Shown here: positions 1 through 64,000 of the stretch, piece after piece
Layout: the number at the start of each line of letters is the position of its first letter
How positions within the stretch are numbered: position 1 is the first letter of the stretch
Notes under the pieces: model-generated
Seen by the model: only the letters and a program-made list of their open reading frames with translations
The model's database searches: none
What the model was told of the DNA's origin: nothing
Translations under genes and position numbers: made by a program
Assembly (NCBI GenBank): GCA_963771175.1
Contig: CAVYSY010000001.1
Coordinates: forward strand, 32,001-96,000
Length of the DNA stretch: 64,000 nt
DNA from: an uncultured delta proteobacterium
GTDB taxonomy: Bacteria > Myxococcota > Myxococcia > Myxococcales > Myxococcaceae
Reading direction: 5' to 3'

Positions 1-1005
1 TCGGGAGACTTTCGGGAGATCGTCCGTTCGCTCGCGGGCGGTGTCGCCGTGAACTACGTCATCAGCTACCGCAGCCCCCGTCCGCAGGACGACGCCACCC
101 GCCGCGCCGTGGAGGTGCGGGTGAAGCAGGGCAAGGACTCGGGGCTGGACGTGACGCAGTACCAGGCGCCGAGCTGGATCACCGCCAGCTCCCGCATGGA
201 CTTCTTCCAGGGCGAGGAGAGCCGCTACGCGCCGCTCCACGTGGTGGATGGTTCTCCCGACACGGTGTGGGCCGAGGGCGTTCCCGGCCAGGGCGTGGGT
301 GAGTGGCTCCACCTGCGCTTCGAGAAGGAGGAGGCCGTGAGCCGCGTGGCCCTCACTCCGCCACCGGCCGGCTACGGGTGCCCCAAGGAGGTGCGCCTCA
401 CCCTCGGTAGCACGAGCAGGGTCGTCACCCTGGAGAAGGGCAAGGGCCGACAGGAGTTCGACATCTCTCCCGCCGTCACCGCGGGCTCGCTGGAGCTCGA
501 GGTCGTCAGTGTGCATGAGGGCGCCGACCTGACGGGGCTCGCCGAGGTGGAGGTGCTCGCGGGGAGCCCGCCGGCGCTGCTCGGCCAGTTCGTCCGCTCG
601 CGCCGCACGGTGGCCGCCACCGAGAGCGCCGAGTCGCTCAACAAGAAGGGCGAGCAGCTCTACCACCAGGGCAAGCTCCGCGAGTCGATCGCGTCCTACC
701 AGCAGGCGGTGGACAAGGACCCGACGCATGCCCAGGCCTTCAGCAACCTGGGGCTCGCCTACCAGAAGGTGAGCGACTTCCCGAACGCCATCTGGGCCAA
801 TCGCAAGGCCATCGCGCTCGCTCGCGGGGCGGGGAAGAATGGCGTCATGGCCAGCTCGTACTACAACATCGCTCGCATCTTCGAGGCCCAGGGCGACTGG
901 AAGCAGGCCGAGCAGAACTTCTGGTGGGCCCGGCAGAACCGGCCGATGAAGGTCTACGACGACGCCGTCCTGCGCATGCAGCGCAAGCAGTCCGAGTCGA
1001 AGTAG
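1..1005 (+). CDS. 5'-truncated multidomain protein: probable vWA-associated C-terminal segment, discoidin/NADase-type glycan-binding domain, C-terminal TPRs
   Basis: Frame is open from base 1. YVISYRSP..D...R.VEVRV resembles a post-vWA segment; YAPLHVVDGSPDTVWAEG...GVGEWL is a discoidin-like motif; TPR consensus AFSNLGLAY and YYNIARIF. Confidence 0.65.
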   Translation, partial: SGDFREIVRSLAGGVAVNYVISYRSPRPQDDATRRAVEVRVKQGKDSGLDVTQYQAPSWITASSRMDFFQGEESRYAPLHVVDGSPDTVWAEGVPGQGVGEWLHLRFEKEEAVSRVALTPPPAGYGCPKEVRLTLGSTSRVVTLEKGKGRQEFDISPAVTAGSLELEVVSVHEGADLTGLAEVEVLAGSPPALLGQFVRSRRTVAATESAESLNKKGEQLYHQGKLRESIASYQQAVDKDPTHAQAFSNLGLAYQKVSDFPNAIWANRKAIALARGAGKNGVMASSYYNIARIFEAQGDWKQAEQNFWWARQNRPMKVYDDAVLRMQRKQSESK

Positions 1006-1037
1006 GGCCCGGCCCCCACGTCTCCCGAGAACAACCC

Positions 1038-2156
1038 ATGCACTGTTCGCTTCGCCTCCTGACCGCGCTCCTGAGTGTCTCCCTGTTCGCACCCTCCGCC
1101 CACGCGGCGGGCCTGAAGGTGTCGCTCACCGAGCGCGCCCACTGGCCCTGGTCCCTGGAGTCCCCGAAGGCGTTCGACGTGGCGTCCCGCGCGGAGATCG
1201 CCGTATCCGTCGAGGCGATGGCGGAGTCCGATGCGCGCAACGACGCTCCGGGAGACGCCGCCTCGGTGGCTCGGTGGAAGGACCGGATGCGCGAGGTGCT
1301 GGTGGAGAACTTCGCGAAGGCTCGGGAGACGTGCGCGGACGGGGCGCTCTTGTGCGAGGGGCCGGTGCCTGGGAACTGGGACGCGCTGGTGTCGACCGCG
1401 AAGGGGGCTCTCGGGAAGCTGCCAGCGGAGCTGGCGCCCTGGTACGCGGAGCAGAAGCCCTTCCATCAGGGATACCTGTACGAGCAGGTCCGGCTGGCGG
1501 GGCTGTTCCCGAAGGTGACGAGCGAGATCCTCCCCCTGGCTCCCTCCGAGCGCTTCGGTCTGGAGCTGCCGGACCGGAGCTTCCTGCTCACCTTCGATGA
1601 CGGCCCCACGCCCAAGGGCGGTGGAACGGACACGCTCACCACGCAGCTCCGGGCCCAGGGCATCCACGCGGCCTTCTTCCTGCTCGGGAGCAATTACGAG
1701 ATCCGCCGGAAGGCGACCTCGGTGGAGCAGCTCAAGGCGCTCTACGCGGGCATGTGCGTGGGCTCGCACGGCCAGGAGCACCGCTCGCACGCCTCGTGGG
1801 ACGGCGCGGTGGCTGGCATGGAGTCCTTCCACTCGAAGCTCGCGGAAAGCCTGCCCGAGGGCCAGTCGAAGCTGACGCTGTTCCGCCCGCCGTACGGCCA
1901 GCGCAACGCGGAGCTCCTCCAGGCACTGGAGCGCGGTGGGCTGAAGAACATCCTGTGGAATATCGACTCCCAGGACTGGCACGCGAGCACGACGGGCACG
2001 AAGGCCGCAGGGCGCGTGCTGTCGCTGATGCTGCTGTGGCGGCACGGCACCATCCTGTTCCACGACATCCACCCGAAGGCCCCGCAGGCCCTGCCGCTCA
2101 TCTGGCGCCAGACGCGCGACTCGGGCGTGAGCTGGGTGGACTGCCGCGAGGAGTAG
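1038..2156 (+). CDS. Secreted polysaccharide deacetylase (CE4/NodB) with N-terminal extension
   Basis: Signal peptide ending AHA; motifs LTFDDGP, GSHGQEH, LFRPPYG, WNIDSQDW, ILFHD. Confidence 0.9.
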   Translation: MHCSLRLLTALLSVSLFAPSAHAAGLKVSLTERAHWPWSLESPKAFDVASRAEIAVSVEAMAESDARNDAPGDAASVARWKDRMREVLVENFAKARETCADGALLCEGPVPGNWDALVSTAKGALGKLPAELAPWYAEQKPFHQGYLYEQVRLAGLFPKVTSEILPLAPSERFGLELPDRSFLLTFDDGPTPKGGGTDTLTTQLRAQGIHAAFFLLGSNYEIRRKATSVEQLKALYAGMCVGSHGQEHRSHASWDGAVAGMESFHSKLAESLPEGQSKLTLFRPPYGQRNAELLQALERGGLKNILWNIDSQDWHASTTGTKAAGRVLSLMLLWRHGTILFHDIHPKAPQALPLIWRQTRDSGVSWVDCREE

Positions 2157-2163
2157 GCCTGTT

Positions 2164-2922
2164 TCAGAGGCCCGACAGCGGGCTCTCCGGAGTGGCGGAG
2201 GCCCTCGGTTCCGGCGCGAGCGTGCCGAAGAGCCGGTCCCACAGGAGTGTGTAGAAGCCGAAGTTGGAGCCGGGCTCCAGGTGGTGCTGGGCATGGAACG
2301 TGGTCGTCGCGATGCGTCCGAGCACGGGCCAGCGCACCCAGCCCTCGGGGAAGGGCTCGACTCCGAGGTGTCCGAGCACGCCCCAGAGCGTGTTGAAGGT
2401 GAGGTAGAGCAGCATCCCCACCCACGAGGACTCGTAGGCCACGCAGACCGCGAGCCACAGGGCGCCAAAGCCCAACACCTCGAAGGGGCTGAGCACGAAG
2501 AGCGTGAGCGGACGGGTGTGGACGTAGCGATGGTGGGGGGCGTGGAGGTGCGCGTACAGGAAGCGTACGTGCGCCACCCGGTGCATCACGTACATCGCCG
2601 CGTCCATCACCAGCGTGAGGACGACGAAGTCCACGAGTACCCGCGGACCGGTATCGGCCCGGAAGCGGATCCACTCCGCGCGCCACAGCAGCAGGCCCGC
2701 GAAGGTGACGGCGCTATTCAAGACCACGCAGGCCGCGGCGAGCACCACTTCGTCGCGCTCGATCGGCGGCGGCTCGGGAGTGACGCGCCGGTGGGAGAAG
2801 CGTCGCACCAGACCCTCTCCCACGGCGAGCGTCAGCAGGAACACCCCCAGGTTCATCCCGAGGAAGGCGAGCGCCGCGAGCCACAGGGGGAGCTCGTGCA
2901 GCCAGGTGATGATGGGTTCCAT
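2164..2922 (-). CDS. Sterol desaturase / fatty acid hydroxylase family membrane protein
   Basis: His boxes HRVAH, HAPHH, HAQHH; NFGFY..LWDRLFGT. Confidence 0.9.
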   Translation of the reverse strand: MEPIITWLHELPLWLAALAFLGMNLGVFLLTLAVGEGLVRRFSHRRVTPEPPPIERDEVVLAAACVVLNSAVTFAGLLLWRAEWIRFRADTGPRVLVDFVVLTLVMDAAMYVMHRVAHVRFLYAHLHAPHHRYVHTRPLTLFVLSPFEVLGFGALWLAVCVAYESSWVGMLLYLTFNTLWGVLGHLGVEPFPEGWVRWPVLGRIATTTFHAQHHLEPGSNFGFYTLLWDRLFGTLAPEPRASATPESPLSGL

Positions 2923-2954
2923 GCTGGGGGCTCCCTCCGGGCTCGGCTCGTCCG

Positions 2955-3422
2955 TCACCCGAGCATGAACCGGTAGAGTACCTCCGCGGCGCACGCCGGC
3001 TTGGGCTCCCCGTCGATCTCGATGTTCGCGCGCAGCAGGGCCTCGACACCCTTCGGGATGTCCTTGAGCTCGGCCAGCTCCAGGCTCAGCCGGTAGCGGG
3101 CGCCCATCTTGAGCGGAGCGGGGAAGCGCACCTTGTTCAGCCCGTAGTTCAGCACGAGCGCGAAGCCCCGGACGTCAACGATCTCGAAGAACAGCCCCGC
3201 GATGCGCGAGACGCTGAAGTACCCGTGGGCGATGGGCACTCCGAACGGCGACTCCCGCTTGCACCGCTCCCGGTCCAGGTGGATCCACTGGAAGTCGCCC
3301 GTGGCCTCGGCGAAGCGCGCGATGTCCTCGTACGCCAGCTCCTTCCATTCGGAGGCGCCGAGCCGCTGCCCGAGCACCGCCTTGAGTCCGTCCAGCCCCT
3401 CAATGGTCATCTTGTTCGGCAT
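2955..3422 (-). CDS. MaoC-family dehydratase
   Basis: FAEATGDFQWIHLD, PIAHG, NYGLNKVRFPAP. Confidence 0.92.
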   Translation of the reverse strand: MPNKMTIEGLDGLKAVLGQRLGASEWKELAYEDIARFAEATGDFQWIHLDRERCKRESPFGVPIAHGYFSVSRIAGLFFEIVDVRGFALVLNYGLNKVRFPAPLKMGARYRLSLELAELKDIPKGVEALLRANIEIDGEPKPACAAEVLYRFMLG

Positions 3423-3596
3423 GCGCCTGCCTTAGCATGCCTGGAAGGTCTCCAGGCAAGACTCCAGGTCGGGTATGGCGGGCATGGAGGGTATGAGACC
3501 TCCTGTTGGCGCTCGAGGTTTCTCTCGTGGTGTCACCGAGGGCCAGACGTTACGCTCCTGAGCCAATTCGAGGCTCGGGACGGCTTGGAGGAACGT

Positions 3597-3812
3597 ATGT
3601 TGTGGGAGTCGATCATCGGCATCGTGGTGTTCTCGGCCCTGGTCCTGTTCGCGGCGCCGGAGTGGTGGAGCACCAGCCAGGGTGTGCTCAAGGAGAAGGA
3701 GCGCAAGCAGGCCGAGGCGAACAAGCAGGCCGAGGCGAACAAGCAGGCCGAGGCGAACAAGCAGGCCGAGGCGAACAAGCAGGCCGAGGAGCAGCCCAAG
3801 TCGGGGGGGTGA
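3597..3812 (+). CDS. Small single-TM protein with KQAEAN repeats
   Basis: GGAGG RBS before ATG 3597; hydrophobic N-terminus; repetitive charged tail. Confidence 0.7.
   Translation: MLWESIIGIVVFSALVLFAAPEWWSTSQGVLKEKERKQAEANKQAEANKQAEANKQAEANKQAEEQPKSGG
3705..3789 (+). repeat. 18-bp tandem repeat (aagcaggccgaggcgaac), 4 perfect copies plus a partial
   Basis: Read directly from the sequence. Confidence 0.95.
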
Positions 3813-3836
3813 GCGGTCGAGGCCACCCGGATGCCG

Positions 3837-5522
3837 CTACGGCACCGGTGCCGAGACCGTCCGCAGGTCAGGGCTCAAGCCGAGCCCGGCCAGCCGCGCG
3901 TCCAAGCGGGCCCCATCCAGGGGCGGAGTGACGGCGGCGCGCTGTTCGGCGAGCCACTGAGCACAGTCCGTATGCTGGGCCTTCGTGCAGGCCAGGGCGG
4001 CCTCGGCCAGCAGGGTCTCGCGCTCCATTCCCATCCATCCCACGAGGGGCCGCAGCAGCGAGAAGGCTTGCGCGGCGTCCCCCTGCTGCCCGTGCAGCAG
4101 CGCCGCGTGGTACTGCGTCCACGGGGACCGAAGGCCCTCGGTCGCGAGGAAGCGCAGCTTCTCGGAGACGCTCAGTCCCGGGTGCAGGAAGACGGTGCGC
4201 GACAGCAGCATGGGCAGGTGACGCTCGCCCGGGTTCCACTCCTTGAGCTGGAGCGTGTGCTCGAACGCCTCTTCCACCTTGCCATCGGCGAGCAGGTACT
4301 GGGCATGCTTGGCCAGACTCTGCGGCGTGGGCTCGGTGGCGTAGGCGTGCTCCCATAGCGCCCGGTCCGATAGCCACGACTGCGCCTGGCGCCACGAGCC
4401 GAACCCGAAGGCGAGCAGCAGCACGGCCGCCAGGCCCATCGCCACGGGCCGCCACGCGGGGCTCATCTTGGGACCGAGCTCGTGGAGGAGCACGGTGGCG
4501 AGCGCGGCGGCGCCGAAGGCGGGCAGTAGCAGGTAGGTGTCCGAGACGAAGATGTTGGTCATCCGCGTCGTGACGAGCGCGAGTGGGAAGAGGATGAAGC
4601 CGAGCCAGGCGGCCACGTCGCGGCGGGGCCCCAGCTTGAAGGCGGCGAAGGCGAGCGCCGGAGCGAGCAGCGCCCCGACGAGGTTGAGCGTGCTGCCCGG
4701 GTAGTACTGCGCGGAGAGCCGGAGGGGCGCCACGAGCTGGAACACGTACCGCCCGAGCGAGAGCACGGCGATGCCCGAGTCCCCGTCGGTGAGCTTCGAG
4801 TTGCCATACCGCAGCAGGTAGGGGCCGTTGTAGTAGGCGAGGTTGACCGCGGCGGCGGCCACGAGGAGAGGCACGCAGCCCAGCAGCACGCCGAGGTGGG
4901 CGCGCCGCGACTCCCGGGGAGACTGGAGCCACACCCAGAGCGCCGCCCAGCAGGGCCACAGCAAACCGAGTGGCTGCGAGGCCATGGCCAGTGCGTACCA
5001 GCCGGCGATGCACAGGGCCGCCACCCACCGGTTGCGTCGAGGGTCCACGGTGAGTCGCAGCAGCTCGCGGGTGGCCAGCAGGAGGAAGAACACGGCCAGC
5101 AGGTGCTTGCGCGCGGAGATCCACGCCACCGAGTTGGCGACGACGGGGTGGAGCGCGAAGAGGGCCAGCACGGCCCGCGAGCCCCAGGAGGGCGGGCGCA
5201 CCCACCGCAGCGCCGAGCCCGCCACCAGGACGATGCCGAACCACAGGAGCACGTTGGTCAGGTGCAGCGTGCCCACGCCTGTCCACTCGCTCAGCCGCAG
5301 ATCCACCCAGAACGACAGGTCCCGCACCGGCTGCCGGTCCAGCACGGCGTTGCCGCGCACGGCCTCGAGGTAGTCGGACACGGAGCGCACGGTGCGCAGC
5401 GGAGCCAACAACTCCTGGTCATCCCTCCCGAGGATGGGGTCGAGCCGCACCGGTTCCCAGTAGACGCAGAGGAGCGCGAGCGCGAGCAGGGACGGGAAGG
5501 AGAGGGTGCGGAGGACTCTCAT
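3837..5522 (-). CDS. GT-C type (TMTC/PMT-like) membrane glycosyltransferase with C-terminal TPR-like region
   Basis: N-terminal DD motif (GRDD), H.TNVLL, LFALHPV..NSVAWISARK, multiple TMs, W.SD..LW. Confidence 0.75.
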   Translation of the reverse strand: MRVLRTLSFPSLLALALLCVYWEPVRLDPILGRDDQELLAPLRTVRSVSDYLEAVRGNAVLDRQPVRDLSFWVDLRLSEWTGVGTLHLTNVLLWFGIVLVAGSALRWVRPPSWGSRAVLALFALHPVVANSVAWISARKHLLAVFFLLLATRELLRLTVDPRRNRWVAALCIAGWYALAMASQPLGLLWPCWAALWVWLQSPRESRRAHLGVLLGCVPLLVAAAAVNLAYYNGPYLLRYGNSKLTDGDSGIAVLSLGRYVFQLVAPLRLSAQYYPGSTLNLVGALLAPALAFAAFKLGPRRDVAAWLGFILFPLALVTTRMTNIFVSDTYLLLPAFGAAALATVLLHELGPKMSPAWRPVAMGLAAVLLLAFGFGSWRQAQSWLSDRALWEHAYATEPTPQSLAKHAQYLLADGKVEEAFEHTLQLKEWNPGERHLPMLLSRTVFLHPGLSVSEKLRFLATEGLRSPWTQYHAALLHGQQGDAAQAFSLLRPLVGWMGMERETLLAEAALACTKAQHTDCAQWLAEQRAAVTPPLDGARLDARLAGLGLSPDLRTVSAPVP

Positions 5523-5692
5523 ACGGCGCGGATGGTACACCCGCCTCCGAGGGAGCCCGTCCCCGTTTCATCATCCCGGGCCCTCCTCCGCTCTTCGGGC
5601 AAGGAGGCAGATGCTCGCCCCTTCGCGAGCGGAATGATCCTGGGTATACCTGTCTTTCCGCGATGGATCCTCATGCCCGGGAGGTTGTTCAC

Positions 5693-6565
5693 ATGCTTCG
5701 CACTCGCACCGAGGAAGGTTTGCGCCCTTGGGTCATCGGTCTCACCCTGGCCCTCATCCTGGTGGGGTCGCGCGGCGCCGCGCAGACGCTGTCCAAGTCC
5801 GAGGAGTTCTTCGGCAAGGAGGAAGTGGCCCGTCAGGTGGGTCTCCACGAGAAGGGCTGCAAGAAGGGCGATGCGGGCGAGTGCTTCAACCTGGCCCTGG
5901 CCCATGCGCAGGGCCTCTCGGTGAAGAAGGACGATGCACGCGCGGCCACCCTCTACAAGAAGGCGTGCGACAAGGGCCATCTGGACGCGTGCAACAACCT
6001 CGGCATCGCCTACGCGGAGGGCGTGGGGGTGAAGAAGGATCCGAAGCAGGCCCTCACCCTCTTCGAGAAGACCTGCAAGGCGGAGGACGCGAAGGGCTGC
6101 TTCAACGTCGGCCTCGCCCGGCAGGCGGGCCTCGGGGTGGAGCAGGAGCCGGCGAGCGCCGCCACCTTCTTCGCGAAGGCGTGCGACAAGGGCCACGCCG
6201 ATGGCTGCTTCACCCTCGGCATGGCTCATGCGCAGGGCAGGGGAGTGAACAAGGATCCGGCGCGCGCCGCGGAGCTCCTGTCGAAGGCGTGCGAGGCGGG
6301 GAACAAGGTCGGCTGCAGCGTGCTCGGCGTGTCCTATATGACGGGCAATGGCGTGAAGCAGGACATGAAGCGGGCCGTGTCCCTCTTCGAGCAGGGCTGC
6401 GACGCGGGAGTGGCGGCGGGCTGCCTCAACCTCGGCATCGCCCACCGGCAGGGCAATGGCGTGGCGAAGAATCCGGAGCGCGCGAAGGCCCTCATCCAGA
6501 AGGCGTGCGACTCCGGGCTCCCTCCGGCCTGCGACGCGCTCCGGGCCTCCGTGAAGGCTCCCTAG
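5693..6565 (+). CDS. Secreted Sel1-repeat (Hcp-like, Cys-rich) protein
   Basis: Signal peptide; about 7 repeats of ACDKG...C.NLG..Y..G.GV.KD. Confidence 0.92.
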   Translation: MLRTRTEEGLRPWVIGLTLALILVGSRGAAQTLSKSEEFFGKEEVARQVGLHEKGCKKGDAGECFNLALAHAQGLSVKKDDARAATLYKKACDKGHLDACNNLGIAYAEGVGVKKDPKQALTLFEKTCKAEDAKGCFNVGLARQAGLGVEQEPASAATFFAKACDKGHADGCFTLGMAHAQGRGVNKDPARAAELLSKACEAGNKVGCSVLGVSYMTGNGVKQDMKRAVSLFEQGCDAGVAAGCLNLGIAHRQGNGVAKNPERAKALIQKACDSGLPPACDALRASVKAP

Positions 6566-6575
6566 AAGAGGGGTC

Positions 6576-7391
6576 CTAGACCCGAGACAGCAGGCGCTCG
6601 GTGGTGTCCCGCACCGCGCGCCGCGTGGCCTCGTCCTCGGCGACGGCGGGCCACGGCTGCTCGTTCTCCTCGATGAGCCAGCGGGCCTCGCCGGTGGGCG
6701 ACCAGCGCTCGCGCGCGAGGATCCGAGCGAGACGCGCGGCGCACACCTCGGGCGCCTCCCAGCCGCGCTTCACGAGCGACAGGAGCCAACCGACCGGACC
6801 CGACCGGGCCCCGAGGTCCGTGCGCACCACGCCGGGGTGGAGGACGACCACGTCGAGCGCCGGCCAGGCGGCGGCGAGGTCTCGCATGGCCAGGGCGAAG
6901 CAGAGCTTGGTGGTGCAGTAGGTGCGGATGCCGGAGAAGTCCTCGCCGGTGGGAGTGCGGGCGGCATCGAAGTGCCCCTTCAGGATCAATCCGGCGCTCA
7001 CCACCATGACGCGGCGCAGGCGCTCGGCGTCGAGCAGTGCCCGCTGCATCACGAGGGGCGCCAGGTGGTTGACGACGAAGGCGGTCTCGAGCCCGTCAGG
7101 GGTGAGCGCCCGTTTCGACGGCCACAGCCCGGCATTGTGGATGAGCGTCGCGCCGGGGGTGACGACCTCGACGAGGCGCTGCCCGAGGGCCCGGGCCTCG
7201 GCCAGTGACGAGAGGTCTCCCGGGACCGCGACGGCGTGGCCACCCTTCTGCTCGACGGCGGTGACGAGGGCATCGAGGCGCGCGCGGTCCCGGGCGACGA
7301 GGACGAGGCGATCGTCACGTCGCTCGGCGAGGGCAAGAGCCAGGGCGTGGCCGATACCGCGGGAGGCGCCGGTGAGGATCAAGTCACTCAT
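6576..7391 (-). CDS. Short-chain dehydrogenase/reductase
   Basis: TGASRGIG, HNAG, YCTTK catalytic motif, HPGVVRT. Confidence 0.9.
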   Translation of the reverse strand: MSDLILTGASRGIGHALALALAERRDDRLVLVARDRARLDALVTAVEQKGGHAVAVPGDLSSLAEARALGQRLVEVVTPGATLIHNAGLWPSKRALTPDGLETAFVVNHLAPLVMQRALLDAERLRRVMVVSAGLILKGHFDAARTPTGEDFSGIRTYCTTKLCFALAMRDLAAAWPALDVVVLHPGVVRTDLGARSGPVGWLLSLVKRGWEAPEVCAARLARILARERWSPTGEARWLIEENEQPWPAVAEDEATRRAVRDTTERLLSRV

Positions 7392-7539
7392 GGTCAGAGC
7401 CTGACAGGATCGCCTCTAAACTTCCATTAGATCGCCTCATGCTTCTGAGAGTGTTTACCTGCTTACGCAACTCGCCAGGCCGCCTGGTGAGCAGAGAAGG
7501 GGAGTGGGGACTCCTCGAAGGCAATTCGTTTCGGAACAA

Positions 7540-7574
7540 ATTGATTGTCAGGTCAATCGATTGTGAAATCGATT
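7540..7574. promoter_or_regulatory. Candidate transcription-factor sites upstream of the SulP-Ehr operon
   Basis: ATTGA-N8-TCAAT palindrome overlapping two AATCGATT palindromes, inside an AT-rich 475-bp intergenic region. Confidence 0.35.
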
Positions 7575-7866
7575 AGAGAGCGTTGGACAGCAATGTCAGC
7601 AGGGTGTATCAACCGGCTCGTTGCCCGTGGATGTGGTTGGCTCATCGAAGGTCAGTGGCTTGGTGTTGCATTTGCGGGATGCGTTTGTATTCAATGTCGA
7701 AATTGGCAGCTTGAGGTTCGTTTGGGCTCGGATGGTTGTACGTCCGGAGTCGTAGGGAGAGTTTGGCTTCAAACCACATCTGTCCGGACGTGAAGTAGGG
7801 ACCTTGGGTCCAACTCTGGGACGGATGCTCCGTCCCTCTCGTCCGGTCAAATTGGAGGGACATCGC

Positions 7867-9510
7867 GTGGAATCTGATTCAACGGCCCAACCGGCCGATG
7901 AGGATGACTCATCTTCCTGGAAGAGTGACCTCGTCTCTGGCTTTCTTGTCTTCCTCATCGCCCTGCCACTGTGTCTGGGCATCTCCATGGCCAGTGGCTT
8001 CCCGCCGCTGGCTGGCATCCTCACCGCTGTCATCGGCGGTCTTCTCTCCACCTGGTTGGGTAGTGCCCGCCTGACCATCAAGGGTCCCGCGGCGGGCCTC
8101 ATCGTCATCGCGCTCGGGGCCGTGCAGGAGCTGGGCGGCGGTGACATGCAGCTGGGCTACCGGCGCGCTCTCGCCACCATCGCCGTGGCCGCCGTGTTCC
8201 AGATTGTCTTCGCCCTCGTCCGCGCCGGCTCCCTCGGGGACTTCTTCCCCTCCTGTGTAGTGCAGGGAATGCTCGCCGCCATCGGCGTCATCATCTTCGC
8301 GAAGCAGGCCCATTCGCTGCTCGGTGTCACCCCGACCGGCAGCAGCTCCCTGGCTCTGCTCGAGGAGATTCCCCACAGCCTCACGAAGCTCAATCCATCC
8401 ATTGCCCTCATCGGCGTGCTGAGCCTCGTCATCCTCTTCGGCCACCCGTATCTCAAGGGCCGCCTGGCATGGCTCAAGAAGGTGCCCGCGCCGGTGCTGG
8501 TGCTGCTCGTGGCCGTGTCGCTGGGGTTCGCCTTCGAGCTCGACCAGGTCCACACGTACACCCTCGGCTTGATCGGGGCGTCCTACGCGATCGGGCCGAA
8601 CTTCCTCGTCAACCTGCCGGACAACTTCCTGTCCGTCATCACCTTCCCGGACTTCTCCGCCGTCTTCTCGGCCGCCTCGCTCAAGTACATCGCGATGTTC
8701 GCCATCGTGGGTAGCATCGAGTCCTTGTTGATAACGAAGGCCGTCGACTCGCTGGACCCGGAGAAGCGCCGCTCGGACCTGAACAAGGACCTGCTGGCCA
8801 CGGGCGTGGGCAACCTCGCGGCGGGTCTGCTCGGCGGTCTGCCGATGATCTCGGAGATCGTCCGCAGCTCGGCCAGCATCGGCTACGGAGCGAGGAGCCG
8901 GCTCTCCAACTTCTTTCACGGCCTGTTCCTGCTGCTCTTCGTGGCCTTCGCCCCAGCGCTCATCCAGCGCATTCCGCTGGCGGCGCTGGCGGCCATGCTC
9001 ATCTACACGGGGGTCCGACTGGCCTCGCCGTCGGCCTTCGTGCAGACGTTCCGCATTGGCCCCGAGCAGCTCTTCATCTTCAGTGTCACCCTCGTCACCA
9101 CCCTGGCCACGGACCTGCTGGTGGGGGTCATCACGGGCGTGGTGGTGAAGATGGGGGTGCACCTCGTCAACGGCGCGACGATGCGGGGCCTCTTCCGCCC
9201 CTTCGTCGTCGAGCAGGAACTGGGCGGCAAGGTGGTGCTACGTGTGGGCCATGCGGCCGTCTTCAGCAACTATCTCGGCCTGAAGAAGCGGCTCTCGCGT
9301 TTTTCCCATGCGCGTGAGGTGGTCATCGACCTGTCCAGGGCCCGGCTGGTGGACCACACGGTGATGGAGCGGCTGCATCAGCTCCAGGAAGAGTTCGAGC
9401 AGGAGCATCGGCGACTGGAACTGCGCGGGCTCGACCGACACCAGCGTCTCTCCCTGCATCCCCTGGCGGCATGCAAGCGATCGGGCCCCCGGTTCCGGGC
9501 CTCCTCGTAG
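7867..9510 (+). CDS. SulP/SLC26 family anion (bicarbonate/sulfate) transporter with STAS-like C-terminus
   Basis: DLVSGFLVFLIALPLCLGISMASG, GPAAGL, GGLPMISEIVRSS, IPLAALAA, VVIDLS...VDHT; GGAGG RBS before GTG. Confidence 0.92.
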   Translation: MESDSTAQPADEDDSSSWKSDLVSGFLVFLIALPLCLGISMASGFPPLAGILTAVIGGLLSTWLGSARLTIKGPAAGLIVIALGAVQELGGGDMQLGYRRALATIAVAAVFQIVFALVRAGSLGDFFPSCVVQGMLAAIGVIIFAKQAHSLLGVTPTGSSSLALLEEIPHSLTKLNPSIALIGVLSLVILFGHPYLKGRLAWLKKVPAPVLVLLVAVSLGFAFELDQVHTYTLGLIGASYAIGPNFLVNLPDNFLSVITFPDFSAVFSAASLKYIAMFAIVGSIESLLITKAVDSLDPEKRRSDLNKDLLATGVGNLAAGLLGGLPMISEIVRSSASIGYGARSRLSNFFHGLFLLLFVAFAPALIQRIPLAALAAMLIYTGVRLASPSAFVQTFRIGPEQLFIFSVTLVTTLATDLLVGVITGVVVKMGVHLVNGATMRGLFRPFVVEQELGGKVVLRVGHAAVFSNYLGLKKRLSRFSHAREVVIDLSRARLVDHTVMERLHQLQEEFEQEHRRLELRGLDRHQRLSLHPLAACKRSGPRFRASS

Positions 9511-9550
9511 CAGGCTCCTTCAAGCCCTCTCCTGGTCGGCCCCCCTGTGT

Positions 9551-11296
9551 ATGCGGGCGTATTGCGCGTGCGCCTTGGGGCGGCCCCTCACACCTTTCCA
9601 ACGGGTGACTGCCTTGCTTCCTCTCCTCGAAATCGCCGTCGTCCTGGTCTTGCTGTTGCCATTGGGGCTGGCCCGGCTCTTTGGCCTGGAGCTCCTGGGG
9701 GCTGACTGGCCCCTGGGCGCGGGACTCGTCGTGCAGGCCGTGGTGGGCCTGCTTCTTCTCACCTACCTGAGAGGCGCCCTGGCTCCACGCGAGCGCGGGA
9801 GGGCGCTGGGGGGCTACCTCCTTGCCTTCGCGGGCCTGGGGGGCGCGTACCTCGCGGGCAAGAGCCTGTGGCTGCCCGTGTGCTGGGAGTTGTCCACGCT
9901 GGGCTTCGTGCTGGCGTTCTTCTCCGGAGGCCATCGCGCGAGCACGGTGCGCGGCGTGGTGGTGCTCTTCGCGGCCAGCGGCGTGTCCATGCTGCTGCTC
10001 GCCGTGTGGGTCTTCCTCCCCGAGGGCCCCATGGGCCTCACGTGCCTGGCGCTCGGGCTGATGCTGAAGGGCGCCTTCTTCGGGCTCCACTTCTGGTACG
10101 CCGAGGTACACGCGGGTGCGCCCAACCATGTCTCCGCGGCGCTGAGTGGCGCGGCGGTGAACCTTCCCGTGCTGCTCTTCGCGCGCTACGCGGCCGGGTC
10201 CGCCGAGCTGGCGCACCATGCTTCGTGGCTGGTGCCCCTGGCGGGTGTGGGCGTGTTCCTCGGGGGCCTGGTGGCCTTCTTCAAGGGGGACGTGCGGCGG
10301 GCGCTGGCGCACAGCACGGTGGAGAACGCCAACGTGCTGTGGCTGTGCCTGCTGACCTCCGTGTTCTTCGCGAGCGAGGGGCAGGCGGAGCTGGCCGCGG
10401 GCTTCCGCTGGGTGTTCTACGGGGTGCTCGTCCACCACGCCCTCTCCAAGACGTTCCAGTTCCTCGGGCTGGGCTACCTCTACGAGCTGGCGGGCAGCAG
10501 CGCGGTGGAGCTGTGCAAGGGCGCGGGGCGCGGCTCGGGGCTGGGCGCGGGCCTGCTGGTGGCGGGCGCGGCGAGCTTCGCGGCCATGCCGGGCACGGTA
10601 GGCTTCCTCGCCGAGACCTCACTGCTGTGGCTGCTGGGTCGTGCCTTCGGGCTGCCGCTGGCGCAGGCTCTTCCGGTGCTGGCGGGGCTCGTCTTCATGC
10701 TCATCGGCCTGGTGCTGGGGGGCTCGGCCCACCTGCGCCTCTACCTGCCCATGGTCCTCTCGGTGCCGGCCCAGGGGGTGGCGGCCGACGTGCACCCGGC
10801 GCCAGCGGGCGTGCGGTACGCGCTGGGCGCGGGAGCGGCGGCCCTCTTCGGCCTGCCAGTGGGGGTGCTGGTGTTCCTGGGCATGCCCGCGTCGGAGGCC
10901 GTGCCGCCAGTGCTGCGCGGGTGGTTGCTGCCGGCCGCGGCGACCTCCACCGTCATCGCCTTGATCTGGGCCGCGCTGGCCCGCTGGCGCTTCGTCCACC
11001 GCGTGCGCGCGCGCGTGCTGTGGGACTGCGGCAATCGCTACCGGGGGCCGGAGTTGTCCGTGCCCTCCAACGTCTTCTCCGCCCCGCTGGAGGCGTCGCT
11101 GGCCCGCTACTTCCTTCGCGAGGACGGGCGCGCGCGGCTGGACCAGAAGCTGCACTCCGCCCTGGAGCGGGTGCTGAACCTGGGGCGCTACTGGATTGGC
11201 GCCGTGGAGTCCGGTGCCGTCTCCACCTACCTGGCCTTCTCCACCCTGGTGCTGATGCTCACCGCCGGCATCCTGGTGCTGTTCAACCTCCTGTGA
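9551..11296 (+). CDS. hyfB: Ehr/Hyf proton-translocating membrane subunit (HyfB/NuoL-like); start uncertain
   Basis: WELS, LKGAFFGLHFWYAEVHAGAPNHVSAALSG, LAHSTVEN, HHALSK, MPGTVGF..E, WDCG. Confidence 0.8.
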   Translation: MRAYCACALGRPLTPFQRVTALLPLLEIAVVLVLLLPLGLARLFGLELLGADWPLGAGLVVQAVVGLLLLTYLRGALAPRERGRALGGYLLAFAGLGGAYLAGKSLWLPVCWELSTLGFVLAFFSGGHRASTVRGVVVLFAASGVSMLLLAVWVFLPEGPMGLTCLALGLMLKGAFFGLHFWYAEVHAGAPNHVSAALSGAAVNLPVLLFARYAAGSAELAHHASWLVPLAGVGVFLGGLVAFFKGDVRRALAHSTVENANVLWLCLLTSVFFASEGQAELAAGFRWVFYGVLVHHALSKTFQFLGLGYLYELAGSSAVELCKGAGRGSGLGAGLLVAGAASFAAMPGTVGFLAETSLLWLLGRAFGLPLAQALPVLAGLVFMLIGLVLGGSAHLRLYLPMVLSVPAQGVAADVHPAPAGVRYALGAGAAALFGLPVGVLVFLGMPASEAVPPVLRGWLLPAAATSTVIALIWAALARWRFVHRVRARVLWDCGNRYRGPELSVPSNVFSAPLEASLARYFLREDGRARLDQKLHSALERVLNLGRYWIGAVESGAVSTYLAFSTLVLMLTAGILVLFNLL

Positions 11297-11309
11297 GGCT
11301 GCTCTTTCC

Positions 11310-12191
11310 ATGAATGCGCTCGTCGTACTCATCCCGGCCTTCGTGGCCGTCCCGCTGCTCGGTGGCGGCGTGGTGCGCAAGGTGCGCGCCCGCGCGCAGG
11401 GTCGCCGGGGTCCTCCGGTGCTGCAGAACCTCTTCGACCTGATGCGGCTGCTGAGGAAGCAGCCGGTGGACGGCCCGTACTCGGGCTTCTTCGCCGAGGT
11501 GTCCCCGGCGCTGGCGCTGCTGGCGGCGGTGGGCACCTGGTCCGTGGTGCTCTTCGGCTGGGCGCCGCCGCTGCTGGCCGTCTTCCTGCTGGTGCTGCAG
11601 TACGTGGCCACGCTCGCCTTCGCGATGGAGACGGGCACCAGCTTCGGTGGCCTGGGCGCCAGTCGCGAGGTGCTGCTGTCGGTGCTGGCCAAGCCCTGCC
11701 TGCTGTTGGCGATGATGCTGGCGGAGGCGCGGCTGCCCCGCATGAGCCTGGTGGAGGGCGCGCTGCTGGAGGCGCTGATGCTGGGGGCCGTCGGAGTGGC
11801 GCTGCTGGCGGAGATGGCGCGTCCGCCCTTCGATGACCCGCGCACGCACCTGGAGCTGACCATGGTGCACGAGGCCATGCTGCTGGAGGCCTCGGGCCGA
11901 AGCCTGGGCCTCTTCGAGCTGGCCAACCAGGTGAAGCTGGCGGCGCTGCTGTGTCTGCCCGTGCGCATCCTGCTGCGCCACGGCCAGGCCCTCGCCGGCG
12001 TGGCCCTGCCCGGCGTGCTGGAGGGCGTGCTCCTGGTGGGGTTGACGCTGGGGGCCGCGGCGATGCTCGGTTACTGGGAGGCGGTGAGCGTGCGCCGCAA
12101 GTGGACGTGGAACGCGGAGCTCCTGGGCCTGTCGCTGCTGCTGCTGGTGCTGGCCGCTTCGCTCCTCACCTTCTACCCGGAGGCCGTATGA
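11310..12191 (+). CDS. hyfC: Ehr/Hyf membrane subunit (HyfC/HycD, NuoH-like)
   Basis: KVRARAQGRRGPP, FGGLGASRE, R.PFDDP.THLELTMVHEAMLLEASG. Confidence 0.88.
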   Translation: MNALVVLIPAFVAVPLLGGGVVRKVRARAQGRRGPPVLQNLFDLMRLLRKQPVDGPYSGFFAEVSPALALLAAVGTWSVVLFGWAPPLLAVFLLVLQYVATLAFAMETGTSFGGLGASREVLLSVLAKPCLLLAMMLAEARLPRMSLVEGALLEALMLGAVGVALLAEMARPPFDDPRTHLELTMVHEAMLLEASGRSLGLFELANQVKLAALLCLPVRILLRHGQALAGVALPGVLEGVLLVGLTLGAAAMLGYWEAVSVRRKWTWNAELLGLSLLLLVLAASLLTFYPEAV

Positions 12192-12814
12192 GCGCCGACT
12201 TCGCGCACCTGCTCATCCTGTTGGTGGGCGTCATCATCCTGTTGGAGAACCGGCTGCGGCGCGTGGTGCTGCTGTCCGGCGTGCAGGGAGCCCTGCTGCT
12301 CATCCCCCTGCTGTTGAACCGCTCCGGCGAGCTGCACGGGGCCCACCTCTGGGGGCTGGTGGCCCTGATCATCGTCTTCAAGGCGGTGTTCACGCCCACC
12401 GTGCTGATGTGGTCCCTGCGGCGGCTGGGCCTGCCGGAGAACACCGGGCCCCGTCTGGGCTTCCTGCCCACGCTGCTGATGGTGCTCGGGGGCCTCGCCG
12501 CGGCGGGGGCGGCGCTGGCGCGCGTGGACGTCGCCTCGGTGGGCCTGAGCCGGCCGGCACTCGTCTACACGCTGCTGGTCATCTTCGTGGGGGCGCTCAC
12601 CTTCATCGTCCGGACGATGTGGGTGCCGCTCATCGTGGGCTTCGTCGTTTTCGAGAATGGCATCTTCCTGTTGACCCTGCAGCTCGGGACGAACCTGCCG
12701 CTGGGCATCGAGCTGGGGGCCTTCGTGGACACCCTCTTGGTGCTGGTGGCGGCGGCAACGCTGCAGGTCTGGTCCCGTACGCACCCTGGCGCCGAGGCGC
12801 CCCGGCTGCCCTGA
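12188..12814 (+). CDS. hyfE: Ehr/Hyf small membrane subunit (HyfE-like)
   Basis: ATGA overlap with the upstream stop; QG..L, K...P, GFVVFENG, P...ELG...D. Confidence 0.8.
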   Translation: MSADFAHLLILLVGVIILLENRLRRVVLLSGVQGALLLIPLLLNRSGELHGAHLWGLVALIIVFKAVFTPTVLMWSLRRLGLPENTGPRLGFLPTLLMVLGGLAAAGAALARVDVASVGLSRPALVYTLLVIFVGALTFIVRTMWVPLIVGFVVFENGIFLLTLQLGTNLPLGIELGAFVDTLLVLVAAATLQVWSRTHPGAEAPRLP

Positions 12815-12825
12815 GGAACCCCGCA

Positions 12826-14028
12826 ATGGAATTCATCGGCTTCCTGGTGCTGAGCGCCATCGTCTTCCTGGCCCTCCTGGTCAACTTCGTCTTCGGCTCC
12901 TCGCGCACGCACCGCGGACTGGGGCTGTGGCTGCTGCTCTTCCTGCTGCTGGGCGGCGCCATCGCCACCTCGTGGTTCCTGACGGACTCCATCCTGCGGT
13001 GGGTGGTCATCGAGCTGAGCACGCTGCTGGGCGCGCTGCTCATCTCCATGACGCGCTCGCGGCGCGCGCTGGACGTGGCGTGGAAGTTCCTGCTCATCAA
13101 CTCCTTCGGACTGGGCATCGCCTTCCTGGGGCTCATCGTCCTGCTCTTCGCCAGCGGCACGCCGGACAGCCGGCAGGTCTTCCTGCTGCCGCTGGGCACT
13201 CCGCGCTCGGTGGTGCTGATGGAGGTGGGGCTGTGGCTCGCGGTGTTCGGCTACTCGGCCAAGCTGGGCCTCTTTCCCAACCACTTCTGGGTGGGGGATA
13301 CCTACGCGGAGGCGCCCAACCAGGTGGCGGCGCTGCTGGCGGCCTTCATCCCGGTGGCCGTCTGCGTCCCCCTGCGCAACCTGTTGGACCTGGACCGGGC
13401 GCTGCACGTGGGGCGCATCAGCGCGTCCGACGGCCTGCTGCTGCTGGGCGTGCTCACCATGCTCTACAGCGTGTGGACGCTGTACCAGACGCACGACCTG
13501 GACCGGGTGGGCGCGCTGGTGGGCCTCTTCCACAGCGGCGCGCTGGCGGTGGTGCTGTGGTTCCGCCCGGATGACCGCATCTTCTGGTTCCTCATGGCCA
13601 GCAACGTGGTGATGAAGGCGGTGCTCTTCACCAGCCTGGGAGCGCTGCGCTTCCACGTGAGGGACCACCGGCTGGAGGGACTGGGCGCGGTCCCCCGGAG
13701 CGCGCTGTGGCTCTTCCTGCTGGCGCTGGCGTGTGCCTTCGTGCTGCCGCTGTCACCGGTGTTCGTCTCGGACATGCTGCTGGTGCGCGCGGGCTCGCTG
13801 GGCGGGCGGCTGTGGGCGCTGGCGGTACCGGCGCTGGGCCTGGCCTTCTTCGCGGTGGGCCTGGGCAAGGTGCTGCCCATGACTGCGCTGGGGCAGCTCG
13901 ATGTCTCCGGAGAGGGCGCCGCCGCCTTCCGGACGCGCCTGGGCCTGAGCGTGGCCCTGCTGGCCCTCACGGTGGCGCTCGGCGTCTGGGGCCTCATCCA
14001 TTTCCCGATTGGAGGTTTTGGCCTGTGA
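12826..14028 (+). CDS. hyfF: Ehr/Hyf antiporter-like subunit (HyfF-like)
   Basis: WVVIE.STL, AWKFLLI, GYSAKLGLFPNHFWVGDTYAEAP. Confidence 0.82.
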   Translation: MEFIGFLVLSAIVFLALLVNFVFGSSRTHRGLGLWLLLFLLLGGAIATSWFLTDSILRWVVIELSTLLGALLISMTRSRRALDVAWKFLLINSFGLGIAFLGLIVLLFASGTPDSRQVFLLPLGTPRSVVLMEVGLWLAVFGYSAKLGLFPNHFWVGDTYAEAPNQVAALLAAFIPVAVCVPLRNLLDLDRALHVGRISASDGLLLLGVLTMLYSVWTLYQTHDLDRVGALVGLFHSGALAVVLWFRPDDRIFWFLMASNVVMKAVLFTSLGALRFHVRDHRLEGLGAVPRSALWLFLLALACAFVLPLSPVFVSDMLLVRAGSLGGRLWALAVPALGLAFFAVGLGKVLPMTALGQLDVSGEGAAAFRTRLGLSVALLALTVALGVWGLIHFPIGGFGL

Positions 14029-15411
14029 GTGATTCTGCCTCCCTCATTACGGGTGTCTTCCGCCGCGAGCATGGCGGCGCATGGCACCTCTATTCGCTGA
14101 CGGACCGGGCGCTATCCTCGGAGGTGGTGTCCGCCACGGACCCCGAGGCGCTCGTGTCCGAGCGCCACATCCCCACATGGCTGTGGCGGCACTCGGTGGG
14201 GGTGCCCCACGGGCCCGAGGACCTGCGGACCCCCTCGGAGTCCCAGGGCCCGCCGGGCAATCTGGAGTACGCGGGACTCCAGGTGTCGGTGAGCCCGCGG
14301 GGCTATTCGCACGCGGTGGGCCCCATCCACGCGGGCGTCATCGAGCCGGGTCACTTCCGCTTCTCGTTGGAGGGCGAGGTCATCCAGTCGCTGAACATCC
14401 GCCTGGGCTTCCAGCACCGCGGGGTGCGGCGGCTGATGGAGGGCCAGCCTCCGCTGCGGGTGATGCCGCTGGCCGAGTGCATCAGCGGTGACAGCACGGT
14501 GGCCTATGGCCTCGCCTTCAGCCGGCTGTACGAGGAGGCGGCGGGGTGGGGCGTGTCGCCCGAGGTGGAGCTGCTGCGTCTGGTGATGTTGGAGCTGGAG
14601 CGGGTGGCCATCCATGTGGGGGACATCGGCGCCATGGCGGGGGATATCGGCTTCTACCCGCTGCTCGGCCTGTGCAGCACGGACCGGGGCGTGGCGCTGG
14701 GCGCGCTGGAGACGCTCACCGGCTCGCGCTTCGGGCGTGGAGCGCTCTGGCCGGGCGAGGTGCGGTTGAGCCGCAAGCTGACGCGGGAGGATCTCCAGCC
14801 GACGGCGCGGCGGCTGCTGGACATGTGGGCCCGGGTGGAGGACCAGGCGCAGCGGGCGCTCGATGACTCCACGGTCCGCGAGCGCCTGCAGGGCTGCGGC
14901 CGGCTCACGCGGGAGCAGGTGCTGGAGAATGGCTTCGTGGGCATGGCCGCGCGGTGCACGGGCCTGAAGCGGGACCTGCGCCTCGCCGAGCCGCTGTACC
15001 GGGACGGCGCGGGAGCGTCGTTGGAGCTGGCGCCAGACGCCGCGCTGATGCAGGGGGATGCGTACTCGCGCTTCGCGCTCCGGGTGGAGGAGGTGCGCCA
15101 CAGCGTGGAGTGGCTGGCGGCGGTGCTGCCCCGGCTGGACGTGACGTGTGGCGGCCAGGGCCCGTCTGCGCGTCATGGAGCGGCTCGACTGGAAGCCGGG
15201 CGTGTATGCGAAGGCGGTGGAGGGCTGGCGCGGCCCGGTGCTGGTGGCGCTGGACCTCGATGGGGAGGGGCGCGTGCGGCAGAGCTACCTGCGCGATCCG
15301 TCCGTCCTCAACTGGCATGCGTTGGAGTTGGTGGTGCGCTCGGAGCTCATCGGCGACTTCCCGCTCAACAACAAGTCCTTCAACCTCAGCTATGCGGGGG
15401 TGGATCTCTGA
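14025..15411 (+). CDS. Ehr large subunit (HyfG/HycE/NuoD-like) lacking NiFe-binding CxxC motifs; one frameshift near 15150
   Basis: VGPIHAGVIEPGHFRF, HRG, AECISGDS, ELERVAIH. The C-terminus continues in another frame as VEGWRG, RDPS..NW, DFPLNNKSFNLSYAGVDL. Confidence 0.85.
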
Positions 15412-16265
15412 TGTCGATCTTCGAGTGGAAGAACTTCTTCTCCCGGCCGGCCACGCAGGATTACGCGAAGGCCTCGCCGGTGCAGGCGCGGGCTCGCGGG
15501 GTGCCCGTGCCGGTGCGCGATGCGGCGGGCTCGTGCGCGGACTGTGGGGTATGCGAGCGTGTCTGCCCCTCGCGGGCGGTGAAGGTGGAGGGCTCGCGGG
15601 CGCTCGCCTTCGACTATGGCGCGTGCCTGCAGTGCGGGCTGTGCGTGCGGGTCTGTCCGGAGCAGCGGCTGGAGGACTCGGGGCTGACGTACGCCTTCGC
15701 TCTCGAGCGGGACACGCTGAAGGTGACGTTCGACGGCTGCGACTTCGAGCCACGCGCGGAGCCGGTGCCGGAGAACGTGGAGCGCTTCCGGACGCTGACG
15801 GGGGGCCGGGGCCTCAACTACCGCGAGGTGGCGGCGGGCAACAACACGGTGGAGTGCGAGCTCAACGCGAGCTTCAACAACGTGTTCGACAGCGAGTCGC
15901 TGGGCATCCGGAGCGTGGCCTCGCCGAAGCACGCGGACGTGGTGCTGTTCTCGGGGCCGGTGGGGCCGAACATGGTGGGGCCCCTGCGGACGGCCTGGGA
16001 CGTGATGCCGGAGCCGAAGGCGCTGGTGGCCTGTGGCACCGAGGCGGTGAGCGGAGGCCTGTTCCCCATGGGCGAGCGGCCGAAGACACCGGACCTGTTC
16101 ATCGCGGGGGACCCGCCGAGACCGGACACGGTGCTCAACGCGCTGCGCTACCTGATGGGGAGGATGAAGTACTCCTTCCAGCACGCGCTGCGGGACCGGG
16201 TAGCGGAGCTGCGCCAGCCGTCGGGCCTCCCGGCAGGACAGGCACATCGGGGCTCTCGCTCCTGA
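15411..16265 (+). CDS. Fused 2x[4Fe-4S] ferredoxin (HyfH/NuoI-like) + HyfI/NuoB-like small subunit with degenerate cluster ligands
   Basis: CADCGVCERVCP and CLQCGLCVRVCP; ASPKHADVVLFSGPV, PEPK; TGATG overlap with the large-subunit stop. Confidence 0.87.
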   Translation: MSIFEWKNFFSRPATQDYAKASPVQARARGVPVPVRDAAGSCADCGVCERVCPSRAVKVEGSRALAFDYGACLQCGLCVRVCPEQRLEDSGLTYAFALERDTLKVTFDGCDFEPRAEPVPENVERFRTLTGGRGLNYREVAAGNNTVECELNASFNNVFDSESLGIRSVASPKHADVVLFSGPVGPNMVGPLRTAWDVMPEPKALVACGTEAVSGGLFPMGERPKTPDLFIAGDPPRPDTVLNALRYLMGRMKYSFQHALRDRVAELRQPSGLPAGQAHRGSRS

Positions 16266-16450
16266 GTGCAATCCGTGCACGAGCCACTCGCGGGCTGTCT
16301 CCAGGACGCAGGATGTGCAGGGCACTTGTTCCTGAGCGCAGTGCCCATGTCGCTGGCCTGGGTGATGCAGTGAACTCCGGGCGAGTGGCGAGGACATGAT
16401 GCGGGTCCTGCCGCCTGTCGTGTCACGCGACGCATAGCGGAGAAATGGTC

Positions 16451-16663
16451 ATGATGCGCAACGAAGCTGGCTGGGACCGGGCGGCGCGGGTGCTGGTGGG
16501 GATTGTGGGTCTGTCGATGGTGTTCCTGGGGCCGAAGACGTGGTGGGGGCTGATCGGGTTGATTCCGCTGCTCACGGGGCTCATCGGTTACTGCCCGCTC
16601 TACCAGCTGTTCGGCTTCAGCTCGTGCCCCGTCAAGGCGCTGCGGGAGACTCCGCCCAGGTAA
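16451..16663 (+). CDS. DUF2892 (YgaP-like) membrane protein
   Basis: N....DR..R, two TMs, PLLTGLIGYCPLYQLFG.SSC. Confidence 0.88.
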   Translation: MMRNEAGWDRAARVLVGIVGLSMVFLGPKTWWGLIGLIPLLTGLIGYCPLYQLFGFSSCPVKALRETPPR

Positions 16664-16837
16664 ACCCCCACCGCGAGCCGCCCCGACGCAGGTTCTGCGT
16701 GCGAGGGGGCTCGCGGACGCCGCTCCCGCAATCCTTGCGTGTCCGGAGGGGCGGATGGTTGATGAGTGGACAGGCACGAGGACTGCAACGTCCCGGGTGG
16801 GCCCAGCGCACTGGTGCCCGAATCCAAGGAGGTTTTT

Positions 16838-17224
16838 GTGAGCATCAAATGGATGGGCGCGATGTTGGCGCTCGTGGTGGGCCCGACTGCATGGGCCGCG
16901 GCGCCGAAGTCCACGCCGGCGCTGATGGCGAAGGGCAAGGCCTCGTACGCCACCAACTGCCTCGCGTGTCATGGCGAGAAGGGCGAGGGCAACGGCCCGA
17001 CGGGTCAGTACCTGGCCCCGAAGCCGCGCAACTTCGTGGCCGAGCCCTTCAAGAAGGGCAACAAGCCGGAGGAGGTCTTCAAGAGCATCACCGACGGCCT
17101 CCAGGGCAGCACGATGGTGTCCTTCGCCAAGCTTCCCGAGGAGGAGCGCTGGGCGCTCGCCTACTACGTGCTCGACTTCCAGCCGAAGGCGAAGCCGGCC
17201 CCCGCGAAGAAGGGCAAGAAGTAG
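16838..17224 (+). CDS. Monoheme c-type cytochrome, secreted
   Basis: AAGGAGG RBS; signal peptide ending AWA; CLACHG, PKPRNF, distal Met (STMVSF). Confidence 0.92.
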   Translation: MSIKWMGAMLALVVGPTAWAAAPKSTPALMAKGKASYATNCLACHGEKGEGNGPTGQYLAPKPRNFVAEPFKKGNKPEEVFKSITDGLQGSTMVSFAKLPEEERWALAYYVLDFQPKAKPAPAKKGKK

Positions 17225-17424
17225 TCACGAGGCCGCACCGGCCCGGTTTCCCTGGTGCCTGGGGGGGAGCACCGGGGCACGGCAGGCGGGGCTGAGTTGC
17301 GATGGGCGGCCTGACGCCGGAGAGCGCGCTGGTGCCTCCAGCGCTCCCTGGACGGCTGCCTGGAGATTCGCGGGGGCCTCCTGGATGGGCCGTGGCGCCA
17401 GCTTCTGGGAGAACACGAACCTTC

Positions 17425-17970
17425 TCACGGTGGAGCGGATGCCTCGGGGATGCACTCGTTCGCGCCGTTGCAGACGTAACCGGGCGCGCATTCCAGCTCA
17501 TCAGCCCGACAGTAGGGTTCGCATTCCCCGACTGCGACATCACACACATAGCCCCCACAGAGGGGGTCCCCGCGGCTCGTGCACTTCCTCACGCATTCGT
17601 TCGTGTCGCCGCGACAGTAGAACCCGTCCGCGCAGGGGCCCAATGCGCAATCAGGAGCACATTTCCCCTTCACACACGCATAGCCGCCGCACAGCGTCGC
17701 AGCGGTGTCCTGGGTGCACTCCGTGCCCACGCAGAACCCCGCTTCACAGACATGGCCCTGCGTGCACTCGGCGGAGCTCGTGCACATCGTCAGGCAGGCT
17801 CCATAGTGGGAATCGCACGTGTAGGGCGCACAGAGCTCGACCGAACAGCCCGGTGCGTCGCCCGTCGAACCGTCCCCCTGCTCGTTCGAGGAGGGGGACG
17901 ACCCGTTCGCGTCACATCCCGCGAGCACGCCGAGCATCAATGAGAGTGACCACAATGACGCCGCGGGCAT
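17425..17970 (-). CDS. Cys-rich lipoprotein with CxxYxC repeats
   Basis: Lipobox LAGC; more than 20 Cys in repeated C.PYTC / CGGY.C units. Confidence 0.75.
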   Translation of the reverse strand: MPAASLWSLSLMLGVLAGCDANGSSPSSNEQGDGSTGDAPGCSVELCAPYTCDSHYGACLTMCTSSAECTQGHVCEAGFCVGTECTQDTAATLCGGYACVKGKCAPDCALGPCADGFYCRGDTNECVRKCTSRGDPLCGGYVCDVAVGECEPYCRADELECAPGYVCNGANECIPEASAPP

Positions 17971-17978
17971 GGCTGCTT

Positions 17979-19569
17979 TCAAGGCAGGCTGTAGAGCACC
18001 CCATATGGCGGAGAGATGCTGCTGTCCGCGGGGAGTGACGGCGGGGGCAGACCGCCAACGGTGTCGAGCCAGCCCATCGCACCTTGATCCTCATGCTCGA
18101 GGATGTGGCAGTGCATGATGGTGCGCCCCTCGTAGACGGTGCTCGTGGCGGCGTTCAGATCGAAGCGCACCGAGCAAGCCGACGTCAGCGTGTCGTAGTA
18201 CTCGCCGTTCTCGAAGGAGCCCGAACAGTTCTGCGCCTGGAAGTGGTAGACGTGCAGGTGGAAGGGGTGCTGCGTATTGCCCGAGACGCTCCACTCCTGC
18301 ACCTTGTCGGCGGGCAGCGTGAAGGTCGGGACGTCGTGGTCGAACGCCGTGCCGTTGAGAGTGCGCGCGCCCATGCGGACACTCGTCACGTTCAGTGCGG
18401 AGCTGGGCACACCGCGCAGATCGCGCAGGTAGGCAGGACGGAGCGCCGACCAGGTCGATGCCACTGCTGCCCTGGCTGTACGGGCCGACGGTCGTGTTGC
18501 CGGCCCCGTTCGACGTAGATGTTCGCGATGGTGGTGCCGTTGATGGTGAGGGTCGAGTCGTTGGTGCAGCGCACCGCGAGGTCGGCGCGCGAGGCGCCGG
18601 TGAGGCTGATCGAGCCGGTCGAGAGCACCTTGGGGGCGGTCGTGCGCCACACACCGTCGCGCGCGAGCAGCGCGACCTCGCAGTTGGAGCCGACCCCGAC
18701 GGTCTTCTCCGTCGCGGAGCGATCGGCGAGCAGGACGCGCCAGTGCTGCCACTCGTTCGCGGGAGCGCAGAAGGCGCCCTGCACCAGTCCGTTGACGGTC
18801 CAGGTCGGGCTCAAGCGTGCCGCTCATCAACGTGTCGCCGCCGGTGCCGGCCGCGCCGGGATCGAGATAGGCGATCACGAGCTGGCGCTCGGTCATGGCG
18901 GCGACGTTCGCGGGGATGCCGTCGTTGCCGTCGTCGATGAGCATCTGGCCGAAGGCGCCGCCGGAGACCTGGAGGATAGGTCGAGCCGTGGTGGTGCGCG
19001 TGGTACCAGTAGGTGCCGCCCATGTGGTCGGCCGGGATGTCGTAGACGAAGTCGCCGCCGAAGCCGCCCTCGAAGGAACGGCTCACGTCGTCGCTGGGAG
19101 ACTCGCCCGAGATGTGCAGCCCGTGGGTGTGCACGTTGCTGACGTTCGGGTCCTTGAACACGTTCATGGCCGAGCTGGCCGGCTGGTACGGCAACCTGTT
19201 GTGGAAGCGCAGCACGTACTTGTTGCCGGGCTGCATCTTGATGGTCGGACCCGGAATCGAGGGGGCGGTGCCGGCCTGCCGGTACGCGCGCGTGGTGAGC
19301 GTCTGGCCACCGATGAGGAACGACGCCGCGCCCATCTCCAGCGTGCCGCTGTAGTAGGCGGTCGGATTGGTGTCCGACGGGGCGTGGTAGGTCCACTGGA
19401 ACTGGGGCGGATCGGTGATCACGTTCGTCGCCGGGCACACGGTGAGTGACCCGGAGCCGCGGCTCGCCAGTCCCTGGCTCTCGTTGTTGCATCCGGTCAG
19501 GCAGAGCGTACCGAGAATCGCGATGGCGCTCGTACGAGCCGCCAGTTCAACCGATGGGCTTCGCTTCAT
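17979..19569 (-). CDS. Multicopper oxidase lipoprotein, several frameshifts
   Basis: Lipobox LTGC; Cu motifs NVHTHGLH, YWYHAHHHG, HPFHLH, HCHILEHED spread over ORFs 18811-19659, 18392-18814 and 17979-18944. Confidence 0.88.
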
Positions 19570-19625
19570 GTTCGTCTCTCTTTGTCTAGAGGCGGTTCGG
19601 TAGGGAAGGAGTTGCCGCGGATCTT

Positions 19626-20153
19626 CTACCAGCAGGGTCCTGGCGTGCCGCTCGGGCATGTGGTCGTCGCGTCTGTCCTCGCTCCGTCCAGGAGCGCGTC
19701 TTTCAGCACGGCGTTCGTCAGCCTGGTGCCTTCGAGGTTGGCGCCGGTCAGGTTGGCGCCGGTCAGGTCGACACTCGTCAAGTTCGCGCCGGCCAGGTCC
19801 GCGCCCGCGAGGCTTGCATGGCTCAGCACCGCCTTGAACAGGTCGGCACCCACGAGGTTGGCACCCGTCAAGTCAGCGTTGCTCAGGTTCGAGCGGCGCA
19901 TGCTCGTGCCGTCCAGGTTCGCACTGACCAGCCGGCATTCTCGAAGGTCGGGGTTCAACTCGAGCCAGTTGCCGGCATCGCACGGCTCGGTCGCAACGTC
20001 TCGCACCCCGGTGTCGTGACCATCATGCTGCCCGGCGTCATCGACAGGGTCGTGCTCATGTGTCGGGTCCCCGAGCTCGCCGGCGGAACCACAGGCCCCC
20101 AGCGCAAGTGCCAGCACGACGACGTACGGATGCACGGGTCTTTTTACGATCAC
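19626..20153 (-). CDS. Pentapeptide-repeat lipoprotein
   Basis: Lipobox LGAC; A(N/D)LxG repeats; ends TTCPSG. Confidence 0.88.
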   Translation of the reverse strand: MIVKRPVHPYVVVLALALGACGSAGELGDPTHEHDPVDDAGQHDGHDTGVRDVATEPCDAGNWLELNPDLRECRLVSANLDGTSMRRSNLSNADLTGANLVGADLFKAVLSHASLAGADLAGANLTSVDLTGANLTGANLEGTRLTNAVLKDALLDGARTDATTTCPSGTPGPCW

Positions 20154-20178
20154 TTAAAAATTGTATTAGAAGTAGACC

Positions 20179-20860
20179 GTGAATAGCAAGGAAGTGCTGG
20201 CTGGTGCCTTCCCGGACACCGTGGCTGTCGCGACGGCAGCGCGCCAGCGCCACGGGCTCAAGCGCGGCCACACCGCTTCGACGTGGTTGCCCGACATCCT
20301 CGCGCGTGCGCCGGTCAAGGTGAGGGCAGGGGACATCCTCTACGCACAGCGGAAGACCGGCGAGGTGTGGCTGGAGGGATCGGGTCAGTTTCCCGTGGTC
20401 ATCCACGACGGTGAGAAGTTCCTGGGACTGGAGCCCTCGCCGGCCCTCGATGTGGCGCGGGCCTCGGAGCACGTCACCCTCTGGCTCAAGCGTGGCGATC
20501 TGTTCCTGGAGATCGAGCGCTTCGAGGCCATCGTGCAGGTGCACGCGGGCTACAACAACGGAAGCAAGACGACGCTTCGCTTCGCCTTCGACAGCACGGA
20601 TGCGACCGCGCGGGCGGTGCGGCGACTGGAGGCCCGCTACACGGGGGACTTCCTCCGCGTCACGACTGAGCTTCCTGGCCGGGGCCCCTGGAGCGAGAGC
20701 TTTCCAAGTACGCCAACGGGACGTCCGAGTACACGTCGGCCATCATCAAGGGGGCGACGCTCGTGACGAGGGATGGCGCGAGCAAGACCTTCGACGACGA
20801 GGCCTCCGCGCTGCTGGCGCTCGAAGATTGGCTCGCCGGGAGGACTCGCCTGGCGACTGC
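20179..20860 (+). CDS. Hypothetical protein or gene remnant, probable frameshift near 20700
   Basis: GC3-rich ORF; after about 20700 the coding-like signal continues in another frame (YANGTSEYTSAIIKGATLVTRDG). Confidence 0.4.
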
Positions 20861-20936
20861 CTCCCACCGGACGCAAGTGGCAGGCCCGTGGCACCTGTGC
20901 GAACCTCCGCCGGCAGCACCTGCCCACGAGCGCACC

Positions 20937-21989
20937 ATGGCCTCGGAAGACAACCTCCAGCAACGGCTCGAGAAGCTCGGCCGCACCATCCTCCAGGAAG
21001 TGGAGGAGTGGGAGCAGACGACGCGCGGCAGCCGCCGCAAGGCGATGGAGCAGTTCTCGCGGACGGTGGAGCGGAAAATCGAGCAGGCGCTCGACAAGGA
21101 GAAGCGCAAGGAGGAACGGCGCGAGCGCCAGCGCCGGCAGCGTGAGGAGCACCGCGAGCGCCAGCGGCAGCAGGCGTCCATTCCCGGGGGCCTCTTCTTC
21201 CTGATGATGGCCCTGGTGTGCCTGGGCTTCGCCGTCTCCCGGCCCGAGCTGTGGTGGATGGTCTTCGTCGCGCTCGGCCTGGGGAGCGCCGGGGCGCGGC
21301 AACTCCACCTCGCGAGCGAGCGGCGGAGGCTGGAGCGGAGCCCCCGGGAGGAGCCAGCGGAGCTCGTGGCGCGGACGAAGCCGGAGGCGGCGGCGGCCCC
21401 CGAGCAGGCCGCGAGCCCCCATGAGGTGGACGTGCTATGCGACCAGCTCCTGGCCGACCTGGCGCGCAGCCCGGAGGCCGTGCGCGGCTTCCTCGATGAG
21501 CCGGAGAAGACAGTCGAGTCCCTGAGGCAGACGTGCCGTGCGCTCGACGAGCGGCGGCGACAGCTCGTCGCCGAGAGCCCTCCCGAGCGGTTGGAGTCTC
21601 TGCGGGCCCAGCGCACCGAGCTGCTCCGCAAGCACGCGGCCACCACCGACGCGGAGACGCGGCGCAGGCTGGATGACGCCGTGCACTCGTTGGAGGGCCA
21701 GCTCTCGGCACTGCAGCGGCTCCAGCAGCGCGCCGAGCGCGTGGATGGCGAGTACACCTCGCTGTTCGTGCTGCTGCAGGAGCTGCGCACACGTGTCTCG
21801 CTGGCCAGGAGCGCGGGCACCACCACGCAGATTGAAGGGCTGCGGCAGAGCGTGCACCGGCTCAACACCGAGCTGGATGCCATCACCGAGGCGCTCGACA
21901 CCGTGCAGCGAGAGGGGCTTCCACCCATCGCCGATATCATCGGCGAGGACACGGGCGGCCGCCCCGGGCGCGACCGCGAGCGCTCCTGA
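20937..21989 (+). CDS. Hypothetical two-TM coiled-coil protein
   Basis: Charged N-terminal helix, TM hairpin, long C-terminal coiled coil. Confidence 0.75.
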   Translation: MASEDNLQQRLEKLGRTILQEVEEWEQTTRGSRRKAMEQFSRTVERKIEQALDKEKRKEERRERQRRQREEHRERQRQQASIPGGLFFLMMALVCLGFAVSRPELWWMVFVALGLGSAGARQLHLASERRRLERSPREEPAELVARTKPEAAAAPEQAASPHEVDVLCDQLLADLARSPEAVRGFLDEPEKTVESLRQTCRALDERRRQLVAESPPERLESLRAQRTELLRKHAATTDAETRRRLDDAVHSLEGQLSALQRLQQRAERVDGEYTSLFVLLQELRTRVSLARSAGTTTQIEGLRQSVHRLNTELDAITEALDTVQREGLPPIADIIGEDTGGRPGRDRERS

Positions 21990-22139
21990 CGGTTCGATTC
22001 CCCCGACGACGAGGAGCTGCTCCTGCGCCAGCTCTTCCCGCGCAACACCTCGGCCGCGAAGCTCCGGACCGTGCCGCTCACCGGCGGGGTGAGTCTCCGG
22101 CGTGGAGACATTCTGGAGACGCGCCGGAGCCCAAAAACA

Positions 22140-22188
22140 CCGAGGCCGGAAACCCCTGATTGCTCAGCGGCTTCCGGCCTCGGCTTTT
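22140..22188. terminator. Bidirectional intrinsic terminator-like hairpin
   Basis: ccgaggccggaa...ttccggcctcgg with T-runs on both strands, directly downstream of the tRNAs. Confidence 0.7.
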
Positions 22189-22189
22189 G

Positions 22190-22262
22190 TGTCCCCGACG
22201 GGATTCGAACCCGTGTTACCGGCTTGAAAGGCCAGCGTCCTGGGCCTCTAGACGACGGGGAC
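22190..22262 (-). tRNA. tRNA-Glu(TTC)
   Basis: GTCCCCG/CGGGGAC acceptor stem, anticodon loop CTTTCAA, GGTTCGAATCC T-arm; CCA not encoded. Confidence 0.96.
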
Positions 22263-22267
22263 CTCTG

Positions 22268-22340
<73 letters not shown>

Positions 22341-22526
22341 GCACTATTCTTTTTTGGTGGCCGGCCGGTTTTCGCAACTCCCCGGCGTCCGGGCGCTCTC
22401 TACCAGCACTTCTTTCCGACTTCTACTGGCGATCGCACCCCCCTGTTCCTGACGGCCACCGGACAACGGCCCGCCCCCACGCCTCCTTCCTTCCGCCACC
22501 CGGTGGAGGCGCTTATACAGGGGTCC

Positions 22527-23096
22527 ATGGGTCGAGACGTCCGGAATTCCGAGGAAGCCCCCCAGGAGAACGACGAGCTGGAGCTGGAGGGTGGGGAAGA
22601 GGAGGAGGAGAAGGGCCCCTCTGGCCACCGTCGCTACCTCACCCGAACGGGGGCCGAGCGCATGCACAAGGAACTGCTGCGCCTGCTCAACGAGGAGCGT
22701 CCCAAGGTCACCGCCGAGGTGTCCGCCGCCGCCGCTCAGGGCGACCGCTCGGAGAACGCCGAGTACATCTACGGCAAGAAGCGCCTGCGGGAGATCGACC
22801 GGCGCATCCGCTTCCTCCAGAAGCGCCTGGACACCGCCACCATCGTCGCGCCCTCCGAGCAGACCGACACCTCGCATGTCTACTTCGGCGCCACCGTCAC
22901 TCTCGAGGACGAGGATGGGGCACGGATGACCTACCAGATCGTCGGCTCGGACGAGATCGACACCGCGGGGGGCCGCATCAGCGTGGAGTCGCCCATCGCG
23001 CGCGCCCTGCTGCGCAAGAAGGTGGGGGACTCCGTCGAGGTGGTGCGCCCTCGCGGCGAGATCGAGTACACGATCGTCCAGATTCGTTACGTGTAG
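22527..23096 (+). CDS. greB: Transcription elongation factor GreB
   Basis: AAAQGDRSENAEYIYGKKRLREIDRRIRFL, VYFGATV, ISVESPIARAL. Confidence 0.93.
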   Translation: MGRDVRNSEEAPQENDELELEGGEEEEEKGPSGHRRYLTRTGAERMHKELLRLLNEERPKVTAEVSAAAAQGDRSENAEYIYGKKRLREIDRRIRFLQKRLDTATIVAPSEQTDTSHVYFGATVTLEDEDGARMTYQIVGSDEIDTAGGRISVESPIARALLRKKVGDSVEVVRPRGEIEYTIVQIRYV

Positions 23097-23271
23097 CCGG
23101 AGATGGGCCCTCCGGAGGTCCGCCCCCTTGCCACCCTGGAGTGTCGCTCGGGCGACATTTGGGCGTTAGAGAGTGAGCCCGGGGCCAGGAGGCGTTCGGG
23201 ACTCCGCTTGTTAGCGCGTGCGTCAACATCCCAATCAGGCCGGGGAGGCTGCCTACGTGGGATGCCCGTCC

Positions 23272-23277
23272 TATAAT
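23272..23277 (+). promoter_or_regulatory. Candidate sigma70 -10 box for the PIN-PhoH gene
   Basis: Perfect TATAAT in a GC-rich context, about 100 bp upstream of ATG 23376; the -35 match is weak. Confidence 0.45.
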
Positions 23278-23375
23278 GGGGTTGGCAGTCAGACGCAGTA
23301 GCGGTCCGTCAGTCGGAGTCCCGTCGCACGGTCGGTTCCAGCGGTCGCACCCATTCCGAGGTGGCGCTCCACACG

Positions 23376-24700
23376 ATGCGAAAGAACTTCATCCTCGACA
23401 CCAACGTCCTGCTCCACGACCCGCGCTCGATCTACGGCTTCAAAGAGCACAACGTCATCATCCCCATCTACGTCATCGAGGAGATCGATCAGTTCAAGCG
23501 CGATCTCTCCGAGCTGGGACGCAACGCGCGCCTGGTGGCGCGCTACCTGGACTCGTTCCGGGAGGAAGGATCCCTGAAGGACGGCGTGAAGCTGCCCCAT
23601 GGCGGCCTGCTGCGCGTGTGCTTCACCGAGAGGGACCTGCCGCTCGTCCATGGCGGACAGCAACCTGATGGACAACCGCATCCTCGCGGTGGCCATCGAC
23701 CTGATGGAGCGCGAGCCCCAGTCCCCGGCCGTCTTCATCACCAAGGACACCAACCTCCGCATCCGCGCGGACGCGCTGGGGCTGATCGCCGAGGACTACG
23801 ACGCCGAGCGGGTGGAGATCACCGAGCTCTACACGGGCTTCACCGAGCGCCTGGTCCCTCGCGAGCTGGTCGACCAGATGTACAAGCCCACCGCCGAGGT
23901 GGAGCTCTCCGGGCAGGACAAGCTCTCGCCGCACCAGTTCATCCTGCTCAAGGACGAGACCAACCCCTCGCACACCGCCATGGGCCGCTTCAACGCCACC
24001 CGGGGCCGGGTGGTGCCGCTGCTGCGCGGCATGAAGAGCGAGGGGGTGTGGGGGGTCCGCCCGCGCAACATGGAGCAGAGCTTCGCCCTGGACCTGCTGA
24101 TGAATGACGAGATCAAGCTCGTCACCATCGTGGGCAAGGCGGGCACGGGCAAGACGCTGCTCGCCATCGCCGCGGGGCTCCACAAGGTGACCGAGGAGGG
24201 CACCTACCAGAAGCTGCTCGTCAGCCGGCCCGTGTTCCCGCTCGGCCGGGACATCGGCTACCTGCCGGGCACCCTGGAAGAGAAGATGAACCCCTGGATG
24301 CAGCCCATCTTCGACAACGTGGAGTTCCTGATGAACCTCAGCCGCGCCGACAAGAAGGCCGGCCGGGGCTACCACGAGCTCATCGACCTGGGGCTGATGG
24401 AGATCGAGGCGCTCACCTACATCCGCGGGCGCAGCATCCCCAACCAGTACATCATCATCGACGAGGCCCAGAACCTCACGCCCCACGAGGTGAAGACGAT
24501 CATCACCCGCGTGGGCGACAACACGAAAATCATTCTCACCGGGCGACCCGTTCCAGATCGACAACCCGTACGTGGACGCGACCAACAACGGACTCGTCCA
24601 CGTGGTCAACCGGTTCAAGAACGAGAAGATCGCGGGCCACATCACCATGGCCAAGGGCGAGCGCAGCGCCCTGGCCGAGCTCGCGGCCAACCTGCTCTAG
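23376..24700 (+). CDS. PIN-PhoH (PhoH2/YlaK-like) protein; frameshifts near 23640 and 24543
   Basis: FILDTNVLLHDP, TKDTNLRI, GKAGTGKT, DIGYLPG, IRGRS, IIDEAQN, RSALAELAANLL. Confidence 0.92.
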
Positions 24701-24727
24701 GCCCCTGCGCCGCCCGAGGAAGCAGTC

Positions 24728-25045
24728 ATGAGTGGAGACGGTAAGGGAGAAGTTCTCACCACCAGCACCGGCGACGGCCAGGAGAACAAGCCGCTCATCG
24801 AGTATCCCACCGTCTACACCTTCAAGGTCATGGGTCGGCAGGAGGCGGACTTCCTGGAGTACGTCCGGGAGTTGTTCCGGGCGCTCATGGGGACGGAGAT
24901 TTCCTCGGATTCCATCCGGGAGCAGCCCAGCAGCAAGGGCACCTACGTCTCCGTGAGCGTATCGGTGTACCTGCTGTCCGAGGAGCACCGCCGCTCCATC
25001 TATACCCGGCTCCGCCAGGAGCAGCGGGTCGTCTACTACCTCTGA
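24728..25045 (+). CDS. DUF493 (YbeD-like) protein
   Basis: LIEYP..YTFKVMG, PSSKGTYVSVSV. Confidence 0.85.
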   Translation: MSGDGKGEVLTTSTGDGQENKPLIEYPTVYTFKVMGRQEADFLEYVRELFRALMGTEISSDSIREQPSSKGTYVSVSVSVYLLSEEHRRSIYTRLRQEQRVVYYL

Positions 25046-25127
25046 GGATGGCCCCCCTCCGGATGGCCCCTCGGTGCGTCAGGGGGAAGTGGCGATCCCC
25101 GGGGGGGCAGTGTAGAAGAGGCTACCC

Positions 25128-25886
25128 ATGAGTCTGGCCGAGCCCTTCCCGCTCTACTTCCCTGGTGATGCTCGGCGTCCCTTCTGCTCCGATGCTGCCA
25201 TCCGGCGCTTCGCGAAGGTGGCGCAACTGGAGGAGGGCGGGCGTGTGCTGGAGCTCGGCTGCGGGCCCGCTGGCTCGGCGAGCGTGCTGCTGGCCCAGGA
25301 GTTCGGCTGCTCGGTGGTGGCAGCGGACTCGGACGAGGCGCTGGTCTCCCGCATGCGCGAGCGCATCTACTCGCTCGCGCTGGATGGGCGCGTCGAGGTG
25401 CGGCGCGTGGACTTCAACAAGCCCGGCTTTCGCGAGGGCCAGTTCGACGCCATCCTCTGCTCGGGCCGGGTGCTGATGGGGCTCTCCGACGCGCTGGGCA
25501 CGCTGCGGCCCCTGCTGGCCCGCAATGGTCGCGTGGGCCTCACCTTCCCGGTGCGGGTGGGCCGGGTGACGCCTCGTGCGGTGCTCGAGTTCTGGGAGCG
25601 TCGCCTGGGGGCTCCGTTGATGCTCCCCCGCGAGCTGCTCCAACAGGTGGCGCAGTCCGGCTTCGAGCCGGAGTCCGTCGAGTCCCTCCAGGACGCGGAG
25701 CTGGACACCTTCTACCGGGAGCTCGAGCCCCACCTCGCCAAGGCCCCGCCCGAGCAGGGGAGCTGGCTGCGCGAGGAGATGGCCCTGCACCGGGAGAACG
25801 GCAAGGCCACCGCGAGCTACGCGTTCCTCGTGGGTCGCCGCAAGGAGTCCGGGGAGCGGCCTCCGGCCACTCGCGACCGCGGGTAG
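25128..25886 (+). CDS. Class I SAM-dependent methyltransferase
   Basis: RVLELGCG, VVAAD, QFDAILC. Confidence 0.85.
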   Translation: MSLAEPFPLYFPGDARRPFCSDAAIRRFAKVAQLEEGGRVLELGCGPAGSASVLLAQEFGCSVVAADSDEALVSRMRERIYSLALDGRVEVRRVDFNKPGFREGQFDAILCSGRVLMGLSDALGTLRPLLARNGRVGLTFPVRVGRVTPRAVLEFWERRLGAPLMLPRELLQQVAQSGFEPESVESLQDAELDTFYRELEPHLAKAPPEQGSWLREEMALHRENGKATASYAFLVGRRKESGERPPATRDRG

Positions 25887-25916
25887 TTCGCCAGCACGGC
25901 GGCCCGTGGCGGAGCG

Positions 25917-25950
25917 CCTCGCCTCGGCCCTCTCCCAGCGAGAGAGAGGG
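25917..25950. repeat. REP-like hairpin between convergent genes
   Basis: cctcgcctcggCCCTCTCccagcgagaGAGAGGG; a looser ccctctccccgc copy lies near 57496. Confidence 0.4.
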
Positions 25951-25977
25951 CCTGGGGGCGCCCGCGGGGGAGGGCAC

Positions 25978-27069
25978 TCAGTGCATCGCGCCGTGGAAGT
26001 CCAGCAACTCCACCGTCTCGGGGGCCACGCTCAGCTTCACTTCCTCGCGGTAGCCCGCCGCGTCCCCGCCAATCTGGAAGGGCATCGCCCTGGCGAAGCG
26101 GATGTGGATCTCCTGCGCGTAGAAGTCCTGGATGCCCTCGGGGAACCAGCGGCCCGCCCACAGCTTCGGCAGGTTCGCCAGGATGTTCGGCACGGGGAGC
26201 TGGCCCAGGCGGAGCTGCATCATCCCCCGGCGCGCCCCCGCGAAGGGGAACATCCGGAAGCCGTACCCGTAGAAGGGCATCGTCGCCGCTGCCGCCATCA
26301 TCAGCCGGCCCTTGAAGATCGTCTGTCCCGGAGCGATGGGCGTGCCCATCGGGTTGCCATCCGGCCCCACCCGGTACGCATCACCGGCCCGGCCGTTGGT
26401 GATCTCGCAGTCCACCCACGTCGAGTTCGTCAGGTAGTGCGGCATCGTCTTGAAGGCCACCGCCGAGAAGTAGCCGCCCGGGCCCGACATCAGCGTCTTG
26501 AGCATCCCCTTGCCCAGGTTGCTCTTCACCCAGATGTAGTCGTTGAGCAGCTTCCCATCCACGCCCAGGCCCGCGAAGGGCGCGCGCTGGCCGTCCACCT
26601 GCAGCAGATCCATCCGCCGGTAGCCCGGCACCTCGCCGGCGCGGGCGCGCACCACGTCCTGGAGGATGCCATCCTTCCCCGTGCCGGCGTTCACGTACGT
26701 GGCCAGGCCGTTACCCGTGCCCAGCTTCAGCACGCCGAAGCGCGGCGCCCGCTTGCCAGCGAAGCGGCCTCGCGGCTCGAGCTGGCGGAACACCTCGTTC
26801 ACGAAGCACTGGAAGGTGCCGTCGCCGCCCCCGGTGAACACCATCGGGTAGTTGCGCTCCAGCACCGTCTGGACGATGCGCCGGCAGTCCAGCTCCGAGC
26901 GCGACAGGAAGAGGTCCTGCTCCGGCACCACGTGCGAGAGCGACTTCACCATCCGGGCATCCACCCGGCGCGCGTTGGCGTTCAAAAGTACCGCGACCTT
27001 GTGCTCGGGTGCGCCGGAGACGGACGGAACCTGTCGGGGATCCACGGACCGAAGCGGCTGTACCAGCAT
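25978..27069 (-). CDS. Diacylglycerol/lipid kinase family protein
   Basis: LLNANA, GGGDGT, LKLGTGNGLA, FAGLGVDG, FQIGGD. Confidence 0.88.
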   Translation of the reverse strand: MLVQPLRSVDPRQVPSVSGAPEHKVAVLLNANARRVDARMVKSLSHVVPEQDLFLSRSELDCRRIVQTVLERNYPMVFTGGGDGTFQCFVNEVFRQLEPRGRFAGKRAPRFGVLKLGTGNGLATYVNAGTGKDGILQDVVRARAGEVPGYRRMDLLQVDGQRAPFAGLGVDGKLLNDYIWVKSNLGKGMLKTLMSGPGGYFSAVAFKTMPHYLTNSTWVDCEITNGRAGDAYRVGPDGNPMGTPIAPGQTIFKGRLMMAAAATMPFYGYGFRMFPFAGARRGMMQLRLGQLPVPNILANLPKLWAGRWFPEGIQDFYAQEIHIRFARAMPFQIGGDAAGYREEVKLSVAPETVELLDFHGAMH

Positions 27070-27313
27070 AGAGGGCTGCCTCCAAGGGGGTAGGGGCATG
27101 TCGTTGCCGCGTGACGGCAACGTGCCTCCCGCCCAGTGCACATTCCCAGCCAAGGGCTGACGCGAGGCGTTATCCTGGCCCACTCCGAATAATTCCAGGG
27201 GGTTGGCGCGTTCGCTTTTGATCGCCCGTCCGGTTGGTTGCTACCGGACGGTGGCGGGGGTGGAGAGCGCGTTACGCACCCGTAGCAGCCCGGTGGCGCG
27301 TTCGTGACGCGGT

Positions 27314-29327
<2,014 letters not shown>

Positions 29328-29348
29328 CGGAGTGACAGGGTAGGACCC

Positions 29349-29393
29349 AAGGGCCGGCGCTTCCGCGAGGGAGTGTCCGGCCCTTCCTCTTTT
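29349..29393 (+). terminator. Intrinsic terminator after dnaK
   Basis: aagggccgg...ccggccctt followed by ctctttt. Confidence 0.7.
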
Positions 29394-29467
29394 CAGGACA
29401 CCCGGGGCCCGGCCGCATATGAAGGAGGTGTGGCCCGGATGAGCGGGCACACGGCGGAAGGAGACCC

Positions 29468-29875
29468 ATGAAGGCGCTGACAACGACGCCCCCGGGGCAT
29501 GACGTCATCCTGTACGACGGGCACTGCCGCCTGTGCCGAGGCGCCGCGAAGCAGTTCGAGCGGCTGCTGGGTGGCAGTGGAACCGAGCTGCGCTCGTTTC
29601 GGGACGAGGGGGTGCTGGCCGCGTTCCCCGGCATCTCACCTGATCGGTGCGAGAAGGGGATTCAGCTCGTCCAGCCGGACGGGCGGGTCTTCGAGGGCGC
29701 TGAGGCCGTAGTGCAGGCGCTGGGGCGCAGGCCGCTCGGAAAGCTGCTCTTCGTCTACTACGTACCGGGATTGCGGCAGGTGGCGGACTGGCTCTACGGC
29801 CTCATCGCCCGCTATCGCTTCCGCATCGCGGGGCGGACCTGCCCGGACGGGGCGTGTGCCGTGCACTTCAAGTAG
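29468..29875 (+). CDS. DCC-family thiol-disulfide oxidoreductase (DUF393)
   Basis: ILYDGHCRLC, Y..IAR.R. Confidence 0.88.
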   Translation: MKALTTTPPGHDVILYDGHCRLCRGAAKQFERLLGGSGTELRSFRDEGVLAAFPGISPDRCEKGIQLVQPDGRVFEGAEAVVQALGRRPLGKLLFVYYVPGLRQVADWLYGLIARYRFRIAGRTCPDGACAVHFK

Positions 29876-29980
29876 ACGGCGGGAAATCGGTCCGTTCGTG
29901 GGCATGGGCGGTGCCAGCCCTTCAAATAGAGCGGTGGTGGGGGCTACGATGGGTCCTCCTGTCCCAGCCTGTGACCGCCC

Positions 29981-32521
29981 GTGATCCACTCGCCCACTCA
30001 CGTCTACTCCCAGGCCGCGCAGGCCTTCCGCCACTTCTTCCCGGAGCTGCGCGAGGCCTATCTCGAGCGCGAGACGCTCTTCACCCAGATCGAGCTCGCG
30101 CTGCTGTGCCGGGAGCACGTGCTGGTGGTGGGCCCGCCGGGCACCGCCAAGAGCGCCATCGCCTCGTCGGTGCTGGGGCGCATCGTCGACGAGAAGACCG
30201 GGCAGCCCTCGCTCTTCTCCAAGCAGCTCGCCGAGTCCACGGTGCAGACGGACCTCATCGGCCCGGTGGACTTCAAGGTGCTCACCGAGACCGGCCGCAC
30301 CGAGTACCTCACCGAGGACGGCATGCTCGGCGCCATGCACGCCTTCCTCGACGAGGTCTTCGACGGGCGCGACATGCTGCTGCGCTCGATCCTCAACGTG
30401 CTGCACGAGCGCGAGCTCAAGCACGGCCGCCGGGTGACGACCGGGCGCATCGAGTGCGCGATCATGACCAGCAACCGCTACCTCTCGGAGGTGCTGGCGC
30501 GCTCGCCGGAGCTGCTGCTCGCCTTCGCCGACCGGCTCGGCCTTCATCTGCTTCGTGCCCAAGACCTTCGCCCGGCGCCCCAGCCGCGCGGCGATGCTGC
30601 ACCGCGTCGCCGCAAGGACCAGCGGCCGGAGCTGCGCGCCGCGCTGACCCTGCAGCAGCTCGACGTGCTCCAGGCGGCCGTGGAGCGGGTGGAGGTGCCC
30701 AGCCACGTCGCTCGAGGCCCTCGAGATGCTCGCCGACGAGCTGGAGCGCGCGCTCGCGGCCCAGGTCGGTCCAAGCTGCCCGACTACGTGCCCACCAAGT
30801 ACTTCTCGCAGCGCTCGGTGGTGAAGGCGCTGTGGGCGCTCAAGGCCGCGGTGGTGCGCGATCGGATCTACCGCCGCCCGGACGCGCTCGCTGGAGGCCA
30901 CCGTCGAGGATCTCGAGGTGCTGCGCTGCTTCTTCCTGCTCGGCGGGCCGCAGGCCGGAGGAGTCCGACGTGCTCCTCAAGGTGGCGGTGGATCCGCGCG
31001 AGCGCGCGCAGCTGGAGATCGTCCGCGTCGAGCAGAAGGCCTTCGACGCGGCGCTGACCAAGGTGCGCGCCGAGCTGGGCACGGGCGTGGAGCGCGAGGC
31101 GACGGCACTTGGCGCGGCCGATGACCTCAAGTCCGTGGAGGCGCTCGCGCGCAACTTCCAGCCCGGCATCGTCTCCACCGCGGCGCAGCGCCTGCGCACC
31201 AAGCTCGTCCCGGGGCCCCGCCACCCGGAAAACCGGGGAGCGCTGCTGGGCGCCGCGCGCGGGCTGCTCGCGGCGGTGGAGCAGCGGGTGGCGCGCGGGC
31301 CCATCGAGGGCTCCGAGGCCCGGCCGGGAGTGGCCGTGTTCTCCGCGCTCGTGGACACGCTGGAGCTGTGTCGCCTGGTGCCCGGAGCTGCGTCCGCAGG
31401 CTGCAGGTCCTGTGCGAGTCGGTGGCGCGCTTCGTCATGCAGGCGCTCGAGGTGATGGCGCTGAACGCCGAGAGCCTCGACTTCGACGAGGCGGTGGCGC
31501 TGGAGGCACTCGTCGGGCTCGCGGACAACCTCTCCGAGGAGCTGGGCCGGGTGGATCGAGCTCCTGGCGCTGCTCGCCGAGGGCAGCTCGGCCGCGGCGG
31601 TGCGGCTGCGGGCAGGGGAGTCCGAGTCGCGCCGGCGTGCCGTGGCGGCCCTGCGCCAGCGCGCGACGACCGCCTTCCCGGGCTCGAGGGGCCGGAGGGA
31701 TCCGCTCGATGCGCTCGCGGCCGACTCGCGCCGGCTCGGTCAGCTCGAGCAGGCCCTGTGCAAGCTGGATCCGGCGCAGCGCGGCCTCAAGCAGGAGCTG
31801 CTGCAGCCGCTCGGGTTCGCCTACGCGCGGGACGTGCTGTCCACCACGCTCTTCGAGCGCATCGACCAGCTCGCGCGCACGGTACAGTCGGTGGCGGAGA
31901 ACCTGCGGCGCGAGGGTCTGGCGCCGGAGCCCGTGTTCGCCGAGTGCCGGGAGATGCTCGAGGTGCGCCTGCGCGAGTACGTGCGCGACCTCGGTCGCGA
32001 GGTGGCGAGCCCTCCGCCCGCCCCCCAGGCCGCCATCAGCGGCGAGGCCTACAACTTCTACCGGGGCGACTTCTCCACCCAGGTCCGGGATGGCGAGCTC
32101 GCCGCGCTGCTCGGGCTGGACGGGCAGCTCGCCTTCTGCCCGGTCGTCCTCCGCCGCCTCCTTCCTCTCCGAGGGCATCCACGAGGCGGTGGCCCGGGTG
32201 GAGCTGGCCTTCGTGCAGACGCGCATCAAGTACCTGAGGAGCTGGCTCACCCAGCTCCTCACCGCTCTGCCGGCCCCGCAGAACATCCAGAGCCGCGCCA
32301 CCGCGGACCAGGTCTTCGATCGGCTGGTGAAGAGCCGCTTCCCGCTGCTCACCCTCAAGGAGGGCGAGCTGGTGCGCATCAAGGGCGTGCTCGGCCAGCT
32401 CGTCGCCATACCCGGCGAGCTGGGTGAGAGCGCGCTCAAGTTGGAGGGCGTGCTGCGCGGCATCGACGACGACTTCAGCCACTTCAGCAAGCAGTTGCTG
32501 GAGCTGCGGGCCTCGCTGTGA
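29981..32521 (+). CDS. MoxR/RavA-like AAA+ ATPase with long helical C-terminal extension (frameshifted)
   Basis: HVLVVGPPGTAKS, DLIGP, AFLDEVF, LNVLHER, TSN, DR; coding signal continues across frames to TGA 32521. Confidence 0.8.
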
Positions 32522-32535
32522 GGAGGCACTGACGC

Positions 32536-34846
32536 GTGCTCGGGTCCCGGCTCGCACGCCTGCGGCAACGGCTGGACGCGCTCCAGACGAGCTCGTCCCA
32601 GGCCGAGGGCCTGCGGGGATGGTGGTTGGGGCTCACGGCCCCGGCGGAGGTGGACCTGTCCCTGCCCACCGTGACGCTGCTCGACCGTGCCCTGGAGCGG
32701 GTGGGGGTCCACACCCTCGCGGACGCGCGCCTGCTGCTCGAGCTCGGCGTGAAGAAGGGCAGGGTGGGGGACCTGGCGGCGGGTCTGCGCTCCCGGGCGG
32801 ACGAGGCCCTGGAGGAGTTCGAGGGGACCCTGAGCGCGGTGGAGAAGATGACGCGGGCGGGCCGGACGCCTCCGGGCGCGCGCACGGCGCTGGAGCGGGG
32901 CTTCGTCCGGCTCGCGCGGGTGCTGCGGGTGGCGGAGCTCTTCCTGTCTCCCAGGCCCCCGACGCAGGCGGAGGGCGAGCTTCGAGATCTTCGAGCGGCC
33001 CGGGCCGCTCTGGAATGATCGGGGCGCCCCCAGCAAGGCTCGCATGGCCGTGGCCGAGTTCCTCGCCCAGCGGGCGCGGCACAACGTGGAGGACCTGACC
33101 CAGCGGCGGCGTGACCTGGACGTCGCCCATGAGCTCCTGCTGCGCATCGGCATGGAGCACGATCGCGACCGGGGCGTCGCCCTGCGCAGCGAGGTGGCCC
33201 AGGCCCGCGAGCGCGTCCGGGAGTTGCCGGCGACGCGTTCGCTGGAAGCGCTGGTGCAGGAGGTGCGGCGCACCGCGAGCAGGGAGCCGGGGATGGCCTG
33301 GCGCTCGCTCCGGGGCCTCTACGAGCGCGCGTTGGAGGCGAATGACCCCGAGCTCGCGGCGGCGGCCCGTGCGGCGCTCGAGCCGATGATGCCCGCTGGC
33401 GGGCGGATGCGGGCCCTGCTGGAGTCCGCCGAGCGCGATGAGCTGACCCGTTGGTTCGGGGAACTCCCCCCCGCCATCGAGGGGCCGCACGGCTTCAAGG
33501 AGAAACCCAGGTCCTCCTCCTCGGACGACCTGCTCGCGGACCTGGCCTTCTCGCTGAGCCCCGAGCAACTCTCCGCGTTCGAGCTGGCGGCCGGTTGCGC
33601 CCGCTACTTCGACGTGGAGGACTCGCTCTCCGAGGAAGTCGTCGAGGTGAACACCCAGAAGGTGCGTCCCGTGCCGCGGCGGGTGCCGTACCCCACGCAG
33701 CACATGACGTTCGAGCGCACGGGCAGCCTCGCACGAGGTGCACGACTTCGTCATCTCGGACCCGCGGATGCTCGTCTACGACCTGGCCTCCCACGGCCAG
33801 ACGCGTGCGCGCCTACCTGGAGGATGAGCCGCCCCCGAAGCCCAAGCAGATGAAGCGCACCTCCGTGCGCGTCTACGTCTGTGACGCCTCGGGCTCCATG
33901 CACGGCACCCGCGCCCGCTTCCGCGACGCCATCATCATCGCCGAGCTCAACAACCTCCGCGTCAAGGCGCGCGCAGGGTCTGCCCTTCGATCCGCTCTAC
34001 TTCTCCTTCTTCAACGACACGCCCACCGAGCTCGCCCGGGTGGACACGGCCCGCGAGGCCACCCGGCAGATCGAGAAGCTCTTCCGCGACTCGCCCGCCG
34101 AGGGACAGACGGACATCACCCTCGCGCTCATGTCCGCCTTCGACTCCATCCGCGCCGCGCGGGGGAAGGACCCCTACCTCGCCCGGGCCACCGTGGTGCT
34201 CGTCACCGATGGCGAGGACCGCGTCGACCTGGAGCTCATCCGCCGCACCCGAGCCCCCGTGGACGCGCTGGACATCGCGCTCAGCTTCATCTCGCTCGGC
34301 GAGGAGAACCCGGACCTCAAGTCGCTGGTCCAGGAGCAGCGCGCCCGGGGCGGGCGCGCCTTCTACCACCACCTCTCCGACGCGGAGATCCAGTGGGCCC
34401 GCACCGAGTTCGACAGCCCCTGGCGCACGCTCCTGCCGCGTGATGTCCCCGTCACCCCGGAGGTGCTGGAGGCGCTCGCGCCCCACCTGAGCGCGCTCGA
34501 GGCCCTCGCCGCCGGGCGCACGGCCTCCTCGGCGCCCATGGCCTCCGAGGTCTCCTTCGATGCCCTCTTCCCGGAACCGGAGCGGGCCTCCTCCGAGAAG
34601 GTGACGGGAGCGGCGCCCGGACTCGAGCTCCACGCCCGCGTGGCCGACATCCTCGACGCGCTCGTGGAGGCCGCCGCGCTCGCCCCCGCCGATCGCCGCG
34701 CCACCGAGAGCCTCACCCTCCTGCAGCACCTGCTTGGGGTGTACCAGCTCACTCCCGCGCGCTACCTCGCCGTGCTCGCCACCGGAAGTCCAGAGGTGCA
34801 CGAGCGCCTCGAACGCGTGCGGCTCCTCTGCCGTCCCTTCGAGTAG
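32536..34846 (+). CDS. Large vWA (MIDAS) protein, ViaA-like partner (frameshifted)
   Basis: VYVCDASGSMHG, GQTDI..AL, VVLVTDGED; N-terminal helical region. Confidence 0.8.
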
Positions 34847-34860
34847 GCTGTTGTCCGGCC

Positions 34861-35424
34861 ATGCTCTTCGACTGGTTGCGCAAGAAGAAGCCCGAGAAGA
34901 AACCCGTGGACCCGCTCGCGGCCTTCGATCAGCTCATCGAGGACCTGGAGCGGCAGGGGGCCGAGGTTCGCAAGTCCGCCGCCACGCTGCTCGCGCTCAA
35001 GGGAGACCTGACCCGCTCCGCGGAGCGCTACGTCAAGCGGCTGGAGGACATCGCCAGGCGGCGTGCCATCGCGGACGAGCAGGGAGATACGAAGATCGCC
35101 ACCACGCTCGAGCGCGACCGCGCCCAGACCGAGTCCCTGCTGCGCACCACCCGGGAGTCGCTCAACCGCGCCGAGCAGGACAGCAAGCTGCTCCTGGAAG
35201 CCGCCGCGGACGTGGGCGATCGCGTGGCCGAGCTTCGGGCCGAGCGCGAGAGTGCGTCCGCTCGGCTCGCGGTGGGAGGGCTCGTCTCCGCGGCCCTTCG
35301 CGAGCAGGTGGAGCGCTTCGACAAGGTGCTCGCCGTGGATGCCGCGCGCGATGAGATCGAGCGGGCCCATGCGCTCGCGGAGATCTACCGCGAGGAGCGC
35401 GGGGAGTCCGCGAAGTCGGAGTGA
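34861..35424 (+). CDS. PspA/IM30-like coiled-coil protein
   Basis: MLFDWL amphipathic start, DP...FDQLIEDL, continuous heptads. Confidence 0.65.
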   Translation: MLFDWLRKKKPEKKPVDPLAAFDQLIEDLERQGAEVRKSAATLLALKGDLTRSAERYVKRLEDIARRRAIADEQGDTKIATTLERDRAQTESLLRTTRESLNRAEQDSKLLLEAAADVGDRVAELRAERESASARLAVGGLVSAALREQVERFDKVLAVDAARDEIERAHALAEIYREERGESAKSE

Positions 35425-35443
35425 GTGCGGGAGGGGAGGGTGC

Positions 35444-36325
35444 TTACGTGCGGCGCGCGGTCTGGTGCAGCTCGAGCACGATGTTGCCGTCCTTGAAGAG
35501 CCGCACCGCTCCCGAGGTCTGGCTCACCACCAGCGCGATGCACTTCGTCGTCGACGTGATGCTCGCCGCCGCCGCGTGTCGCGCTCCCAGTCCCAGCGGA
35601 ATCTTCACCGTCTCGTCCGAGGCCGACAGGTAGCGCCCCGCCGCCAGCACCACGCCGTCCTCGCGGATGACGAACGCCCCGTCCAGCACCGAGAAGTTCT
35701 TGATCGCCTCGCGGATCTTCGGGTCCAGCACGTTGCGCTCGGACTCGGACAACCCCTGGAACGGGTTGATCGTCATCTGCCGGCTCGACTCCATCACGGT
35801 CGTGTGGTCGCCGATCGTGATGATCGTCCCGATGGGGTGACCCTCGAAGCCCTCCTGGCCGATCTGCAGCGCGAGCTGGATGAGCGCGTCCACCACCTGC
35901 GAGTTGAACTCGTCGCCGAGCTTCACGCCCTCGATCGCCAGCCGGTCGTCCAGCGAGCCGCCGATGCGCATCTGCATCAGCGTGTCCGGAGACCGGCCCA
36001 GCTTGCCCGTCATGCAGAGCACCAGGTCACCTTCCTTGAAGGCCCCCTGGGAGAGCGCCGACACGAGTGCCACCTTCACCCGCTCGGTGCGCGAGTAGTC
36101 GTAGGCGGGAATAACCAGCGCCCGCTCCTTCTTGGAGAGCAGATCCTGGGCGAGCTTGGGTGAGGTCACCGCGTAGACGAGCTTGCGTTTCGCCAGCTGC
36201 CGGCGCAGGTCCTCGGCCGCGATGGGGGTGTCGCTGATGTAGAGGAAGTGGTCCACGTCCCCTTTTCCAGCGAGCGAGAGAGCGGCTCGCAGGAACTCCC
36301 GGTCAAATTTGGAGGTATCGCTCAT
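35444..36325 (-). CDS. Diadenylate cyclase (DisA_N/DAC domain), DacZ-like architecture
   Basis: EG.EG.PIG, INPF, LDGAFVI, GLGARHAAA, VSQTSG. Confidence 0.85.
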   Translation of the reverse strand: MSDTSKFDREFLRAALSLAGKGDVDHFLYISDTPIAAEDLRRQLAKRKLVYAVTSPKLAQDLLSKKERALVIPAYDYSRTERVKVALVSALSQGAFKEGDLVLCMTGKLGRSPDTLMQMRIGGSLDDRLAIEGVKLGDEFNSQVVDALIQLALQIGQEGFEGHPIGTIITIGDHTTVMESSRQMTINPFQGLSESERNVLDPKIREAIKNFSVLDGAFVIREDGVVLAAGRYLSASDETVKIPLGLGARHAAAASITSTTKCIALVVSQTSGAVRLFKDGNIVLELHQTARRT

Positions 36326-36455
36326 GGGGTACGACCTCATCGCCTGTTATCGGTTGGTTGGGATTCCTTGACATCAGGTCGCACGTGAATAAAGATTTCC
36401 GGCCCATTTTTTCGGGGCACCAGGGCCCTTCCCCCGCAGCACCGGAGCTGAGGCT

Positions 36456-36818
36456 GTGAACCAGAAAGATCTCAAGCGTTACAAGAAGATGCTCGAGGAC
36501 AGCAAGATTAGCCTGCTCGAGAGCGCCAAGAAGACCCTGGTGGAAGAAGCCAGCTTCGACACCGACGATCTCCCCGATGAGATCGACCAGGCTTCTTCCG
36601 AGTACGCGCAGTCCATGGCGTTCCGCCTGCGCGACCGGGAGAAGTTCCTGATGCAGAAGATCGATCGTGCCCTCGCTCGCATCGAGGATGGCACCTTCGG
36701 CATCTGCGAGCGGTGCGAAGAGGAGATCTCCCCCAAGCGGCTGGAGGCGCGGCCCGTCACCACGCTGTGCATCCGCTGCAAGGAAGAGCAGGAGAAGAAG
36801 GAGAAGTCCTACGGCTGA
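36456..36818 (+). CDS. dksA: DksA/TraR C4 zinc-finger transcription factor
   Basis: DEIDQA coiled-coil tip; GICERC...RLEARP...LCIRCK. Confidence 0.92.
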   Translation: MNQKDLKRYKKMLEDSKISLLESAKKTLVEEASFDTDDLPDEIDQASSEYAQSMAFRLRDREKFLMQKIDRALARIEDGTFGICERCEEEISPKRLEARPVTTLCIRCKEEQEKKEKSYG

Positions 36819-36879
36819 GGCCGTGGACAGGGCAGGCGGTGCTCACGCAGGGGCCCGCGTGACGCCGCCCGCCCATCTC

Positions 36880-37638
36880 TCAGGCCGCCAGTTGGAGCTC
36901 CACCCGGAGAAGCTGGCGGCCGATGAGGAAGTGGTCCCCGTTGTCCACGAAGACGGGGCCGTTGAGCCGGATGAAGGTGCCGTTGGACGAGCCCAGGTCC
37001 CGCACCCCCAGTCGGTCCTGTTTCACCTGCAATAGCGCGTGGCGCCCCGAGACGAAGCCGTCGGTGGGGAAGGTGATGTCCCCCTGCTCGCGCCCGAGCG
37101 AGTTGTCCCCCTCCTTGAGCGGGAAGGCCGCTCCGCGCACGCCCCCCTCCAGGATCTGCACCAGCCGCAGCTTGTAGCCCGCGTCGGGCGAGCCCCAGAT
37201 ATGGGCGCCGCCCGGGCCCACGGCCGCCGCGGGGATGGGCTCGAGCACCAGCCGCTGCCGGCCCAGACGCAGCTCGCCGCCCACCGGCAGCTCCTTCTCC
37301 TGGCGCAGGCGCACGAAGACGCCGTTGGCGCCGCCCACGTCCTCCACCGCCAGCCGCCCGCCCGAGAAGAAGAAGCGGGCCTGCACCGGCATGATGAAGG
37401 GATCGTCCGTCAGGGGCAGGTCCCCCTGGGTGCCGCAGGTGAGGGTGTCCCGGGTCATCCTCACCACGGACTCCGGGCCACCGTCCGCCCGCACCACGCG
37501 CAGGGAGACCTGCGGCCGGGCCACCAGCTTCGGCGCGGCCATCACCATGGTGCCCCCCGCGCGCATGGGCGAGCCACAGGCGCTACAGGTGGAGGCGTTG
37601 TCGGGGTTCTCGGCGTCGCAGCGGGGGCAGTAGGCCAT
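36880..37638 (-). CDS. Zinc-ribbon + tandem FHA domain protein
   Basis: CPRC...CSACG; second FHA with LGRE, VSGRHA, DLGSSNGTF. Confidence 0.9.
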   Translation of the reverse strand: MAYCPRCDAENPDNASTCSACGSPMRAGGTMVMAAPKLVARPQVSLRVVRADGGPESVVRMTRDTLTCGTQGDLPLTDDPFIMPVQARFFFSGGRLAVEDVGGANGVFVRLRQEKELPVGGELRLGRQRLVLEPIPAAAVGPGGAHIWGSPDAGYKLRLVQILEGGVRGAAFPLKEGDNSLGREQGDITFPTDGFVSGRHALLQVKQDRLGVRDLGSSNGTFIRLNGPVFVDNGDHFLIGRQLLRVELQLAA

Positions 37639-37773
37639 GGCGGACGCGCTTACATATCAAGCCCGGCCCGGGGTTGCGCGGATCCTGAACAATGCCCGTC
37701 CACCTTGCGGGCGACCCGACGCTCGTGGGAAGTTCGGGGGCCAACACCCGCTTTTGTATCCGGGAAGTCCCCT

Positions 37774-39582
37774 TTGCTTTGTCCGAGCTGCGGCGTCGAC
37801 GCCGGTGATGCCTCCAAGAAGTTCTGCCTCTCCTGCGGAGCCACGCTCGCGCGCGGGGAGCAGGACGAGTACATCGGCCGTACCATCGCCCAGAAGTACC
37901 AGGTGGAAGCCCTCATCGGCGAGGGCGGCATGGGCAAGGTGTACCGCGCCCGCCAGATCGCCCTGGACAAGCTGGTGGTGCTCAAGGTGCTGCGTCATAC
38001 CCTGCTGGGCGATGATCGCACCGTGGCCCGCTTCAAGCGCGAGGCCAAGGCCGCCAGCCGCCTCAACCACCCCAACTCCATCGGCATCCTCGACTTCGGC
38101 ACGCCGAGGACGGGGCCCTCTTCATCGCCATGGAGTTCGTGCCGGGGCAGGACCTGCACACCGTCCTCAGCAAGGACGGCCCGCTGCCCGAGTCGCGCGT
38201 CGTCCGCATCGTCAGCCAGGTGCTCTCCGCCCTCTACGACGCGCACGCCGCCGGCGTCATCCACCGGGATCTCAAGCCCGAGAACATCATGGTGGAGCAG
38301 CGCCGCGACGAGCCGGACTTCGTGAAGGTGCTCGACTTCGGCATCGCGAAGATCCAGGACGGCGAGGACGGGCCGACCCTCACGCGCACCGGCTTCGTCT
38401 GCGGCACCCCCGAGTACATGTCGCCCGAGCAGGCGCGTGGCGCGACGTTGGATCACCGCTCGGACCTGTACGCGGTGGGCGTCATCATCTACCAGCTCCT
38501 CATTGGCCGGCTGCCCTTCGAGTCCGACTCGGCCGTGGGCTACGCCACCAAGCACCTCACCGAGGAGCCCGTCCCGCCGTCGCGCAAGCGCCCGGACATC
38601 CGCATCTCCCCGGCCATGGAGCGGCTCGTCATGCGGACGCTCTCCAAGAGCCCGGATGATCGGCCCCAGGATGCCGAGGCCTTCAAGGCCGAGCTGCTCG
38701 CCGTGGAGAAGGAGCGCGAGCGTCGCACCAACGCGGCCCCCGCCAATCGGCGCCCGGCCTCGCCCTCGGGAGTGCTCGCGCCGCTGCCACGCCGGGCCAC
38801 GCCGCCTCCCAATGGGATGAGCACGGAGATCACCGACGCGGCCTGGAACGGCGACTCCGACGCCACCGTGCGCGCCGAACCCACGCGCATGCAGTCCAGC
38901 GCCGCCATGGCCCGGATGGCCCAGGAGCGCACGCAGCTCGCTCCTCCCAGCAGGCCGGAGCGGGAGCGTTCCCAGCCCGTCCCCCGGTCCGGTGCCGAGC
39001 GCTCCGTGTCCGAGCGGGCGCCCGCGCCCACCATCGACCAGTCCGCGATCCACGAGAAGACCGAGGCCCGGGTGCCCACCGTGTCCGACGCCGGGAGTGG
39101 GGTGGGATTCCTCAAGGCCTTCATCCTCACGCTCGCGCTGGCCTCGCTCGCGCTGGGCGGCTACTGGCTCTACACGAGCTGGCGCACCTCGTCCCGGGAC
39201 AAGCCGCTTCGTCCCCCCGAAGAACGCCCCCATCCCCGGGCAGGAGTCCGGCGCCCTGATGCCCGCTCCCATTCCGGGGTACGAGCGGGAGATCCCGAAG
39301 GAAGCGCGCAACCCGGAGCAGGCCGGGCGCTTCGAGCAGTCGGGCGACGACGCCTACAAGCGCACCCACCTGGACCTGGCCGCCACCGAGTACCGGAAGG
39401 CCTTCCTCCTCAACCCCACGCCGGAGCTGTCGCTGAAGCTCGGTGAGGTGTACTGGGCGCGCAACATCACCGACGAGGCGCGCGGCTGGTGGAAGCGCCA
39501 CCTGCGCGACCTGCCGGACTCCAAGGCCCGCGCCACCCTCCTCAAGAAGATGCCGGACCTCGCGTCCGCCGAGGGCCCATAA
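37774..39582 (+). CDS. Hanks-type Ser/Thr kinase with zinc ribbon, TM and C-terminal TPR (frameshifts near 38100 and 39200)
   Basis: CPSCG...CLSCG, IGEGGMG.VY, HRDLKPEN, DFGIAK, GTPEYMSPEQ. Confidence 0.92.
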
Positions 39583-39597
39583 TCCGACGGCGGGGGC

Positions 39598-40683
39598 TCA
39601 GCCCATCAGCTCCACTTGCAGGATATGCTGGCCCAGACGCACCCGATCTCCGGGGCGCAGCGGCCTCTCCACTCCCGCGGGAATGCGCACGTATGTGCCG
39701 AGGCCTCCGGACAGGTCGCGCAACTGGGCCCCGGCGGAGGTGAAGCTCAGCTCGCAGTGCCGGCTGGCCAGCCCCTCTTCCTGGGGGTAGCTGAAGTCAC
39801 AGTTGGCCTGCCCGATGGTCAGCAGCGGGGCGGACGTCACGACGGTGCGACCGCTGCGGCCTCCCACCAGCACTTCCTCCACGCCGTGAATGCCCTGGCC
39901 GGGAGGCACCGGAGCGCCGTAGACGGTGGGGCGCCCGGCGAGGGGCGGCGGGGCCTCGATCTTCCCGAGGAAGCGGAAGAGGCGCTGGCCGATGCTGAAG
40001 AAGGACAGAGGGGGGAGCGGCTCCGACCCGGTGATGGTGACGTAGACGCCCGAGCTGCTGGACTCGTCGCGCACGTGCAGCACGGTGTCCTTGATGAGGA
40101 ACGTGGCGTGCTGGGCGGAGACGAAGATGTCGTCGGCGAAGAGGATGGCTCCTCGCGAGCGGCCCACGGTGCACCCGGTGACGGGCAGCTTGAAGCGTTG
40201 GCCGCGCGCCGTGCCGGCGATGACCATCAGTCCGAAGCGGGAGGCGGCGGGGCGCGCGGCGGGCACGGGCGCGGCGGGCTTGGGCGCTGGCCCGGGAGGC
40301 ACCGCGGCAGGGGGGGCGGGGGCGGGACGTGCGCCGGGGGCGGCGGGACTCCGGGCGGCGGGCCCTGGCTGGGGACGGGCGACGCCAGGCACCAACGGGA
40401 CGCCTCCGGCCGAGGCGATGGGGGGCGGGGTACGCGAGGAGGCCGGACGCAGACCCGGCGGGGCCTCGGGCGGACGGGCGCCACCCGGGGGAGTCCGGGC
40501 AACGCCGGGAACGGGCCTGCTCGCGGGGGAGGCAGGCGTGGCTCGAGCGGGTGGCGGCCTGGCCGTGGCGGGCGCCTCGCGCAGCGAGGTGCCGCAGCTC
40601 GCACACACCGTGGCGCGAGGCGGGTTGTGGCCGTCACAGTTCGGGCAGACCACGGCAAGAGCGGACAGCAGGAGCTGTGACAT
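39598..40683 (-). CDS. Zinc-ribbon, Pro/Ala linker, tandem FHA domain protein
   Basis: CPNC...CASCG; VGRS...VSAQHA; second FHA-like domain. Confidence 0.88.
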   Translation of the reverse strand: MSQLLLSALAVVCPNCDGHNPPRATVCASCGTSLREAPATARPPPARATPASPASRPVPGVARTPPGGARPPEAPPGLRPASSRTPPPIASAGGVPLVPGVARPQPGPAARSPAAPGARPAPAPPAAVPPGPAPKPAAPVPAARPAASRFGLMVIAGTARGQRFKLPVTGCTVGRSRGAILFADDIFVSAQHATFLIKDTVLHVRDESSSSGVYVTITGSEPLPPLSFFSIGQRLFRFLGKIEAPPPLAGRPTVYGAPVPPGQGIHGVEEVLVGGRSGRTVVTSAPLLTIGQANCDFSYPQEEGLASRHCELSFTSAGAQLRDLSGGLGTYVRIPAGVERPLRPGDRVRLGQHILQVELMG

Positions 40684-40802
40684 GGGCGGAGCGACTCTAG
40701 AAGTGCGGGGAACGCCGGGTCAACGAAAGCGAATTCCGGGCGAATACCGATGACGCGACGTTGCTCCCACAGGGGGCGACAGTTACGATTGCTGACGCTT
40801 CG

Positions 40803-43021
40803 ATGATTCGCCTCAACGACATCCTCCAGCGGGTTGCCTCGTACCATCCGGACCCCGATCTGGACATCATCAAGAAGGCGTACGTCTATTCGGCCAAGGT
40901 GCACCAGGGCCAACTACGCAAGTCGGGTGAGCCGTACCTCATCCATCCCCTCGAGGTCGCTGGCCTGCTGGCCGAGCTGAAGCTGGACGAGGCCTCCATC
41001 GTCACCGGCCTCCTCCACGACACCATCGAGGACACACTCGCCACCGCCGAGGAGCTCGACCGAGCTGTTCGGCCCCGAGGTCGCCCAGCTGGTCGACGGG
41101 GTGACCAAGCTCTCCAAGTTCTCCGCCTCGGCCACGCTCTCGCAGGAGGAGAAGCAGGCGGAGAACTTCCGCAAGATGATCATCGCGATGGCGCAGGACA
41201 TCCGCGTCATCCTGGTGAAGCTGGCCGACCGCACGCACAACATGCGGACGCTGGACCACATGGCCGAGGAGAAGCAGCGGCGGATCGCCCAGGAGACCCT
41301 GGACATCTACGCGCCGCTGGCCAACCGCCTGGGCATCAGCTGGATCAAGACCGAGCTGGAGGACCTGTCCTTCCGCTACGTGAAGCCCCAGGACTTCTTC
41401 GACGCTCCAGGAGAAGCTCAACAAGCGCAAGAAGGAGCGGGAGAAGTACATCGAGGACGTCAGCAGCCTCATCCGCAGCCAAGCTGGAGGAGCGCGGGCC
41501 TGAAGGGCGACGTGAGCGGCCGCTTCAAGCACGTCTACAGCATCTACAAGAAGATGCAAGTCGCAGGGGATCGACTTCGAGCAGATCCACGACATCATCG
41601 CCTTCCGCATCCTCATGCCCGCGGTGCCCGAGCTGCTACGAGGCGCTGGGTCTGGTGCACCAGCTCTGGAAGCCGGTGCCGGGGCGCTTCAAGGACTTCA
41701 TCGCCATCCCCAAGCCCAACATGTACCAGTCGCTCCACACCACGGTGATGGGGCCGTTGGGCGAGCGCATCGAGGTGCAGATCCGCACCGCGGAGATGCA
41801 CAAGGTGGCCGAGGAAGGCATCGCCGCGCACTGGGCGTACAAGGAGGGCAAGGCGCTCTCCGTCAGCAAGGACGACGAGAAGTTCGCCTGGCTGCGCCAG
41901 CTCATGGAGTGGCAGCAGGACCTCAAGGACCCCAAGGAGTTCCTCGAGACGGTGAAGGTGGACCTCTTCACCGACGAGGTCTTCGTCTTCACGCCCAAGG
42001 GGGACGTGCGGAGCCTGCCGCGCGGCGCCACGCCGGTGGACTTCGCCTACGCCATCCACTCGGACGTGGGCGGCCGGTGCGTGGGCGCCAAGGTGAACGG
42101 GAAGATCGTCCCGCTGCGCTACAAGCTGAAGAACGGCGACACGGTCGAGGTGCTCACCAGCCCCCAGGCGCACCCGTCCAAGGACTGGCTCACCTTCGTC
42201 AAGACGAGCCGCGCCCAGCAGCGCATCCGCTCCTTCATCAAGCAGCAGCAGCGCGAGAAGAGCCTGCAGCTCGGCCGCGAGCTGATGGAGCGGGAGTTCA
42301 AGCGCTTCCAGCTCAACTACAACAGGCTGGTGAAGAGCGGCGAGCTGAAGAAGGTCTGCGAGGAGCTCGGCTTCCGGGTGGAGGACGACCTGCTGGTGGC
42401 CGTGGGCTACGGCAAGGTGGTGCCCAACCAGATCATCACCCGCGTGGTTCCGCCGGAGAAGCTGGCCGCCCTCCACGGGTGAGGGCAGGGCGATGCCGGC
42501 GGAGTCGTCCGCGAGCTCCAGCGGCATGCTGCCGGGCCTGTCTCGCGTCACCGACTTCGCCAAGAAGCTGGTGGGCAAGCAGAACAGCAGCGGGGTGCAG
42601 ATTGGCGGCGTGGACGACGTGCTGGTCCGCTTCGGGCGCTGCTGCAACCCGGTGCCGGGAGACCCCATCGCCGGCTTCATCACCCGAGGCCGGGGCGTGA
42701 CGGTCCACACCGTGGGCTGTGACAAGGCGCTGGCCACGGATCCCGAGCGCCGCGTGGACGTGTCGTGGGACGTGCGCGGCGACTTCAAGCGCCCCGTCAC
42801 CCTGCGCGTGCTCACCGCGGACCGGCCCGGGCCTGCTGGCGGACATCTCCAACACCTTCTCCAAGAAGGGCGTGAACATCTCCCAGGCCAACTGCCGCGC
42901 CACCGGGGACGACCGCGCGGTGAACACCTTCGAGGTCACCATCTCGGACCTGAAGCAGCTCACGGATCTGATGCGCACCATCGAGCGCCTCAACGGCGTC
43001 TACTCCGTCGAGCGCATCTAG
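40803..43021 (+). CDS. relA: Bifunctional (p)ppGpp synthetase/hydrolase Rel (frameshifted)
   Basis: RKSGEPY..HP, LHDTIED, KLADR.HNMRT, YQSLHTT, EVQIRT, TGS domain, CCNPVPGD, ACT domain. Confidence 0.95.
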
Positions 43022-43150
43022 CCTCCACTCCCTCGTCCTGGGGCGGAGTGGCCCCTCCCCGGAGGCGAAGGGCTGGCCGGTTGCTACCTCCGATGGTAGA
43101 GCCGCGCGGACACGCGGCCGCTCCTGGCCGCTTCACTTCCGAGGTGCTCC

Positions 43151-43539
43151 ATGGCTCGCAAGATCGTCCACTCCGACGACGCCCCCAAGGCGATCGGCCC
43201 CTACTCGCAGGCGGTGCAGGTGCACGCCGGGAAGATGACCTTCCTGTCCGGGCAGATCCCGCTGGACCCCAAGACGATGGAGATGGTCGAGGGCGACGTG
43301 GTGGCCCAGACCGAGCAGGTGATGAAGAACCTGCAGGCGGTGCTCGAGGCCGGCGGGCCTCGACTTCGACCACGTCGTGCGCTGCGGCATCTTCGTCACC
43401 GACCTGGCGGACTTCGCCAAGGTGAACGAGGTGTACGGCCGCTACTTCAAGGGCCCGCCCCCGGCGCGCGCCACCGTGCAGGTCGCGGCGCTGCCGCGCG
43501 GCGTGCAAGGTGGAGATCGACGCCATCGCCGTGGCCTGA
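43151..43539 (+). CDS. ridA: RidA (YjgF/YER057c/UK114) family protein (frameshifted)
   Basis: APKAIGPYSQA, SGQIPLDP, NEVY, PARATVQVAALP, VEIDAIA. Confidence 0.9.
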
Positions 43540-43566
43540 GCCGCGCGCCCGCAGCGCCGTAAAGAG

Positions 43567-43605
43567 CGAAGGCCGCCGGAACCCGCTTGGGTCCGACGGC
43601 CTTCG
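43567..43605. terminator. Hairpin between convergent ridA and DsbA-like genes
   Basis: cgaaggccg...cggccttcg inverted repeat. Confidence 0.55.
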
Positions 43606-43626
43606 TGCTTCAGGGGAGCGCGGGGA

Positions 43627-45617
43627 CTACTTCTGGTCGCGGCGCGACCGCGCCGCCGGCCTTGCTTCAGCTCGTCGTCGATGACGCGCCTTGAAGGCGT
43701 CGAAGGGCTGCGCGCCCACGAGCTGGCGGCCGTTGATGAAGAAGGTCGGGGTGCCGTTGGCGCCCAGGCGCGTGCCCTCGCTGGGAGTCCGCGCGTGATC
43801 TGCGCCTCGAACTTGTTCGAGTCGAGCGCGGCCTTGAACTTGCCCATGTTGAGGCCCAGCTCCTGCGCGTAGCTCTCGAGCGAGGCGCGGTCGAGCGCCT
43901 GCTGGTTGGCGAACAGCTTGTCGTGGATCTCCCAGAACTTGCCCTGCTCGTTGCGCGGCCAGGGCGGCCCGGCGGCCGGCTTGGCGTTGTTGTGGAAGGG
44001 CAGCGGCTGGTTCTTGAAGGCCACGCTGCATCTTGCCCTTGTACTCGTCCTCGATCTGCTTGAGCGTGGGCACCACGCGGCCGCAGAACGGGCACTGGAA
44101 GTCGGAGAAGGCCACGATGGTGACGGGGGCGTTCTTCGGGCCCTTCACCGGCGCGTTGCCGACCTCGATGTTCTGCACCGCGCGGCTCGGCGGGAGCCTC
44201 GGGCCGGCGGCCGGCGGGAGCCGGCTTGAGCGCCCTCGGCTCGATGAGCTTCTCGTAGAGGTCGTCGAGCCTTGGTGCCCGCGGCGAGCAGCTGTCGGCC
44301 TTGGCGATCTCCTCGTCGATGATCTTCTTGAAGCTCTCGAACGGCTGCGCGCCCACGAACTCGCGGCCGTTGATGAAGAAGGTCGGGGTGCCGTTGGCGC
44401 CCACCGCGTTGCCGGCGGCGCGAGTCCGCCTCGACGCTTCGCTGCGGAACTTGCCGCGAGTCGAGCGCGGCCTTGAACTTGCCCATGTTCAGGCCGAGCT
44501 CCTGCGCGTACTTCTCGAGGGTGGCGCGGTCGAGCGCCTGCTGGTTGGCGAAGAGCTTGTCGTGCATCTCCCAGAACTTGCCCTGCTCGTGGGCGGCCAT
44601 GGCGGCCTCGGCGGCGAGCTTCGCGTTGTGGTGGAAGGGCAGCGGCTGGTGGCGGAAGACGACGCGCACGTCCTTGCCGTAGGTCTCCTCGATCTGCTTG
44701 AGCGTGGGCATCACGCGGCTGCAGAACGGGCACTGGAAGTCGGACCACTCGACGATGGTGACCTTGGCGTTCTTCGGGCCGCAGGAGCGGGGCGTCGGCC
44801 GGGACGTCCACCTTGCGGTACCGCGGGCTGGCCGGGGCCTCGGCCTGCTGCGCGGGCTGCTGGGGGCGGGGCCTCGACGCCCTTGGCGAGGATGGCGGCG
44901 TACACCTGGCTGGCCGGGGTGCCGGCGCTTCACCAGCGCCTCGGCCTTGCCGAGCTCCTCGTCGATGATCGCCTTGAAGTTGTCGAGCGGCTGCGCGCCG
45001 GAGAGGAAGCGGCCGTTGATGAAGAAGGCCGGGGTGCCGCTGGCGCCGAGCTTGCCAGGCCAGGGCCTGGTCACGGTCGATGACTGGCCGAGTGCTTCGG
45101 GTCGGCCATGGCCGCCTTCCAGCGGCCACGTCGAGGCCCAGCTCCTTGGCGTACTTCTCCAGGTCGGCGTCCTCGAGCGCGCTTGGGTTGGCGAAGAGCT
45201 TGTCGTGCATCTCCCAGTACTTGCCCTGCTCACCGGCGGCGAGCGCGCCAGCGCGGCGGGCTTGGCGCGCGGGTGGAAGGACAGCGGGTTCTGCTTCATG
45301 ACCACGCGCAGCTTGTTGCCGTAGTCCTTCTGGAGCTGCTGCACGGTGGCGTTGGCGCGGGAGCAGAAGGGGCACTGGTAGTCGGAGAACTCGACCAGCG
45401 TGACGAGCGCGTCCGCGTTGCCCTTGGTGGGCGAGCCGTCGACGGGCACCTTGAAGACGGTGGGGTCCACCGGCCGGGCGTTCGGCCGGGGCGCGTTGGC
45501 GGCCGCCGCGGGCTTGTTGCCGGTGGGGGCGTCCGCCGAGGAGCCGTTGACTGCACGGCCGCCGGCGAAGCCCAGCACCAGGCCCACCACCAGGGCCACG
45601 ATCACATTGGGTCTCAT
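43627..45617 (-). CDS. Membrane-anchored protein with three DsbA/thioredoxin-like domains (heavily frameshifted)
   Basis: N-terminal TM; three SD(Y/F)QCPFC motifs and three GTP.FFING cis-Pro loops. Confidence 0.88.
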
Positions 45618-45846
45618 GGGTTTGTTGTGCTCCTTCGACATCTGGTCCGAGTGCGGATCCGCGCTTGTGCTCATAGGTTCAAAAGGCTCAAAAAGGTCGG
45701 GCTAGATAACAGAGCCCGTTCCGAGCACGCAAGGAGACGCAGGCGTACCCGTCCTGGGCATGACAGGACCCAGGGCCCCGAAAACACGATGGTTTTTGGG
45801 GAAAATTCCCCCGGCACGCTGCTCGCTCCGCGCCTACACTGAGGCC

Positions 45847-46086
45847 ATGCAGCCGGACGTGCGCGTGGATGCGTCGGGAACGTATTGCCCCGTTCCCATC
45901 CTGGAGATCGCCAAGGCGGTGCGCCGGCTGGTGCCGGGCACGCTGGTGGAGCTGGTGGCCACCGACCCCGGAGTGCAGGCCGATCTGCCCGCGTGGTGCG
46001 AGGCCACCGGCCATGCCCTGCTCGGCCTGGAGCGGCGCGGGGCGGCCTGGGTGGCCTGGATCCGCACGGTGGGCGGAGGGGCATGA
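45847..46086 (+). CDS. TusA/SirA-family sulfur carrier
   Basis: VDASGTYCPVP, ATDPG...DLPAWC. Confidence 0.88.
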   Translation: MQPDVRVDASGTYCPVPILEIAKAVRRLVPGTLVELVATDPGVQADLPAWCEATGHALLGLERRGAAWVAWIRTVGGGA

Positions 46087-46187
46087 GAGGGGACTGGCAA
46101 CCATCAGCCCCGTGGTGACCCGAGCCGCCCCGGAGTTTCACCGGGGATTTTCTCGGGGATTTCCCGCCGCTTCCGGGCGGGGGCTCG

Positions 46188-47102
46188 TCAGAGGAGCTGA
46201 AGCACCCGCTCCTCGAGCCGGCGGCCGCGCGAGACGCCCAGGATGAGCACCCCCGTCTGCAGCAGGTGCCCCACCACGCGGCTGATGACCTCCTCGGGCT
46301 GGTGGGCCTTGCCGTCATAGCGGACGTGGAGGACGTTCTCGTTCTCCATGCGCGCGGCGGTGACGCCCGGCATGGACTCGAGCTCCGGCACGATGACGGT
46401 GCCGCGGGCCACCTGGACGCGGAACTCGGCCGTCTGGCTGGTGAGCTCGGCCATGGTGCCGGCCTGGGCCAGCTTGCCCCGGTCGAGGATGGCCGCCGCG
46501 TCGCACAGCTCCTCCAGCTCCTGGAGGTTGTGGCTGGAGACCACCACCGTCTGATGCTGGCCCCGGATGTCGCGGATGACCTGGCGCACCTGGGCGGCGA
46601 TGCGCGGGTCCAACCCGGCGGTGGGCTCGTCGAGCAGCACCAGCGGCGGCCGGCCCATGAGGGCCTGCGCCATGGCCGCGCGCTTGGCCATGCCGTGCGA
46701 CAGCGCGTGCGTCTCCACGTTCCAGGCCTCCATCAGGCCCACCTTGTCGAGCGCCTCGCGCGCCTCGGTCTCGGGCTTGTCCAGGCCGCTCAGCCGCGCC
46801 CAGTACATGAGGAGCGCGCCCACCTTCCAGCCGCCGGGCAGCACCGCGTCCTGGGGCAGCGCGCCCACCTTCCCCTTGAGGGCTCCGTCCACGGACGGGT
46901 CCACCCCCATCACCCGCACGGTGCCGCCAGTGGGGTAGAGGTAGCCGCACATCATGGAGAAGGTGGTCGTCTTCCCGGCGCCGTTGGGCCCGATGAGGCC
47001 GTACACCTGGCCCCGCTCGACGGTGAAGCTCACCCCGTCCACCGCCACCTTGGGGCCGAAGCGCTTGGTGGCGTTGATGATGTCGATGGCCAGCTCGCTC
47101 AC
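46188..47102 (-). CDS. ABC transporter ATP-binding protein
   Basis: GPNGAGKTT, LSHGM, LLDEPTAGLD, SSH. Confidence 0.93.
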   Translation of the reverse strand: MSELAIDIINATKRFGPKVAVDGVSFTVERGQVYGLIGPNGAGKTTTFSMMCGYLYPTGGTVRVMGVDPSVDGALKGKVGALPQDAVLPGGWKVGALLMYWARLSGLDKPETEAREALDKVGLMEAWNVETHALSHGMAKRAAMAQALMGRPPLVLLDEPTAGLDPRIAAQVRQVIRDIRGQHQTVVVSSHNLQELEELCDAAAILDRGKLAQAGTMAELTSQTAEFRVQVARGTVIVPELESMPGVTAARMENENVLHVRYDGKAHQPEEVISRVVGHLLQTGVLILGVSRGRRLEERVLQLL

Positions 47103-47987
47103 AGGTCCCTCGCGCGCAGGACGAAGAGGGCGGCGCCGAGGAACACCAGCGCGAAGGCGGCATAGGCCGCGCCACTCACCGCGAACTCGGCGAACCGCGG
47201 GTGCAGCAGGTTGTTGGCGTAGTGCGGAGGGGGTCAGGTAGCGCAGGTACCGCACCGGGCTCCCCTCGTCGGCGAGGCCGCCAATCAGGTTCACCAGCCA
47301 GAAGCCGAACAGCATGAAGATGTTGAAGATGAGGCTCATCGCGGGCGAGCGGAACAGGCTGGAGCAGAAGGTGGTGAGCGCCAGGTACGCCAGCGAGAAC
47401 ACCACCGCCGCCAGCCAGAACTTCAGCAGGTTGAGCGCGAAGGACGCGGCGGCGAAGTCCGGCGTGGTGAACCAGGCGTAGACGAAGATGGCCAGGTCGA
47501 TGATGAGCACCAGCCCCAGCAGCACCGTGGCCTGGGACAGGAACTTGCCCAGCAGCAGCGACGAGCGCCGCGCGCGCACGGTGAGGTAGCGGATGGAGCG
47601 CGGACCCACCTCGCCGCTCACCTGGTCGAAGCCCATGATGGCGACGTAGAGGGGCAGGAAGAAGAGGGTGACCTTGAAGACCACCAGCACCACCAGCGGC
47701 ACCTGCCCGAGTGCCTCCATCATGGCCTGATCGCCTCCCACGAGGAACCCGAGGAAGCCCTTGCGCATCTCCTCGGCCACCTGGGTACCCGCGCTGGCGT
47801 CGGCGCCGACCTGGGCGAGCTGCGCGTCCACCTGCTCGCGCAACGTCTTCGTGATGCCGCCCACCACCAGCAGCACCAGCAGCGAGAACATGCTGTAGAG
47901 CCCGAGCAGCGCCACCACGCGTGCGCTGCGCACGGTGCGGCGGCTCTCGGCGCTCCAGATCACTGCGGTCTCATTCAATCCATTCAA
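47099..47987 (-). CDS. ABC-2 type permease (frameshift near 47225)
   Basis: About 6 TMs; E...RSIRY, LLGKF; C-terminal RARDL lies in a shifted frame and overlaps the ATPase start. Confidence 0.85.
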
Positions 47988-48128
47988 GGCGGGTGGAACC
48001 TATCGGGACCAGGAGGGGCTCGCCAGGTTTCTTGCTCTCCAGGGGAACTCACGCCGAGGGAATGGACGTCCCGTCCTGGGCGGGTACCATGCTCGCCCCC
48101 TCACCTCTCACCCGCGCGACGGTTCCGC

Positions 48129-49578
48129 ATGTCTCTCTCCCGTGCCCTTCCCGCCACGCTGCTCCTTCCCCTGTTCCTCCTCCTCGTCGGCGCGGACGAG
48201 GGGGGCTCGGATGCGGGGACGGCGCCGGTGGCCGAGGCCTCCCTCCCGGATGCCGGGCTGGCGGACGGCGGCGTGGCCGAGGCGGCGGTCGCCACCGATG
48301 GTGGGGTGATGTTGGGGCTCGTTCCGCCCGTGCCGGTGCCCTCGCGCGAGGACAACCCGCCCATCGCCCGCCTGCGTCCGCTTCCGTCCAAGCAGGACGT
48401 GCTCGCCAGGGCGAAGCGCGATGCGCAGGGCCGGCTGGTGGTGCCCGGACCCCAGGGCGACGTGCCGCTGACCATCGACCCGACCCTCCAGTCGCAGCTC
48501 ACCGGCATCCTCCAGCTGTACCAGGTGCCCTTCGGGGCGGTGGTGGTGCTGGAGTCCGTCCACGGGCCGTGTGCTGGCCATGGCCGAGCACTCGCAGTCG
48601 CAGCCGGGGCTGCGCGGGCTGGCCACGCGCGCGGTGTTCCCCGCGGCGAGCATCTTCAAGATCGTCACCGGCGCCGCGCTGCTGGAGGCCGGTGTCACTC
48701 CCGTGGATGAGACGTGCTTCCATGGTGGCAAGCGGCGGCTCTCCGAGAAGCTGCTGGAGGACAGCGAGCGGGACGGCCAGTGCCACTCGCTGGCCGAGGC
48801 CATGGGCAAGAGCGCCAACGTCGTCTTCGCCAAGCTGACGCAGCGTTACCTGTCGCCCGAGGCGCTGAAGCGCGCGGCCGCCCGCTTCCACTTCAATCGG
48901 GAGATCTCCTTCCCGGTGCCCACGGACGTGTCGCTCGCCGCCGTGCCGGACAGTGACGAGTTCCGCTTCGCCCAGACGGGCGCGGGCTTCGGGGATGTGT
49001 ACCTCTCGCCGCTGCACGGCGCGCTGCTGGCATCCGTGGCGGCCAATGGCGGTGTCTGGAAGAACCCCGTTCTCTTCGATGACGCGAACGCACAGCCCCA
49101 GACAGGCGAGCAGGTGCTGGCGCCCGAGGTGGCGCGCGACCTGACGACGCTGATGGAGGCCACGGTCACGAAGGGGACCGCGCGCCGCATCTTCCGCGAG
49201 CGCGGCATGGGCGTGCCGGGCGCGGTGGGCAAGACGGGCACGCTGGCGGATCGCAAGCCCTTCCGGGACTACTCGTGGTTCGTGGGCTTCGCGCCCAAGG
49301 ACAACCCCAAGGTGGCGGTGGCGGCCGTCATCGTCAACGAGCCGCTCTGGCGCATCCGGGCCACGTGGCTCGGCCGCGAGGCCATGCGTCTGGGCCTGGC
49401 CCGCCTGCCGCCGGGTTCCCTGGTGGTTCCGGCCAAGGAGGAGCCGCCCGAGCCCCAGGAGGAGATGCCCTCGGACGAGGAGTCCTCGGAGGAAGAGTCC
49501 TCGCCCGCGCAGGAGATGGCTGGGACGCCCACGGAGGTACAGGCACCGGCCTCGAAGGCCTCGACCACCGGGCCCTGA
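48129..49578 (+). CDS. Penicillin-binding transpeptidase-domain protein (frameshift near 48555)
   Basis: SIFK, SAN and KTGT motifs; LTIDP.LQ; acidic tail. Confidence 0.9.
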
Positions 49579-49587
49579 GTCGGGAGG

Positions 49588-50205
49588 TCAGCGGCTGAGG
49601 CCCAGGCGCTCGAGATCTCCTGGTGTGTCGACATCGAGGAGTCCCTCGGCGAAGGGCACGAGACCCAGGCGGGCCTGGTGGTGCATCAGGAGCGGTTTGG
49701 CGCCCTGGTGTCCGCTCTGTGTGAGGAGCCCGGGAAGAAGCTCCGCCGCGAACGCCGCGGGCACTCCGAAACCCCCGTCTCCACCGTAGGCACTGGCGGC
49801 GGCGGGATGGCCTCGCGCGACGCACTCCACGAGCGCGCGAAGGTGCTCCGGCGTGACGAAGGGTTGATCACACAGCATGAGCACGGCCGGCTCTTCCTGG
49901 GGGCGGGAGGCGTCGGCGAGCAGGGCCTCGATGCCGGTGCGTAGCGAGCTGCCCGGCCCCTCGGCCCACCCGGCGTTGAACGCGATCCGGACGCGCGCCT
50001 CGCTCAGCGCCTCCGCCACGGCCTCGCCACACGCTCCCGTGACGACGATGATGCTCCGGGCCCCGCTCTCGTGCGCCACGCGCGCGGCGCGGCACACCAG
50101 TGGCTCCCCTTCGAGACGCACGAGCTGCTTCGGCGAACCGAGGCGTGACGAGCCGCCAGCGGCGAGCACGACGACCGAGAAGGGCGGCGAGCCCGGGGGG
50201 CTCAT
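49588..50205 (-). CDS. mocA: Molybdenum cofactor cytidylyltransferase (MocA-like)
   Basis: VLAAGGSSRLGSPKQL, LCDQP, DVDTPGD; sits in an Xdh-family operon. Confidence 0.8.
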   Translation of the reverse strand: MSPPGSPPFSVVVLAAGGSSRLGSPKQLVRLEGEPLVCRAARVAHESGARSIIVVTGACGEAVAEALSEARVRIAFNAGWAEGPGSSLRTGIEALLADASRPQEEPAVLMLCDQPFVTPEHLRALVECVARGHPAAASAYGGDGGFGVPAAFAAELLPGLLTQSGHQGAKPLLMHHQARLGLVPFAEGLLDVDTPGDLERLGLSR

Positions 50206-51338
50206 GCGCTCTTCCTGCTCATCACCTCACTGGCCTCGCTCGCCTCGGTCAGGTGGATGGGCCCGTCATGCTGCCGGAGGTGGACACCCTCGCTCCGCGA
50301 GAGCACGGACTGGATCTCCGCGACGATCGAGAGGGCGATCGCCGCCGGCGTGTCACCGCCGAGCCTGAGCCCCACCGGACTGTAGAGACGCGCGCGCTGC
50401 TCGGAGGTCGGCACGAACTCATCCGCCAGCTCGCGCAGCAGTTGCTCGCCCCGGCGCTTGGGGCCGAGCAGCCCGACGTAGGCCACGTCCAGCTTCAGGA
50501 GCATGGGCAGCAGGCGGAGATCGGCGAAGTAGTTGTGGGTCATCACCACCACGGCCGAGTGGCCCCCGGTGGGCACGTGCGCGGCGGCGGTGTCGGCATG
50601 GGCGTGCAGCACGCGCTCGGCGCCCGGAAAACGTGCCGGATCGCAGTACGCCGGCCGGTGGTCGATCACCGTCACGCGCCAGTCGAGCTGACGCGCCATC
50701 GCGACGAGCGGCACCGCGTCCGGGCCCGCGCCAAAGACGGTGAGATGGAAGGCGGGCGGTACGAGGTCCACGAAGCACTCGACGTTGCCTTCTGGCAGGT
50801 GCACCGTCCGGATCAAGGTGGTCCCCGTCCCGAGCGCTTCCTGGGCGAATCCGCGCGAGGCCTCGCGCAGGCCGGAGTCGCCCTCCACCTCCAGGATGCT
50901 GCCGAGCTGACGTTCGAGCGCGGGAGCGGCGGCGAAGGCGGTGACGATCGCCTTCGGCGCCGGACCGGCGTTCATTCCACAGAGCAGACGCCGGGTGTCC
51001 GCGTCCAGGCGCCAGGGCTCGATCCTCTCGAGCAGGATGTCGAGAGCGCCCCGGCACCCGAGGCCGAAGCCCACCATGCCGTCATGCTCGCCCGTCATGT
51101 CGAAGAAGAGGCGACGCGAGAGGCCCGTGGTGAGCACCTCGCGCGCCGCCTTCGCGATCTGCGGTTCGAGACATCCGCCGCTGATCAACCCGACGGGCAT
51201 GCCCCCCGGTGTGATGAGGAGTCGCGCCCCGGCCCGGCGGTAGGTCGAGCCACTCGTGCGGACCAGCGTCCCCAACACGAGCGGCTCACGGGCCGCGACG
51301 GCCTCCTCCATCACGGTGAGGAGCTCACTGCTACTCAC
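50202..51338 (-). CDS. xdhC: XdhC/CoxI Moco insertion chaperone
   Basis: GSTYRRAGA, ISGGCLE, GLGCRG, MTHNY..D, YVGLLGP, SPVGL. Confidence 0.92.
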   Translation of the reverse strand: MSSSELLTVMEEAVAAREPLVLGTLVRTSGSTYRRAGARLLITPGGMPVGLISGGCLEPQIAKAAREVLTTGLSRRLFFDMTGEHDGMVGFGLGCRGALDILLERIEPWRLDADTRRLLCGMNAGPAPKAIVTAFAAAPALERQLGSILEVEGDSGLREASRGFAQEALGTGTTLIRTVHLPEGNVECFVDLVPPAFHLTVFGAGPDAVPLVAMARQLDWRVTVIDHRPAYCDPARFPGAERVLHAHADTAAAHVPTGGHSAVVVMTHNYFADLRLLPMLLKLDVAYVGLLGPKRRGEQLLRELADEFVPTSEQRARLYSPVGLRLGGDTPAAIALSIVAEIQSVLSRSEGVHLRQHDGPIHLTEASEASEVMSRKSA

Positions 51339-53563
51339 GCCTTGCCCCCGGGGAGCTTGTGGTTGCTGATCGGCAAGGTGCGGATGCGCTTGCCCGTCGC
51401 GGCGAAGAGGGCATTCGTCACCGCGGGCGCGATGGGCGGGGTGCCGGGCTCTCCGACGCCACCGGGCTCGGCGCCGCTCTCGACGATCTCCACGGCGATC
51501 TCCGGCATCTCGAGGGGAGCCAGCATCGAGTAGTCGTGGAAGTTGCTCTGCTCGACGCGCCCGTTGCTCAGGGTGATCTGTCCCCGCAGCGCCGCGGAGA
51601 GCCCGTAGACGACGCCGCTCTCCATCTGCGCGACGATCGTGTCGGGGTTGACGTACCGGCCGCAGTCCACCGCGACCCAGACCTTGTGGACGGTCGGCTG
51701 GCCGCTCTCGGAGACCGACACCTCGGCCACCTCGGCGACGATGCTCCCGAAGCTCTCTGCGATGGCGATGCCGCGGAACCGGCCGGCCGGCGCCGGAGTC
51801 TCCCAGTTGGACATCCGGGCCACGGTGTCGAGCGCCTGGACGAAGCGCGGATGCGACTTCTCCAGCAGGGCGCGGCGGTACTTGTAGGGGTCCTGCTTCG
51901 CCGCGTGCGCCATCTCGTCGATGAAGCTCTCCAGGTAGAACGCGTTGTGCGAGCTGCCCACCGAGCGCCAGAAGCCCACCGGCACGCCGGTGTCGACGAT
52001 CGCCGCCTGGATGGTCTGGTTCGGGCACTCGTACTTGATGTCGCTCAGGCCCTCGACCGTCGTCATGTCGATGCCGCTCTTGCCGACGCCGCCGAAGAGC
52101 GTCCAGCGGCTCATGATGGACGGGCCGGCGATGGTCGCCTTGAAGGCGACGGGCTGCCCCTTCTCATCCAGCCCGGCCTTCATCTTCACGAGGCTGGCCG
52201 GCCGGTAGAAGTCGTGCTGCACGTCCTCCGGCCGCGACCAGATGAGCTTGACGGGCTTGCCGACCGCCTTCGAGGCCTCGATGGCCTGGAGGACCACGTC
52301 GTTCTCCGCTCGCCGGCCGAAGCCGCCACCCAGGTAGGTCGTGTGGACGACGATCTTGTCCTGGGGCACCTTCGTGTGGTTCGTGACGACGAACTTCGTG
52401 AGGGTGTGGCTCTGCGTGCCCGTCCAGATCTCGATGCCCTCCGGCGTGACGTGCGCCGTGCAGTTCATCGGCTCCATCGGCGTGTGGGCCAGGAAGGGCG
52501 TCGAGTACTCGGCCTCGAGCTTCTTCTTGGCCTTGCTCAGCACCTTGTCGGGCTCGCCCTTGGTGGCCGCGACCGGGAGCTTCTTGCCGCCCGTGGCGGC
52601 GCGCAGCTTCTTCTCGATCGCCGCCGAGGACAGGCCGGTCGTGACGCCCTTCGTCCACTTGAGGTCCAGGCCCTCGAGGACCGTCTTCGCCTTCCACCAG
52701 CCATCCGCGACGGCGATGACGGCACCGGCGACCTTCACCAGCGTGGTGCCCTCGGGCATCGCCTTGGCCAGCACTTCGAAGTTGGCGCACTCCCCGCCGA
52801 AGACGGGCGAGTGGCGCACCGCCGCGTAGCGCATGTCCGGGACGACGACGTCGATACCGAAGAGCGGCTTGCCCGCGACCTTGGCGGGCGTGTCGAGCCG
52901 CTTCATCGGCTTGCCGACGAACTTGTACTCGGAGGGGGCCTTGAGCTTCGGCTCCTTGGGGATGGACTCGGCGGGCAGCGCGGCGGCGGCGGTGGCGAGC
53001 TCTCCGTAGCTGGCCTTACGGCCGCTCGCGGCGTGGACCACCGAGCCCTGGTCGGCGCGGCAGGTCTCCGCCTTGACGCCCCACTTCTGGGCGGCGGCGG
53101 CGATCAGCAGGTGGCGCGCGGTGGCGCCGATGCGCTGGAGGATTCCCCAGGTGGTCCGCACGCTCATGCTGCCACCGGTGATCTCGAAGGGCGCGCCGGT
53201 GTAGTTGAACTCGGCGGCCGAGGGCGCGGGCTCCACGCGCACCTTGGACCAGTCGGCGTCCAGCTCCTCGGCGATGAGCATGGGCATCGCCGTGAAGATG
53301 CCCTGGCCCATTTCGCTCTTCGCCACGTAGATGGTGATGACGCCATCCGTGGCGATCCGCAGCCACGTGTTGAGCTTCGTTTCGGCGGCGGTGCCTCCGG
53401 CGGTAGCTCCGGTGGAGGCTCCGGCGAACGCCTCGGCGCGACGGTTCGGGTTGCCGGGCAGGTGGAAGCCGATGATGAGTCCCGCGGCCGTCGCGGCGCT
53501 CGACTGCAGGAGCGAACGACGGGAGAGGACCACCGGGCGCTCGTTCTTCGGATCGGACGTCAT
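51335..53563 (-). CDS. Xanthine dehydrogenase-family Mo subunit (IorB-like), Tat-exported
   Basis: SRRSLL Tat motif, SEMGQG, TGGS.S, LGGGFGRR, WRSV, GVGEPGTPP. Confidence 0.93.
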   Translation of the reverse strand: MTSDPKNERPVVLSRRSLLQSSAATAAGLIIGFHLPGNPNRRAEAFAGASTGATAGGTAAETKLNTWLRIATDGVITIYVAKSEMGQGIFTAMPMLIAEELDADWSKVRVEPAPSAAEFNYTGAPFEITGGSMSVRTTWGILQRIGATARHLLIAAAAQKWGVKAETCRADQGSVVHAASGRKASYGELATAAAALPAESIPKEPKLKAPSEYKFVGKPMKRLDTPAKVAGKPLFGIDVVVPDMRYAAVRHSPVFGGECANFEVLAKAMPEGTTLVKVAGAVIAVADGWWKAKTVLEGLDLKWTKGVTTGLSSAAIEKKLRAATGGKKLPVAATKGEPDKVLSKAKKKLEAEYSTPFLAHTPMEPMNCTAHVTPEGIEIWTGTQSHTLTKFVVTNHTKVPQDKIVVHTTYLGGGFGRRAENDVVLQAIEASKAVGKPVKLIWSRPEDVQHDFYRPASLVKMKAGLDEKGQPVAFKATIAGPSIMSRWTLFGGVGKSGIDMTTVEGLSDIKYECPNQTIQAAIVDTGVPVGFWRSVGSSHNAFYLESFIDEMAHAAKQDPYKYRRALLEKSHPRFVQALDTVARMSNWETPAPAGRFRGIAIAESFGSIVAEVAEVSVSESGQPTVHKVWVAVDCGRYVNPDTIVAQMESGVVYGLSAALRGQITLSNGRVEQSNFHDYSMLAPLEMPEIAVEIVESGAEPGGVGEPGTPPIAPAVTNALFAATGKRIRTLPISNHKLPGGKA

Positions 53564-53565
53564 GG

Positions 53566-54030
53566 TCAGACCTCCCCCTCGGAATTGAGCTTGACGGCGA
53601 GCTGGACGGCCTTGCGGATGCGGCCATAGGTGCCGCAGCGGCACAGGTTCGTCATGGACGCGGAGATGTCGGCCTCGGTGGGCTTGGGGTTGGCCTTGAG
53701 CATCGCGGCGCAGGCCATGACCTGACCGGGCTGGCAGTAGCCGCACTGGGGCGCATCGGCCTCGATCCACGCGCGCTGCACGGGGTGGCTGTTGTCGGGG
53801 CTGAGGCCCTCGATCGTCGTCACCTCGCCGCTCACCGCCGAGACCGGCGTCAGACAGCTCCGCACCGCCGCGCCGTCGATGTGCACCGTGCAGGCGCCAC
53901 ACAGGCCCTGGCCACATCCGAACTTGGCCCCGAGCAGTCCGAGCTTCTCGCGGAGCACCCAGAGCAGGGGTGTGCCGGGTTCCACCTCGACAGTCACTTC
54001 CTTGCCATTCACCTTCAACGACAGCGGCAT
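53566..54030 (-). CDS. 2x[2Fe-2S] subunit (IorA-like)
   Basis: [27 protein letters not shown]. Confidence 0.95.
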
Positions 54031-54173
54031 GCGCCCTCCCTCCAGGTTGATGAACCGGGTTCGGCCGGAGTGTGGATTTCCGGGCGAACTTATAGCTCAA
54101 CCAGGAGGGGGGGAGGTCGTGGGTTTTGAAGAGGCGTGGGGAAGTCCCCCACCTGGAGTGCGAGGAGGCGTCC

Positions 54174-55340
54174 CTACCGGGGCGTGAGCTTCACCAGCTC
54201 GGCGTCCACGAAGGCCTGGAAGTACTTCAGCGCGTCCAACTCCTTCAGCGGGGACATGCTGATGATGCCGCCCAGGTCGCGCTTGCCGTCGATGCGCGAC
54301 AGCAGGTAGCGCTCGGGGGCGCTGAGCTGCATCGTCTTGAGCTGCGCCGCCGACACCCGCAGCGAGGGCACCTGCGGCTTCTCCAGCATCTCCCGGCGCA
54401 GCACCCCCACCAACGCCGCCTCCGCCGAGCGCAGCAGCGCCTCCGTCTCCGGCGAGGGCGACATCTCGTGCGCCCGCCGCGCCAGCGCCTCGCCATCCCG
54501 GAAGTTGCCGTTCTCCAGGAACGACTGTGCCGCCTGGATGACTTCGCTCGTGGGGGACTCGGCGCCGATGACGTCCACGTCCACCACCTGGGCCTCGCCC
54601 TCGTCGTCCTGCACGGGCCGCTTGCGCGCTGGCGGCGTGGCCAGCACCTTCACCGCCTCCAGCCGGTAGAGCGCGTACAGGCGCTGGTACACCAGGAAGT
54701 CCGAGGCGTGCAGCGCCTTGGCCATCTCGTCGATGCTCAGCCCCTCGCGGATGCGCTTCACCAGTCGTGCGTCCAGGCTGCCCGGCTTGGGCGCCTCCGG
54801 CAGCCGGCTCTCGTCCACCGACAGGTACAGGTTCCCCGAGGGAAAGACCCCCCGGATGGCCTGCCACGCCGTCTCTCGGAACTCGCCCTCGCGGTGGATG
54901 TCCGCGAGCTCCACGCGCACGTCGATGCCCTCGATCTCCGCGGCGCCGCCCACGTCGAAGGAGAACTCGCCCTCCTCCCAGGAGAACATGTCCAGCAGCG
55001 CCTCCCGGAACTTCAGGTTGAGCGCGCCGCGGATCGTCTGCTCGGGCACCAGCCCCGTCATCACCAATATCTTCCCCAGCGGCACCTTCGTCTCGCGCTG
55101 GGTGGCGTAGGCCTTGCTGAACTGCTCCTCGTTCAGGTGCCCCATGTTGATGAGGAACTGGCCGAGGAACTCGCGCGGCTGGTTGGAGCTGGCGCTCAGC
55201 ACCTGCCCCTCGCGCAGGAGGATGAGCTTGCGCACGCCCGCTCGCATGACCCTCAGCATCCCCGAGAGGCGGCGGCTGCCGAGGTACGCGACGAGATCCT
55301 TCAAGGGCATCGTCGAGAAGTCACCTGACAGGCCGCGCAT
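54174..55340 (-). CDS. DUF4388-domain protein
   Basis: LSGDFSTMPL.DL, LGQFL, PLGKIL, FSWEEGEFSF. Confidence 0.85.
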   Translation of the reverse strand: MRGLSGDFSTMPLKDLVAYLGSRRLSGMLRVMRAGVRKLILLREGQVLSASSNQPREFLGQFLINMGHLNEEQFSKAYATQRETKVPLGKILVMTGLVPEQTIRGALNLKFREALLDMFSWEEGEFSFDVGGAAEIEGIDVRVELADIHREGEFRETAWQAIRGVFPSGNLYLSVDESRLPEAPKPGSLDARLVKRIREGLSIDEMAKALHASDFLVYQRLYALYRLEAVKVLATPPARKRPVQDDEGEAQVVDVDVIGAESPTSEVIQAAQSFLENGNFRDGEALARRAHEMSPSPETEALLRSAEAALVGVLRREMLEKPQVPSLRVSAAQLKTMQLSAPERYLLSRIDGKRDLGGIISMSPLKELDALKYFQAFVDAELVKLTPR

Positions 55341-55361
55341 GGCGTCACATCCTTCTGCTGA

Positions 55362-55640
55362 ATGATTGTCCGAATCTACTCGAAACCGAACTGTTGCCTC
55401 TGCGACCAGGCGAAGGCCGTCCTGGAGCGGGTGCGCGAGCGCCTCCCCTTCGACCTGGTGGAAGAGGACATCCGGGCCAACCCCGACACTTTCGCTGCCT
55501 GGCGGTACGACATCCCGGTGGTCATCATCGACGGCCGTGACACCTTCAAGCTCCGTTTGGAGGAAGCGGAGGTCGAGGCGTGCATCCGGCGGGCACTCCA
55601 TGGCACGTCCGTTGCTCCTTCTGGTGGAGGAGGGGAGTAA
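55362..55640 (+). CDS. Glutaredoxin-like protein (DUF836)
   Basis: YSKPNCCLC, EEDI, YDIPVV. Confidence 0.88.
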   Translation: MIVRIYSKPNCCLCDQAKAVLERVRERLPFDLVEEDIRANPDTFAAWRYDIPVVIIDGRDTFKLRLEEAEVEACIRRALHGTSVAPSGGGGE

Positions 55641-55825
55641 CGCCCTTCGCCTCCCTAGGAAAAACAGGGGGATGGACGGGGTAGGGGTGGGGAGGGGCTG
55701 TAAATCCTGGGGAGAACGCCGGAGGAACAATGGGGAAAAAGGTTCTGGCCGGACGGGGGACACGGTGGTGGGTGGCCCGCCGGCTGCGGCAGGAGTGATT
55801 CGCGATGGTGAGGGGAGGCGAGGGG

Positions 55826-57451
55826 ATGGATCGGATCGCGGTGCTGGTGGTGGACGACGAGGAGCAGGTGCGGACGTTCCTCGTCGAGCTGTTGGGCAGC
55901 TCGGGGTACCAGGTGCGCTGCGCGTCGAGTGGCGCTCAGGCGCTGGAGATGCTCGCCGAGGACTCGTTCGACGTGGTGCTGATGGACGTGATGATGCCGG
56001 AGTTGAGCGGTCTGGAGGTGCTGCGGCGCTACCGGGCCTCCGGCGGCGGTGTGCCCGTCATCGTCCTGTCCGCGCTCTCGGGCGCGGAGGACGCCATGCG
56101 CGCCATGAAGCTGGGCGCGAGCGACTATCTGTCCAAGCCCTTCAGCAACGATGAGCTGGAGGACGCGATGGCCCGCGCCCTGGGCAGTCGGGTGCCGGCG
56201 CGGCAGTCCGCGGCGAGCGCTCCGGCGGCCAGCGCGGCGGCCCAGGGGGGCGGGGATGGGGAGCGCGTCCTCATCTCGCACTCGCCGGCCATGCGCCGGG
56301 TGCGCGCCCTGGTGGAGCGCATCGCGGACACGGACGTCCCGGTGTTGCTGCTGGGGGAGTCCGGCACGGGCAAGGAGGTCATCGCCCGCGAGGTCCACGC
56401 GCGCAGCAACCGTCGCAACCGGCCCTTCATCAAGGTGAACTGCGCGGCGCTGCCCGGCGAGCTGCTGGAGAGCGAGCTCTTCGGTCATGAGCGCGGCGCC
56501 TTCACCGGCGCCACGGCGGAGAAGCCCGGCAAGTTCGAGCTGGCGGACCAGGGCACCATCTTCCTGGATGAAATCGGCGAGATGGCCATCCGGCTGCAGG
56601 CCAAGCTGCTGCAGGTGCTGCAGGACGAGGAGTTCTTCCGGGTGGGTGGCAAGAAGAGCGTCCGGGTGGACAGCCGCGTGGTGGTGGCGACGAACCGCGA
56701 CCTGGAGCGGGAGATCGAGCTGGGCAACTTCCGCGAGGATCTCTTCTACCGCTTGAACGTGGTGGCCATCCGGTTGCCGGCGCTGCGCGAGCGCCCGGAG
56801 GACGTGGTGCCGCTGACGGACCACTTCCTGAAGAAGTACGGGCGTCAGTACATGAGCGGGGTGGCGGAGCTGCCGCCCGAGGTGCTGCGAGCCTTCACCG
56901 AGTACGATTGGCCGGGCAACGTGCGCGAGCTGGAGAACATGGTGCGTCGGCTGTGCGTGCTGAAGGACGCGTCGCTGGTGCTGGACGAGCTGCGCGCGGG
57001 AGGTCGGGCGCCAGCGAGCGCTCCGTCGCTGCCCACGTCTTACGCGGGAGACGGGGAGGTGGATCCTCCGGCTCCGACGGTGCGCACGCCAGCGGCCGCG
57101 GCGAGCGGGGGCTCGTCGGTGCAGGTGCTGGAGATGCCGTCGCGGGGGAGCGCGCCCCAGGCGGAGGTGCCGCTGAACCAGGTGGTGCCGCCGGTGCGCT
57201 ACGCGAATCCGTTCGACGCGCCGCAGCCGCCGCCTCCTCCGCCGAGCATGCCGGAAGGGGAGATGTCGCTGAAGGACATCGGCAAGCGGGCGGCGATGCT
57301 GGCCGAGCGCGAGGCCATCCTGGCGATGTTGCAGCGCACCGCGTGGAACAAGCGGCGCGCGGCCAGCAAGCTGCGCATCAGCTACAAGGCGCTGCTCTAC
57401 AAGATCAAGGAATGCGGCATCGTGGACCCGAGAGCCGCGGCCGAGTTCTGA
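55826..57451 (+). CDS. Sigma54-dependent response regulator (NtrC family)
   Basis: Receiver domain VVDD/D..MP/KP, GESGTGKE, GAFTGA, WPGNVREL, C-terminal HTH. Confidence 0.96.
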   Translation: MDRIAVLVVDDEEQVRTFLVELLGSSGYQVRCASSGAQALEMLAEDSFDVVLMDVMMPELSGLEVLRRYRASGGGVPVIVLSALSGAEDAMRAMKLGASDYLSKPFSNDELEDAMARALGSRVPARQSAASAPAASAAAQGGGDGERVLISHSPAMRRVRALVERIADTDVPVLLLGESGTGKEVIAREVHARSNRRNRPFIKVNCAALPGELLESELFGHERGAFTGATAEKPGKFELADQGTIFLDEIGEMAIRLQAKLLQVLQDEEFFRVGGKKSVRVDSRVVVATNRDLEREIELGNFREDLFYRLNVVAIRLPALRERPEDVVPLTDHFLKKYGRQYMSGVAELPPEVLRAFTEYDWPGNVRELENMVRRLCVLKDASLVLDELRAGGRAPASAPSLPTSYAGDGEVDPPAPTVRTPAAAASGGSSVQVLEMPSRGSAPQAEVPLNQVVPPVRYANPFDAPQPPPPPPSMPEGEMSLKDIGKRAAMLAEREAILAMLQRTAWNKRRAASKLRISYKALLYKIKECGIVDPRAAAEF

Positions 57452-57607
57452 AGCGGTTGGAAATGGGGGGCCCCTCGCACCAGCCCTTGGTGCCTCCCTC
57501 TCCCCGCGAGCGGGCTTGCAGGTGGGGCTCGCCGGGGCGAGGGCGGCGGCCCCACCTTTCTCGGTGAGCCAGATTGGCCCGAGACCCCAGCCCCAGGAGG
57601 GAGCCGC

Positions 57608-58132
57608 ATGAGCCCTCGTCCGACCTCACCCGCCAGGCCCCTTCCCCCTGGTGTGATTGCCCCTGATTTCAGTCTGAACAGCACTCCCGACCAGCAGCTC
57701 TCCCTGTCCGACTTCCGAGGCCGGCCCGTCATCCTGGCCTTCTACCCGGCGGACTGGAGCCCGGTGTGTAGCGATCAGATGAGTGTCTACAGCGAGCGCC
57801 ACGGCGAGTTCGAGCGCTACCACGCTCAGCTCCTGGGCATCTCGGTGGACGGGGTGTGGTGCCACGTGGCCTTCGCCGAGCACCACAAGCTGCACTTCCC
57901 GCTGCTCGCCGACTTCGAGCCCAAGGGCGCGGTGGCGCGCAGCTATGGGGTGTACCGCGAGCAGGATGGCTTCTGTGAGAGCGCCCTGTTCGTGCTGGAC
58001 GCGGAGGGCCGTGTCGCCTGGAGCTACGTGTCGCCCCTCGGCGTCAACCCGGGCGCCGATGGCATCCTCGAAGCGCTCGAGGCGCTCCAGGCGCCCATCC
58101 ACCTGAGCGTCTCCCCCGAGATTTCTCCCTGA
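57608..58132 (+). CDS. Peroxiredoxin (AhpC/AhpE-like)
   Basis: APDFSL, FYPADWSPVC, LGISVD, FPLLADF. Confidence 0.9.
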   Translation: MSPRPTSPARPLPPGVIAPDFSLNSTPDQQLSLSDFRGRPVILAFYPADWSPVCSDQMSVYSERHGEFERYHAQLLGISVDGVWCHVAFAEHHKLHFPLLADFEPKGAVARSYGVYREQDGFCESALFVLDAEGRVAWSYVSPLGVNPGADGILEALEALQAPIHLSVSPEISP

Positions 58133-58160
58133 CGGGAAGAAGGGCAGGGCGCCCGGTCCG

Positions 58161-60116
58161 CTACTCCGGGAAGTGCACCACGTGGCCCTCGTCGCCCACG
58201 AGCCAGCTGTCGCTCAGCGAGCTGAGCGCGATGTCCCTCAGGGGCTTGGTCCCCGTATAGGAGAGAGCGGGAGCCCAGCCATTCGCGGTCAGCCGGCGAA
58301 GAGCTCCGCTCGCGTCGGTGACGTAGATGGAGGACGGGTCCAGCGCCACCACACTGGTGAAGGGGGCGGAGGTGTTGTCCGTCGGCGCGGTCACGCGCGC
58401 CCAGGTCGTGCTCCCGCTCCACTTCATCACCAGGCCCCCATCCCCCACGGCGTAGGCGAGGCTGGGGCTGGCCATCCACACGGCACGCAGGGAACCGGTG
58501 TAGCCCGAGACGTCGCTCAGGGTGTGCGCTGTCACGGCGCTCGAGTCGCCGCTGCCGGGATAGCTGGAGATGTGCGGGGTGCTGACGCCTTCCGTGCCGC
58601 CGACCCCGAGCATCTGCGTGGACGCCACACCGTGGATGCCGAAGTAGGTGGGGGGCGTCAGATTGTATCGCTCCTGGGGATCACTGCCCGGCGTCCATGC
58701 GTACAGCCGGCCCTTGGCGTCCACCACGTAGAGCTGGGTCGTCGTCTCCGAGGTGAATCCCACGAGGCCGGTGAAGTCGTTGCCGGAGATGTTGGTCCCC
58801 GGGTTGATGCAGCTCGTGCCGGTGTGCTCGGCGACGCGCGCGCCGTCACCGGCGAGGAACACGTGGCCGTCGCTGGGGCGGACCCATGCGGCGCGCCAGT
58901 TGTAGTTGCCGCAACTCCCATCGAGGCCCGTGAAGGGCTGGCCCGCCGAGGTGCGCACCGCGAGCGCGCCGTTGTCTCCCGCCACCCACACCTGACCGCC
59001 CGCGCCGAGCGCCACGGTCTTCCACTGGCGGGTGCCGTTGAGGGCGGTGTCGTCCGTGAATACCTTCCACCCCTTGCCCTGGCAGACGCCACCCTCGTCC
59101 CGCTGGGTGTCACAGGTGTTGTCCCGGTCGTCGCACACCTCGGTGCCGCCGCCCCGGTTGTGCGCGTCCTGATCGTCGCAGTCGTCCGTGTTGGCGACGG
59201 TGCCCGGAGGGGGCGTCGCACCAGGACACACCGCGACCGGGTCGCGATTGTCGCCCGCGCCATCGCCGTCCTGGTCTGGATGGTAGGAGGTGGGCCTGGG
59301 CGCGTCGCAGGCCAGTCCGTCGTGGCTGGCGTTGCAGACGTTCAGCCCGCCGGGGCAGGGCTCGCTGCACGAGGTGCCCTTGGCGAATCCATCGTCCACG
59401 GTGCCATCGCAGTCATCGTCGATGTCGTCGCACCGTGTCTCCGTGAAGTTGGCGCGGGGGTAGACTCCGGTGTCCGAGTCCCGGCAGTCCGTGGCGTCCT
59501 GCACGTAGCGGGTGGTGCCCGAGTCCGCGGGCCTGGTGCAGCTCAACACCGGAGGGGTGTCCTTGTCGCCGAAACCATCCCCGTCCCGATCGGGGTACCA
59601 GCGCTCGCCCACGCCCTGATCGACGGTCCCGTCGCAGTCATTGTCCCGGTCGTCGCACACCTCGCTGGCCCCGGGGCGGCTGTCTTCTTTCGCGTCGTCA
59701 CAGTCCGTACCGCCGTGGTCCGTGGCGATATAGCTGTCTCCATCCGCGTCCGGCGCGTCCAGGGTGATGGCGAGCTTCTCGACGCCCGCCTTCTTCTCGA
59801 GCTTCACGGTCCGCACGTCCCGGGCCACCTCGGGCCCGTCGCAGGACTGCTCATGGGCCGTGGTGGTGATCTCCAGCGCGTGACTCCAGCTCTCCTGGCG
59901 ATAGACGGCGAGGAGGACTGTCGAGGGCCCTCGCTGGAGCACCTCGAGCTGCTCTTTCGCCTCCCGGCCCGGGTCCTTCGCATCCCGGGCGGTGACGGCG
60001 ATGCACCCGGCCTTGAATCCGTAGGAGACCTCCACCCGGACGGCGGCCTCGGGAGCTCGCGGCAGGCATCCCCCTGCGAGGAGTGGCAGCATGAGCGAAG
60101 CGAGTCGATACCTCAT
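58161..60116 (-). CDS. Myxobacterial lipoprotein with putative metal-binding (CD..DNDCDG) repeats and C-terminal beta-propeller
   Basis: Lipobox AGGC; DADGD, DCDD, E.CDD.DNDCDG.VD; W.VG..G repeats. Confidence 0.85.
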   Translation of the reverse strand: MRYRLASLMLPLLAGGCLPRAPEAAVRVEVSYGFKAGCIAVTARDAKDPGREAKEQLEVLQRGPSTVLLAVYRQESWSHALEITTTAHEQSCDGPEVARDVRTVKLEKKAGVEKLAITLDAPDADGDSYIATDHGGTDCDDAKEDSRPGASEVCDDRDNDCDGTVDQGVGERWYPDRDGDGFGDKDTPPVLSCTRPADSGTTRYVQDATDCRDSDTGVYPRANFTETRCDDIDDDCDGTVDDGFAKGTSCSEPCPGGLNVCNASHDGLACDAPRPTSYHPDQDGDGAGDNRDPVAVCPGATPPPGTVANTDDCDDQDAHNRGGGTEVCDDRDNTCDTQRDEGGVCQGKGWKVFTDDTALNGTRQWKTVALGAGGQVWVAGDNGALAVRTSAGQPFTGLDGSCGNYNWRAAWVRPSDGHVFLAGDGARVAEHTGTSCINPGTNISGNDFTGLVGFTSETTTQLYVVDAKGRLYAWTPGSDPQERYNLTPPTYFGIHGVASTQMLGVGGTEGVSTPHISSYPGSGDSSAVTAHTLSDVSGYTGSLRAVWMASPSLAYAVGDGGLVMKWSGSTTWARVTAPTDNTSAPFTSVVALDPSSIYVTDASGALRRLTANGWAPALSYTGTKPLRDIALSSLSDSWLVGDEGHVVHFPE

Positions 60117-60172
60117 GACATCCCTTTGGTTCGTGTAGCGCCACCCCCCCCAGTTGTCCTGCCGCGGGTATT

Positions 60173-61912
60173 CTAGCCCCGGTCGCGGCGCACGGGGACC
60201 TTCTTGCCGCGCAGCGTGGTCTGCCGCAGCGCGGTGATGATCTGATCGGCCATGGACTCGGGCACCTCGACGAGCGAGTGGGTGTCGCCAATCTGGATGG
60301 CGCCGATCCGCTTGCCCTCCACGCCCGCCTCACCGGCGATGGCGCCCACCAGGTCCGCGGGCCGTACCCCCGCGGTCCGGCCCACGCCGATGAACAGCCG
60401 TGCCATCTCGAAGTCCTCCGACGGGCCCGTGCGGCGCTTGGGGCCCCGAGGCTCCGCCGCTCCAGGCCGCTCCCTCATGCTGGGGCGAGCGGCGGCCCGG
60501 ACGTCCTTGCCCGGATGCGCGGGACGCGGGGGCCTCTCCGAGGGCGGGGGCACCAGGGGGATCTCCTCCTCCTCCTCCGCATGGCCCTCCACCTGCGCGT
60601 CGTGGAGCAGCTTCACCCCGGCGGCGGCCACCTCCAACAGGTCGAACTCGGAGGCGAGGCTCTCCACCACGGAGCGGTAGGAGTCGAGCTCGCCCGCCAC
60701 CAGGGCCTCACGCAGGGAGGCACGGACGAGCTCCAGCCGGCGGGCGCGCAGGTCCGCCACGGTGGGCACGGTGGCCACTTCGATCTTCTGGCCGGTGAGC
60801 TTCTCGATGTTGCGCAGCAGCCGGTGCTCGCGGGGCTCGGCGAGGGTGATGGCCACGCCCTCGCGCCCGGCGCGACCGGTGCGGCCGATGCGGTGGACGT
60901 ACGCCTCGGGGGCGTTGGGCACGTCGTAGTTGACGACGTGGGAGAGCTTCTCGATGTCCAGCCCGCGCGCGGCCACGTCCGTGGCGACGAGCAGCTCGAT
61001 GGCGTGGGTCTTGAACTGCTTCAGGACGCGGTCGCGCTGACCCTGGTCCATGCCGCCGTGGAGCGCCTGGGCGCGCCAGCCGCGGCCGTTGAGCGAGACG
61101 GTGAGCTCGTCCACCTCGGTGCGGGTGCGGCAGAAGACGATGGCGGCGGTGGGGGCCTCCACGTCCAGCACGCGCCCGAGCGTGGCGGCCTTGAAGGCAC
61201 GCGGGACGATGTAGGCCGTCTGGCGCACGCGGGGGCCGGTCCCGGGCGCCATCTTCTCCTTGGCGATCGCGCACGTGGACGGGCTCGCTCAGGTGACGCT
61301 CGGCGATGGAGGCGATGCGCGGGGGCAGGGTGGCGGAGAAGAGGGCCGTCTGGCGGTTCTCCGGGGTGGCCTCCAGGAGGGCCTCCAGGTCCTCGGCGAA
61401 GCCCATGTCGAGCATCTCGTCGGCCTCGTCGAGCACCACGGTGCGCACGGAGTCGAGCAGGAGCGACTGGCGCTTGAGGTGGTCGAGCGCGCGTCCCGGG
61501 GTGGCGACGACGACGTCCACGCCGCGCTTGAGGACGCGCAACTGCTGCCCCATGGGCTGGCCGCCGTAGATGGGGAGCACGCTCACGCCCGAGCTTCTGG
61601 CCGTAGCGGTGGATGGCCTCGGCCACCTGCATGGCGAGCTCACGGGTGGGGACGAGCACGAGCGCGGACGCGGAGAACGGCGCGTGCTCGCCGGGGGTGA
61701 TGCGCTGGAGGAGGGGCAGGGAGAAGGCGGCGGTCTTCCCGGTGCCGGTGGCGGCGATGCCGAGCAGGTCCTTGCCCGCGAGCAGCGGGGGGATGGGCGG
61801 CGCGCTGGATGGGAGTGGGTTCCTCGTAGCCGAGCGCGCTGAGCGCCTCCACGAGGGCGGGCTGGAGGCCCAGTTGTTCGAAGGACGGAGGGGCAGCTGG
61901 AATGGTGCTCAC
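60173..61912 (-). CDS. deaD: DEAD-box RNA helicase with DbpA-type C-terminal domain (frameshifted)
   Basis: [44 protein letters not shown]. Confidence 0.9.
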
Positions 61913-61981
61913 GTGGGGGCTTGTACCATCCTCGCGAGGGGCCTGCTTGCGTTCCTCGGGGGCTCTCGTTAATCGCGCGTC

Positions 61982-62794
61982 ATGATTCCGCTCGTTCTGC
62001 TCGGGAGTGGTTACACGTTGACGCGGCTGGCGAGTGGGGAGGTGCTCCGCGGGCGTCGCGTGCTGGCGGTGACCCGGGACGAGTCTCGCCGGGAGGCGCT
62101 GTCCCGCGAGGGCGTCCAGCTCCTCTCCCTGGAAGACGCCGTGGCCTCGTCGAAGGAGGCCCAGGTCGTGGTCTCGATTCCTCCGGAGGCGGGGCTCGAC
62201 GCCTCCCTCGCCGGGTCGTTGGAGCGCAGCGGCCCCTCGCGCCTCGTCTACCTCTCCTCCACGGGCGTCTACGGCGGCGCGCGGGGATACGTGGACGAAG
62301 ACACCCCCGTGGACCCCTCTGCTCCGAACGCCCGGGGCCGCCTGGAGGCGGAGGCGCGCTATCGCCGGCTCGGCGGCATCTCCCTGCGCATCGCGGGCAT
62401 CTACGGTCCCGGCCGGGGTCTGCACGAGCGCATCCGCTCCGGGACGTACCGGCTCCCCGAGAGTGGGGGAGGCCGCATCTCCCGGGTCCATGTGGACGAC
62501 CTGGTGGAGGCCATCCGGGTGGTGCTGGAGCGGGGCGAGCCTGGGGGGACGTACTGCGTGGCGGATGACCGGCCGGCGACGCAGGCGGAGACGGTCGGGT
62601 GGTTGTGCGCGCGGCTCGGGCTGCCGCTTCCACCGACGGTGCCGCTGGCTTCACTGCCCGAGTCACTCCGGGGGGACCGGGCCATCTCCAATGCCCGGCT
62701 GAAGGCGCTGGGGTGGCGGCCGCGCTATCCGGACTTCATCGCGGGTTTCTCGGCCCTCCTGGACGCTACTTCATCCTCACTAATGCCCCGCTGA
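61982..62794 (+). CDS. NAD-dependent epimerase/dehydratase (atypical SDR)
   Basis: LGSGY, YLSSTGVYG, RIAGIYGPGR, RVHVDD, SNARLK.LGW. Confidence 0.88.
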   Translation: MIPLVLLGSGYTLTRLASGEVLRGRRVLAVTRDESRREALSREGVQLLSLEDAVASSKEAQVVVSIPPEAGLDASLAGSLERSGPSRLVYLSSTGVYGGARGYVDEDTPVDPSAPNARGRLEAEARYRRLGGISLRIAGIYGPGRGLHERIRSGTYRLPESGGGRISRVHVDDLVEAIRVVLERGEPGGTYCVADDRPATQAETVGWLCARLGLPLPPTVPLASLPESLRGDRAISNARLKALGWRPRYPDFIAGFSALLDATSSSLMPR

Positions 62795-62958
62795 AGAAGG
62801 ACCTTCGTGGCGCCGGGGCCCGGTCCACGGCGTGTGCGTCGCCCCGCGCTTTTCCGGGTTTTCAGCGGACCCCGTGACCTGTCAGGCTCGTGGATCCGTG
62901 CTGTAGACTCCTGACCGGCAGCACCGGCCCAGAATCTGGATCGGCGCGAAGGGGGCAT

Positions 62959-63552
62959 ATGTCGTCCAAGCTGTTAGCGGCATTCAACGAGGGCGTGAGC
63001 CTCTCGATGTCCGGCAACCACGAGGCCGCGCTCCAGGCGTTCGACCGCGTTCTGGCGCAGGATCCCAACGACGTGCTGGCGATGAGCGCCAAGGGCTCGG
63101 AGTACGCCAGCCTGGGACGCCCGCGCGAGGCGCTGAAGTGCTTCGAGCGCGCCATCGACCTGGACCCCGAGACGGCGGAGCACTACCGCAACGCGGCGCT
63201 CTGCCAGCTCGAGCTGGACGAGCCGGAGCTGGCGAGGAACCTGCTGGAGCAGGCCCTGGCGCTCAACACCGAGAAGGCCTGGCGCGAGGCGAGCGCGGTG
63301 GAGATCGCCAACCTCGGCGAGGCGCTGCTGACGGAGTCGGGCAAGAACCGGACGCGGGGCATCGGGCTGACGGGCAAGGCGCGCTACCGGCACGCCCGGC
63401 ACGTGCTGGAGGTGGCGATGGAGCTGAACCCGGGGCTGGCGGAGGCGGCCAGGTCCCTGGCGGAGGTCTGGGCGCACCTCGGCGACACGGAGAAGCGCGA
63501 CCAGTACACCCAGCTCGCGGGCCGGCTGCAGCGCGCCGCCACCACCGTCTGA
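62959..63552 (+). CDS. TPR protein
   Basis: Repeats such as EAL.CFERAIDLDP. Confidence 0.85.
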   Translation: MSSKLLAAFNEGVSLSMSGNHEAALQAFDRVLAQDPNDVLAMSAKGSEYASLGRPREALKCFERAIDLDPETAEHYRNAALCQLELDEPELARNLLEQALALNTEKAWREASAVEIANLGEALLTESGKNRTRGIGLTGKARYRHARHVLEVAMELNPGLAEAARSLAEVWAHLGDTEKRDQYTQLAGRLQRAATTV

Positions 63553-63553
63553 G

Positions 63554-63997
63554 TCAGAGCGCGCGCCACATCAGGTAGTGCGGGCCGATGCCGGGCAGGT
63601 CGAACTCCTGTCCCTCCACGGCGAAGTCCAGCGCCCGGTAGAAGCCCGAGGCCGTCGTCCGCGCGTTGCACCACAGTCGGGTGCCGCCGTGACGCGCCGC
63701 GTGATCGATGCAGGCCCGCAGCAGCGCCGCCCCGTGACCCTTGCCCTGCTTGGCGACGAGCACCGCCATGCCCCGCAGGCGCCACTCGGTGGGTGACTGG
63801 GAGCCGGGCCGGGCCTCCCGGTAGAGCGACGCCACCCCGAGTTGCTGGCCCTCCACGTACAGCCCCAGGTGCAGCGTGTCCGGAGCCTCGTCCCCCGGGT
63901 AGACCAGCTCCTCGGGGCGCTGGTGGGGGCGGAGCACGACGTGGCGGAGGTAGCGCGTCTCGGCGGCGGGGATTCGGCGGAGCTCGTAGGGGGGCAT
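63554..63997 (-). CDS. GNAT N-acetyltransferase
   Basis: LRGMAV...QGKGHG, WCNAR..A.GFY. Confidence 0.9.
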   Translation of the reverse strand: MPPYELRRIPAAETRYLRHVVLRPHQRPEELVYPGDEAPDTLHLGLYVEGQQLGVASLYREARPGSQSPTEWRLRGMAVLVAKQGKGHGAALLRACIDHAARHGGTRLWCNARTTASGFYRALDFAVEGQEFDLPGIGPHYLMWRAL

Positions 63998-64000
63998 GGC

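Follow-up and report, generated by a model that had tools for sequence, protein, structure and literature searches.

Ehr complexes, e.g. that encoded by GSU0739-45 of Geobacter sulfurreducens, are widespread across many bacterial phyla, and three papers describe their function as unknown (PMC7894505, PMC6349859, PMC10284858). The locus described here, from an uncultured member of the Myxococcaceae, encodes the same subunit set, consisting of NuoL/HyfB-, NuoH-, HyfE- and HyfF-like membrane proteins together with a large and a small subunit, and its large subunit is likewise devoid of the NiFe cysteines. It differs from the mainstream Ehr complexes in belonging to a separate clade that has lost the ligands of the proximal cluster, in which the N-terminal portion of the large subunit is divergent, and which is flanked by bicarbonate-type transporters. 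The architecture of the membrane arm is also shared with formate hydrogenlyase and hydrogenase-4 (Hyf) of Escherichia coli and with the Pyrococcus furiosus MBH (6cfw), from which the locus is set apart by the lack of NiFe ligands, of a proximal cluster and, within the DNA analyzed, of hyp genes and a formate dehydrogenase partner.

Complex-I-type ion machinery is also found in systems that take up inorganic carbon. DAB and the cyanobacterial NDH-1MS (CupA) are energized CO2-to-HCO3− pumps (see PMC10880623), and they share with our locus a complex-I-type proton-channel subunit that is tied, in our locus putatively, to carbon uptake; unlike them, the operon has no DabA, CupA or carbonic-anhydrase-like subunit. 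A second parallel is provided by cyanobacterial Mnh/Mrp and NhaS3, which support BicA and SbtA: there, a multisubunit antiporter-type complex is encoded or regulated jointly with Na+-dependent HCO3− transporters, and the mnh operon is reported to belong to the sbtA/bicA regulon and is credited with generating the Na+ gradient used to take up HCO3− (PMC10096703). Ehr differs from Mrp in possessing NuoH-, NuoD-, NuoB- and NuoI-like subunits, which Mrp lacks, the antiporter-type subunits of the present locus being identified through PF00361. In Nitrospira marina, BicA-like genes are reported to lie beside NhaB antiporters (PMC8115632). Our literature search found no paper linking Ehr with SulP, none with a link between Ehr and carbonic anhydrase in its title or abstract, and none linking the topics of bicarbonate and hydrogenase in Leptospira.

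Organization of the Predicted sulP-Ehr Operon

The window, i.e. the whole stretch of 64,000 nucleotides that was analyzed, contains seven genes between positions 7867 and 16265, all on the + strand, which profile searches against Pfam and NCBIfam identify as sulP followed by six Ehr genes. The sulP gene (7867–9510), with a GTG start preceded by GGAGG 8 nt upstream, encodes a SulP anion transporter (PF00916, 190.6 bits against a cut-off of 23.2, E 4.8e-56) with a C-terminal STAS domain, for which the STAS_2 (E 7e-6) and STAS matches fall under their cut-offs. It is followed by genes for a HyfB/NuoL-like antiporter-type membrane subunit of 581 amino acids (9551–11296; PF00361, E 1.7e-15; hydrogenase-4 subunit B model, E 8e-13), a HyfC/NuoH-like membrane subunit of 293 amino acids (11310–12191; PF00146, E 1.5e-20), a HyfE-like small membrane subunit of 208 amino acids (12188–12814; NF008556, hydrogenase 4 membrane subunit, E 1.8e-12) and a HyfF/NuoN-like antiporter-type subunit of 400 amino acids (12826–14028; PF00361, E 1.6e-13; hydrogenase membrane subunit and HyfF models, E 1e-21 to 1e-23). 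The last two genes encode a NuoD/HycE/MbhL-like large subunit (14025–15411; PF00346, N-terminal part E 1.8e-17, C-terminal part E 6e-5) and a fusion of a NuoI/HycF-like 2x[4Fe-4S] domain to a NuoB/HycG-like domain (15411–16265; PF01058 and Fer4 families). These matches for the six proteins, together with synteny with 89 homologous loci, identify an Ehr gene set.

All seven genes thus stand in the order and at the coordinates given in the initial annotation, and the tight spacing that it reported is seen in intergenic gaps of 40, 13 and 11 nt and three start/stop overlaps. It also described the Ehr complex as complete, which holds for the gene set and requires correction for the large subunit, as this gene is frameshifted in the present assembly: the N-terminal part is in frame with 14025 and the C-terminal part with 15145. 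The frameshift is caused by one extra base at 15164/15165, which is absent from the contigs of all four other public runs (three studies), and its removal restores a single large-subunit frame. At locus L062 both parts align to one uninterrupted ORF.

A single contig of run X1 covers 7400–16700 at ~98.7% identity, so the junction between sulP and the Ehr genes is not an assembly chimera. The GC3 of the operon genes (0.85–0.92) is like that of the remaining window. No terminator-like site was found between sulP and the HyfB-like gene, a result of little weight as the scan found fewer sites than its shuffles, and overall the promoter and terminator scan returned sites no more commonly than in shuffled sequence.

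In run X2, depth over sulP was lower than over the Ehr genes, although these are contig data, for which ranking genes by depth is discouraged. Short-sided joints at 9409/9468 and 9504/9564 were observed in runs X2 and X3, and the RNA runs X19 and X20 contained only 0.06–0.09 of the sampled words.

Loss of the Metal Sites

The best matches among solved structures are to MbhL (E 3e-28) and to HycE (E 4e-21) and HycG (E 2e-15) of 7z0s. In the alignment, the NiFe site of the large subunit reads S-G-D-S where MbhL and HycE carry C-G-I-C, and the C-terminal 88 amino acids, which gave no PDB match at E 0.01, contain no cysteine at all; the large subunit is therefore without the L1/L2 CxxC pairs that bind NiFe, as is typical of Ehr. 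Alignment of the NuoB/HycG-like domain to HycG of 7z0s reveals that the four ligands of the proximal cluster are replaced by Asn, Val, Glu and Asp. The resulting N-x-(E/D)-D pattern occurs at the former ligand positions in 61 of 61 window-type sequences, as opposed to CCCC in 64 of 71 mainstream sequences. Mainstream loci lacking the cysteines include L127, L106, L097 and L073, and also L113, where the same residues were lost independently (to Asp, Ser, Asp and Asn). The ferredoxin domain of the fusion protein retains its 8 cysteines, as do those of L062, L063 and L065; in L064, four of the eight are also gone.

The predicted complex cannot be a hydrogenase, because the NiFe cysteines and all four proximal Fe-S ligands are missing. 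It thus lacks the four NiFe cysteines and the proximal [4Fe-4S] cluster that define the group 4 [NiFe] hydrogenases, and it is no respiratory complex I either, given the absence of the N2 ligands and scores far under the cut-offs of the Nuo equivalog models; NuoE, NuoF and NuoG families were found neither in the operon nor in the window. The initial annotation had noted that hyp, endopeptidase and formate dehydrogenase genes were missing from the window and had argued against H2 metabolism. A Pfam search of the 39 other window ORFs indeed found none of these families, and a search for HypD, with a control that matched in 4 of 14 genomes, gave no hit in the present genome (81.7% complete).

With neither a NiFe site nor a proximal Fe-S cluster, the complexes of this subclade probably do not act as redox enzymes where NuoD and NuoB meet, and the 8-Cys ferredoxin domain that is kept may have a structural or regulatory role. 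That the replaced ligands are invariant in all 61 sequences, along with conserved charged residues, points to purifying selection and not to decay.

Conservation of the Channel Residues

The predicted ion-channel residues of the membrane subunits, i.e. the canonical antiporter residues and the charged residues of NuoH, are conserved. In the HyfB-like subunit Glu-113, Lys-173, His-180, Glu-258, His-296, Lys-300 and Glu-355 are invariant in 7/7 window-type rows and kept in 3/3 mainstream rows, except for Glu-113 (2/3). Arg-119, Glu-120, Asp-175, Asp-176, His-180, Glu-182, His-187 and Glu-188 of the HyfC/NuoH-like subunit are kept in 7/7 window-type and 10/10 mainstream rows. Lys-65, Glu-156, Glu-175 and Asp-181 of the HyfE-like subunit are common to both groups, and Glu-63, Lys-146, His-153, His-236 and Lys-264 of the HyfF-like subunit are conserved.

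The SulP Transporter and Its Orthologues

The closest solved structure to the window SulP is 6ki1_A (E 1.6e-24), which was deposited under the title "Low affinity sulfate transporter" and which we take to be BicA. The two proteins are alike in the SulP fold and the STAS domain, yet the window SulP belongs to a distinct clade. It stays far under the cut-offs of the NCBIfam models for DauA, sulP and BicA, with 139.1 bits against 880 for the BicA equivalog (NF050096) and 168 bits against 614 for DauA, so the protein is not assigned to BicA. In the tree, every Ehr- and DAB-linked SulP falls in one clade (support 100/99), to which the other three SulP genes of the present genome do not belong. The window SulP itself lies among the sequences of its own genus, as sister to the SulP of genome G010.

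In 8 of 9 loci from sister species, the orthologues (71–73% identity) lie beside DabA and a pair of DabB-like genes, the flanking DabA proteins (PF10070, E 1e-255 and 1e-189) being of two different types. The only DabA of the present genome is on contig C51, where it adjoins another SulP, and the operon itself has no match to PF10070 and hence no DabA next to DabB. None of the genes flanking the operon in the window occurs near the SulP orthologues. The upstream gene of 576 amino acids was not found in five sister genomes, and the downstream gene is just 37–40% identical in these five. The Ehr cluster was found in 0 of the 17 same-genus genomes searched, in which the fused small-subunit query gave NuoB-level matches only; SulP would thus work there without Ehr. 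This same-genus search at first suggested that the sulP-Ehr linkage is not conserved, a view superseded by wider genome scans.

Transporter Genes beside Related Ehr Clusters

In the large-subunit tree, the window sequence and those of the Leptospiraceae type form a clade of 22 of the 105 rows (local support 100). The fused small subunit, a marker of this clade, was matched in 97 of the 101 Leptospiraceae genomes sampled. The initial annotation had made its proposal hang on the sulP linkage being conserved among close Ehr homologues, and conserved it is, with either SulP or SbtA as the partner: the cluster adjoins a window-clade SulP or an SbtA in 30 of the 40 fetched Leptospiraceae loci, although many of these 30 are close kin, representing far fewer independent events and about nine distinct architectures. 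SbtA and a porin lie immediately upstream in 14 of the 40 loci, and in two others this slot is taken by a window-clade SulP with a porin. Immediately downstream there is SulP in 12 loci and SbtA in two. The remaining 10 have no transporter neighbor, and eight of them carry a gene for a REC and class III cyclase protein instead. The SbtA assignment was confirmed by Pfam at locus L065 (PF05982, E 7e-111). In the Leptospira loci, sbtA comes with a porin gene.

Among metagenome loci, a window-clade SulP lies downstream of the cluster in 9 of the 12 with a readable downstream flank, and four of these nine also contain a second, convergent Ehr cluster. Two planctomycete loci add variants, in that L113 has Ehr followed by a SulP-PII domain fusion and L130 has the order Ehr-DabA-DabB-DabB-SulP. 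These two, together with L134, which has DabB-like genes at its edge, account for the 2–3 of 84 mainstream Ehr loci in which tblastn detected such neighbors. In nine order-level relatives that carry the cluster, the flanks retrieved contain neither SulP nor SbtA nor DabA. The apparent transporter link is consequently strong only in this subclade and a few planctomycete loci and is not general to Ehr complexes. Because the SulP is native to the genus and the Ehr proteins group with those of the Leptospiraceae, the pairing in this genome arose independently.

A Predicted Role in Bicarbonate Uptake

Gene content, the loss of the metal ligands, the conservation of the channel residues and the recurrent SulP/SbtA/DAB neighborhood are observed directly. 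On these comparisons we propose, with a probability of roughly 0.6, that the seven genes form an operon for the acquisition of inorganic carbon as bicarbonate, in which a cation-translocating module would serve Na+/HCO3− uptake; comparative genomics in this way lends support to the earlier suggestion that ion pumping is coupled to bicarbonate uptake. SulP would be the anion carrier, in all likelihood a BicA-like transporter that couples HCO3− to Na+, and the six Ehr genes would build a complex-I/Mrp-like membrane machine whose conserved Lys/Glu/His channels carry H+ and/or Na+ across the membrane. This ion movement could provide or recycle the gradient on which bicarbonate uptake depends, or else dispose of charge and protons as that uptake requires. 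We infer that HCO3− is the substrate and that the proteins work together, as well as which ion is coupled and in which direction transport runs. Neither a carbonic anhydrase nor a carboxylase was detected by Pfam among the window ORFs.

A wider proposal, which we hold tentatively and at somewhat less than even odds, is that the Ehr clade without the NiFe site and proximal cluster represents a third energized machine for inorganic carbon uptake beside NDH-1MS/Cup and DAB, its channels serving SulP or SbtA and its N-x-(E/D)-D motif forming a site for a cation or for CO2/HCO3−. In the present high-GC soil bacterium, the cluster was brought together separately with a SulP native to the genus. The repeated link to two unrelated families of bicarbonate transporters and to DAB in any case gives Ehr a testable role in inorganic carbon uptake. 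Were the bicarbonate reading correct, it would constitute a new use of complex-I-type ion machinery for carbon acquisition by heterotrophs, change the annotation of an operon that almost all Leptospiraceae possess and that is now read as "NADH-linked electron transfer," and make a compact module available to engineers of carbon-concentrating mechanisms.

Ehr might instead itself be a vectorial CO2-hydrating machine like NDH-1MS/CupA or DabAB, with the chemistry performed in the cofactor-less NuoD/NuoB pocket, at the N-x-(E/D)-D site, or by another subunit and with SulP handling the bicarbonate. Ehr holds the position beside SulP that DAB holds in the sister species, L130 joins Ehr and DabAB-SulP in one cluster, the former ligands have become an invariant polar/acidic set, and L113, with its linked SulP-PII, lost the same cysteines independently. 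We nevertheless consider this unlikely, since none of the seven proteins matched a carbonic-anhydrase-like domain at E ≤ 0.01 and no His/Cys zinc site was identified; moreover, L130, which has a DabA of its own, retains the CCCC ligands, and the cysteine-less L127, L106, L097 and L073 have no SulP, SbtA or DabA neighbors by tblastn.

It is also improbable that Ehr has nothing to do with carbon uptake and serves respiration or redox balance in a ferredoxin-, formate- or NADH-linked manner, placed next to the transporters through a shared response to stress such as pH, salt or oxidants. Earlier work proposes an FDH-Ehr complex (PMC6349859) and reports formate-induced Ehr in Geobacter (PMC7894505). 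A further paper describes a co-regulated porin and six-gene operon of Leptospira interrogans that is repressed in a host chamber, is termed "NADH-linked electron transfer" and is upregulated in a perRA perRB mutant (PMC13066512). Judged from gene order and names alone, this operon is presumably the homologue. The co-regulation of its porin and six genes is a precedent for the bicarbonate reading; both its naming and its PerR dependence fit a redox or stress role and stand against carbon uptake. The ferredoxin domain with its 8 cysteines is kept in most of the proteins compared, but L064 has lost half of them, and the absence of the NiFe and proximal-cluster ligands throughout the clade would leave electrons from this domain without an onward path. 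The window has no FDH or NuoEFG-like gene, and common stress regulation leaves unexplained why two unrelated bicarbonate transporter families are swapped in one slot.

Finally, chance adjacency in a variable region, with the Ehr cluster as a decaying acquired element, might be suggested by the frameshift, the lost cofactor sites, the absence of the cluster from the same-genus genomes and the poorly conserved flanking genes, but is very improbable, given that the extra base is confined to the present assembly among the runs compared, the GC3 matches the rest of the window, the cofactor-site replacements are invariant clade-wide, the channel residues are conserved and the same pairing recurs in other phyla.

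The Operon and Its Assembly

The window, with a G+C content of 69%, lies on the first contig of a 9.8-Mb genome in 58 contigs that is 81.7% complete, and Pfam finds Ser/Thr kinases, FHA domains, sigma-54 activators, DUF4388 and MopE motifs among its genes, a content that would suit a myxobacterium. The initial annotation described a SulP gene co-oriented with an Ehr/Hyf-like set, and we confirm seven plus-strand genes in succession at 7867–16265: sulP, then HyfB/NuoL-like, HyfC/NuoH-like, HyfE-like and HyfF/NuoN-like genes, followed by those for two peripheral subunits, a NuoD/HycE-like large subunit and a fusion of a NuoI-like 2x[4Fe-4S] domain with a NuoB/HycG-like small subunit. The genes are spaced by gaps of 40, 13 and 11 nt and by three start/stop overlaps. 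Their best matches among solved structures are MbhL of 6cfw and HycE and HycG of 7z0s, and as every NCBIfam score falls far under the curated cut-off, the operon encodes a divergent set of proteins. A single contig from another public sequencing run (X1) spans 7400–16700 in one piece, and the sulP-Ehr junction is therefore real. Within 9409–9564, two segments of some 58 nt, one at the sulP 3' end and one in the spacer to the HyfB-like gene, are exchanged for 4 and 11 other letters in contigs of two further runs (X2 and X3); given the short matching sides (24–37 nt), this difference may reflect variation between strains or be artefactual.

The large-subunit gene occupies two reading frames in this assembly. 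An extra base at 15164/15165 is absent from contigs of all four other public runs (three studies), which restores a single frame, and both parts align to one continuous ORF in the closest homologue, from a Leptospiraceae MAG (L062), so the break either exists in this assembly alone or is erroneous. With the extra base, the frame of the N-terminal part stays open into the small-subunit gene, giving an ORF of 852 aa (13707–16265). Elsewhere in the window a multicopper oxidase is broken into two ORFs that overlap (17982–19659, minus strand), Hsp70 appears as a 175-aa C-terminal piece only (28816–29340, plus strand) and a DEAD-box helicase has C-terminal domains only (60176–61288, minus strand), which suggests more frameshift errors in the assembly.

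Loss of Metal Sites and Retention of Channel Residues

On alignment the large subunit has S-G-D-S where MbhL and HycE have C-G-I-C, its C-terminal 88 residues contain no cysteine, and HypD was not found in the 81.7% complete source genome; judged from its sequence, the Ehr complex of the window is not a hydrogenase. The NuoB-like domain carries N, V, E and D in place of the four proximal-cluster cysteines, and the ferredoxin domain of the fusion retains all eight of its own; in one homologue (L064) half of the ferredoxin cysteines are lost as well. All 61 aligned small subunits of the clade formed by the window and Leptospiraceae-type loci read N-x-(E/D)-D where the four ligands would be, against CCCC in 64 of 71 small subunits from the other, mainstream Ehr loci, so this is an ancient loss that the clade shares and conserves, an argument against decay. 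Both groups also keep the charged residues typical of antiporter-type and NuoH-type channels, which were equated with the canonical ones on sequence context. The four cluster cysteines were lost independently (to D, S, D and N) in an Isosphaeraceae locus (L113), and they are also gone at four other mainstream loci (L127, L106, L097 and L073), where tblastn detects no SulP, SbtA or DabA neighbour.

Bicarbonate-Type Transporter Genes beside Ehr

Of 101 genomes sampled from the family of Leptospira fluminis, 97 contain a match to the small subunit (E ≤ 1e-40), and 40 Leptospiraceae loci were hand-picked to span the identity range and then fetched. SbtA, a bicarbonate transporter, lies with a porin upstream of Ehr in 14 of these loci, and in two the same slot holds a window-clade SulP and porin. 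SulP directly follows Ehr in 12 (in one it is just 31–37% identical, in another SbtA comes next) and SbtA does so in two; eight have only a cyclase beside Ehr, and two show no SulP, SbtA or cyclase arrangement. A bicarbonate-type transporter gene thus adjoins Ehr in 30 of 40 loci, a count that overstates independence since many of the genomes are close kin. The initial annotation had named non-conservation of the sulP linkage among close Ehr homologues as one outcome that would refute its reading, and at the gene-neighbourhood level the reading passes this test.

In L. fluminis (L065) Ehr is directly preceded by a member of the SbtA family (PF05982, E = 7e-111) and a porin of the alginate-export type, and in L062 SulP directly follows the cluster. 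A metagenome scan with the window-clade small subunit found 16 relatives, near-duplicates included. Twelve of them have a downstream flank that can be read: SulP comes directly after Ehr in nine, four of these nine having a second Ehr cluster that converges on the same SulP, and in the remaining three a REC plus class III cyclase gene follows instead. Among 84 mainstream loci searched by tblastn, such neighbours occur only in L113, where Ehr precedes a SulP that carries a PII domain (PF00543, E = 1e-10) fused to its C-terminus (9991–11949), in the Planctomycetaceae locus L130, with the order Ehr-DabA-DabB-DabB-SulP (DabA and DabB forming the CO2 pump DAB), and in part in L134, with DabB-like genes before Ehr at the contig edge. 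Ehr-transporter linkage takes about nine different architectures in three phyla. SbtA and SulP, which are unrelated families, interchange in one slot, and the property common to them is Na+-dependent bicarbonate transport.

Several arrangements deserve separate mention. Two complete window-clade Ehr clusters converge on a single SulP in L142–L145 (e.g. L144:4005–18957), with a LysE-type gene between SulP and the second cluster. A REC plus class III adenylate/guanylate cyclase gene replaces SulP immediately behind the small-subunit gene in L151, L153 and L154 (10813–12045), and likewise in L217, L219–L224 and L229; L233 carries SulP as well as the cyclase. In some bacteria, class III cyclases are responsive to bicarbonate/CO2. 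Several Leptospiraceae-type loci have an ORF of about 95–116 aa without Pfam match just before the HyfB-like gene (L062:4682–5008, L063:4775–5089, L066:5228–5509, L144:3562–3891, L151:3734–4081, L152:3750–4079 and L148:474–791), and L156 has one of 142 aa at this position; similarity was detected only between L062 and both L144 and L145 (66% identity), and the sulP/HyfB-like spacer of the window is too short for such an ORF.

Separate Origins of SulP and Ehr

Of 17 same-genus genomes, 13 carry an orthologue of the window SulP (71–80% identity), as does one genome of the family. None of the nine orthologue loci fetched for neighbourhood comparison holds Ehr genes or the window's flank genes. 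DabA and two DabB-like genes adjoin SulP in eight of the nine, six being colinear with one DabA type, one colinear and one convergent with a second type; a divergent ECF sigma factor gene, absent from the window, precedes SulP-DabA-DabB-DabB in L052–L057, L059 and L060. The closest orthologue (same-genus genome G010, 80% identity) stands alone. Three of the four SulP genes of the window's own genome lie next to carbon-related or Ehr genes: a second SulP (35% identical) is followed by DabA-DabB-DabB (contig C51:186006–192400), and a third, in two pieces, adjoins a beta-carbonic anhydrase (C32:648818–650890). An IQ-TREE phylogeny of 24 SulPs unites all DAB- and Ehr-linked members in one long-stemmed clade (support 100/99) that excludes the other SulPs of the genome; the window SulP is nested within its own genus, and hence native.

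The fused small subunit has a full-length match in none of the 17 same-genus genomes searched; nine genomes from other families of the order match at 36–43% identity and have a syntenic Ehr cluster without SulP. Scanning one genome per species yielded 80 loci, in five of which, all Leptospiraceae, nearly the whole large subunit is matched (40–48% identity), the others matching its core only (33–44%). A FastTree phylogeny of 105 large subunits groups the window and Leptospiraceae-type sequences as a clade (22 rows, local support 100), with the window sister to all other members. A native SulP together with an Ehr that groups with Leptospiraceae implies that the pair came together separately in the window lineage.

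Proposed Role and Published Context

The common factor of window-clade SulP, SbtA and DAB is ion-gradient-driven cytoplasmic bicarbonate supply. Ehr has kept the channel residues of its membrane arm, and its peripheral arm has lost the sites for redox chemistry. On the most economical reading, Ehr would be a cation translocator serving bicarbonate uptake, a process that, by the mechanism we infer, it would feed or balance. A direct role for Ehr in hydrating CO2 would also fit the alternation of Ehr and DAB beside the same SulP, but we regard this as unlikely, as no carbonic-anhydrase-like domain was found for it, the carbonic anhydrase Pfam screen having covered the window, its genome and a few loci. 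The role of a cation translocator in bicarbonate uptake resembles that ascribed by reviews to the cyanobacterial mnh operon (PMC10096703), and that suggested for NhaB encoded beside BicA-like genes in Nitrospira marina (PMC8115632).

Ehr was reportedly defined in a 2013 paper, and a 2019 paper is said to concern DAB. A literature search for Ehr, hydrogenase and SulP together found no paper. In four reports, the function of Ehr is called unknown or an FDH-Ehr complex is proposed (PMC6349859, PMC7894505, PMC10284858, bioRxiv 10.1101/2019.12.18.881540); SulP, SbtA and DAB are treated as carbon transporters in a review (PMC10880623), and two 2026 papers present DAB structures. One further study describes in L. 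interrogans a porin plus six-gene operon of the same order and annotations (MY479_RS17565–17595), coordinately repressed in a host dialysis chamber (log2 change about -2.0 to -2.4), repressed also in serum, and upregulated in a perRA perRB mutant (PMC13066512). We infer that this operon is a homologue of the window-type Ehr. Its repression in bicarbonate-rich host fluid would fit a role in carbon uptake, and its connection to PerR would be in keeping with a function in redox or stress.

Follow-up and report, generated by a model that had tools for sequence, protein, structure and literature searches.

An Ehr-type complex without the cysteines of the N2-type cluster, found beside bicarbonate transporter genes, as a candidate CO2-hydrating pump

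Ehr complexes are widespread and stand between hydrogenases and complex I; they have no proven function, and papers assume that they carry electrons. What such a complex could do once its small subunit no longer has the cysteines of the N2-type cluster is the question raised by a locus in the window, the whole stretch of 64,000 nucleotides from an uncultured myxobacterium that was analysed here. The small-subunit gene (15411..16265, + strand) encodes 284 aa, in which a NuoI/HyfH-like 2x[4Fe-4S] ferredoxin at the N-terminus is fused to a NuoB/HyfI-like domain devoid of cluster cysteines; a Pfam scan finds Fer4 families and PF01058. An earlier note on this DNA, made from the sequence alone, had claimed that all four proximal [4Fe-4S] cysteines are missing while the surrounding motifs and both ferredoxin motifs are intact. 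The translation does contain ASPKHAD, SGPV, PEPK and two CxxCxxCxxxCP motifs, along with AAGNNTVECE, VACGTEAVSGG and IAGDPPRP at the altered sites. In a HMMER alignment the cluster cysteines of E. coli HycG (7z0s_G) fall on N144, V147, E211 and D234, and the first-motif stretch is gap-free between its ligand positions. The former CxxC now reads N144-N-T-V147 (15840..15851, + strand, with the codons of N144 and V147 at 15840-15842 and 15849-15851), the third ligand position has changed from Cys to Glu211 (16041..16043, +) and the fourth from Cys to Asp234 (16110..16112, +).

The loss is shared by every aligned relative. A protein search returned 110 matches, of which 109 were aligned with the query to give 110 sequences, a weak ferredoxin match (P0112) being left out. 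Across this alignment the four positions hold N in 110; V in 87, T in 14, A in 4, G in 3 and S in 2; E in 105, D in 3, G in 1 and a gap in 1; and D in 109 and a gap in 1. Cysteine occurs at any of the four in 0/110, which together with the HycG alignment bears out the claimed loss. Contigs from four public runs span parts of the small-subunit gene (X1 the whole gene), and among the listed differences between runs and assembly none hits a ligand codon, so that indel noise, already discounted in the earlier note, and sequencing noise are ruled out by both the tallies and the runs. AlphaFold2 predicts the protein with confidence (mean pLDDT 88.9), the weakest inner part being residues 141-160, the former CxxC loop, and the best Foldseek matches are NdhK, HycG and MbhJ. 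An ESM Atlas search with the NuoB domain found PF01058 clusters only, at a lead-level score of 0.84. Ferredoxin motifs A (C42, C45, C48, C82) and B (C52, C72, C75, C78), whose pairing we assume from the standard ferredoxin pattern, lie at 15534..15656 (+). Motif A is complete in 94/110 and B in 109/110 sequences; both clusters are kept in 94/110 clade members and cluster A is lost in 15/110. Cluster B, the one always kept, likely has a structural role.

The small subunit belongs to a set of six subunit genes (two antiporter-like, one NuoH-like, one HyfE-like, and a large and a small hydrogenase-like subunit) that follows the Ehr plan hyfBCEFGI. All are on the + strand: a HyfB-like antiporter subunit (9551..11296, start codon uncertain; PF00361; E113, K173, K300 and E355 invariant in 47/47), a HyfC/NuoH-like subunit (11310..12191; PF00146; conserved acidic loop), a HyfE-like membrane subunit (12188..12814; NF008556 match below cut-off; conserved charges), a HyfF-like antiporter subunit (12826..14028; PF00361; E63, K146 and K264 invariant in 50/50) and a NuoD/HycE-like large subunit (14025..15411; PF00346). 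A SulP/STAS anion transporter gene native to the host genus (7882..9510, +, start uncertain as the ORF is open from 7804; PF00916) ends 40 bases upstream of the module. In the assembly one extra base at 15164-15165 puts the large-subunit gene out of frame, and since this base is missing in 4/4 runs from 3 studies the frameshift is an assembly error. The operon holds no electron-input genes, and no donor gene is linked to it.

The large subunit has lost its own ligands as well. In a HycE alignment of an orthologue (L001), which has the same motifs as the window protein, the NiFe motifs are gone (ECISGDS versus RVCGIC, LSYAG versus PCYSC), and the C-terminal extension is missing; since both the NiFe cysteines and the extension are absent, the complex is filed under Ehr. 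The residue before the first NiFe-Cys position is basic in 0/55 clade members versus Arg in HycE and a basic residue in 13/14 outgroup sequences, and the clade has also lost the E-K of HRGxEK; both sites border N2 in complex I. Going by these positions, the large subunit has changed together with the small one. Gly occupies, in 139/147, the presumed position of the quinone-binding Tyr. Near the former active site, 55/55 large subunits retain His, Glu and Asp residues, and Y211 and C217 are clade-specific invariants.

The earlier note had advised gathering homologues in search of a conserved clade, and such a clade exists, with N144 in 110/110, E211 in 105/110 and D234 in 109/110. It is a single branch in a quick tree (SH-aLRT 99) and is bounded by four clusters at 293-434 bits, the next match scoring 178 bits. 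Of its 58 loci almost all belong to Leptospiraceae, and one to another deltaproteobacterial MAG; the small-subunit gene is a core gene there, present in 110/114 Leptospiraceae genomes. The NuoB domain has dN/dS values of 0.003-0.19 in 13 pairs, which together with the presence in 110/114 genomes excludes gene decay; as close relatives keep no ligand cysteine (0/110), the objection of lineage-specific decay raised in the note fails. A conserved clade under purifying selection that has no ligands, and the loss of the basic residue in the large subunit, support its proposal of a broken N2-equivalent wire. The module was found in 0/17 same-genus genomes of the host, so the myxobacterium probably acquired it sideways. 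Contamination by low-GC Leptospira was rejected, with an operon GC of 71% and GC3 of 93-96% in the five in-frame genes. The host has an ordinary separate nuoB on contig C51, and no PF00374 match was found in its own genome, which is 82% complete.

Loss of these ligands is real, conserved and convergent. About two dozen further small subunits among the 50%-cluster representatives carry acidic residues in place of ligand cysteines, and well-supported branches of the tree force at least three changes; at face value there are nine, in a quick tree of 128 columns that holds the 117 of 277 domains left after thinning, leaves 56 of 114 inner branches open and includes two "loss" rows (P0173, P0212) that look like broken proteins. 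In Bacteroidales the ligand positions read D-x-D-N in 27/27 parsed loci (30 fetched), the second cysteine being kept in 20, and in the order that holds a Rikenella MAG roughly one in four of 201 genomes has a close form of this kind. A metagenome lineage, here called D-E-D-S, reads D-E/D-D-S/A/I in 79/79 parsed loci (80 loci). At least two other lineages have lost the cluster separately. Both retain at most ferredoxin cluster B, like 15/110 of the main clade, and many cysteine-keeping Ehr small subunits are without any ferredoxin. The cluster sets seen are therefore N2 only, B + N2, A + B, and B only; with no cluster universal in Ehr small subunits, an obligatory electron wire fits poorly. An N2-less form that is core to a family and of repeated origin speaks for a dispensable cluster, and no other case would test a non-redox role as cleanly. 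The lost cluster carries a charge of about -2. Each cluster-less lineage holds two or three carboxylates at differing positions, which suggests that these mimic that charge and are no fixed ligand set.

The gene neighbourhood suggests what such a role could be. SulP, SbtA, beta-CA or a CsoSCA-like protein is encoded at 32/58 clade loci; SbtA is followed by PII-like genes, and in one case SulP and CA are fused. The 26/58 loci without any such neighbour include the saprophytic Leptospira group. SbtA or SulP lies within 10.2 kb of the gene in at least 63/110 genomes against a chance expectation of about 1.6% per genome, although these genomes include kin and are non-independent, amounting to about six distinct gene arrangements and not 63 events. 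In six genomes that lack SbtA, SulP fills the SbtA slot. Neighbours were sought by tblastn with one query each of SulP, SbtA, SbtB, beta-CA, CsoSCA-like protein and DabA, so that gamma-CA or distant forms could be missed. The CsoSCA-like label comes from an Atlas score of 0.93 and a Pfam match below cut-off, and a PDB sequence search with this protein gave no match.

The myxobacterial locus adds a pairing of its own. The window SulP has orthologues of 71-80% identity in 13/17 congeners and is about 45% identical to the SulP neighbours of Leptospiraceae. Among the 13 congeners, dabA comes directly after this gene in 11, is 2.7 kb away in 1 and is not beside it in 1, and two PF00361 genes follow dabA at the one congener locus that was scanned. 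In the window host, the cluster-less Ehr thus occupies the DAB slot behind the native SulP and, to judge from these identities, its pairing with a DAB-associated SulP is an event separate from the Leptospiraceae pairings. Strict mutual exclusion of the two systems was rejected: the host genome also holds a sulP-dabA-dabB locus (its sole DabA, on C51) and three beta-CA matches, and while DabA occurs in 10/114 Leptospiraceae, 9 of the family hold both DabA and cluster-less Ehr.

We tentatively favor, at a little short of an even chance, the reading that the complex is a six-subunit Ehr without electron transfer that acts as a proton-gradient-driven pump converting CO2 to bicarbonate. From the above we infer that no electrons are transferred and that the proton gradient is the energy input. 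Glu211 and Asp234 would replace two negative charges of the lost cluster, with the fold and the contact to the large subunit being kept. CO2 would be hydrated in the large-subunit cavity, for which H102, E107, H110, D156 and C217 (L001 numbering) are candidate residues; this is the weakest step, and the site is a guess. Proton flow through HyfB and HyfF would make hydration one-way, in the manner suggested for DAB. Bicarbonate would also enter through SulP or SbtA, and that made by the pump would feed carboxylases at air-level CO2. Counting against this reading are the 26/58 clade loci without such neighbours, the lack of them in the other cluster-less lineages, and the DAB locus and beta-CA matches that the host genome already has. 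All 55 clade and 18 Bacteroidales large subunits share H102, E107, H110, D156, D200 and D207, and C217 is invariant within the clade alone; H102, H110, D156, D200 and D207 are absent from 44 large subunits of the D-E-D-S lineage. It is because of this lineage that the catalytic site is a guess, that a single catalytic residue set common to all cluster-less lineages was rejected, and that cluster loss alone does not amount to CO2 chemistry. The earlier note had expected non-standard chemistry, which is likely, although what the evidence favors is a non-redox job linked to CO2 or bicarbonate, which the note had not named.

The nearest functional analogy is DAB/DAC, which likewise joins a PF00361 membrane subunit to a soluble part with no electron input, and whose operons in congeners are headed by the same SulP. 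For DAB, gradient-driven one-way CO2 hydration has been proposed, with a beta-CA-like Cys/Asp/His/Cys zinc site in DabA, and the assays comprised uncoupler-sensitive uptake of inorganic carbon and rescue of CA-free E. coli (10.1101/476713, in part). The window complex, in which no DabA domain or zinc motif was found, has a NuoD/NuoB/NuoI-like soluble part; its mode of action may resemble that of DAB, though it is no DAB member. Cyanobacterial NDH-1 with CupA/CupB is a complex I relative that performs one-way CO2 hydration (PMC10880623, 10.1101/476713, both in part); it is electron-driven and has an added Cup subunit, whereas the window complex has no such wire and shows no extra subunit. We regard it as possible, though more doubtful than not, that besides DAB and NDH-1/Cup the complex represents a third type of energised CO2 pump: a complex I core without NiFe site and N2, powered by the proton gradient, with hydration in the old hydrogen/quinone cavity. 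It would be core in Leptospiraceae and would have replaced a DAB operon in its slot in the myxobacterium, and the repeated N2 loss would then imply that Ehr are generally non-oxidoreductases. If true, this would be a new class of CO2 pump in which the coupling machinery of complex I drives non-redox chemistry, and the Leptospira annotations "hydrogenase-4" and "second NADH dehydrogenase" would be corrected. The gene context makes the function of Ehr directly testable by rescue of CA-free E. coli.

Other relatives differ at defining points. Ehr have been worded as having a large subunit akin to group 4 hydrogenases without the Ni/Fe cysteines and an unsolved function (PMC6349859, PMC10432482, both in part), and the assumption is that they link charge movement to redox reactions (PMC6349859, in part). 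The window complex shares the same order of six genes, the large subunit without NiFe ligands and Mrp-like antiporter subunits with conserved antiporter charges, but it lacks the N2 ligands, has a fused ferredoxin and adjoins bicarbonate genes. Hyq of Azorhizobium caulinodans (hyqBCEFGI) shares the six-subunit plan; this "endo-hydrogenase" has been called a core version of complex I, with a proposed H2:quinone activity (PMC3357923, in part). All HyqI orthologues are stated to hold the four N2-type cluster cysteines (PMC3357923, in part), as is the Hyq small subunit in the relevant part of PMC2650096. In Azorhizobium, whose related complex keeps the cysteines, the effect of deleting hyq was interpreted as an H2 phenotype (PMC2650096, PMC3357923, both in part). 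In the window clade the four small-subunit cysteines are missing, which places it as a variant of Ehr outside the Hyq type. E. coli HycG/HycE and Pyrococcus MbhJ/MbhL are the nearest solved structures by sequence and fold, structure searches having returned no solved Ehr; these pairs produce H2 and still have the cysteines of both the NiFe site and the proximal cluster, whereas the window pair is without both sets. Neither the two large-subunit CxxC that mark group 4 [NiFe] hydrogenases (judged in the L001 orthologue) nor the N2 in NuoB that marks complex I/NDH-1 (0/110) is present. Cysteine loss has been noted for large subunits only in what was seen of PMC7304191, and the searched parts of PMC11442865, PMC2702500 and PMC7304191 make no mention of it in small subunits. 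Carbonic anhydrase genes beside formate hydrogenlyase-like clusters have been reported without a CO2-pump explanation (PMC10880623, PMC11346949, both in part). In the open-access literature searched, neither an Ehr lacking N2 nor an Ehr with a part in CO2 handling turned up.

The complex could instead be an ion exchanger or pH module that performs no chemistry and energises or balances the SbtA or SulP importer, e.g. through a Na+ gradient, with the peripheral subunits as scaffold or sensor. We consider this unlikely but worth serious weight. SbtA and BicA are Na+-dependent, transporters are the commonest neighbours, a single slot is filled by either of two unrelated families, the antiporter charges are intact, and neither DabA (PF10070) nor a carbonic anhydrase motif was found in any subunit. 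A full Mrp Na+/H+ antiporter, on the other hand, consists of MrpA-G including the small E, F and G, which form the Na+ path, and neither the full set nor MrpE/F/G-like genes are found in the operon, the latter being missing from the 58 clade loci as well. The His/Glu/Asp set in 55/55 large subunits and the invariants Y211 and C217 also speak against such a module, as does the catalytic pump, DAB, that fills the same slot in congeners.

A rebuilt N2 pocket is a further alternative, which we hold to be improbable: a carboxylate-bound Zn, Mg, Mn or Fe site, or an unusual cluster, with electrons still passing from the ferredoxin clusters to the pocket or to quinone. N144, E211 and D234 hardly vary, 109/110 sequences have cluster B and 94/110 both clusters, hydrogenase small subunits are known in which one ligand Cys is exchanged for Asp, and the operon moves with nuo genes in the parts seen of two transcriptomes. 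A cation might be bound by the carboxylates at E211 and D234 with N144. The earlier note's version, a remodelled metal site using two spare cysteines, is not supported, for C149 occurs in 59/110 and C208 in 74/110 sequences, both in 35 and neither in 12; as they are unconserved, a rebuilt cluster is unlikely and the spare cysteines were rejected as new ligands. The note had spoken of new Glu/Asp by the old site; the Glu residues of VECE are not new but ancestral, E148 being present in 81/92 and E150 in 71/92 cysteine-keeping relatives. The residue at the second ligand position, moreover, is small and in most cases hydrophobic, 15/110 clade members and both other lineages have lost cluster A, the carboxylate positions differ by lineage, and no donor gene is linked.

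About equally improbable is a non-redox function common to all Ehr and unrelated to CO2, e.g. in acid or anion stress, with the bicarbonate neighbours reflecting shared regulation only. Such neighbours are indeed absent outside the main clade, as far as the tblastn queries reach: 0/20 Bacteroidales regions, 0/80 D-E-D-S metagenome loci (many of them short), 0/22 GTDB outgroup loci and 0/6 plasmid loci. A rule that cluster loss accompanies bicarbonate genes was rejected, there being no such neighbours in the two other lineages. Against this reading stand the separate pairing of the myxobacterial copy with a native SulP that is associated with DAB and has no more than about 45% identity to those of Leptospiraceae, and a leader ORF type shared with SulP-CA fusion genes. 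That the genes are a decaying relic or an assembly artefact is scarcely credible, and was refuted for the whole clade by the selection and distribution data: the assembly frameshift and the failure to find the module in any of 17 congeners would suit it, but the extra base is missing in 4/4 runs, dN/dS is far below 1, the gene is in 110/114 Leptospiraceae, and the L. interrogans genes are transcribed in the expression data seen.

Expression data are compatible with a low-CO2 system but lack specificity. In L. interrogans Hardjo from a sheep peritoneal chamber, sbtA, a porin and all six genes changed by log2 -1.9 to -2.4, while the nuo genes went down by about 1.1-1.3 log2 and the SulP-CA fusion up by 3.2 (PMC13066512, in part). 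This drop fits a system for low CO2; CO2 was uncontrolled, and the authors read the chamber response as oxidative-stress regulation (PMC13066512, in part). The operon was not found in the searched parts of a serum transcriptome (PMC2841595), and the rows seen of the PMC8638967 supplement compare mutants inside chambers. In the table of a perR mutant, three of the six genes rise with nuoM/N, among many others (PMC8638851, in part).

An ORF of ~100 aa lies 5′ of the operon's first gene, or of the gene encoding a SulP-carbonic anhydrase (CA) fusion, with examples at L003:3243-3572, L016:3795-4091 and L004:3779-4117, before position 471 in L020 and ending at position 1698 in L231. This leader ORF has a hydrophobic stretch at its N-terminus, an acidic patch, and IPPP, RGPP or RAPP at its C-terminus, and it is similar to ribosome-arrest leader peptides. 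A simple filter derived from these five example ORFs themselves returned 27 matches across 959 kb of loci, all 27 of them preceding the first gene of an operon or a SulP-CA fusion. One further match was detected in 20 additional regions, and the leader ORF was not found in the window.

At the 3′ end of the operon, a class III adenylate cyclase with a receiver domain begins a few bases downstream of the small subunit gene in saprophytic Leptospira (L037:10813-12045 and 16 other loci). The cyclase at these loci contains a YTAVGD motif, which is characteristic of the bicarbonate-responsive subtype, though the motif is common. A 470 aa candidate CsoSCA-like beta-carbonic anhydrase (L031:11844-13259, minus strand, and 10 other loci) is convergent with the operon in non-autotrophic Leptospira and carries the motif CIDGR...H...GCAAH; its label is based on an Atlas score of 0.93, with a Pfam match under the cut-off. 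An outer-membrane porin gene of the Alginate_exp family (L031:2200-4143 and 15 other loci) is placed between sbtA/sulP and the module, with which its expression is co-regulated.

The genome from which the window derives has another SulP gene directed into dabA and a PF00361 gene (G000:C51:186006-191350, locus L246), its second, and this locus is ~20 kb away from the ordinary nuoB on the same contig. Within the window, a monohaem cytochrome c gene (16766-17224) lies 500 bases downstream of the operon and a Sel1-repeat gene (5663-6565) upstream; neither recurs next to the operon among related loci. PhoH-like and dnaK-like genes (23361-24744 and 27327-29343) are split over several frames and probably represent further assembly errors.

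Downstream of Ehr operons that retain the cysteines (L069, L073, L078 and L080) there are genes of three kinds, NuoEF-like, molybdopterin (formate dehydrogenase-like) and mercury reductase-like; therefore, an electron donor may exist for some Ehr complexes. In the L097-L176 lineage of metagenome contigs, the Ehr His/Asp motifs (GPVRSG...ES, IEASFGLS) are gone from the large subunit too, and the neighbors include enolase-like, universal-stress-like and pyrophosphatase-like ORFs assigned by eye. Other loci (L063; L092; L093) include a Rikenella MAG with two distinct cluster-less small subunits, of the D-C-D-D and D-x-D-N types at the four former cysteine positions, an Allomeiothermus plasmid with a T-D-E-S form, and a Variovorax plasmid with a pair of Ehr operons separated by 3 kb.
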